NCBI RefSeq assembly: GCF_006345805.1
Contig: NC_043001.1
Location: forward strand, 23,374,001 to 23,438,000
Origin: Octopus sinensis
Taxonomy: Eukaryota
DNA length: 64,000 bases
Reading direction: 5' to 3'
Below the pieces are notes generated by a model. The model was given only the letters and a program-made list of their open reading frames with translations, was not told the origin of the DNA and made no database searches. Both the position numbers and the translations under genes were made by a program. Below are positions 1 to 64,000 of this stretch, one piece after another (the stretch's first letter is position 1; every line of letters starts with the position of its first letter).

Positions 1-675
1 ATTTTCTACAGCTGGATGCCTTTCCTGTCGCCAACCCTCACTTGTTTCCAAGTAAGTTAATATTTTCCCATGACCAGACGCTTTTCACAGAATATTGGAA
101 AACACTTGCATGATGGTGACAGTTGTTTACAACCATCATGCAATGTCAAGGCAAGGAGACAGTAACATACTTATATACAATGGGTTTCTTACAGTTTCCA
201 TCTACTAAATCCACTCAAAAGGTATTGGTTGACCTGGGACTAGAGTAGAAAATATTTGCCTAAATTGCTACACAGTAGGATTGAACATGGAACCATATGG
301 TTGGGAAGCTAAATTCTTACCATTCACACACTGGCACACAACTTATTGGAGAAGAGGATTGGTATTTAATTTAAACAAAGTTGGTGAACATAATGGCACC
401 CTGTATACAATTAAGAAAGTGAAGCTTCAATATACTGTGGTATGGTACTAAAATTTGTTCAGAACTGAATCTCATTATTTATTGTTTAATAGTTTGTGTC
501 CAAGAATCCTTAAGCAGCAAATCATAGCAGAGACACTTTTGATCATGGAGTTCTTGCAAAACCAAGGCTGACTTAATCCTTTAGTATTTAAACCAGTGAT
601 ATCTGGCCCCAAATATTTTACCATCAGTATGTTTAAACTGGTCTCTCGCACCTACCCTACAATATCATTCTAAAG

Positions 676-842
676 GCACAGGTATGGTTTTGAGGTAAGA
701 AGCTTGATTCCCAATCACACAGTTCCAGATTCAGTCTCACTGTGTACGGCACCTTTGGCATGTGTTTTCTACTATAGCCTTGGGCCAACCAAAGTCCTGC
801 ATGCAAGTAGATTTGGGAGCAGGAACTGAAAGAAGCCTGCTG
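676..842 (+). mobile_element. tRNA-derived SINE, family A (degenerate)
   Basis: Matches other window copies (ggcaccttgggcaagtgtcttctactatagcc...aactgaaagaagcc). Confidence 0.7.
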
Positions 843-875
843 GATATATATATATATATATATGTATATTTATAT

Positions 876-1135
876 ATCATCATCATCGTTTAACGTCTGT
901 TTTCCATGCTAGCATGGGTTGGATGGTTCAACCAGGGTCTGGGAAACCAGGAGGCTGCACCAGGCTCCAATCTGATCTGGCAGTGTTTTTACAGCTGGAT
1001 GCCCTTCCTAACGCCAACCACTCCGTGAGTGTAGTGGATGCTTTTTACGTGCCACCGGCACAGATGCCGGGCGAGGCTGGCAATGACCACGATCAGTTGG
1101 TGCTTTTTACGTGCCACCGGCACGGAAGCCAGAAA
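876..1135 (-). mobile_element. SINE-like repeat, family B ((GAT)n tail)
   Basis: aggaagggcatccagctgta core and catcat tail; shared with 2250-2532, 33240-33640, 38528-38720, 43255-43405 and 59508-59870. Confidence 0.8.
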
Positions 1136-1611
1136 TGAAATTAATAAGGTACTATTTAAGTTTTTACTTGCTAGCCACTTTATTATTATTATATAAAATT
1201 TTATACTGGCTCACATTATGTTCATTTTTTAATGTCACGGGGGCATTCAAATGAAAGAAAACACATGGTGTAATGTGATGAATATTTCAAAAATGGATTA
1301 TTTGCAGTAAGCCTGGCTGATGAGCTTTAAGTATATTCATACAAAAAGCAAAAACAATTGATCCTGGAATATCTGTAGTTCATACAAGGTAAGCCTATTT
1401 CTGTTATATTTGTTGCATTTGCCCTGTGTATTTTAATAGTGAGAAATTTGTGATTTTGGAACAATAGCTCTATTTATAGCAAATGGTATTCTGATACCCT
1501 ACTAAATTTCTTTATATATATATATATATCAGCATCATCATCATCATCATTTAACGTCCGTTTTCCGTGCTAGCACGGGTTATATATATATAGATATATA
1601 TATATATTATA

Positions 1612-1910
1612 GGTGGAGATGCAATCGCCCAGTGGTTAGGGCAGCGGACTCGCGGTCGTAGGATCGCGGTTTTAATTCCCAGACAGGGCGTTGTGAGTGT
1701 TTATTGAGCGAAAACACCTATAGCTCCACAAGGCTTTGGTAGGAGATGGTGGCGATCCTTGCTGTACTCTTCTTTCGTTACAACTTTCTCTCACTCTTTC
1801 TTCTGTTGGCCTGCTCACTTAGCCAGAGGAATGGCATCATTTGAAGGGTAAAACAATGGGAAGCGCATTGTGACCAGCGATGTGTAGCAACATCTGATAG
1901 CCTGGTCGGT

Positions 1911-1916
<6 letters not shown>
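1612..1916 (+). mobile_element. tRNA-headed SINE
   Basis: A/B-box-like tRNA head (cccagtggttagggcagcggactcgcggtcgtaggatcgcggttttaattccc) runs into non-tRNA body; related heads at ~17115 and ~40720. Confidence 0.65.
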
Positions 1917-1951
<35 letters not shown>

Positions 1952-2249
1952 TATATATATAAATATGTGTTCCCTCCACCCACCTACCACATGACAACCA
2001 GCGTTGGTGTGTTTACATCACTGTAACTTAGTGGTTTGGCAAAAGAGACCAACAGAATACCAGGCTTTAACAAAATATACTGGGGTCAATTCATTTCCCT
2101 AAAAATTCTTCAAGGTGGTGATCCAGCTTGACCGCAGTCTAATGACTGAAACAAAAGATAAATCACGTCATTGAAGTGTCAAAGGTATGAGATATTGCAT
2201 GAATAATTCAAAACAATGTGAATATATAAACATTACATTTGACAGAGTA

Positions 2250-2532
2250 ATCATCATCATCGTTTAGCGTCCGCTTTCCATGCTAGCAATGGGTTGGACG
2301 GTTCAACTGGGGTCTGGGAAGCCAGAAGGCTGCACCAGGCCCAGTTTGATCTGGCAATGTTTCTACGGCTGGATGCCCTTCCTAACACCAACCACTCCAT
2401 GAGTGTAGTGGGTGCTTTTTACGTGCCAGACGAGTCTGGCAAACGGCCACGATCAGATGGTGCTTTTTACATGCCACTGGCACGAGGTCAGTCAGGGCGG
2501 CGCTGGCAACGGCCACGAACGGATGGTGCTTC
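2250..2532 (-). mobile_element. SINE-like repeat, family B
   Basis: Close match to 876-1135 and 59508-59870. Confidence 0.8.
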
Positions 2533-5500
2533 TGAATGCTAAAGGGTTAAGAGTTAAACAAAGCAACAACAGATGTGATAACAGTTCTCTTCGAGGAAAG
2601 ATTTATTTGTAATTGGATCAGAAGAAATGACTAAATAGAGGGAGATTTCCCTTTGGTTGAGATGAATACGTCAATCTGATCCAGCAAACTAATGATCAAA
2701 GACATTGCACTCATGCCCATCACATCTACTTTCTAGGCAATCATATTACACTGAAATATGTTCGTTTTATTTGTTGTTCCCTCACCCACCAATATTTCTA
2801 TGGATTTTAATAATAAAATCTATATATTGACTAGAAATGTAGTTGATAGTTCTAACGCACTCAATGACATAAATGCACACAGATATATATATATATATCA
2901 TCATTGCTTAACGTCTGCCTTCTATGCTGGCATGGGTGGGTATATAGGGTGTATATATATATAATCAAAATAAGCAACAAGGATATCCTTATTTTGATTA
3001 TAATCACCCCATTTAGAATTATATGGATAATACCATACTAAATTCTGGTGCCTTTAACTTAAGTACCATATTCATCTGAATCTAAATTTTACTGAACTTG
3101 TATATGTATATTGATGGCAAGTGTTCTCTACTATAGCCCCGAGACAACTGATGCCTTGTGAGTGATTAGGTGGACAGAAACTGTATGGAAGCTCGTCATA
3201 TGTATGTATATGTGTGTGTTGGTTTATGTCCCCTAGTAACTTAGCAGTTTGACACACACACACACACACACACTTCACTGAACCTAACACTTTCGCATCC
3301 CGTAATCGGTCCATTATAAATTTTTTATTGAGATCCAGTTAGCCTATAATTGAACTGGATGCTAGTTCAACATGAATACAAAATTTGTTGAAGATTGGTT
3401 CGCTGGTTTGAGCAACAACATGGTAACAGACAGACAGAAATTACCATTTATATATAAAGATACACATAAGCCTGTTACTAGCTGTCTGTTTAGTTCCAGG
3501 TCAGTTCATATCCAACAGGCTTGCAGTCAAAGGAATTCTACCCATAATTATCCCATGTTCTATTTTTCAGGCGTAGTGTATACTTCAGACTACATTATTC
3601 AATATTCTAAACAAAAAAAGAAAAAGGGACAGCAGAAGATAACACGAAGGAGATTTTTGAGTGTTTCTACGTTTCATTCTAATGGTGTATAGGGGTACCT
3701 GAAAAACACACTCATCATATATAAATATATATATTTCCAAATACGCCAGCTAAACTAAGTTGTACTGTCTATTAGTCGTAACACACCCGCTGTTTTTGTC
3801 CCGTTTTTACCATTATTGTTTTTTGTAATTTATATTCGTGTGGCATCGTCCGTTTTTCTGTCCCTGTTTCGTATACATTCGATCCTTTTTTCCAAGAAAT
3901 CTAATGCTCGTATCTTAGTTTTTCCTTGGGGCTGGCCGGATCGGAGCGATCTCAAGATTAATCAGCCGAAATTGCTAGGATGATCCGGTTCTTAACTGAA
4001 GATTGAAGGCTTCGAATGTCCCGTCCGTGTTTTTTGTATCGTCTTCTAAATGTTTTACGTTCTTGTCCCAGTTTGTATTTTTCTACATATAATATATATA
4101 TAAATATATATTAGCTGAGGTTTCGAATACGCCCCCCTCTGCCTTTTGTCTTTTTTCCCTAAAGGAAAACTAAAGGGTAGGATGCATGTTCAACACTGCC
4201 GTCCTCTAATATTTTGAGAAAAGACTATCCCATACTCCCCCCTTTTTTTTTGTTTACGTCAGAGATTCTCGATGTAAAGGCAGCGTTACATTTTCTTTCA
4301 TTCATTTTCTAACAGTTAGGTCAAAAAAAAAAAATGGGACCAATGAAACGAAATGAAAGGATTCTATATTTAGTTCTATGTGTAAAGAGTAACAAAAAAA
4401 CAAAATAGTGACAAGTGATTCGGTATAATAATACCCAAACGCCGACATTGAAACGTGGGATGGGAGGGCAACGTTGGAACGCTTTAAAACCAAGACAAGC
4501 ATTTCGAAACATCACCCCACATCACTAACCAAATAAAAAAAAAAGCATCCGCAAATGAATAGGACGTTTTATTTTCCATTTTGACTTTCTTTGAAGGGTT
4601 GTCTTAATAATGATTTTTTTTTTTGTTGTTGAATTTTTTTTTTGATGCTCAGTCAGAGGGACACTATAACTTTTTATAGACCCCCCACCGAAACTAGTGT
4701 AAGGAAGAGAGGAATGTATTCTTAAACCGGAGACGAGCCCGAAAACCTGCAACAGGAAATATTCCGTTATATAAAAGCAACCAAGTACCAGGTGGAGGCG
4801 TTAAACCGGGCGATGCAATTAAAGTGACTACCCAAATACTCCACTCCAGGCCGGAATTTGAACTCAGAACGTGTCTATGCAACATTTCATAGTATTGAAT
4901 TGAGAGCAACATTGAATAACCAAATAATACATTGAGGTTAATTCTCATCAACATGTACAAAATAAGTACAAGGAAGCCTCTATATATAGTTGCTCAACCA
5001 GCTAAAAACAGCAGATAAATTTCCCTCATATCATATCTTATTGACTTTGTAATAAAAGACAATGGATAGTGTAGTACTAAGTGACCTGTAAAAAAAGAGT
5101 ATGACGCTCTAATTATTCTGCTGGTTTGGCAGAATATTTAGAGCATCAGCCAAAATGCCAAGCGCTATTCAGTTTCAGCTTTTGTCCCGAGTTCAAATCC
5201 CATCAAGGTCAACTCTACTTTCGTCCTTCCGGGGGCCAATAAAATGAAATACCTACCAGTGAGGGATAAAAATGATAGAAAACCGGCATAATTAACTTTC
5301 TACAAAACTTTAATTAATTCATCAATTAACTTTCATAATTAACTTTCTGCCCAGCAAAATATTCAAGTAACGAAACAGCTTTTAAATGATTGTTAGAACA
5401 AAAGAAATCATCAAAATATTTTGTGAGATGAAATGAAGAAGGGAGGGCTAGAAATTATATTTTTTTAAAAATTTCATTTCACTGCTATGCGTCACTACAT

Positions 5501-6842
5501 CTTTTAAGGAAATTCATCGTATTTATATATTTTTTCTTCTGATATCGTTATGGTTCACATATTTTCCATTCAGTTTATGGATCTTCTAGTCATTTGAAGT
5601 GTATCATAGTAGTAAGCAGTACATTTTATGGTATTATATAGCTCTAAATATACAGTGAGTTGGTATTGCATTTTTTGTCAGTATTTACGTAATGTACGGC
5701 AGTATGTATATTTGGTATTAAAAAAATAAAATTCGGAATATAGTCTACAAATACGATATCGCTTATTTTCCAGATACACAAGTAATGATAACGATCTTAT
5801 ATAAATAAAAATACGCCGTCTTTTTCAATTAGCGCCGGTCTACAAAATTAATTGCGCTTATCAATTCATTTACATTACTTTTCTCGTATTTTAAATCCAA
5901 CCAATTATAAGGATTGATTTATATTCTGAGAAAAAAAACTTTCAAGATATGAATAAAATTATATAATAGAAGAAAAAAAAACAAATATGGACCTAACCCT
6001 TCCTATATAATAAATCTGCGACTTAATATACCGTTAAGTACCAGCTCAAATGAAATGTGTAACAGCCTTTCATACCTCAACAAAGAAATTAACGTATTAT
6101 TTCAAAAGAGGTATTTAATTTGGTCGGCCCCTTCCAATGTTTTAAGCACGTAACCAGAAACATTTTAAATGTATTTATGGCCCTCAATGCTGTATTAAAA
6201 AAAAATAGGCCTCCACCCTCATCGAAATATGATGAAATTATATTTATTCATCAGCTTCCTGGACCCGATGCTACGGCAACCCGTAGCGCCATGGACGAAT
6301 GTAACTATCATCATAAAAAATCATGCGAAGAATATATACAGAAAAGAAAAAAAAAAGATATTATAAAATATATAGTATTAACTGAAAATAAATAAACTGC
6401 AGTTGCGTTGAAGACAGCATCACGTTTTCATCCTGCAAAAATCTGAATTGCAACTAAAATATCTTAATACATGTAGATTTCATTTAACCTATAAATTTTT
6501 AACACAGACACAGAAAAAAAAAATGATGAATCAAAATTATTAATCAAAATATCCACTAGAAACTGAACCGCTTCAGATATGCTTACATTATGGTATTTTT
6601 AACCGGCTTTGCTTTTTAGATGATTATTAGTAAAATATATATATATAATCTGAGTTAAATGTAATATGAATGGGGAATAAAAAAAATTAATAAATAACAA
6701 TGTGCTCTGTTTATTTGCTGGTAACAATTTACCTATTTCCTTTCAGCTTTAGATGTTTAGAAAAATAGCCAGGTATCTTAACAATTTAATAGCATCTACA
6801 CTTTTACGCCCCAATATTCAAATTAGTCGCTTAATATGGTCG

Positions 6843-6908
6843 TGTATATTTATATGTGCGTGTGTATATATAAATATATATGTGTATGTATATATATAAA
6901 TATATGTG

Positions 6909-6941
<33 letters not shown>

Positions 6942-7020
6942 ATGTATATATATATGTGTGTGTGTATGTATATATATATATGTGTGTGTATGTATGTATA
7001 TATATGTGTGTGTATGTATG

Positions 7021-7051
<31 letters not shown>

Positions 7052-7114
7052 ATGTATGTATATATATATGTGTGTGTATGTATGTGTATATATATATGCG
7101 TGTGTATGTATGTG

Positions 7115-7157
<43 letters not shown>

Positions 7158-7184
7158 ATGTATATATATATATATATATATATA
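6843..7184. repeat. Compound (TA)n/(TG)n/(TATG)n microsatellite
   Basis: Directly visible; source of the spurious YIYI/VCVC ORFs. Confidence 0.95.
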
Positions 7185-7316
7185 CAGGGTGTCCCCAAAA
7201 AAATGTATACACACCTTAAATAATTGTAAATTTGTTATTCTTTGTAAGCCTAGTACTTATTCTATCGTTCTATTTTGCCGAACCACTATGTGTATACATT
7301 TTTGGGGGACACCCTG
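7185..7316. mobile_element. Tc1/mariner-type MITE
   Basis: TIRs CAGGGTGTCCCCAAAAAAATGTATACAC / GTGTATACATTTTTGGGGGACACCCTG, flanked by TA. Confidence 0.8.
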
Positions 7317-8081
7317 TATATATATGTGTGTGCTTTGTTGTCGGTAAGTTCCCTAACGAAGGTTTCCGCTCCTTTCGTTTCGAATTTGGGAGCAATCTTC
7401 GACTCTTTCAATCCTAAGGGATTTTAACCTAATATTTACACGTTATCGTTTACCTGCATCAACATTCAACGTTCCCCCCAAAACAGAATTTCCTATATAT
7501 ATATCCGCAAATATATGAACCAAAGCTTGCTAGAATTATAACTTCGCGAATTGATTTTTAAGGCGATTTACCTTATCGTAATGCCAATTAGTTTGATACC
7601 TTTACTGCTTCGCTGTTTCTATGCTCGAATTTCGATGGGGGTCGACTTATTTTGCTACCTTTTGATAAACTGGCGCTACAAAATGCCGGCTGTGTTAGCC
7701 TTGAAAATCAATTAGCGAAGCTAAAATTCTTGAAATAAATCATAAAATAACCAACCAAATTTTTTCTTTTAGAAAATTGGAAAATATCAACGAAATAGAC
7801 ATATATAAGGACGGTACTAGTACCTATAGGGACCATATTAAAAGGCCAATTTGAATTAAGGACCGTAAAAGCGGGTACCCCCACGTGCTTTCGCGACTAA
7901 ATTTTAATTTCAAGAATAAAAGTTTTAATTTCTTATAGTTTCATTGGTTTGCTTTTTTTCTTCATAGTCTTCGTTGTAGTATACAACCAATCAATTAATG
8001 GATGAAATTCTTAGTTTACTTCCACTTTAGCGATTTTGAGACGGAAAAAAAAAACGTAAATGTATAAGAAGTTATCAGATT

Positions 8082-8470
8082 TGTGGTGGCTGAGTGGTAA
8101 AAGAGTTTGCTTTCCAACGGCAAAGTTCCGGATTCGGATCCACTGCGTGACACCTTGGGCAGGTGTTTTCCACTATAGCCCTCCCTGGGCCGACCAATAC
8201 CTTCATAAGAGGATTTAGTAAAGGGAAACTGTACGGAAGTCTGTCATGTATATGTAATGTCTATGCGTCTTTGTACCCCCCACCACTGCTTGACAACCAG
8301 TGTTAGTTTGTTTACGTCCCCGTAACTTAGCGATTCGGCAAACATAACCGAGAGAAATAAGTATCAGGCTTTAAGAAAAAAATAAGTACTTTGTCCGATT
8401 CGTTTGACTGAAACCCTTTAAGGGCGATGCCCCAGCATGGCCACAAGTCCAATGAAACAAGTAGGAAGTA
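8082..8470 (+). mobile_element. SINE family A (degenerate, near full length)
   Basis: tRNA-like head, gcttgacaaccagtg core, ccagcatggccac tail. Confidence 0.75.
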
Positions 8471-8939
8471 AATGATAAAAGCATCAAGTCAAAAAAATGT
8501 AGAGGTTTACTTAAAGCGGTTTTGTTGGCAGATGATGAATGTAACGTCAATAATAACTATAAATACTTTGTGGTTCAGTTTAGATTCCTAAGAAATGTAC
8601 TTACAATGGTGTTTCTACAACAGTTTTCAATATAACAAACATCCAAGCTCGAACATCCACAAGATGACTAGCGCATCCTCATCGCTTCACATTTTCGTAT
8701 TGTTCAAATGTGCGAGTTTATTGACGAGGAAGCTATAATTACATCAAGATTTTATTAACATTATTGAAAAATGCTCAACTATAAAAAAGTATATTACATT
8801 AATTCCATCATTAAAATTTTAACTCTGTATTTAGGAAACTCAAAAATTTAAAATTAATCTTCCGCCTAAAAGTATAGTTCATATATTTTGCAAAACTTTA
8901 CGGAAATAATAAAGAAAAATATGTTATTTATACCATATA

Positions 8940-9290
8940 CTTTTAATTTGGTTGATATTTTGATTGGGATAGAAGTAACTCTAAATATTTAGCTGTTTGT
9001 TTTCTTTCGAATAGGAATAACGATTTCTTGACGATGACGTAGCCATCGCGTAGGAATTTCCATTTTTTTCCACTTCACAGTATCCGCGCCTGGTGTTAAG
9101 GTGCGGTACTACCGTTTGGTGAACACTAGATTAATTCCAGTAGGATATTTAAGAATCCTTCTTAAACTGACATATTTTACATTTATTTCTAAAAATCAAA
9201 CTTAAAAACTAAAATCCTTTCTTCTTCTTCTTCTGAAAACTTTTGTTTAAATTCTTTATCAAAAATTATTCTCAATTTTCATACATAACA
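8940..9290 (+). promoter_or_regulatory. Putative promoter/5' UTR of the helicase gene
   Basis: Reverse CCAAT (GATTGG ~8962), TGACGT CRE-like site (~9035), CCATTTT initiator/YY1-like motif (~9060), CpG retained; TSS not known. Confidence 0.45.
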
Positions 9291-25067
<15,777 letters not shown>

Positions 25068-25737
25068 ATCAAGCATTTTCTCACTTAGTTATTATTGTTG
25101 TACATAGATGCTCCAATATATTAAGTCATTTCCATTTTCACGCTGCATGTGATGTCTTTGTGCTTTTTATCTATCATTAACCAAAACAACAATGGAAAAA
25201 AAAAGAAATTAAAGAATTATTTAATAACTTGGTTTTTGTGTTTTTTTTTTTTAAAAATACATTGTTTTTGCATATTTGATATAGATTCAGATGCAACTTT
25301 GTTGTTGGTCATCTACTATTCAAAATGCTTTCCTGTATTGACTTTGGTTTAGATACTTTGTGTGCAATGGACTTTAACTGGCCAAAATAATATCTTCAAA
25401 CCAGTGAGATCTTTACTTTAAAAATAGACAATCAGGTCATTGAACTCACAAAGCTACAAGGTAATGCATGACATTGAAATCTGGGAATAAGCATTACATT
25501 TGGATGCTAAAGGGTCAAGGATGAAGGTGATGATTCAGTCACTTTTGGTAATATACAACTTCCACATATTCAAATTGCTTTGTTGGAAAAGTAAAAATAT
25601 TAGAAATGCCAATACAACTTCCACATATTCAAATTGCTTATTTTACCATGAAATAATTGGCTTACATATAATTAGTAGGTTTTGCAGCTTAACTTTTCTG
25701 GATTTTAATTAAAAGATATTTCAACAATACAGATTTT

Positions 25738-25743
25738 AATAAA
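25738..25743 (+). terminator. Candidate poly(A) signal AATAAA of the helicase 3' UTR
   Basis: AATAAA about 670 nt after the stop, just before repeat-derived sequence resumes. Confidence 0.35.
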
Positions 25744-26174
25744 CTGATGGAAGATGGGTATAGGACTTGTTGATTATAAATTTACCATACCAACAATATT
25801 CATTCTTGTCCATTTTCATTGCAAATGGAAATCGAATACTCTTAAAATGCTGATTGCTTAACTAGTTAATATTTTATTGAAACAAGGAGGCAGTTGCTTG
25901 CAAGTTATGAAGTTTCTTTCTGAGAATAGTGTTATAAATTTGTTTCATATGCTAAATTTGGAAAATAAGCAGGTGTCTTACCCCGATGTTAACAGCTTAA
26001 GTCGATAGCATCAACCCCAAAAGGATGAATGGCAAAGTCTACCTCAGTGGAATTTGAACTCGGAATGTAACAGATGAAATACCACTTCACCCGAAATGCT
26101 AACGATTCTACTGGCTCATCACCCTAGTTGATGAAAAATATTAAAAGCACTTTGACTACAACAACAGTCTGAAT

Positions 26175-27610
26175 TATAATAATAAAAACATTGTGTACAG
26201 TGCTCAGGTGCACTACAACTCATCTAAAGTGTATGTATAATCAGGTGTAGTTTTGGCGGATTTCGGAAAGCATGAGGGCCTTAAAGGATGCAGTGTCGTG
26301 GCAGTCAACAACTGATGCAGGCAGTTTGTTCCATGCTTCAGCAACTGAGTGAAAAAATGTTTCCAAAAGTCATGGGAGCTGTGTTGTTTTCTGACTTTGT
26401 AGGCATGTCCACGTGTGTTAGACACAAGAAGATCAAAAAGGTATTCAGTGTTGTGGATGTTTACGAAGTCCAGTCGCCGGAGCTTCAGGGAAACAAGGCG
26501 CTCAGTGTATGGTAGGTGTCTGATGGAGGGTATGTGTATGGTTGCACATCTCTGAACAGATTCCAGGAGGTCACTGTTCTGAGCAAGATAGGGGTTCCAA
26601 ACTGATGATGCGAATTCCAAGTGTGGTTGTACCATAGCTGTATATAGTTTTAAATAGATGGCTGGAGAGCGGCTAACAAAAGTCTTGAGTGATGCCAAGA
26701 CACCCTCGGCCTTCTTGACAATTTTAGAGATATGCTTTGTCCAACGCAAATCTGATGCCTAGGTCACGTGCGCAAGAGGATTTCTTGATATCAGTGTTGT
26801 GGAGGGAGTATGTGGACGCAGGGTTTTTTCTGCCAAAATGCATGGTGGTACACTTGTCCACAGCCAGTCTGTGATCCATTGCTGCATTGTGTCCAGGTCT
26901 GATTGCAGGAAAGAGCTGTAGACAACAGGATCGGTACAGCTTGATGTCCTCTGCATATTTCAATACTGTGGCATCTATGTCATTAATGTATGCCACAAAC
27001 AAGAGGGGACCAAGGACAGATCCCTGTGGTACACCCGATGACATCTCATATGGTGTAGAATGCTGTCCTAGAACTGTGACTACCTCCTTTTGGCTGAAAA
27101 TGAAGGATTTCAACCAGTTAAAAAGATCATCCCTCACACCCATTGCAGAGAGTTTCACCATAAGCCTTTTGTGTGGCACAGTTGAAAGCCTTAGCAAAGT
27201 CAAGGTAGACAACATCCACCCATGAGCCACTGTCAGTGATCTGAGTAATGTCCTCAAGGAACTCGACAAGCTGATCACTGCAGCTGGAGTTAGGGACAAA
27301 TCCATATTGTGAGGGTTGGATGAGACTGTGAGAGCTCCAGAAGTTCCAAAATGTTTCTCTGACACACGATTCCATCAGTTTTGCAATACAGCTAGTGAGA
27401 CTGACTGGGCGATAGTTGACAGGTGATGTGCGGTCGCCCTTTTTGAACAGAGGAATGACACTGGCAGTTTTCCACTGCTCCGGAGTAGCACCATTGTTGA
27501 GACAGTGCTGGAAAAAAATAGAAAGCAGGTGTAAAAGGAAGTACCTGCCACGTTTGAGAAGCAGGTATGTAACTCCATCAAGACCAGGGGTGGCATAGTT
27601 GCGCTTATTT
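26175..27610 (-). mobile_element. CR1-clade LINE, 5'-truncated, frameshifted RT
   Basis: DVVYLDFAKAF, SGVPQGSVLGPLLF, HLEFASSVWNPY and TRGHAYKV split across frames; 3' tail also present at ~43440-43565 (+). Confidence 0.9.
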
Positions 27611-29387
27611 TGAAGGTGACGTTGCAGATGTTATTCCATTTGAAGGTGACGTATAGATGTTATTCCATTTATTAATAGTGCACTTGGTAGTAGGCTGCTG
27701 AATGCAGCCACCTTGGAGAAATCCCTTCAAGGACCCCAGATTTTGTCTACCTTCCATGATGGTATGGGTTTCATAGAGGGCACCTGGAATGTTCAGATCA
27801 GGCCCTACTGTATCTGGTTGTACTCCGAGTCTGAAGCTTCCTAGAACATGGTAAACACTTGCCTACTCATCAATTGCTGCAGAAAAGTTTTTGTCAGAAT
27901 CTGAAGAGATATAACAAATCATTAAGGCTCCTTTAAAACTGCAGATGCATACCCTCTCAACCAGTCTTGCAATACTAGGATGCTGAGGTATGAAGCTGAA
28001 ATTGCTGATGGCAACAACATTCATTAGTAAACATTACATAGAAATGTCCAGAGTTCAAGCAGTACACTTTCGAATATGTGAAAGCCAACACCCTTACTAA
28101 TTAAATAAGGCATACTAGTTACCAATAAATTAAACATTAGTGAGCCGTGCATTAATGAGGTATTGCAAAGAACTATGCTGATGGAATCAAAAGTACACTA
28201 AAAAAATATTTAAATATAACCATAGTTTTTGAGCAGACTGCCACAAATTTCTCTTAAGATATGGCCGTCAGTATCACCAATCCTGTCAAGTTGATTCCTT
28301 GTCCTACAGTTAATGGAGCTGCATCATTTACTGATATTTAAAGAACAATCTTCGGAATTCCTCTTGAATCGTATCTTCCTCTCCTGAGAGATTTAGGATT
28401 TTTAAACCATGTCTCTGATCAAAGGGAAAGAACTCCGGTTAGAAATCATTCTCTTCTGCGTTTTGGCAGACGAAGCAAACAACTCAAATGATCTGAAAGA
28501 AGTACAGAAGCATATTTTGATTGTGTGGTGATGATCCTTTGGTTCCTTAGAATAATCTTTTACAGGGATATAGAACCATTTGGTGAAACTTCGCGTAGTG
28601 ACAGTACGAGTTCTGGCGTCTACCAAATATATGTCATATATTCTGTCATTAGACTGAGGTACTGCTTTGAGTTTTAGGCAAACAAATCGATTTCAGTACT
28701 TTATTAGTTTCTTATGCTGGACTGCTATGTTATGAAGATGTAAACAAACCAACACCAGTTAAGTAGCGATGGACAAGCTTTTGAACTTTTTACCACACAG
28801 CCGTGTCTCTACCTAGGTACATTTATTTTTATAAGACACCCATTTAAAACACTGGGCAAATCCTTACGGTAAAGTACTCAATGTGCAGAAGAAGAATGTA
28901 TTTGTTTACTCGGGTATCTGATGTCATCATTTGAAATATATATATACAGGTATTGAACCTCTTAGCCAGCAACCTTGGGACCGGAGGTGGTCCAGATTTC
29001 TGGACACAGGCTGAAAATATAAAATAAACAATGGAAAGTAATAAAAATTATAATAAATTGAGACACTTGACTGTGAGAAGAGGGCATCCACACAAGAACT
29101 GGTGTCATGATGCATATGCCTATGGAAACAAAACAAAGCAATCACGTGGTGAACTACAGCCTGCAAAATTCAAAGCTACCCTGATTTTTGGACTCCAGAT
29201 AAGAGTCTGTATATGGTTCCACATAAAAGCACCCAGCACACTCAGTAAAGTGGTTGGCTTTAGGAAGGACATTCCAGCCATAGAAACTATACCACAACAA
29301 CTGCAGCTTGGCAGTTCTGGTCACACCATCAACCTATGTCAGCATAGACAACAGACATTAAAAGATGATGATGGTATATAAATATAA

Positions 29388-30349
29388 CTAGCAGTATCGC
29401 CCGGCGTTGCTTGGGTTTGTAAGGGAAGTAACTATATAAGCATTTTTAGAGAGTTATAGCCAAAAAAATGCATTAAAAATGGAAAAAAAATTATGGTAAA
29501 TTTTTTTTTAAATCGTTGACTCATCGTAGACATTTTTAGAGAGTTACTTCCCTTATATAATAGCGAAAAATGCATTAAAATGGAAAAGAATGATGGTAAT
29601 TTTTTTTTAAATCGTTGACTCATCGTAGACATTTTTAGAGAGTTACTTCCCTTATATAATAGCGAAAAATGCATTAAAATGGAAAAGAATGATGGTAATT
29701 TTTTTTTAAATCGTAGACGTGTGCTAATACCCAGAAGGGCTCGATATGAATCACGACTATAAGATACCCAGTTTTGGTTAAACTGCACCGCAAAATGTGG
29801 GAGTAGTTAGGAATCTAAATCGTAGGAGACAGACACACAACTTGACTTTTATATATAAAGACTAGCAGTATCGCCCGGCGTTGCTCGGGTTTGTAAGGGA
29901 AATAACTATATAAGCATTTTTAGAGAGTTACTTCCCTTATAAATTCGGGCTTTCTTAGCCATTTTTGTTTTGGTGTCTTCAAGCCATGAAGTCGTTGTTC
30001 TAAAAGAACGCTGGTCTCCTTCACAACGCATTACGACGTTGATTTCTTTACACTACCTTCCCCACAGCTTCACGAGGGAGGGAAGGGGGAGAAGCAAACA
30101 GGTGCAGCTGTGAGCATGGACGCCAACTCCGCCGCCATCGACACACGATGCATTTTATGCATTAAAATGGAATAAAAAATGATGTTAAATTATTTTTAAA
30201 ATCGTAGACTCATCGTTGACGCGCTCGATATGAATCACGACTATAAGATACCCGAATTTGGTTAAACTGCACCGCAAAATGTGGGAGGAATTAGGAATCT
30301 AAATCGAAGGGGACAGACACTCACACAACTAGAGTTTTATATATATAGA
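29388..30349 (-). mobile_element. Two head-to-tail non-autonomous Helitron copies (29388-29861, 29862-30349)
   Basis: Each reads 5'-TC(T)TATATAT...hairpin (CCCGAGCAACGCCGGG)...CTAG-3' on minus; A|T target site; internal 99-bp tandem units in the left copy. Confidence 0.85.
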
Positions 30350-30997
30350 TATGTGACAATTATTCGGTAGCCAAGATAAAACGCTGAGTTTTGGCATCCG
30401 AAACTCAGAGTTTTATCTTGGCTACCGAATAATTGTTACTTATATTTACAGATAAATTCCTCTATTTACATAATATTGAGGTCTTTTTCTTTCTCTTGTT
30501 ATCTTACCATTTTTTTACCAATATATATATATATAAGGTTGAGTAAAAAGTAAGCAACGTTTTGAAACATGAAATTCATCACAATATATTTCAACAATGC
30601 AGAAATCTTATTCATCAGAGTAAGTACCATTACAATCAACATATTTTTTCCAAGTTACAAGTTTGTTTATTCTGGTAACATTTAGAAATAGCAGTTAAAA
30701 ACTAACCAACAAATAGTTAATAAAAATTTTTGCTGAACCCTGATTATAATTATATTCATAATTTTAAAAAATTTTGTTTAAGTTTACTGATAATGGTTCT
30801 TTTAACATACCAAACTACTTGGTAAAATTATTAATTAATTAATTTTACCCTTAATTATTGTATATATGTATATAGATAGACAGATATAGATATATGTGTG
30901 TGTGCAAGCATGAAGGTACACTGGCACTACATCTTAGAGTGTACTTCTCCGGATTTATATTTTCTACAAACAATGTATATACATATATATATATATA

Positions 30998-33190
30998 GGG
31001 AAGCTTTATGAAAATAGACAAAAGACGAAGGCAGGTGGAAAACAAACAAACAATTGTATTAGTATGGCGCTCAGGAAATATAAATAAAACAAGTCTTTAA
31101 CGTTTCGAGCCTACGCTCTTCAACAGAAAGATACACAGAGGAAAAAAAACACAGAAAGAAGGAGAGAAAAAAATATGCGTGCAGTAACTAACGAATCAAC
31201 ATGCCGATCTGATTTCGGCCAGAAGTCAAAGATCAAACATGAGACGCGAGAGCGAAATTAGGGGAGATAATAGGGTTGAATGACCTACTCCAACATAAGG
31301 GTGTGTGTGTGTGAGAGAGAGTATTAGTGCGTATGAGAGGTCTGGATGTGTGTATGTATATATGATGTGATGTGTAAAGTCGTGTAGTGTGGAGAGAGGG
31401 GGAGGGGGAGGAGGAAAGAGGGAGAGAGAAGGGGAGTGAGGGAGGGAGAAAGTGGGAAGAAGGGAAGGGGAGTAGGGGTGAAAGGATGAAGGACTGAAGA
31501 GAAGTAGGTGTCGGGGGGAGAGTTGAGACCAAATGGCGTATAAGAGCGAAGAGAGAAGATTAATTCCTGTTCATGGCGCAAACGGGAATCCGGATGGCCT
31601 CTGTGTAAGGACAAACCGAACACAGACAGGTGTTGCAAGGAGTGACCGGTGGAGCGGAAATGGCGTGAGACCGGTGTGTCATTCGCAAGGTGGATGTCAC
31701 GAAGGTGTTCCGCGAACCGGTCAGCCAAGCGCGTCCTGTTTGTCCGATGTACAAGGAATGGCAGAGAGAGCAAGAGACACAATAGATAATATTGCTGGAG
31801 GTGCAGGTGAAGGAGTTGATGATGCGATAGGGTCGATGATGGGTGCTAGTGAGGAGGGTGGTGTTGGAGAGGTAAGGGCAAGTGCGGCAACGTGGGCGGG
31901 AGCAGGGGACCGAGCCGGGTTGGGAGGTAGGGTCAGGGAAGGAGCTATGGACTAAAAGGTCTCGAAGGTTGTGGGCTCGTTTAAAAGAGGGGAGGGGTCG
32001 GTTAGGGAAGAGGTGTGAAGTGGACGGGTCGGACTGGAGATGACGGAAAGCTCGAAGTATGGTGCGTTGGAGAGGTAGGGTCGTGGGGTGGTGAGGGGAA
32101 AAGGGAGACGGGAGACTACAGGGCGGGTTCGGGGAGAGAGAGCAGATACACGGTCCACGGACCGTGCTCTGGCAAGGGCGGTGTGGATAGTGGTGAGGGG
32201 ATATCCACGTAGGGTGAAGTGGTGAGCCATACGTTGAGACTGAGTCTCAAAGTCGTGGTCGTCACTACAGAGCCTACGTAGACGGAGGAATTGGGAATAG
32301 GGGATGGAAAGCTTGGTGTGTTCTGGGTGGGAGGAAGAGAAGTTGAGGTATGAGTGTGAGTCTGTGTGTTTGTAGTGAATGGAGGTGGTAAGAGTGGAGT
32401 GAAGAATGCTAACCGAAATGTCGAGGAAGGAGACAGAGGTGTTGGAGATAGTGGAAGTGAAGTGGAGGGCTGGATGGAAAGATTGGACGAAAGAGAGGAA
32501 GGAATCTAGATGTTCACGGGGCAGTGAGGTGGCACCGATAATGTCGTCAATGTAACGACCATATATTTCAGGAGTGGGACCAGTGAAATTAGAGAATATT
32601 TGGGCCTCAACATAGCCAACGAACAGGTTCGCATAGTTGGGGCCCATTCGCGTTCCCATGGCCACTCCCGAGACCTGATGGTAGAACTCGCCCGTGAACG
32701 AGAAGCAGTTCAGAGTAAGGACAAGTTCGGCCAGACGAATGAGTGTGGAGGTGTCAGGTTCAGGGTTGGAGCGGAGGTCAAGAAAGTGTTGAAGGGCCTG
32801 CAGTCCTTCGTGGTGAGGGATAACAGTATAGAGGCTTTGGATGTCCATAGTAAAAAGGATTTTGGAGGAGCCGGGAGGAAAGGAGAAAGAGTTGAAAAGC
32901 CGGAGAGCATGGTTGGTATCGTGGATGTGGGAGGGAAGAGATTCCACTAGGGGGGCAAGGACACGGTCGAGGTATTTAGAGATGAGCTCCATGGGGCAGT
33001 TACAGGCGGAGACGATGGGTCGGCCAGGGTTGTTGGGTTTGTGGATTTTGGGGAGGAAGTAAATGGTGGGGTTCGCACAATTAGGTTGGATGCAGTGTGG
33101 GGGAGACGGGAGGACGAGATGAGGTTGCGGACAGTAGAGGATACCATCTGTTGGTAGCTACGTGTGGGGTTTGTCGATGGAAAGTAGAAG
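30998..33190 (-). mobile_element. Penelope-like retroelement (Neptune-type): RT, Cys linker, GIY-YIG; 5'-truncated and frameshifted
   Basis: ORF 31952-32992 has MDIQSLYT, GVAMGTRMGPNYANLF, RYIDD and FLD; followed by PCSRPRCRTC, NIIYCVSCSLC..YIGQTGR and RFAEH...GLN; hammerhead-like motif in the 3' tail. Confidence 0.92.
31094..31131 (-). ncRNA. Minimal hammerhead-like motif in PLE tail (core variant CUGUUGA)
   Basis: Minus strand TCTTT-CTGTTGA-A-GAGC(GTAG)GCTC-GAAA-C-GTT-AAAGA; stems I and II pair, one core substitution. Confidence 0.6.
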
Positions 33191-33239
33191 AAACCTGTTG
33201 TATATACATATGTGTGTGTGTTTGTTCCCCACCACTGAA

Positions 33240-33640
33240 ATCAAATCAAATCAAAATCGCTGACATGGCCGATGACAGGACCGCCTGATTGGCACTTGTG
33301 CCAGTGGAACGTTAAAAGCATATCCAAGCGGGATCGTAGCCAGGGCCTCAGATCGGCTCTTGTACCGGTGGCATGTAAAAAGCACCATTCAAGCGTGATT
33401 GTTGCCAGCGTTGCCTTACCAGCATATGTGCTGGTGGCACATGAAAAAAAAACATTCGAGCATGGTCATTGCCAATGCCGCTGGTCTGGCTTCCATGGTC
33501 ATTGCCAGAACCACCTGACTGGCACGTAAAAGCACCCACTATGCTCTCGGAGTAGATTGGCGTTAGGAAGGGCATCCAACTGTAGAGACTTTGCCAGATC
33601 AGATTGGAGCCTGGTACAGCCTTCTGGCTCGCCAGTCTGA
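33240..33640 (+). mobile_element. SINE-like repeat, family B
   Basis: Repeated tggcacgtaaaaagcacc modules and aggaagggcatcc core. Confidence 0.75.
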
Positions 33641-33644
33641 GAAA

Positions 33645-34270
33645 ATAACATTCTTCTACTGCTCTAGGGACCAATTCTGTAGGTTTTTACTCCACTCTAA
33701 ATGCTTTGCAACATTTGTTTTTGAATGTAGTAGTCTTCTGATTGCAGCCCTCCCATGAAATCTGACATTGTGCAGCTCCCGGCGAAAATTTTTTGTGGAA
33801 ACTGGGTTCTCAAGGTAGTCATTAAGTTCTGCAGTAATTTTGGGAGCTGTACTTTCATGATCCTTTCTAACAATTCGCAAAAGTGTCTGACGGGCCCTTT
33901 CTGAAAGTTTTGGTTTTCTTCTGGAGTTTTGTTTCAATGAGGAGGTTTTTCCTTCTTTCTCAAAGGCTGTCATTACTTTCAAGACAGTATTTCTTGATCC
34001 ACCAAACATTTCAGCTGTTTTCTTTATGCTAATGCCTGCCATACGAGCACCAACAATTTTCCTCTTTGAAAGTCCGATAGATCTGTCATTTTAATGAATT
34101 TTAATTACCTTTTTCTGATGATATCTGAAAAGAAACAGCAATTTTAGCAAAACATATTAAGCAACACTAATAATAAATCAAAAAACTTTAAAATAAACAA
34201 GCTTTTGATGGTTTTATAGATATTTAAAAATTATGATGTTAGGTGTTTCTATTATTTTGTCCAACCCCTG
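33645..34270 (-). mobile_element. Tc1-like transposon, 5' part (TIR and N-terminal transposase)
   Basis: TA-CAGGGGTTGGACAAAATAAT TIR ending at 34270; MTDLSDFQRGKIVGARMAG...RKPKLSER HTH domains. Confidence 0.85.
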
Positions 34271-35202
34271 TATATAGGCTTCTTATACACACACATCCAC
34301 ACACACACACATATATATGATAGGCTTTTTTCAGTTGTTTCAGAATACCAAATACACTCACAAGGTGCTGGTCAGCTGGAGGTTATAGTAGTTGACACTT
34401 TCCCAAAGTGTGGCACAATGGGATTGAACCCAACACCACATGGTTGGGAAGCAAGCTTCTTACTGCACAGCCACAATGTTTGGAGAAATTTTATACAGAA
34501 ACTATGTAGCCTTTTATTAACTAAGATTAATAGGGACCATAGTTTTTAAGGATTGGAAACTTTAGTTTGTAGGATTAGAAACCTTGATTGTATTCTTCAG
34601 CTTTTGGAGAAGTAAAACAAGGATAACAAGAGCACCCAGAGAGCACAAACTTCCACCAAGACAACACCAACATCCTCTCAAAGATTAGCCCGAAATGATT
34701 TTTAAAATGAGAATATCTGAAATGAACTTGACTGCTCTCACAAACGAGAATACTAAAAATGAACCTGACCGCTCTCAAAAATTAAGTAAAAAAAATACAG
34801 GAAAAAATAATCAAGAATCCTTGTCTGGTACTGGATTGATCCCAAAATATAATCAGTTCATGCCAATCACAAGGCCAAACATCCCTGAAAGTTTCATCCA
34901 AATCTATCCAATGGTTCTTGAGATATCTTGTCCATTGACCTCTGCCTTCGCTAAGGCGGAGGTAATAAAATATAAGTGAAATGCTTTTTGTTGTTCTTAT
35001 GAATGACACTGGTATTTCATGGTATAGAATTCAAGTATTTTTCCATTTAATAACAAAGCAACCAGGGACATACAATTAGTGCTTAGGTTGACTTGTTGCT
35101 TGAACTTAAACAGGAACTGGAAAAGCAGGTATAATATAGCTGCCTAATGATTGGCTTTGAACAAGGTGCTTGTTAAATGTAATAAAAATATAAACTCTAT
35201 CA

Positions 35203-35760
35203 GGTGTGACTGTGTGGTAAGAAGCTCATTTCACAACATGGTTCCAGGTTCAGTCCCACTGCATGACACCTTGGGCAAGTGTCTTCTACTATAGCAGGGG
35301 TCCCCAAACTTTTTAGACCATCAACCCCGTCATGGAGTCCTTAACCCCTCACCGACCTCCAGGCATATACAAGAAAATAAATAAATAATAATAAGGATAA
35401 TAATTAGGTTGATGTGCATTCACCGACCCCTTGAATAGTCTCATCGACTCCTGCTCCAGGGGTTGACGTTGACCACTTTGGAGACTCCTGTACAATAGCC
35501 TCAGGCTAAACAAAATCTTGTGAGTGAATTTGGTGGATGAAAACTGAAAGAAGCATGTTGGTTATGTGTGTGTGTCTTTGTGTTTGTCACCACTAACACT
35601 TAACAACCAGTGTTGGTTTGTTTACATCCCTGTAACTTAGCAGTTTGGCAAAAGAGACTGATAGGATAAGTTCCAGGTTTTAAAAAAGAAAAATAATTAG
35701 TACTGACAAAAACCCTTCAAGGCAGTGCTCCAACACGGCCACAGTCTAATGACTGAAATA
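35203..35760 (+). mobile_element. SINE family A interrupted by a hAT MITE
   Basis: SINE sequence resumes at tagcctcaggc after the insertion. Confidence 0.75.
35295..35490. mobile_element. hAT (Charlie-like) MITE
   Basis: TIR CAGGGGTCCCCAAA / TTTGGAGACTCCTG; 8-bp TSD TACTATAG/TACAATAG. Confidence 0.85.
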
Positions 35761-36611
35761 AATAATCTATATCTATAAAAGAGAGTTTGTATGTGTGTGT
35801 GTGTATGTTCCTTTTGCATTCCAAAACTGAGTCGTTGATTTTGACATAAGGGGTATCAAAAGATTCAGTAAGCTACCAACTAAACTGTATTGTCCTTCAC
35901 TTATTTGCATTACAAAAATTTAACATCATTTTTCTTTCAGTCACCTATTGTAAACAACATCTTTTACAACAACCACCACCACAATGACGTCACATTTTCT
36001 ATTTGAGTGTTTTTGCACTCATATAGAGAGTGAGTGAACGTGTGTGTTTTCATGTATGTGTAAGTGGCACTCACTCACTTTCTCTCTCTCCCTCTCTCTC
36101 ACACTCACAAATACACCCATTTTATATATACGTTCATACATTTTTCACTTTCTTCTCTCTTTCACTTTAACACAAAAGTAAATAAATAAAAATTTTTTTA
36201 CAGAAATTAACAAGCAAAATAGCTGATCCAGATGACAGTTTGTTGACAACTTTGAGAGTTATAGTGAAACATAGTTGCAGCTCATTATTTATCTACCAAA
36301 TAAGCAATGTTTTTCACCTAACAACTCTCTTTTACAACTAAAATAACCTCGGCAACTATGTTGGGTTGCACAATTTTGAGGTCATTTTTGGACAATATTT
36401 TCATTTGCTTCTAATGTTTCACTTTTGTCTGATGCATAGAATCTTACTCAGACAAACATTTATGAAAATCTACATGTAAATATTATATTAAAATAAGCCA
36501 CAACCAAAAAAATTGCACTAAAAGACATCCATTTCTCTATGTGTTATATGAGAAATGTAGTCACTCTCTCTCTCTCTCACACACACAAAAAAGATGTATG
36601 CATATATATTT

Positions 36612-36696
36612 ATAGGTGAAGGTAAAGAATATGCACACCCAGCGTTTAGGGTTATGCCGAAAACAGGTGGTGTACATATTCTTTACCTCCACCTAT
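36612..36696. mobile_element. Mini inverted-repeat element (TIR core GGTAAAGAATATGCACACC)
   Basis: 28-bp imperfect inverted arms; same core at 46189-46298 and 53221-53428. Confidence 0.7.
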
Positions 36697-38189
36697 TTAT
36701 GTACATATAAATGAAAGATAGAGTGTGTGAAAAAGAGAGAGAGAGAGAGGAGAGAGAGCGAGTGAGTGACACTTACACATACATGCAAAAAATTCATTCA
36801 TCACAATACACCTTCATTCACTCACTCTCTCTTTTTCTCTCTCTCACACACACCCACGTCCATTTCATATACACATACATCTTTCACGTTCTCCCCTCTT
36901 TTACTTTCTCCTCTCACTTCAAAGAAAATGTCACCTTTTTGCTTTTTTCTCTTTCAATTTCTGCTCTCTTCAAAGCATAAAGAAATTAAAAGAATTTTAT
37001 GGAAATTAACGAACAATCATATATGTCGAGTTGACAATTTTGCTTCTTCAAACGAAAGAATGCCATAAAATAACTTCCTTTGACGCACACACACACACAC
37101 ACAGAGATACATACACTCTAGGTAACACTTCTGTGCAAATTATGTTATTTCTTGCAGTATGCATGCTCAAAATTTAAAGCTCAAATCCAATTGAAATAAT
37201 CTTTTTCTGTTGTGTAATTTGTGTTTGTGATGAGGGTATATAAAAACCTGATCTTCAATATAAACTGAAAAGAAAGTTTTCCCAGAAATCCTGTCTCTTA
37301 CTGCTTCTTTCTAGCATGTCCGTGGTGACATTTCCACTCCCTTGCTTAATTTTTTACCTAAATTTCTTCCAATTCTGATGTTTGCAATACAGGAGATTAG
37401 GATTTCACCCACAAAACACGTTCCCAGTATTTTAATTTTCTCCCTCTCCACACCAAATTAATTTTTTACTTTTTTCAACTATTTTTTTCTTGGCAATCCA
37501 TGAAGAAAAAACAGAGAGTACAAATCTCTAAGAATTTTACCCATCACTTCACCATTTTCAAAAAGCTACACACTCCCAATGTTTCACTTTTAGCTTTTTG
37601 GAAAGCAGAGAAGTTTCTTCAGAAATAATGTTGTTTACCTGTTGTTTCTAGCACGTTGGATTTTCTGGTGGTGGTCTAGAATTTTTTAAGTTTGCTGAGG
37701 AAGGAAGGAAGGAAGGAAGGAAGGGAGGGAGGAAGGAAAGAAGGAAGGAAGAAAGGAAGGTGTGCAGATAGTCTCTGACAGTTGTTCACCCATTTATACT
37801 TTTATTATATTAGTTTTTTCATGCCTTAATCCAAACATCTGTTCATGAAGAAGTTGTAATAGCACTCAAGAATAATACCAGTAATTAGCTATCATCCTAG
37901 GGCCCCGTTGCTTATTTAAAAGCTGGTTAATGATTGCTTTTCCCACTACTTTACATCGTTTGTTTGTTTTTTTATTCATTTACTTGTTTATTTTCACAAA
38001 GGTGGAGAAGTTTTTGTAGGATAAATTAAGTTGTTTTTACAGCTGGATGCAATTCTTACTATACCTATTTTTGTCAAGAAAGCAAACTAAAACAAGCATA
38101 GTTTTGTCCCTTGCTAGGGATATCTCACACACACACACACACACACACAAATACACTCAGTCATTCATACACACACACTCATACATACA

Positions 38190-38370
38190 TACATTTATAC
38201 CAATAATAATTGGAGCACTTGGTTTTGTTGGTAAATGCCTAACTGTCAGTCTGAATAAGCTTGGATTCTCAGAATGAGAAATCAACCAACTGATTTGCAT
38301 ATTACAAATACATTCGGTAAGCAGAACAGTAAAACTATGCAAGACTTTTCTAAGGTTTAAAATGTGACAT
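38190..38370 (+). mobile_element. R4/Dong-like LINE 3' fragment
   Basis: FIPIIIGALG...VKLCKTFL resembles the C-terminus of REL-endonuclease LINEs; embedded in microsatellite. Confidence 0.5.
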
Positions 38371-39017
38371 TGTTTTCATTCCCAATGACAGAGCTTTGTA
38401 TCTTTGTTAGAAAGTAGCTCCTTCTTCAGAGGAAGAGTTTCAATGATTAAATACAGAACATGCATACATACATATATATTTACATACATATACACTCACT
38501 CACACACACACACTTTTTTTTTATTTGGCCCCTGTGCCAGTGGCATGTAAAAAGCACCCACTACATTCTCAGATTGGTTGGTGTTAGGAAGGGCATCCAG
38601 CTGTAGAAACTCTGCCAGATCAAATTGGAGCCTGGTGCAGCCATCTGGTTCGCCAGCCCTCGGTCAAAATCCTCCAACCCATGCTAGCATGAAAAGTGGA
38701 CGTTAAACGATGATGATGATTACATACATAATGGGTATATATATCTATATCTATACACACACATACATTATATACACTCTATACATGCATATATCTGTAT
38801 ATATCTCACAAATATACTCTATACATGCATATATCTGTATATGTTAGTATGTGAGATTTACTTTCTTCCTATTATTGTTTTCTTTTATATTTTACTTGCT
38901 TTTCTCACCTTGCCTCTCTCTTTCTCTCCCTCACTCTCTCTCTCTCTCTCTGTTTCACTCACATGGCTTTTTATTTCACTTTCTCCTGTTAATCTGGACT
39001 CCCACTTACTTTTGCTA

Positions 39018-39072
<55 letters not shown>

Positions 39073-39238
39073 TGAAGTATATTTGCCACCTAAATGTGGC
39101 GGACCCATAGGGGACAATGCTACTGCTGATTATAGCCCCAGGAAGACATCTCCTCCAGCTGGCTAATGACACACTATCCGTGTCCCATTAGCATTTGCGA
39201 AGGGAAATCATCGTTCCCATCTCTACCCTTACATGATA

Positions 39239-39283
39239 CACATGGACCCAGGTTTCTGAGTAGTAACCTGTCATCAGCATGTG
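39239..39283 (-). ncRNA. Type I minimal hammerhead ribozyme motif, copy A
   Basis: CACATG-CTGATGA-caggttactactca-GAAA-C(CTGG)G-TC^CATGTG; core and 6-bp stem I intact, stem II degenerate. Confidence 0.7.
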
Positions 39284-39398
39284 ATAATCACCCATTCCAA
39301 ATGCAAAATACTATATGCTTTTTCCAGTGACAAAAAAGGAGAAACAATCAATAATAAATCTATAGATGGTCGTGATCACCATTATAGATAGTGGTCTG

Positions 39399-40001
39399 TG
39401 TAGTGAGACCATCTAATGTTGACTCATATCAGAAAGCTGAAATAATACATATAATGTTCCAGTTGGAAAAGAGAAGAGACCCAACAGAGTAGAAGGCTTA
39501 TGAAAGATTTATTGATATATTTACATACATCTGTGTGGGTTTTATGTTTGCTGTTAACCATGGTGAGGTAGTTCACAAACAGTGCTATGTTATAACTTGT
39601 GCAGTGTTGCTGGTGCTGTGTAAGTAGAGATGTTTTTGATGACATTGGTGAGAGACATGATAGTGGCGATGAGGATGGAGGTCACTGTAATGCTGTTGGA
39701 TGGTTGTTGTCTGGCGTCGTCACTGGAACTGGCTGTGTTGTGTGGTCAGTGGCTAAACCTTAGAAGCTCTGGAACCAACAGATCTTGAGACAAGGAGAAG
39801 TTGAGGTTTTATAAGTAATAGTAGGCTCAAATTGGAGCTTAGAAAAGACTGTCTCATGTGATCTCCTTTAGGGACTTTGATTGGTTAGGTTGCATATTGG
39901 CGCGCTAGAGTAAGAGACAAATTGCGCCAGTACCAACCAATCAGAGTGGTGGACACAGCAGGGTCCAAATAGTGCCCAAAGGTTAGCTGTTATCTGCTAC
40001 A
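39399..40001 (-). mobile_element. Solo LTR (Gypsy-like), 603 bp
   Basis: TGTAG...CTACA termini; 4-bp TSD TCTG/TTTG; on minus, CCAAT boxes, TATAAAA (39807-39813) and AATAAA (39508-39513) in LTR order. Confidence 0.75.
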
Positions 40002-40264
40002 TTTGAATGTACGTAAAAAATAATAAAGGTGAGAGGAATTTCACTAGAGTGTACAGTACAAATCTCTGAGCGAGACATAAACAGTAGCAGCATGGAATCA
40101 TGAAGTATATTTGCCACCTAAATGTAGTGGACCCATAGGGGACGATGCTACTGTTGTTTATAGCCCCAGGAAGACATCTCCTCCAGCTGGTTAACGACAC
40201 ACTGTCTGTGTCTCATTAGCATTTGCAAAGGGAAATCATCGTTCCCGTCTCTAGCCTTGTGATA

Positions 40265-40309
40265 CACATGGACCTGGGTTTCTGGGTAGTAACCTGTCAT
40301 CAGCATGTG
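40265..40309 (-). ncRNA. Type I minimal hammerhead ribozyme motif, copy B
   Basis: CACATG-CTGATGA-caGGT(TACT)ACCca-GAAA-C(CCAG)G-TC^CATGTG. Confidence 0.75.
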
Positions 40310-40499
40310 ATGATTACCAGCTAGCGATGAGTACTCATTCCAAAAGCAAAATACTATATGCTTTTTCCAGTGACAAACTGTTGCTGACCTCAAAAAAGGA
40401 GAAACAAGCAATAATAAATCTCAGAGCGAGACAGCTTTTAGAAAAACATAAATCCAGAGTAGAAGCACACCCTAAAAAGTACAGCAGTCTGTATTTTCT

Positions 40500-40670
40500 C
40501 CTGGTGAAGGCGGGTTTATGGGGTTAACCCTGGGTTTCCCATCCATAAAGGGTTTAACCTTGTCTCACCTCCATATTCTAAAGAGGTCTTAGGGTCTGAC
40601 GATATGCCATAAGGTTAAACCCTTTATGGATGGGAAACCCGGGGTAACCCCATAGACTGACTTTCATCAG
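40500..40670. mobile_element. Foldback/MITE-like element with ~62-bp inverted arms
   Basis: GGGTTTCCCATCCATAAAGGGTTTAACCTT and its reverse complement, extending out to CCTGGTGAA / TTCATCAGG. Confidence 0.7.
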
Positions 40671-41894
40671 GAATATATATATGTATATATATATACACAC
40701 ACATACATACATATATGTGAGGGCGCATGGCTGAGTGGTTAGGGGCATTCAGCTCATGATCGTAAGGTCATGAGTTCAATTCCCAGTGATGCATTGTGTG
40801 CTTGAGCAAGATACTTATTTCATGCTGCTCCAATCCACTCAGCTGGCAAAAATGAGTAGTACCTGTATTTCAAAGGAACAGCCTTGTCACACTCTAATAC
40901 AGTTCTATATTTGAGAGATGAGGAATTTAGTACATTATTTACATTTGACGAATATTTGTTCTCATCTTGTTTGTTGTTAACTGATATACCCTCCAACCTT
41001 CATCAGGTGTCTTGGGGAAATTTCAAACCTGGGTTCTCATCCCTAAGGTATTTTTTGATGTTGTTGTTGTTGTTGTAAATGCAACACCCTAGCCACTAGG
41101 CCATACCTTCACATTAGCAGACAATTCTCCAAAAGCCATACAATGGGATTGAACCCAAGACCACATAGTTAAGAAAGCTTTTCATTATGTGCTTTAGTTT
41201 CTTTAGTATAGACATATATAGTAGTGTGTGTAATGATATGCATATATGTATGTTTGACTGATTTGTTCTGTATATGTGTAATGGATATAACTGGAAATAT
41301 AGTTATGATACATATGCATGTGTATACATAAGTACATGTCTAAATATATGCATGTGCTTGTTTGTGTATATGTATAAGTATATATGTGAATGTACAAAGG
41401 GTTGCTGAGAAGTTCCTGGCTTTGGGTGAAAGAAATGTAGATTCACACACTTATTGCAGTGATCCTTCAGTTTTTCTAAGCCCTGAGAAAGAATTCGGAA
41501 GGTTGGACCTCCAACCAGGCCTATATACTTACATGTACTATATACTTCCATGCCAGCATGGAAAGTGGGTGTTAAATGATTGTCACAAGGTGCTTGAGCT
41601 ACTGCATGTAAATAAAGAATAACACCATTCAAACAGTTAATAGAACCTTTATTCATTGCAAAAAACATTTTTCATGTTAGTCTTGAATTAATAATACAAC
41701 AAAGCATACACACTGGAAAAGACAATTCTGTAGTTATGACAAAACAGTTGATTAAATAGGCTCTGTGAATATGTGGTCAAAACTGTAGAAAAATCAAGTT
41801 AAATTCATCACTGCAATACTGTGTCTGCTGTCTGCCCAGTTGAATAAGAAGTTGTTCAAATACTGTTAAACGCTGAAAAATGAGAATGTGGTTT

Positions 41895-42340
41895 TCATGG
41901 TTCACAAATACCACTTACATTGGACTGGACACCTTGTTAGAATGAATGATAGCAGGATCCCTAAACAGATGCTATATGGGAAACTTGTTGGTGGAAAACG
42001 ACCCCAGCAGAAGCCAAGACTGTAATTTAAAGACTGTGTAAAGTTTTCATTAAAGATCTGTGAAATGCGAGAGGTTGACTGGGAAAGCACTCCTTGTCAT
42101 TGCCACAGATGGAGGAAAGAGGTAAAAGAGGGAGTTGATGCCTTTGAAACAACACGTATTCTTCATGAAGAATTTAAGTGTGAACGCACAGCTAGTGTAA
42201 TGAATGGGGAAAGCTAGGTCTGCAATGTTTGCAGTAATGAATGCTTGTCAAGAGTAGATCTCGTTTGTCACCAACAAAGCCGCAAGTGTAAAGTATAAGG
42301 TAGTCTTCATTCCCAAAACTCAGAGGCAAGAAGTGAGACA
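41895..42340 (+). mobile_element. RTE-clade LINE 3' fragment
   Basis: HLHWTGHLVRMNDSRIPKQMLYGKLVGGKRP. Confidence 0.75.
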
Positions 42341-42544
42341 TGTGAAATGAATTGGCCGGTCTCTGCACAAATATCCCTGACAAGAGTGGAGGCATATTTT
42401 GCTCAGTTGCCTTTGACACAGCAAAAAGTTGGCACTAAAAACTCATCAATTTATAAGCTTTGTTAGATGTTCTCGAAGGTTGTATCGTGTGATGGCTTAA
42501 TGGTGATTGGTCAGTTAATCAGCTGATCATGTGAAATGGATACT

Positions 42545-42922
42545 CTTTACTCTTTTACTTGTTTCAGTCATTTGACTGCGGCCATGCCGGAGCACCACCT
42601 TTAGTCGAGCAAATCGACCCCAGGACTTATTCTTTGTAAGCCCAGTACTTATTCTATCGGTCTCTTTTTGCCGAACCACTAAGTGACGGGGACATAAACA
42701 CACCAGCATCAGTTGTCAAGCGATGGTAGGGGGACAAACACAGACACACAAACATATACATATATACGACAGGCTTCTTTCAGTTTCCGTCTACCAAATC
42801 CACTCACAAGGCATTGGTCGGCCTGAGGCTATAGCAGAAGACACTTGCCCAAGATGCCACACAGTGGGACTGAACCCGGAACCATGTGGTTGGTAAGCAA
42901 GCTACTTACCACACAGCCACTC
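42545..42922 (-). mobile_element. SINE family A, young full-length copy
   Basis: Near-identical to 44455-44845, 48687-49040 and 54690-55090. Confidence 0.9.
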
Positions 42923-42934
42923 CATTACTAATCT

Positions 42935-43240
42935 GTAACAGGTGCTTGTGCATCATCACCTCAATACTCAGGATATCGACTTTCCTCAGGACCTGTGTAT
43001 CTGGAGTTTTTAAGGTCCAGCCAACATTCAGAATATGTTTCAGACATCTCTGATGGAAGCGTTCAAGGACCTTTACATGATGTTTGTAAAGGGTCCATGT
43101 CTCACATGAATAAAGGAGCGATGTCAGTACACATGCACAGTACACAATAATTTTTGTTTGCCTTGTGATGCCATGTTGGGACCAGACACGAGACTCAAGA
43201 GACCTGAAGGAATCAGTTGCTCTCTGCAACCTGAAAGATA
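42935..43240 (-). mobile_element. RTE-clade LINE fragment
   Basis: TKIIVYCACVLTSLLYSCETWTLY...LERFHQRCLKHIL. Confidence 0.8.
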
Positions 43241-43631
43241 CTTCATCATCCAGGGAGCGTTAAGAAGGCATCCAGCTGTAGAAACACTGCCAGATCAGAC
43301 TGGAGTCTGGCACAGCCTCCTGGCTTCCCAGACCCCAGTCGAATCGTCCAACCCATGCTAGCATGGAAAACGGATTTTAAACGATGACAATGATGATGAT
43401 GATGATTCACCTGATATTGCTCCTTCCATAAGCATGTACACATCTATATCACGACTTTTACACTGTTCACTCTCCTGACTTTTGTACATAATTCTATGTA
43501 CTGTACATGCACCTTTGATGAGTTGTAGTGCACCTGAGCACTATATACAATAATTTCATTATTAGAAACAGTTTATCCTAATTACTTTATAAAATGTGTC
43601 ATCCTTTATGCTTTTTAGACGTTATGATGTA

Positions 43632-43868
43632 TATTTCTTTATTGCCCACAAGGGGCTAAACATAGAGGGGACAAACAAGGACAGACAAAGGGATTAAGTT
43701 GATTACATCGACCCCCCAGTGCGAAACTGGTACTTTATTTATCGACCCCGAAAGGATGAAAGGCAAAGTCAACCTCGGCGGAATTTGAACTCAGAACGTA
43801 ACGACAGACGAAATACCGCTAAGCATTTCGCCCGGCGCGCTAACGAATCTGCCAGCACGCCGCCTTTA
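43632..43868 (-). mobile_element. SINE family C
   Basis: tRNA-like head with gttcaaattccgccgagg box; related copies at 45092-45305, 49480-49700, 49720-49920 and 55540-55675. Confidence 0.8.
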
Positions 43869-44454
43869 GACGTTATGATGTAGTTTAAGGAAAATATTGC
43901 TGCTGTTTCTAGCAGATCGAGAGAACACAAAAGTTTTTCCATCGTTTCCTGCTCTTGTATATGTTGATTTCCATGGAAGCAAGCAGTTGTCACATCTGGC
44001 AGCTTCCTGTTTGCTACAGTTACATAATTTTAAATGCTTGTTACTTTTTTTTATTATTAATTTCTACAAAAGGTTATAGCGATTTTTATCCAACAGCTTG
44101 CAAAACTACACCACTGGAGAAAATTTGAAATACTTGAAGTGATTGAATAGAATTTAACAAGATCTATATTTTGTAACACACTGACTAGACTGCCTATGCT
44201 TTAACGCTCTAAAATCTTTTTTCAGATCTTGTTGAATTTCTTCCAACTACTTCAAGTTTTTCTAATTCTCACCCAATTTTTTTTTTTATGTAGTGCTGAT
44301 GTAGTTTTGCATGCTGAAAGCAGAAACCACATTCACTCACCCCCCACTCACCCACCCCCAGAAATTTAATAATAAGGAAATTACAAGCACGCAAGTTTAG
44401 CCAATAGAAATCCTTTTTGTTTTAACCAATTCTTTCTCCCCCACCAAATTTTGT

Positions 44455-44845
44455 TTACTCTTTTACTCTTTTACATGTTTCAGTCATTTGACTGCGGCCA
44501 TGCTGCAGCACCGCCTTTAGTCGAGCAAATCGACCCCAGGACTTATTCTTTGTAAGCCCAGTACTTATTCAATCGGTCTCTTTTGCCGAACCGCTAAGTG
44601 ACGGGGACGTAAACACACCAGCATCGGTTGACAAGCAATGCTAGGGGGACAAACACAGACACACACATACATATACATATATGACAGGCTTCTTTCAGTT
44701 TCCGTCTACCAAATCCACTCACAAGGCCTTGGTCGGCCTGAGGCTGTAGCAGAAGACACTTGCCCAAGATGCCACACAGTGGGACTGAACCTGGAACCAT
44801 GTGGTTGGTTAGCAAGCTACTTACCACACAGCCACTCCTGCGCCT
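44455..44845 (-). mobile_element. SINE family A, full-length
   Basis: Near-identical to 42545-42922. Confidence 0.9.
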
Positions 44846-45091
44846 AAAATTTTATTATAAGAAAAAAAAAACAAAAAAAAACAAGTACGTTCAATACTGA
44901 TCTGTTGTGCCCATTAATGTATTGACGGTCGTGAGTTCAATAAAAGATTATATCCGTCGATATTGTGATCAATAACACTCAACAAATAGAAAACACTTAG
45001 GCCTGTCTCAAGCGAGTAAATGAACTGTACTGCCAAATAAATAAGATCTGTGTTACGGCTTAATCTTTTTTTTCTTCTTTTTTTTAATTAA

Positions 45092-45305
45092 GACATCGAG
45101 CTGGTAGAAACGCTAGCACACCGGACGAAATGCGTAGCAGTATTTCGTCTGTCTTTACGTTCTGAGTTCAAATTCCGCCGAGGTCGACTTTGCTTTTTAT
45201 CCTTTCGGGGTCGATAAATTAAGTACCAGTTGCGTACTGGTATCGATCTAATCGACTGGACCCCCTCCCACAAAATTTTGGGCCTTGTACCTAGAGCAGA
45301 AAAGA
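45092..45305 (+). mobile_element. SINE family C
   Basis: Reverse-complement match to 43632-43868. Confidence 0.8.
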
Positions 45306-47444
45306 ATATTTTGTTCATTTTGCTTTTAGACACTATGATGTAGTTTAAGGAAGAGTTATCTTCTATTTCTAGCAGGCAGAGAGACCATGTAAGGGTTTCG
45401 TCTTTGCACAACTCTATGACAATTATACTTTATATGTCAATAACAGAGGATTTCGATTGGCTAAAAATTACATCTTCTTAAATGCTTGTAATTTCTTTAT
45501 GATTAATTTCTAAGGAAAAAACTTAACACTATTTTCATCACAAGCTTGCAAAACTACACTGGAATTATATTTTTTTTAAATAGTCTGGTGAAAAGTAGTT
45601 GGGAGAAATTTAAGATCCTATTTTTTTCTGAATATGCATTGCTGTAATTGGAGTGCGCCCGAGCGACTTTTATACAATTAAATACTATATATAGATGTGC
45701 GTGTGTGCACGCATGTATGACGACACCGTCAAGATATTTTCCCAAGGTGCTCTGTAGTGGGATCGAGCACGAAGCTATGTCGTCATGAAGCGAATTTCTT
45801 AACTACATATACTAGTGTGTTAGTAGATCAACTTAAAGGTTAGTAAACATTACGTAAGCCTTGCTTTGACAGTAGAAAAAACAATGATTCAACACATATT
45901 CCTATGTTGTTTACCTTCCAGTTCCATTAATTATTACTTTCACAGTCGAGTGCTTCTGTTATTATAATACAGCAAAAGTATTTGAGCATTCTACTGACAC
46001 TCTTAAATTAATCGGCAGCCACACTCCAGCGTGAAGTGTGGTAAGATCAGACTTTCGAATTAGTTGCGCACACCATTCGAATGTTTCTATATATCGAATT
46101 TCATCGGCAAAGCATGAATCACAAAAATTACATAATGTATGTTGTTTTCACCACTGTTATAATTTGTGAATGTTATAACCTAGAAAGAATATTTGGCAGT
46201 GGTAAAGAATACGTACACCACCTGTTCCTGGCGTAACAAAAACCCTTACCCATAACCCTAACCACCGGGTGTACGCATTCTTTACTTTCGCCGAATATTT
46301 AATACTTTTAATTGTACACATATTTTTTGACGGCGGTGACTTTGTTATTTGTGATAGGCAGAACGTAATCATTCCTTATATACAATTGAGTGCATGTCCT
46401 ATCCAAACTTATAGTCTATGAATCGATGTTTAAACTAGTATTGTGTAATTTCATGCTCTAAGTCCCACGAAATGACTCAGCCTTCTTTTGCTTTGTAATC
46501 ACACGCTGAAAATAGAAACATTGATACTAAGCCGACAATGTGCGGCTATACGTGTCAAATTAGAACACCCACTTCTCTTTTTTCGAGTTTTCAACAACAG
46601 AGATGATGGTTAAAACTAACTTTTTCAATGCTGGGTATCAGAATAGCTATCATTCACTATTTGATGAAGAAGGAAAAGATTTTTTTTTTTATTCTTTTAG
46701 TATTCTTGAGTTTATGCAGCGGAAGTTACGATAGCTGAAAGAATATTTCAATTTCTTATATTTTTGGCCCCTCCTCTCCATTCCTGTGCTCTTTTCATTC
46801 CCAATACAGTAGTGATAGTTATTCCGAAACTCTGCAAAAAGAATTAAAAAAAAAAATTCAAAAATATAATTCCAACGTCCCAAATCTCTTAGATTTAAAA
46901 GCTTTTAAGCAAAATTGTTTTTTAGGATTCAATGTTTAAAAATATGATGATCACCAAAAAAAAAAAAAAACCAAAGATCGTCAAAGTGCGAAAGTTACGA
47001 TTCCGATTTTTTTTCTTTTCAAAATTTCTATACGGATTACTTAGAATAATTTTCTTTTTTCAATTTCTGATCATAAATCTAAAGAATGCCAAGTGAATAC
47101 GATGTATTGACACACTAATTAATCATCAATACTTTACGGCAGTGGTTCTCTAATTTATTTTGTAACAGAAACCTTAAACGAATATTTCATAATTGCAGAA
47201 ATCCCAATCGTCCTCATTTTAATAAAACATTAAATGAAACAAAATCCGAGTGAAGTTTTGGAACAGCTGTTCCTTCATAGTTCCTTATCGTGGGAAAAGA
47301 AAAGGACAGGTTGTTCTTTTCTTTCAGTACGTGTTTTCGTGTTTTGTAAAACAATTACTCCCATTCCTGTACCCTTTTCCTTTCTCACCAATTGTGCGAA
47401 TTTGAGGGACACCTATACTAATGTAATTCTCACACACATACAGA

Positions 47445-49195
47445 ACTTGATAAAACTTTCCCCAGCTTGTTTGCACACCAGGGCAATCACCATTCTTATG
47501 TTTTCATTATTCTGTGTAACAACCATTCTTTTTTATTTCAGGTTCTTAAGTTTTTGGGTGAACCCACACTAATAGCGTCTGTCCTCTCTAAGAACAATGG
47601 GACGTGGAAAAGGCCTTAACGATGAAGAAGAGTCTGTCATCATCAAGGAAAGTGCTAAGGGTACCTCTCTTCATGTCATTGCAGAGAAGTTAGGTTGTCA
47701 TCATGTAGGTGGACACAGTTAGATGATTCCTTCACAAAGGAAGAATCGATCCGATTGTGAGACCTCCAAGACTGTAAAAGCTAGGGATTTAAGGAATATT
47801 ATCCACCAGTTATGTGGGAAACCTGGACAAACATGCAAAATCATTTTCACTGCTTCCGGACTTCCTCATGTACCGAAAACCACCAGAAATCATATCCTTG
47901 GGACCATGGCTTCTATGTAAGAACCCCTGAAATTGCCTAACAGGAGTTTGATGCTTCAATTTGCCCAAAAGTACATGACGTTAGACATAAATTTGTTCTG
48001 TTCACTGATGAAAACAGGGCAAACATTGACAGATCTGACAGTTGGGCAAATGGTTGGGTCTATTTTGGAGGTGAACATCACCAACATTTACAACGTCAAC
48101 AATAGGGTGGAGGAGTCATGTTGTGGGCTGGTATCATTAGGGACAGACTTGTTGGTCCAGTCAGGGTGCCCGAAGGAGTTAAAGTGACTGCAGTTGCCTA
48201 CTGCAATCTCCTGAAGGAGGTTTGGGATCCCTGGCTAGATGACGTACCATTTTCACTTGTAAGGAATCTCATATTCATGCATGACAGTGCCCCCACCCAC
48301 TCTGCTAGAACCACCCAAACATTACTAGGGTCTTACGGTGAAAGGTCGATGGTGTGGCAGCATCTATGGATCTTGACCCTATCACAAATCTTTGGTCCAT
48401 CATTAAACAAGATGTTTAAGCTGATGGACGCCAATTTACGTCAAAAGATGTCTTATGGGTGACCATCAAAGCAGCAGCAGAGGCAGTCCAACCTGCTACT
48501 ATTAAGAAATTTACAGATTCCATGACTAATAGGGTTTTTGAAGTTATCCATCGAAATGACGCTCATGTGGCTTAATTCATTATGTCAATATATGTTATAA
48601 TATTATTATGGCTTTCTGTTAAATATATACCCAATGTGTGCTTAATATGTATTATTACCCTTCATTTTCAGGAAAAAATGTCTAGATGGTTCCAGGTTCA
48701 GTCCCACTGCGTGGCATCTTGGGCAAGTGTCTTCTGCTATAGCCCCGGGCCGACCACTGCCTTGTGAGTGGATTTGGTAGACGGAAACTGAAAGAAGCCT
48801 GTCGTATATATGTATATATATATATATATATATGCGTTTGTGTGTCTGTGTTTGTCCCCCTAGCATTGCTTGACAACCGATGCTGGTATGTTTACGTCCC
48901 CGTCACTTAGCGGTTCGGCAAAAGAGACCGATAGAATAAGTACTGGGCTTACAAAGAATAAGTCCCGGGGTCAATTTTCTCGACTAAAGGCGGTGCTCCA
49001 GCGTGGCCACAGTCAAATGACTGAAACAAGTAAAAGAGAGAGATAGGTTATTTTCATTCAAAAGCTGTTAGCGTGGTTCACCCAAATGAATCTGAATCTG
49101 AAATAAAAAAAAGAAAGGATGCTACACATATTAATGAAAACATAACCATGATGTTGTGATAGTGTGCAAACAAGCTGGGAAAAGTTTTATCAAAA
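47445..49195 (+). mobile_element. Decayed Tc1-like transposon with long TIRs and a nested SINE (48687-49040)
   Basis: ATG 47597 MGRGKGL...; VMLWAGI and FMHDSAPTH; inverted arms GATAAAACTTTCCCCAGCTTGTTTGCACAC / GTGTGCAAACAAGCTGGGAAAAGTTTTATC. Confidence 0.85.
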
Positions 49196-50329
49196 TTGAT
49201 CGAAAGAAAACTGAGAAATCCAAAATTTAACACAGCTATAGCATGGTTCTAGGTGTAATATATATGCTTAGTTATGGCTGGTCTATGGAATTACCCAGGG
49301 TTTCACACCCATAAAGCACTTCGCTTTTTTACAGCATTTCTTCAGATACTAATGGCCGGTGGAAAATCCCGTCCAATTCGAATTTTCCACCAGCCTGAGG
49401 AAGGCACCGGTAGGGGCTTGCGAAACTTTAAGTAGCAAGGAATCCGAAACAAACTGTTTCTAATAATGATAATAATAATAATGGTTTCAGATTTTTGCAT
49501 GAGTGCAGAAATTTCGGGAGTGGGGATGTGTCGATTACAACGATCCCAGTTTTCAACTGGTACTTATTTTATCGACCCCAAAAGGATGAAAGGCAAAGTC
49601 GACCTCGGTGGTATTTGAACTCAGAACGTAAAAACGGATGAAATGCTGCTAAGCATTTCGCCCAGCATGCTAATGATTCTGCTAACTCGTTGCTTTAATT
49701 ATAATACTAAGACTGTCTACTAAAAGTACAAGGCCTGAAATTTGGGGTGAGGGAACTAGTCGATTACATTGAACCCAGTTTTTCACTGGCACTTAATTTA
49801 TCGAACCCGAGAGGATGAAAGGCAAAAAATCCGGGCGGAATTTGAACTCAGAACGTAAATACAGATGAAATACTGCTAAGCATTTTGCCTGGCGTGCTAA
49901 CGAATCTGCTAGCTCGCCTGGCTACTCAAGCTGAAGAAAATTATAACTGGGTCCCACCTGCAAGATAATGTACTGTTTATCTTGATATGAGATCGCCATG
50001 TCATGAACATATGGTTGCGATGCATGTGTCTAGTGTACCTTTATCAGACGGGTAGTTATGATGGATATACTGGGCTTCGTATATTTTCAAGTGTTGACTT
50101 TCCGTTCTCAGAGGAGCATATGCTACAAAATTTAACTGCCAGAATGGTAGTATACAAAATGTATAACCGCAAAGAAAAAAGAATGTCAGGTTGTAGAGAA
50201 GTGCCTCGCCCCCATACGGGGAAAACTTACCTATGTCGATTGAGGACCAAGAAACACCACTATTGAGGCACAATTCGAAAACGCTGAAATAGCTAAAGAA
50301 ATATCGACTCAAACTCTAAAAAATGCGGA

Positions 50330-52012
50330 AATAATGTTGCTTCTGACCTACCTAGGCCTATATTTTCTCTAATGAATTGGAATATGTATGGTTCGAATTT
50401 CATCAAAATTGCATATGAAGAATTTTAATGAGGGTTTCTTTCCCTCTTTACAGACCCTCACAAAAATTCTAATCACGACACATTTATCCCATACTACTCA
50501 TCTTTATGCCCAGATGCCAAAATTCAAATCTTATGGAACCTATTGAAAGGTTTTTGCTCTTGAAAAATGGAGCCCTAAAATGTGGGAGTTAAGGCCCCTA
50601 TTGGGGGTGGGTGTCTTAATGTTGACCAGAGAAGTTGAATTGTTGAGAATCTTTTTAACTTGGGTCTTATATGTATTCTTTGAATTTCTTTGAAATAGGA
50701 AATATATGCATGTTTACTGGGTTTGTAAAAGAGAGCAAAGCTACAGGAAACCAAAAGATGAATGATAACAATAAGCAGTCAGCTACCCTACCCTTGTTGT
50801 TACTACTCCCCAATGTAGGATTCCTCACAATACAGGTGACAGGCACAGCCATAAGATGCATTACAGATCTATAGCAATTGGAAGGGCGTGACCCAACTCA
50901 AATAAACATTAACAACTGTGTGACGTGAGGGCTAAGGGGAAATGAAAGTGTCACCTTTGGAGTTTGCCAATGATCACTATGCTGATAGGTAACTGGACAG
51001 AATAAATTTGCAATCTATAAATGTCTTTGAATAATCTGTCACTTATCTGGGAAGGCCTTGAAATCAATGTTACCATTGGTGGACTATGTGCGACTTGGTG
51101 ATAATAAAAAGACTCATAGGACATCTGCAACCAAATAACTTTACTGAACACTTTGCAACTGAATCAGTGGAGGCAAAGATGCTTCTCCTTTACTTGACAA
51201 TTTATGCACCACATTGCAGAAATCACAATCTAAGTATATCTCAAAGCAAAGTCTTACACTATTGTACCATTGAATGACAAATAACGCTCATCTTTTATGC
51301 TTGGGTGATCCTACAGCTTCCAAAAGTACAATTATATTTGTTTAGGAAAAATGACTAAATTGTGGGTGTTAAGTCCCCATTAAGGGGGTCTTTGTAACTT
51401 CTAAGAAGTTGAAATTTTAGAAATATTACTTCATTTGTGTCTAATATCTATGCTTAAAATTTCATCAACAGCAAAAATATATGAATTTTCATTTATGCCC
51501 CCTCACTTTCAAAGATATACTGCATTATATCTGCCCTTATACATAGAATATAATTTTCAAATTTCATAAAGATCCATTCAGTACTTTTGATCTAGTTTTG
51601 GATCATAGAAAATGACTAAAATTTGGGTGTTAAGGCCTCCATTAGGGGGTCTTAGAATCGCCATGAGAAGCAGAAACTTTGGAAATATTTCTTGATGTGT
51701 GTCAATTACCCATGGTTAAAATTTCATCAACATTGAAAATTTATGAATTTTCATGGGGTGTTCTGCCTCCTTTAAACCATCTCAAATTCAAACCAAACAT
51801 ACTGCATTATACCCGCACTTATGCATTGAATGTAAGTTCCAAATATTATAAGGATGCATTCAGTAATTTTAGTCCATGAAATTGTATGAAACATACAGCA
51901 TTACCCTTATCCCTAGGCTTGGATTTTGTGTTCCAAATTTCATTAGGATTGGTGCAGTAGTTTTCGAATGTATAAGTAACACACATAAAGACATTGATTT
52001 TTATATAATAGA
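50330..52012 (-). repeat. Degenerate ~250-bp subrepeat element with a Helitron-like end
   Basis: Three diverged units (aaatgtggg.gttaagg.ccc.att.gggg) near 50575, 51350 and 51610; ends in ttttatataataga. Confidence 0.45.
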
Positions 52013-52067
52013 TATGAATATGCACATATATATACATGTTTGTGCATGTGTATGTGTGTGTTATATG

Positions 52068-52098
<31 letters not shown>

Positions 52099-53648
52099 CA
52101 CAAAAAGATAGATTGATAGATACAATTGAGTGGGCAAATAAAAATATGAGACACTGCCTAGTGTTTTTTTTACCTATCAATTACCTATCAATTAACGCAC
52201 TTATGTGCATGCCTTAATTGATAGGTAATATAAAAAACTTAGTTCAATTAAAAAAATACACTTTTCACTGTCCAGTCACTACAACCACCATCATCTCTCC
52301 CACTCTCTCTCTCTACTTTTCTTTTATCTCACCATCAGAACATTACCCTTCTGCTAAAATTATATATTTAATTCTTCTCCTCTACCTTCAACTAACTTTT
52401 TTGTAACTACGTAATAAATATTACGTTCTCCTTACCTCACATCATGGCCACCTCTCTCTCCCTCTTTTTCTTTCTCCCTCACCCTTTTTTGTTTCACCAC
52501 ATTTTTCACAGCAGCCACAGACCAGTTGTGCTAATCCACCCCCAACACTGGAGAGCAGTTGTCCTATTCCCTTCCATATCAGCTAATTCTGATGAGTGTA
52601 AAGTTATATAATCAGATTGTTACCTAGCATTCCATTGTATTCTTTACACGAAACCAATTAATAAGATCAGCCATGATGGATATTTAATACTATACATTTC
52701 CTACATATATATATGTGTGTGTGTGGCACTTAGTGCACATGTACAGGGAATGTTGATTTGTCGGAGGGAGTGAACTTATTTGATCACTATAAACGAATCA
52801 TGTGTGGTATAAACGATGGGAGAGTTCATATGGACTTGTGTTTCATCCCAACACACACACACACACATACATATATATATATACTAGCTGGTGTACCCAG
52901 CTTCAATCAATGGGCAGGTACCCGGCAGTCGCAGCGCTTCGGCCTCACAATCCATCCTCATTAATTCTGGGAGTGTTTTTGAAGCGTTTCAAATTTTTCT
53001 AGATGGTAACCCTAGATTTTCTTGACATAATAAAGTAGTTTCTTTTACTCTCTTCTCCATGTTCTTATTGCTTACGTCCATAAATTTTTTTTTTGTTTTT
53101 TTAGTAAATTGTGTCATCTAATAGTATTAGAAGTAACTACTGTTAAAAGAAAAGAAGTTTTGTTTTATTATGTGGGTCAAAAGTACAGGATTGACAAGAT
53201 CTAGTTAATTTATGTGAGAGAAATTTCGGTGAAGGTAAAGAATATGCACACTTTCCGAGAATCGAATCCACACTATGCCTGCATTCTGGAATAAAAAAAT
53301 TCCTCTACTGTCATGGAAAAAATGTAACTGTAAAAATGCAGAATTCTTGGAGTAATTGGCATTCAAAAAAGTATGTATGTATAGAAATGTATGAATGGTG
53401 TGCATATTCTTTACTTCTGCTGAAATTTGTTTTTACTTTCTATGGGAACTTACCCTCTGGTATTTATAAACTTTACCTATCGCTATGCAATTTAAGTGGA
53501 AAATGCTGAAGCACATGACTGTCAGGTCTGAATCACACAGTGAAAAACTTGCTTTTTAAAAAATTTTCGCGTTCAAGTTTTCAAAAACGTTTTCTAAAAG
53601 CAGTGAGTGATATACAGATACATACAGCATTTTGCTTTTAGAACTAAC

Positions 53649-53680
<32 letters not shown>

Positions 53681-53828
53681 ATATATATACAAAGAGCAAT
53701 AAAGATTCAAGTTAATTTACTTGAATATGGTACCTAACTTAGATGCACCAAAAAAAACTATACTGATTTAACAATACAGTAATGCGGGGTGATTATAAGC
53801 GAGAAAGAAGCAACAAGAATGAATAGGT

Positions 53829-53919
53829 TTTTAGTACGATCGTTTCATACAAGGACAGGTTTTATTAAAAGTTGCAAAGATTACAGCATATAAACGAGTC
53901 CCGTACTCATCAGCTAAAA
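53829..53919 (-). ncRNA. Type I hammerhead ribozyme motif, left arm
   Basis: Reverse complement of 54514-54604. Confidence 0.75.
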
Positions 53920-54513
53920 TACATGTGAGTTCTCTAGACATCCTAGTGTTTGAGGCTATATTCATGAAGTAATGTAGATAATTAAGTAACATAAACAGAT
54001 TTCTAAAGTTCATTAAAGTTCTTTAAAGATGATGTACAGTCTTATCACAGAATTTTAAAAAGTTTTAATAGCATCACAGAGAAGGTGACCTAATCCATAG
54101 TGCACATATGAATTTCCAGAGATATGATGAGGGATTATATACTCACAGAAGACAAATTTATCCATTGTTAATTACAACGAGGTGGGTCTCAATTCCTGCT
54201 TATTAGCATTACAGAGAGGGTAATGCTAATAAGCAGGAATTGAGACCCACCTCGTTGTAATTAACAATGGATAAATTTGTCTTCTGTGAGTATATAATCC
54301 CTCATCATATCTCTGGAAATTCATATGTGCACTATGGATTAGGTCACCTTCTCTGTGATGCTATTAAAACTTTTTTAAAATTCTGTGATAAGACTGTACA
54401 TCATCTTTAAAGAACTTTAATGAACTTTAGAAATCTGTTTATGTTACTTAATTATCTACATTACTTCATGAATATAGCCTCAAACACTAGGATGTCTAGA
54501 GAACTCACATGTA

Positions 54514-54604
54514 TTTTAGCTGATGAGTACGGGACTCGTTTATATGCTGTAATCTTTGCAACTTTTAATAAAACCTGTCCTTGTATGAAACGATCGTACT
54601 AAAA
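54514..54604 (+). ncRNA. Type I hammerhead ribozyme motif, right arm
   Basis: TTTTAG-CTGATGA-GTACGGGAC...GTCCTTGTAT-GAAA-C(GATC)G-TA^CTAAAA; complete core and palindromic stem III loop. Confidence 0.75.
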
Positions 54605-54634
54605 ACCTATCCATTCTTGTTGCTTCTTTCTCGC

Positions 54635-54687
<53 letters not shown>

Positions 54688-54689
54688 TA

Positions 54690-54846
54690 TGAGTGGCTGT
54701 GTGGTAAGTAGCTTGCTCACCAACCACATGGTTCTAGGTTCAGTCCCACTGCATGGCACCTTGGGCAAGTGTCTTCTACTATAGCCTCGGGCCGACCAGA
54801 GCCTTGTGAGTGGATTTGATAGATGGAAACTGAAAGAAGCCCGTCC

Positions 54847-54879
<33 letters not shown>

Positions 54880-55090
54880 GTGTGTGTGTTTGTGCATCTG
54901 TGTTTGTCCCCCCAACATTGCTTGACAACCGATGCTGGTACATTTACATCCCCGTAACTTAGTGGTTCAGCAAAAGAGACTGGTAGAATAAGTACTAGGC
55001 TTACAGAGAATAAGTCCTGGGGTAGATTTGCTCGACTAAAGGAAGTGCTCCAGCGTGGTTGCAGTCAAATGACTGAAACAAGTAAAAGAA
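54690..55090 (+). mobile_element. SINE family A, full-length
   Basis: Matches other family A copies. Confidence 0.9.
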
Positions 55091-55127
55091 TCTTATATAT
55101 ATATATACATACATACATACATATATA

Positions 55128-55880
55128 TCTTCTATATATATATAAAAGAGAGATTCTGTCCGTTTGTATGTTTGTCCCATAAGGTGAAAGTAAATGGTTC
55201 AAAGGAGGCAACACTAATTGTGTACAAACCTATGATGAACTGCATTGAGGCAAATATTCTCACTGGCTGTGGTAAACATGACACCGTCTTCGTACCTCAC
55301 ATACCAGTTACACCATCTAATGTCCCATTCAAATTTAAGCCCTTACAATTTCCTATCCCACTTCCTTTTGCCATGAGCATTAATAAAAGTCAGGGCCAAT
55401 CTTTCAATTCTCCTTGGGCATATGGCCCATTCAGATGTCAAAAGAAACCATGGCAAAAGGGTCTTCCACTTTACCTGTGGTCTTGTCAGTGCCATCTCAG
55501 ATCCCCTAAAGCTATTCTTCTAGCTTCATTCACGATATACCTATTTCTTTACTACCCACAAGGGGCTAAACGCAGAGAGGACAAACGGATTAAGTCGAGT
55601 ATATCGACCTCAGTGCGTAACTGGTACTTATTTAATCGACCCCAAAAGGATGAAAGGCAAAGTCGACCTCAGCGGACTGTCTATTCAAACGTCAAAAGGA
55701 ACAGTGACAAATAGATGTTCCACTTCATCTGTAGCCTTTACAGGGCCATCGCAGTCACCTGGATTCCTTAAAGCTATTCTTCTAGATGATATATCCATTT
55801 TTCTAGCTTCTTGGTTCCGATATGAACATTAATAAAAGTCAGGGCCAAACACTAAATGTTGCTGGATTGCAACATGAAGA
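55128..55880 (+). mobile_element. Helitron remnant (PIF1-like helicase C-terminal fragment)
   Basis: TCT..TATATAAAAG 5' end; IEANILTG...VPHIP...LQFPIPLPFAMSINKSQGQS; second MNINKSQGQTLNVAGL at ~55822. Confidence 0.8.
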
Positions 55881-56049
55881 ACAAACAGAAGTTCGTATAT
55901 GAAATCCATCTTTTTTCTACTTCTATTATTACATGTTTTTCTCTTATACACACATACAGCACAAGTAAACCTAAATCTGACTGACAGGACACAGCATTTG
56001 TAATTTCATTACAGTATTACTTACTGATATTCCTAATAAAAAACATGTC

Positions 56050-56462
56050 GGATCTTTTCGGTTTGAACGGCAGTTTTTCTAGCGGTGTCATATGAAATTG
56101 TCACCCATAATTATGACCCTAGTATTGATCTATTGCATTTCAATCTGTTTTAGGGTTAGGGGTGGAGGGAAGGGTATCTTTTTTATCTTCACAAATGTAA
56201 ATAAACCCAATCTGTTTCTTAAACGAGGGACATATTCATACGGCACAGAATGTTTTCACCTCAATAGACGTCATTGATTGGTTGAAATTGCAGAAATTGA
56301 AGAAAAACAAAAAAACAAATATCTCACAAACTCTAGAATTTTCTCAATAAAGCCAAGAGAAAAAGATGTTTTATAAACACATTCTACCAGTATACGAAGT
56401 TTAAAAGTGTTTAGTTACGTGGAAATTATTTTAAAAAACTGCAGTTCAAACCGAAAAGATCC
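56050..56462. mobile_element. MITE with 29-bp TIRs
   Basis: GGATCTTTTCGGTTTGAACGGCAGTTTTT / AAAAACTGCAGTTCAAACCGAAAAGATCC; no clear TSD. Confidence 0.8.
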
Positions 56463-58299
56463 AAGTTTTCTACTAAATGATTCAGACCGGTCAGTCATGT
56501 GCTTCAGTGTTTCCCATGTGAATTGCATAGTAATTACGCACGAACATACACAGAGAGGCACGGATGTAATTATGCAGACAGATAGACGAGTTTTAATTGT
56601 AGTGAGTGAAAATCAAGTGGATCTAGACAGTTTGGCTGTTGTTATTTTTTTAAATGCCTACAGCCAAATCAACTGGATCCCCCACGGAATTTACTAAAAG
56701 GTAAAGTTTATAAATACCAGAGGTTAAGTTCCCAGAGAAAGTAAAAACAAATTTCTCCCACGTAAGTTAACCTGATTTTGTCAATCCTGTACTTAATTTC
56801 TTTTAGCAGTAATCATAAAACTATTAGATAATACAAAAAACAAAAAAAAACTAAAAAAAATATTTACAGACGTAAGCAGTGAGAAAATGGAGAAGGCAGT
56901 AAAAAACAAAAACAAAAACTCCTGTATTACGTCAAGAAAATCTAGGGTTACATTGTAGAAAAATTTGAAATGCTTCAAAACACTCCCAGAATTGAGGATG
57001 GATCGCGAGGCTGAAGTGCTGCGACAGCTGGGTACCTGCCCACTGATCGAATTAGGAGAAACGTCACTCGATACACGCGGTGTCATTTTGCCCCACTTCA
57101 ACCCAACTAACTTGTTACGCTGAATATACCCTATCCTAGGAATTATAAAATAGATAATTTCTTACAACTTTGGTTTTGTAAGTTATACTGGCCCCTAGTT
57201 CGTAAATGCAGTTCGAAACACTAATGGAAGGAATGGGAAATATTGACCCAGTAAAACTACTTCATACTTTATTTATCCATCCATCTTTTTCACACATTAT
57301 TCCAGGATGGAGGTGATCGTGAGGACAGAATCCTCAGGTACCTCTTACATAAGGACTTACCAGAAGCAACTGTCATTAGGTTTCCCAGCTGGATTTCCAA
57401 ATATGACCATCTGAGACTATGGATCTACCGCTGGGTTTCCTGTCGGTTGGCTTGGCATCTTTGGCTCTTGGAACCTCCACTGTTGTCAGCACAACGGGCA
57501 ACGAGCCTTTTCCAAACAAACCGATCGTTTGCTTGCTATACTTTATCCAACTTGTATTTTTATATCAGTTATAATATTATCATACTACTCGTATAATTTC
57601 TTATAGTATAATCTCTTATCCTATACCATTCTTTTTGTTTTTTAAAAATAGTTTTCTGATTAGATTAGAAAAGATCACATCAGTTTTGTACTATATCACT
57701 TGTCCCTATATTTGTTTGTGGTTTTTAATTTTTTTTTTTTGTGCATAGTTATGGTTAACCAACCCCTAGGTCAACTTTGGTCAAGTAGATGTATGATAAA
57801 AACATATTCCAGCCATGAACACCCCATATTATGGTTTTTTTTTTGTTTTTCAGATACAGTGTATACTAGGATTACATCATCCAATGTGTAATTTTTTTAA
57901 AGGAGGTAGTGTATGATATTAAAGAGATTGGGCTGCTATTTCTAGCGAGTCGTGACCGCGTAGAAGCTCACTTTCGGCTGGCTTTGTACTTCGTTTTTGA
58001 ACTTGATAAAACCAGTACAATTATGAAACACGGAAAAAAAGTCACAAAAATAGATCACAAGAAAACTTTAAATAGATAACTGATTGTTAGTTTGTGTACA
58101 AGTGTTATTGTTTTAATAAAGATATTTCAAAGAAAAAACATCTCTTTCACATACAGTATTTTTTTTTATAAATTGTATTGTCATTGCGTAGAAGTAGCAT
58201 AACAGGAACTAAAAATGTTTTTTAATGAAAGATAAATGATATATGGCTTCCCTTTTTTTTCTCTTTCTGCAATGTTTTGTTTTGTTTTATTGTTTTATT

Positions 58300-59090
58300 A
58301 GTTTCAGCTCAAAGCTGTAGCCATACTGGGGAACCCCCTTTTTGCTACACTGCTATTATTGAGAGCCTCCTCTGATATGTGGCATTTGGTGAATAAGGGA
58401 GTTTGATGTCGCTATCCTCATTTGCACCTCCTGTCGCGAGGTAAGTTCATCTGGGATTCTCGACAGGAAGAGATCCAGTTTTGATTTGGAAATGCCAACA
58501 TTCACTTTGTGTAGGTCCCTCAGGCTCTTTGGAAAAATATTAAAAAGCTGTGGGCCCCTGAAACCCAGGCTGTTGCAGTAACTGGTCCAGAAGCACGATG
58601 GCATTGCTGGGATCTTTGGCACTGTGCAGTGTCGACCCGTTCTGGCATTTGTGTAGGTTTCAATGCCAAAATTTGGCACAATCCCTTCCAAGATCTTCCA
58701 GATGTATATAACTGCATACCTCTCCCGCCTACACTCCAGGGAGTAGAGTCTTAGCTGTTTCAGCTTTTCCCAGTAGCTGAGCTGTTGCAATAAGACAATC
58801 TTCTTTGTGAAGCTTTGCTGGATTGCTTCAAGGTCTGCTGTTAATTTTACACTGTTGGGTGATCATAGCTGGGAGCAGTAATCCAGGCAGCTGAGCATGA
58901 ATGTCCTCCAGAGGACCATCATGGCTTCTTTCTCTCTGGTTCTGAAGGTTTTCAGGATCCATTCAGTCAGTCATTTGCACTTTCTCACCATCCTGGCAAT
59001 GTACACTTGGAAAGCGATATCATCACTCATGTCGATACCCAGGTCCCGCACTGATTTAGGTTCTGGGATTGTGATCCCCTGTGGGCCAGC
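58300..59090 (-). mobile_element. CR1/L2-group LINE 3' fragment
   Basis: LSYWEKLKQLRLYSLECRRERYAVIYIWKILEG...GPQLFN; LDYCSQL upstream. Confidence 0.85.
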
Positions 59091-59185
59091 ATACCATATA
59101 AGTTTTATATTCAGAAAAGCAGAAAGTAAATTCTACAATAAATACCAGAAAGACATAATACAACAATAAGGATACTCATTGTGAC

Positions 59186-59218
<33 letters not shown>

Positions 59219-59269
59219 ATACACACACACACATACTTTGTACCTATTCTTAGTGCAAGTTTTGAAGAG

Positions 59270-60550
59270 TGCAGTTCAAGTTTAACAATCATTTTTTCGA
59301 AACTATAATGGAAGTGACAAAGGAGCATGTTTTGCTTTATGAGTTCAATAAAGGCAACAAGACTAAGGAAAGTGCGAGGAATATTAAAGCAGTATTTGGG
59401 GATTAGGCAATAAGCATAAGCCAGTGTCAACGATGGTTCCAGAAACTTTGAGCCACAAACTCCGGCCTAGAAGACAAGCCTTGTCCTGGAAGATTTGTAG
59501 AGTGCGACCGTTTCGCGACTGTTACCAGCGCCGCCCCGACTGGCCTCGTGCCGGTGGCACATAAAAAGCACCATCTGTTCGTGTCCGTTTGCCAGCTCTG
59601 TCTGGCACCTGTGCGGGTGGCACGTAAAAAGCACCATCTGTTCGTGTCCGTTTGCCAGCTCTGTCTGGCACCTGTGCGGGTGGCACGTAAAAAGCACCCA
59701 CTACACTCATGGAGTGGTTGGCGTTAGGAAGGGCATCCAGCCGTAGAAACACTGCCAGATCTGACTGGGCCTGATGCAGCCTTCTGGCTTCACAGACCCC
59801 AGTAGAACCGTCCAACCCATGCTAGCATGGAAAACGGACGCTAAACGATGATGATGATGATGATGATGACAAGGATGTCCTGGAAGATTTGTAGAGTGTG
59901 ACAAGGATGTCCTGCAAACCATGGTGGAACAAAATCACATTGTAACTGTTGAGGAACTACCAGAAAAGCTTTGGTTTGGTGATTCAACCATTCATCAACA
60001 CCTGCATGCCATTGGAAAAGTCAGCATATTGGGTCAGTGGGTTCCTCAGAAACTTCCCGAGTCTAATCACATGAAGAGAATGAATGTGTGCTCTTTGCTG
60101 TCATGTCTCATAAATGAACTTTTTTGGGATTGAATAGTGACTAGTGACAAGAAATGGGTTCTCTATAAAAATGTCAAGCGCCAAAGACAGTGTTGAGAAA
60201 AAGGAAAAACACCGCTACCCAAGGCTAAGAAAGTCTTCACCCATTTAAGGTGTTGTTATCTGTTTGGTGGGATATGAAAAGTTTAGTCCACTTTGAGCTT
60301 TTAAACTCAAACCAAACAATAACAAAGAAGATCTACTGTGAGTAGCTTGAGTGGCTTAAGTTAGTGCTAGAAGAAAACGATCATCTTTGGTTTCAAGACA
60401 AAAGGTGTTCTTCCATCAGGATACTGCCTGGCCACATACAGTGAGGATGACATTCCAAAGGCTGGAGCAGATTGAATGGGAACCGATGCTCCACCCACCA
60501 TATTCGCTGAACATTGCCCCATCTGATTATCATTTATTCTGCAGCCTTCA
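59270..60550 (+). mobile_element. Decayed mariner (DD34D) transposase with nested SINE B (59508-59870)
   Basis: ATG 59308; WVPQKL, IVTSDKKWV, FHQDTAWPH and HPPYSLNIAPSDYHLF motifs with stops and frameshifts. Confidence 0.9.
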
Positions 60551-60554
60551 AAGA

Positions 60555-62300
60555 GGTGTTGATCTAAAGCTGATCTCACTGCCAAAACTTGGGATGCAGA
60601 GCCCAATCTCAATGCCTCTTCTAAGTCCTTAACTGGGTTGCCCTCTATTCTAGCCTTGTCTAAGCTTAACTGTTGATGAAATCTAATAGACTCAAAGCGA
60701 ATGGCTCATTTGAGGGCAAACCACCACCTGTTATTCAACACAGTGCCAGTTAATGCCCTCTTAACTAACTCCTCAATCCGGTTATGGTACGCCTCACAGG
60801 ATAAAATAGTCTTGTTTAGCTTCTAATAGACAGATCCCTGTCTGTATACTCTATCTATGATCACCCTACATGTTACTAGTTTGTGATCCATATAAGTGAC
60901 CAGAAAGAACTGTGGACAACTAGAACTAGACTTATCTCTAGTCCTTACCACTACCCTGTCTAGATAAGACCATCATAACCTGTTGCCATTTGTCCAGGTT
61001 TACACTAGGATGTTCGAGCGATCAAGTCTGTAACAATCTGCCAACTGAAATCGCTTAAGCAGAACGGCAAGACGTAGGCGTCTTCTTCTAGCTGCTGCAC
61101 CAAAGCTATCCTGGCATGCATCCAGAATAGCATTAAAGTCACCTAACATGACTAATATCTTAGACGTCATGAGAAAGATTATCCTTGTCTGCAGAGCCAA
61201 GCCTTTTCAGAGCAACACTACTACCCCTCCTTGGCCCCTGGTTTGGCCAGGAGACATTATTTTCTCATAGCCATTCAAGAGTGCCGAGAAGGTGTAGGTC
61301 ATCCAACTTGGTCTCTGTAGCCACCAGAACATCTATACTATGTGAGCTGAGGTCATTGAAGAAACTTGCCTGCTTCCACTGAGCTCAGGCCATACACATC
61401 CTGCTCTCAAGTGGCCCTTCTGACCATATTTGAAACATCGAGGCTTTCTTCCCTCGACCTGAAGTTTTAGAATTGTCTCCTCTATGATCATCATGCAGTT
61501 GGGGATTTCTTCTAAATCTCCAGGTGTTGCCTGAATAAGGATGTCTATGCTCTGCCCTAACCAATTTTGGCGGGCAGAGCAGGTTATTTGTAAAATATTT
61601 AATTTTCCTTCACGCGTATAGCATAGTGCTTGCCACAGTCCAGGTTGCTACCTCCTCTATTCTTGTCTGGGACGTTTTATATCCCAGATATGAGGAAAGG
61701 AGTACCACCTCCTTAGTTTTTAGCATTCTTATTGAATGCTCTCTTGCTTTCTCCACCTCAATCTCACCTCAATGGTGGCAAATTTTTTGCCTCAGACCAC
61801 ATGTTATGTCGTTCCAAGTGGGCCCAAGGTATTTTTCAGTTTTCTCCTTAGTGATGTTTGAAATTTTCTTTTCCACCACATCATAGCATTTGTAAATTAC
61901 TGTTTTGTTATTTTTCTGTGAAGTTATTTCACTTGGTGGGGAGATGTGAACCTATCCCCCATCCACTGTTAACATGCAGTAGCATGCCTGGTACTCCAAT
62001 CTGGTTATTTTTATATCTTGGTGTGACACATTTGTCACTTCCACATAGTTTAATTGTTTTCACATTTTCCACAATTGGAGCTATTTGCTCTGGTCCCGTT
62101 TCATGATTTTGAATTTTCAAAGAAAATTCTTAATACAAAAATTTCTTGCGAAATATTTTTTTTACTCTCTAAAGAGAGTCACAAAAACAGTTTGAAGAAT
62201 ATGATGCAACAACAGTCAAAAACAGTTCAGTTCCCTCCTCCACAAGAGAAGCACATGATTTTCAACAACACTTGCAAGCAGGCAAAATTTTTAACAGAAC
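60555..62300 (-). mobile_element. L1/Tx1-like LINE remnant (APE endonuclease plus upstream ORF1-like region)
   Basis: VATETKL, MLGDFNAILD, YLDRV and DHKLV APE motifs on minus; boundaries approximate. Confidence 0.6.
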
Positions 62301-62331
62301 AATTTAACAATCAATATTAACAATACCTTAA

Positions 62332-64000
62332 TGTTATAACAAACAGCAAGTGTAAATCCAGCAACAAACCACAACAGAACTAGCACGACCTGCCTCACTT
62401 TCTCTGACCACTACTATTTATATATAGTGATCCAGTTCGTTCTTGCCAGGGGGTGTTGTACTCTTACACAACATCTTCCCTTTTGAGATTTCGTGTTCCA
62501 AAAGAAAAAAGAAATCTTTTTTATTTAAAAAATATATATATATATATTTTTATAGTATCTCTTTCAATTGGGCATTATCTGAAGGTGTTCAGACTGTTTT
62601 CTTTTTCACATACTGGTTCTACAGGACTCTGCTACTTCTGGTACTGGTACATTGTTCCATGGGAATATCTTCCTGACCTTAGGTATGCGTCTTCCTTATT
62701 TTGTTTGTATGTCTCTTATGTTCACTGTGTGACCCTTTAATTTGATATATCATACTTCCAATTTTTCTAGTAACAAGTCCATCTTCCCAGCCTTCTTAAC
62801 CTTTTCTATAGGTTTTGAAATGCACTTTATCACCTATTTCAACATATTTTGCTGGCTCTTTTGTATTTCCTTTACATCTTTTTTCTCTGGCAATAGCTCA
62901 TCAAAAATGGAATTTATTCTTCTTGTGAACATCAATTCTGTGGGAGACTGCCCTGAATTTGTAATTGTTTTGTGGGGTCACCCTGTATATTCCTAAGAAA
63001 TTTGTCAGGGCTTTGTCATTACTTAATTCATTTCTCGTTTTTCTGAACGCTCTCTTAAAGGTGTCCACAAATCTTTCTACCTGTCCGTTTGACCTCGGAT
63101 GGTAGGGTGAAGTGAAAATATGCTTTATCATATACCTTTACAGAAGTTCATGAATTCATACCCAGAGAACTGCATTCCATTATCTGACACTAGTGTGTTA
63201 GGGAAACAATTCATATAAGCAAACAATTCATATAAGAACTTTATAGTTGTCTTTGAGGTTGGTCTATAGCACCTGCAAACCTCTAACCACTTAGTACAGC
63301 TATCTACTACAATTAGGTAGTAAGTATCGTTTACCAGTCTGGCCTAGTCAGTGTGTAACCTAGACCATGGGTTCTCTGTCTCTGGCCACAATTGATATTT
63401 TACTGGCAGGGCTTTGGCCATGAGTGCGCAACCTTGGCACATTCTCACCAACTTTTTGATATCTCAGTCCATATACAGCCAATAGATCTAACTCCTCATC
63501 AGAGCCTTCATCCTTGCCATTCCTGGATGTCTGCTGTGACACAACTCTTTGGACATACCACAGAATATTGTCGCAAATTGAAAAATTACTGGCATCTGAA
63601 TTTTTATTCTGTTTATTCTTTAAAGCTTCTTTCATTTTCATAATATACTCATCACCTAAAGCTTTCATTCTTATATCCTGTGCAGTCTCTGGTAGTTCTT
63701 GGATAACGTTCATCATAACATTTTAAATTTTACTTTCTGCTTGTGGTGTGGCTATGTCTCCTCTAGTGGTTCCATATTTTTTGGAATTAACTTCGAAAGG
63801 CAGTCCACATGACCAACTTTATTTCGATGGAATGTATTCCATTTTGAAATCATAATTTAGTAATATTACATCCCAACATTGCAGGCAGTTCTATATACAG
63901 GCAGTATGAGTCAGTAACCCTTTTTTAGACCCATAAATCAACAGCAAAGGTCTGTGGTCTGTTTGCAATAAAAAAACTGCCATACAGAAACCTGTGAAAT
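62332..64000 (-). mobile_element. Gypsy LTR retrotransposon 3' part (RNase H, integrase, PPT, short 3' LTR 62332-62473)
   Basis: TDHRPL, VSDNG and SPYHPRSNGQVERFV on minus; purine tract AAAAGGGAAGA directly before TGTT...AACA. Confidence 0.85.

Follow-up and report, generated by a model that had tools for sequence, protein, structure and literature searches.

How does a near-perfect palindrome with a hammerhead ribozyme motif in each arm come to lie inside a (TA)n array of the Octopus sinensis genome, and what is the place of the ribozyme in it? The structure is found in a window of 64,000 nucleotides (NC_043001.1, positions 23,374,001 to 23,438,000), to which all positions refer unless reference coordinates are indicated. 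The initial annotation had described it as a recent foldback insertion at 53799..54634 derived from the pLTR of a Penelope-like element (PLE) and had given it considerable weight. The locus turns out to be a real but ordinary member of a new family of the Hydra clade of PLEs. In every two-armed copy that was scored on one contig, C1, one arm ends at a site A and the other at a site B, and it is likely that both target strands were primed on one RNA.

The palindrome itself was observed as annotated. Its arms (53799-54212 and 54220-54634) align around the 7-nt spacer AGAGAGG (54213-54219) with one substitution and one one-base indel over 415 nt, and a further mismatch, a substitution, is found just outside at 54635. 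The limits 53799..54634 hold for the palindrome but not for the insertion, which measures 949 bp within the (TA)n array: a 109-bp left tail reaching to 53690, the outer (TA)n and a junction G at 54635 had been missed. From left to right, the locus comprises a (TA)n target array with one interruption (53649..53689), the tail of the B arm on the minus strand (53690..53798), which spans the interval between start sites A and B and maps to the tail of the reference copy (ref 4480-4600), the body of the B arm, also on the minus strand (53799..54221; ref 4056-4479), the A arm on the plus strand (54220..54634; ref 4065-4479), whose terminus is start site A, the junction G in place of the template T at this site (54635, plus strand) and the right (TA)n target array (54636..54690). 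Both arm bodies are 5'-truncated copies of the 3'UTR/pLTR, and (TA)n is found at nearly all ends of the family. The tail is present on one side only at this locus; it is about 120 bp long in L037, a natural copy of 4,607 nt that serves as ruler for the reference coordinates.

The foldback junction that had been proposed was also recovered at the centre (54213..54221), in the form of the 7-nt loop and a 2-nt GT/AC microhomology stem. The B-arm body includes both the loop, which it templates at 7 of 7 nt, and the shared GT at 54220-54221. The B cDNA of this locus extends to ...AGAGAGGGT, the final two bases of which are able to pair with the AC of its own stem. The two differences in 415 nt agree with a recent insertion, as had been claimed, the mean arm-to-arm difference in the family being 0.42-0.45%. 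Of note, a small hairpin (AUUCAAGU...ACUUGAAU) is found in the tail at 53701-53725, just upstream of site B; it is partly retained in diverged subfamilies and is a candidate protein-binding element.

As judged from sequence, the arms derive from the 3' end of a Hydra-clade PLE (RT plus GIY-YIG), in line with the pLTR origin suggested earlier. A search of the 2.72-Gb genome with the arm returned 1,621 first-look candidates, the best 40 of which scored 97-100% identical, and the family counts at least about 1,000 insertions. The arm corresponds to the final part of the 3'UTR, a region of about 1.6 kb that acts as a pLTR where tandem copies precede the ORF. In another copy, L326, a 947-aa open frame with YRDD and YKC...FYIG motifs holds an RT together with a GIY-YIG endonuclease at the C terminus in a single ORF. 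This protein gave in Pfam a weak RVT_1 match under the cut-off and no GIY-YIG match; it has 25 homologues at E<=1e-10, and a 68%-identical partial protein match is labelled Octopus sinensis. The features listed for the Hydra clade are RWK, DKT, CxCX5C, no CCHH, CxxC with CxH and a (TA)n target (PMC8557442; here and below, statements on cited sources refer to their accessible parts). In L326 and L037, the motifs RRIRWK and PADKTG correspond to RWK and to DKG changed to DKT. The linker CKCRIKSKC is of the CxCX5C type, CQLC...E and N...CVH provide CxxC and CxH near a conserved E and N, CCHH is absent, and the family inserts into (TA)n. Taken together, these features lead to the Hydra-clade assignment; by eye, the protein also resembles the Hydra alignment blocks of the accessible supplement of PMC8557442.

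Several other identities were considered and rejected. The Neptune clade, which has a CX2-5CxxC linker and CCHH, is ruled out by the CxCX5C linker and the absence of CCHH, and identity with Hydra-1_Obim is ruled out by both the protein and the hammerhead, which differ. Non-LTR retrozymes are head-to-tail tandem units with a hammerhead in each and no ORF (bioRxiv 10.64898/2026.07.22.740005, in its accessible part); this identity is ruled out, the copies being head-to-head truncations of an ORF-bearing element. In the same way, a MITE or DNA foldback element with equal TIRs and constant size is ruled out by ends that differ by the tail and by arms ranging from about 10 nt to more than 4 kb. Inverted copies truncated at the 5' end occur in PLEs in general, as does a tail at one of the ends (PMC8557442), and a pLTR in partial tandem before the ORF, an inverted 5'-truncated copy and a one-sided tail are present in this family (L034, L037; 37 tandem junctions; census).

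Additional observations were made on the elements. The ORFs of L326, L039 and L233 contain two Asn-rich inserts, located after the RT thumb and before the linker. The inverted arms of L326 (977-3999 and 5365-8387) are 99.97% identical over 3 kb, which indicates that the family inserted very recently. In the 3'UTR of L037, a long pyrimidine tract ending in CTAG (ref ~3600-3835) resembles a 3' splice site, and most arms start downstream of it; no GT..AG joint was found among the contigs shown over the ORF and UTR (three runs guessed to be RNA and one of unknown kind), a result that speaks neither for nor against expression. The same 3'UTR contains an older duplication (ref ~3917-4022 and 4074-4180, spacing about 157 nt, about 77% identical) that is apparently partly missing from more diverged subfamilies. 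Finally, L007 and L008 are one insertion on two unplaced contigs, probably duplicated haplotigs, and counts on small contigs may be inflated.

The outward-pointing hammerhead motif was found in each arm. On the plus strand (54514..54604), stem I is formed by UUUUAG (54514-54519) and CUAAAA (54599-54604), and the core by CUGAUGA (54520-54526), GAAA (54587-54590), C-GAUC-G and GUA (54596-54598), with the palindromic ACGAUCGU as stem/loop III; motif anatomy places the expected cut after 54598, as previously given. By symmetry, the hammerhead of the B arm lies at 53829..53919 on the minus strand, with CUGAUGA starting at 53913 and an expected cut after 53835. The minimal type I architecture with a palindromic loop III holds across the family: CUGANGA, GAAA, NUH and stems I-III are present, and the core is invariant in 13 of 13 aligned copies from several subfamilies. 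In these copies, 98.4% of the cells are paired and four pairs show two-sided changes, a covariation reached in 3 of 500 shuffles, which is supportive and not a probability since the sequences are related. Loop III covaries, being found as CGAUCG, CGAUUG or CAAUUG in copies from several subfamilies; all are self-complementary, the energies computed for the 8-mer duplexes being -10.0, -5.8 and -6.4 kcal/mol respectively, and this fits the dimer cleavage model (PMC4209133). The Rfam check that had been advised for the motif returned no hammerhead family, whether the window was scanned at the gathering threshold or 53600-54750 at E<=10. At E<=10 there were 38 Rfam matches, all of them look-alikes (hairpins or TA repeats) under their gathering scores. 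The hammerhead call is therefore founded on the anatomy of the motif and on covariation.

The hammerhead is the pLTR ribozyme of the element family, carried along with it, and there is one in each arm because the 3' end of the element is duplicated. Since the two motifs are on opposite strands, one transcript has one sense copy only and no dimer can form in cis. Cleavage is predicted to require dimer formation or the help of a protein and to take place in the transcripts of source copies that stand in tandem; at this locus, the motif likely has no special role. Three short copies that begin near the cut site could be taken for a trace of in vivo cleavage. This reading was rejected: the genome-wide pattern for 5' junctions at ref 4438-4451, which is blind to junctions onto TA, showed no surplus of copies that start at the cut site. 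Its 88 matches include 40 from 20 micro-palindromes centred on GTAC, a number of A-run length variants and a single clean cut-site start.

The one-sided tail and the way in which the copies end, both missed earlier, carry mechanistic information. Copies terminate at A (ref ~4480) or at B (ref ~4600). Exact genome-wide counts gave 917 A ends (698 with the junction G and 219 with T) and 1,041 read-throughs past this site; B ends on TA numbered 733, and tandem read-throughs at B numbered 37. A-terminated and B-side ends are near 1:1. On contig C1, where the end-site lists are complete, coordinates revealed 45 divergent A-B pairs, no A-A or B-B pair and no convergent neighbours. Unpaired sites of this contig were then fetched for a census limited to copies matching one of four exact patterns. 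Among its 94 insertions, 69 were A+B, none A+A, none B+B, 11 A-only, 11 B-only (one with a very short A stub) and 3 other. The A+B insertions divide into 65 simple ones (29 near-symmetric, 20 with a longer A arm and 16 with a longer B arm) and 4 complex ones. A wider, non-random set of 134 two-arm junctions contained 129 A+B and 5 B+B, the latter all at an internal tandem junction. In more diverged subfamilies, two arms were seen by eye in 10 of 18 loci, all of them A+B and none A+A or B+B. Moreover, the arms of a pair belong to the same subfamily in 108 of 108 callable pairs (43 both subfamily 1, 65 both subfamily 2, none mixed; 21 not callable), and they agree in haplotype at ref 4403 in 32 and 27 pairs with none mixed. 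The two subfamilies are of like age as measured by mean arm-to-arm difference (0.45% and 0.42%).

With 29 of 94 C1 insertions being near-perfect palindromes, the present locus belongs to a class of roughly one third, and the weight first given to its structure was excessive. The 22 single-arm insertions indicate that twin priming is not obligatory. A literature search, with subscription papers outside its reach, found neither a one-A-one-B rule nor twin priming in PLEs. Inverted pLTRs, tails and opposed hammerheads were already known, and the strict A+B rule was absent from the literature that was searched.

A pyrimidine-rich run precedes each of the start sites A and B, and no more than two bases separate each of them from a UAUA, which could pair with a ...TATA primer. 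At site B, 40 of 66 C1 junctions read G then TATATA. At site A, a G stands where the template has T in 51 of 72 C1 junctions, and the same extra G was found after a different dinucleotide in two diverged copies. The site-A G would be explained if a first dC was copied from the G two bases on, with a backward slip thereafter, or if the dC was untemplated; it might also derive from the target.

Twin target-primed reverse transcription on one RNA, followed by cDNA foldback or by joining through microhomology, is probably the origin of these insertions, as far as finished copies, from which all the evidence is drawn, can tell. The endonuclease, probably as a dimer, would nick both strands of (TA)n, each 3' ...TATA end would pair with the UAUA adjoining a start site, and copying would start at a G. 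One cDNA end may then anneal to the other by inverted microhomology, giving unequal arms, or one cDNA may fold back, a palindrome resulting when its sense copy pairs with the second cDNA; at this locus, the B cDNA would have folded back on itself. A single surviving cDNA would leave one arm. One RNA copied twice is indistinguishable from two RNAs of one source locus or from a multi-unit transcript. On a fuller model for PLEs our confidence is evenly balanced: a dimer on one transcript would carry out reverse transcription at A and at B, with UAUA pairing at (TA)n, and the two cDNAs would serve as mutual templates. If this asymmetric twin priming is true, a separate second-strand priming is unneeded, and inverted pLTRs, one-sided tails and junction palindromes come from one mechanism; the extra site-A G would then have been left by a telomerase-like slip following the first nucleotide.

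The centres of the insertions inform on how the arms meet. Arm starts fall within 30 nt of each other in 29 of 67 C1 pairs (permutation mean 4.1, maximum 14 in 20,000), and by eye one micro-hairpin centre at GTAC is common to 20 loci. These near-equal starts and the recurrent micro-hairpin point to intramolecular foldback as a common resolution. The 67 C1 centres show microhomology of at least 2 nt in 29 cases, for a chance level of 19% and with tolerance for point mutations in the count, 0-1 nt in 16, locally templated inserts of at least 8 nt in 10 and other inserts in 12. The centres of L019, L023, L034, L042, L043, L087 and L139 are filled by repeated short copies of the arm 5' end, which suggests iterative slippage by the RT or a repair polymerase. 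Foldback predicts shared RT errors; they were not detected among locus-private variants common to both arms, for which palindromes (11 in 10,175 nt) and unequal pairs (20 in 21,543 nt) did not differ, the power of this comparison being low.

Other explanations have to be weighed against twin priming. A single B-primed cDNA might fold back or switch template and copy itself, after which the endonuclease would cut the new duplex at site A, which is TA-like, and ligation would attach it to the other end of the target. It would explain the present locus fully, with a loop that belongs to B, and would account for the one-sided tail and the same-subfamily arms; site A reads TTATA, and the tail has been suggested to be a product of EN-mediated resolution (PMC8557442). 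However, it predicts an A arm always contained in the B arm, whereas A is longer in 22 of the 38 unequal C1 pairs (B in 16) and 5 of them have no sequence common to both arms. Moreover, the owner of the loop in 50 palindromes is A in 14, B in 12, unclear in 12 and without a loop in 12, and 11 C1 insertions are A-only. B-first foldback as the only route is contradicted, and we regard this single-cDNA scheme as quite improbable. Arm lengths are also uncorrelated in the unequal C1 pairs (rho 0.12, p 0.47, n=38), and together with the pairs devoid of overlap and the single arms of both types this indicates that each end is primable on its own. Also unlikely is the model of Arkhipova et al. 2013 (PMC3846280), in which the inverted arm arises on an antisense transcript, by self-priming or by template switching. 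Head-to-head palindromes and the intron retention of PLEs would be accounted for, and the palindromes themselves could give antisense RNA, but such a route gives no reason for two fixed outer ends that are each used once. Sense-RNA start sites matching the tail were shown in vitro for an anole PLE (PMC11167929). In addition, the G at A and at B reads naturally, as we infer, as the first base of an antisense cDNA.

Events subsequent to insertion, namely break repair in the TA array, gene conversion or an adjacent second insertion, might also create or homogenise inverted pairs. (TA)n arrays are indeed fragile, and the templated inserts at the centres resemble what is generally known of polymerase-theta end joining. 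A second insertion nevertheless predicts mixed subfamilies as well as A+A, B+B and tail-to-tail pairs, and 0 of 108 pairs are mixed and 0 are A+A or B+B in the census. No convergent neighbours occur on C1, no TA spacer was found at the centres of inverted pairs, and palindromes are no more homogeneous than unequal pairs (arm-to-arm difference of 0.51% versus 0.39%), which leaves later events a very improbable source. Finally, this palindrome might be an assembly or library foldback artefact. Its central junction is bridged by no listed contig of four public runs, of which three are guessed to be DNA and the kind of the fourth is not given; contigs built from k-mers break off in repeats. An assembly foldback is unlikely because the arms, which have two differences, part exactly at the family site A and because the layout recurs genome-wide. 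Furthermore, the tail is present on the left arm and the family junction G on the right one, and the outer flanks differ. An artefact of either kind appears extremely improbable.

In the neighbourhood, exons that we take to be those of a DDX5/DDX17-like DEAD-box RNA helicase are found at ~19700-25067 on the plus strand, and the nearest recognised host exons, those of this putative helicase, end about 28 kb upstream of the palindrome. A plus-strand frame with AMSINKSQGQS at 55073-55714 is presumably a C-terminal fragment of a PIF1/Helitron helicase. Other segments (33656-34090, 26213-27630, 42906-43259 and 58356-58862 on the minus strand, 48106-48462 on the plus strand) presumably are Tc1/mariner-like transposase and LINE RT fragments. 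A second, unrelated PLE fragment lies at 31324-33157 on the minus strand, with an RT frame, a CxxxxCxxC linker and a GIY-YIG-like frame; by eye it resembles the Neptune rows in the accessible part of the alignment of Craig et al.

The locus itself is of little weight, and it is the young, high-copy family that matters. About three quarters of its insertions are inverted repeats and thus a possible source of dsRNA. It is plausible that dsRNA from the palindrome feeds ADAR or Dicer, and in the host animal group non-neural A-to-I editing is directed at repeats (PMC9068888). Such palindromes also mislead repeat annotation, in which they are taken for MITEs or hairpin RNA genes. Both PMC8557442 and PMC11167929 count the formation of the tandem and inverted structures of PLEs among the open questions. 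The countable rule described here (one A and one B end, same subfamily, either cDNA folds) separates the published models and yields exact predictions for an in vitro assay.

Among known systems, Hydra-1_Obim of Octopus bimaculoides (Craig et al. 2021, PMC8557442) shares with this family RWK, DKT, CxCX5C, the absence of CCHH and CxxC/CxH around E and N, as well as the hammerhead in the 3' end and the (TA)n target of its clade. Unlike the Hydra clade, with units of less than 3 kb (PMC8557442), the unit here reaches about 4.6 kb and contains Asn-rich inserts; its 3'UTR measures about 1.6 kb and its tail about 120 nt. The Penelope elements of Adineta vaga (PMC3846280) also display head-to-head ends, a tail on one inverted pLTR, junction palindromes and N-rich inserts. 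They were described from few copies and explained by antisense self-priming, whereas here the pairing was counted (69 A+B, 0 A+A, 0 B+B), and twin sense priming is favoured over antisense self-priming by the lengths of the arms and by the loops. In the anole PLE protein studied in vitro (PMC11167929), both strands were cut and extended, starts occurred at two sites bracketing the tail and a dimer was predicted. This element, PAc (Poseidon, Anolis carolinensis; Frangieh et al. 2024), thus resembles the octopus family by its two internal RT start sites bracketing the tail and by its AT-rich target, and its hammerhead was reported not to be needed for insertion. Its start sites are inside the ORF, its tail measures 30-40 bp and target homology is absent, whereas here the start sites are upstream of the first ATG, about 120 nt apart and each adjoining UAUA; the accessible parts of the PAc paper (PMC11167929) do not address inverted insertions or the pairing of two start sites.

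The hammerhead resembles the minimal ones of PMC4209133, which are of type I with a tiny helix III and a palindromic loop and include opposite-strand pairs 100-700 bp apart in Schistosoma; the paper that presents the dimer model also reports low activity in vitro. It differs from them by a long branched stem II domain of about 60 nt and by the pair G10.1-U11.1, which is a wobble in most copies but G-C in a single diverged one. Finally, twin priming is a feature of L1, in which two primings on opposite target strands give rise to an inversion joined by microhomology, the second priming taking place at a variable internal site without any sequence being duplicated. Unlike in L1, both start sites are fixed in the octopus family, the same 3' region is usually repeated in both arms, and the majority of insertions would result from twin priming.
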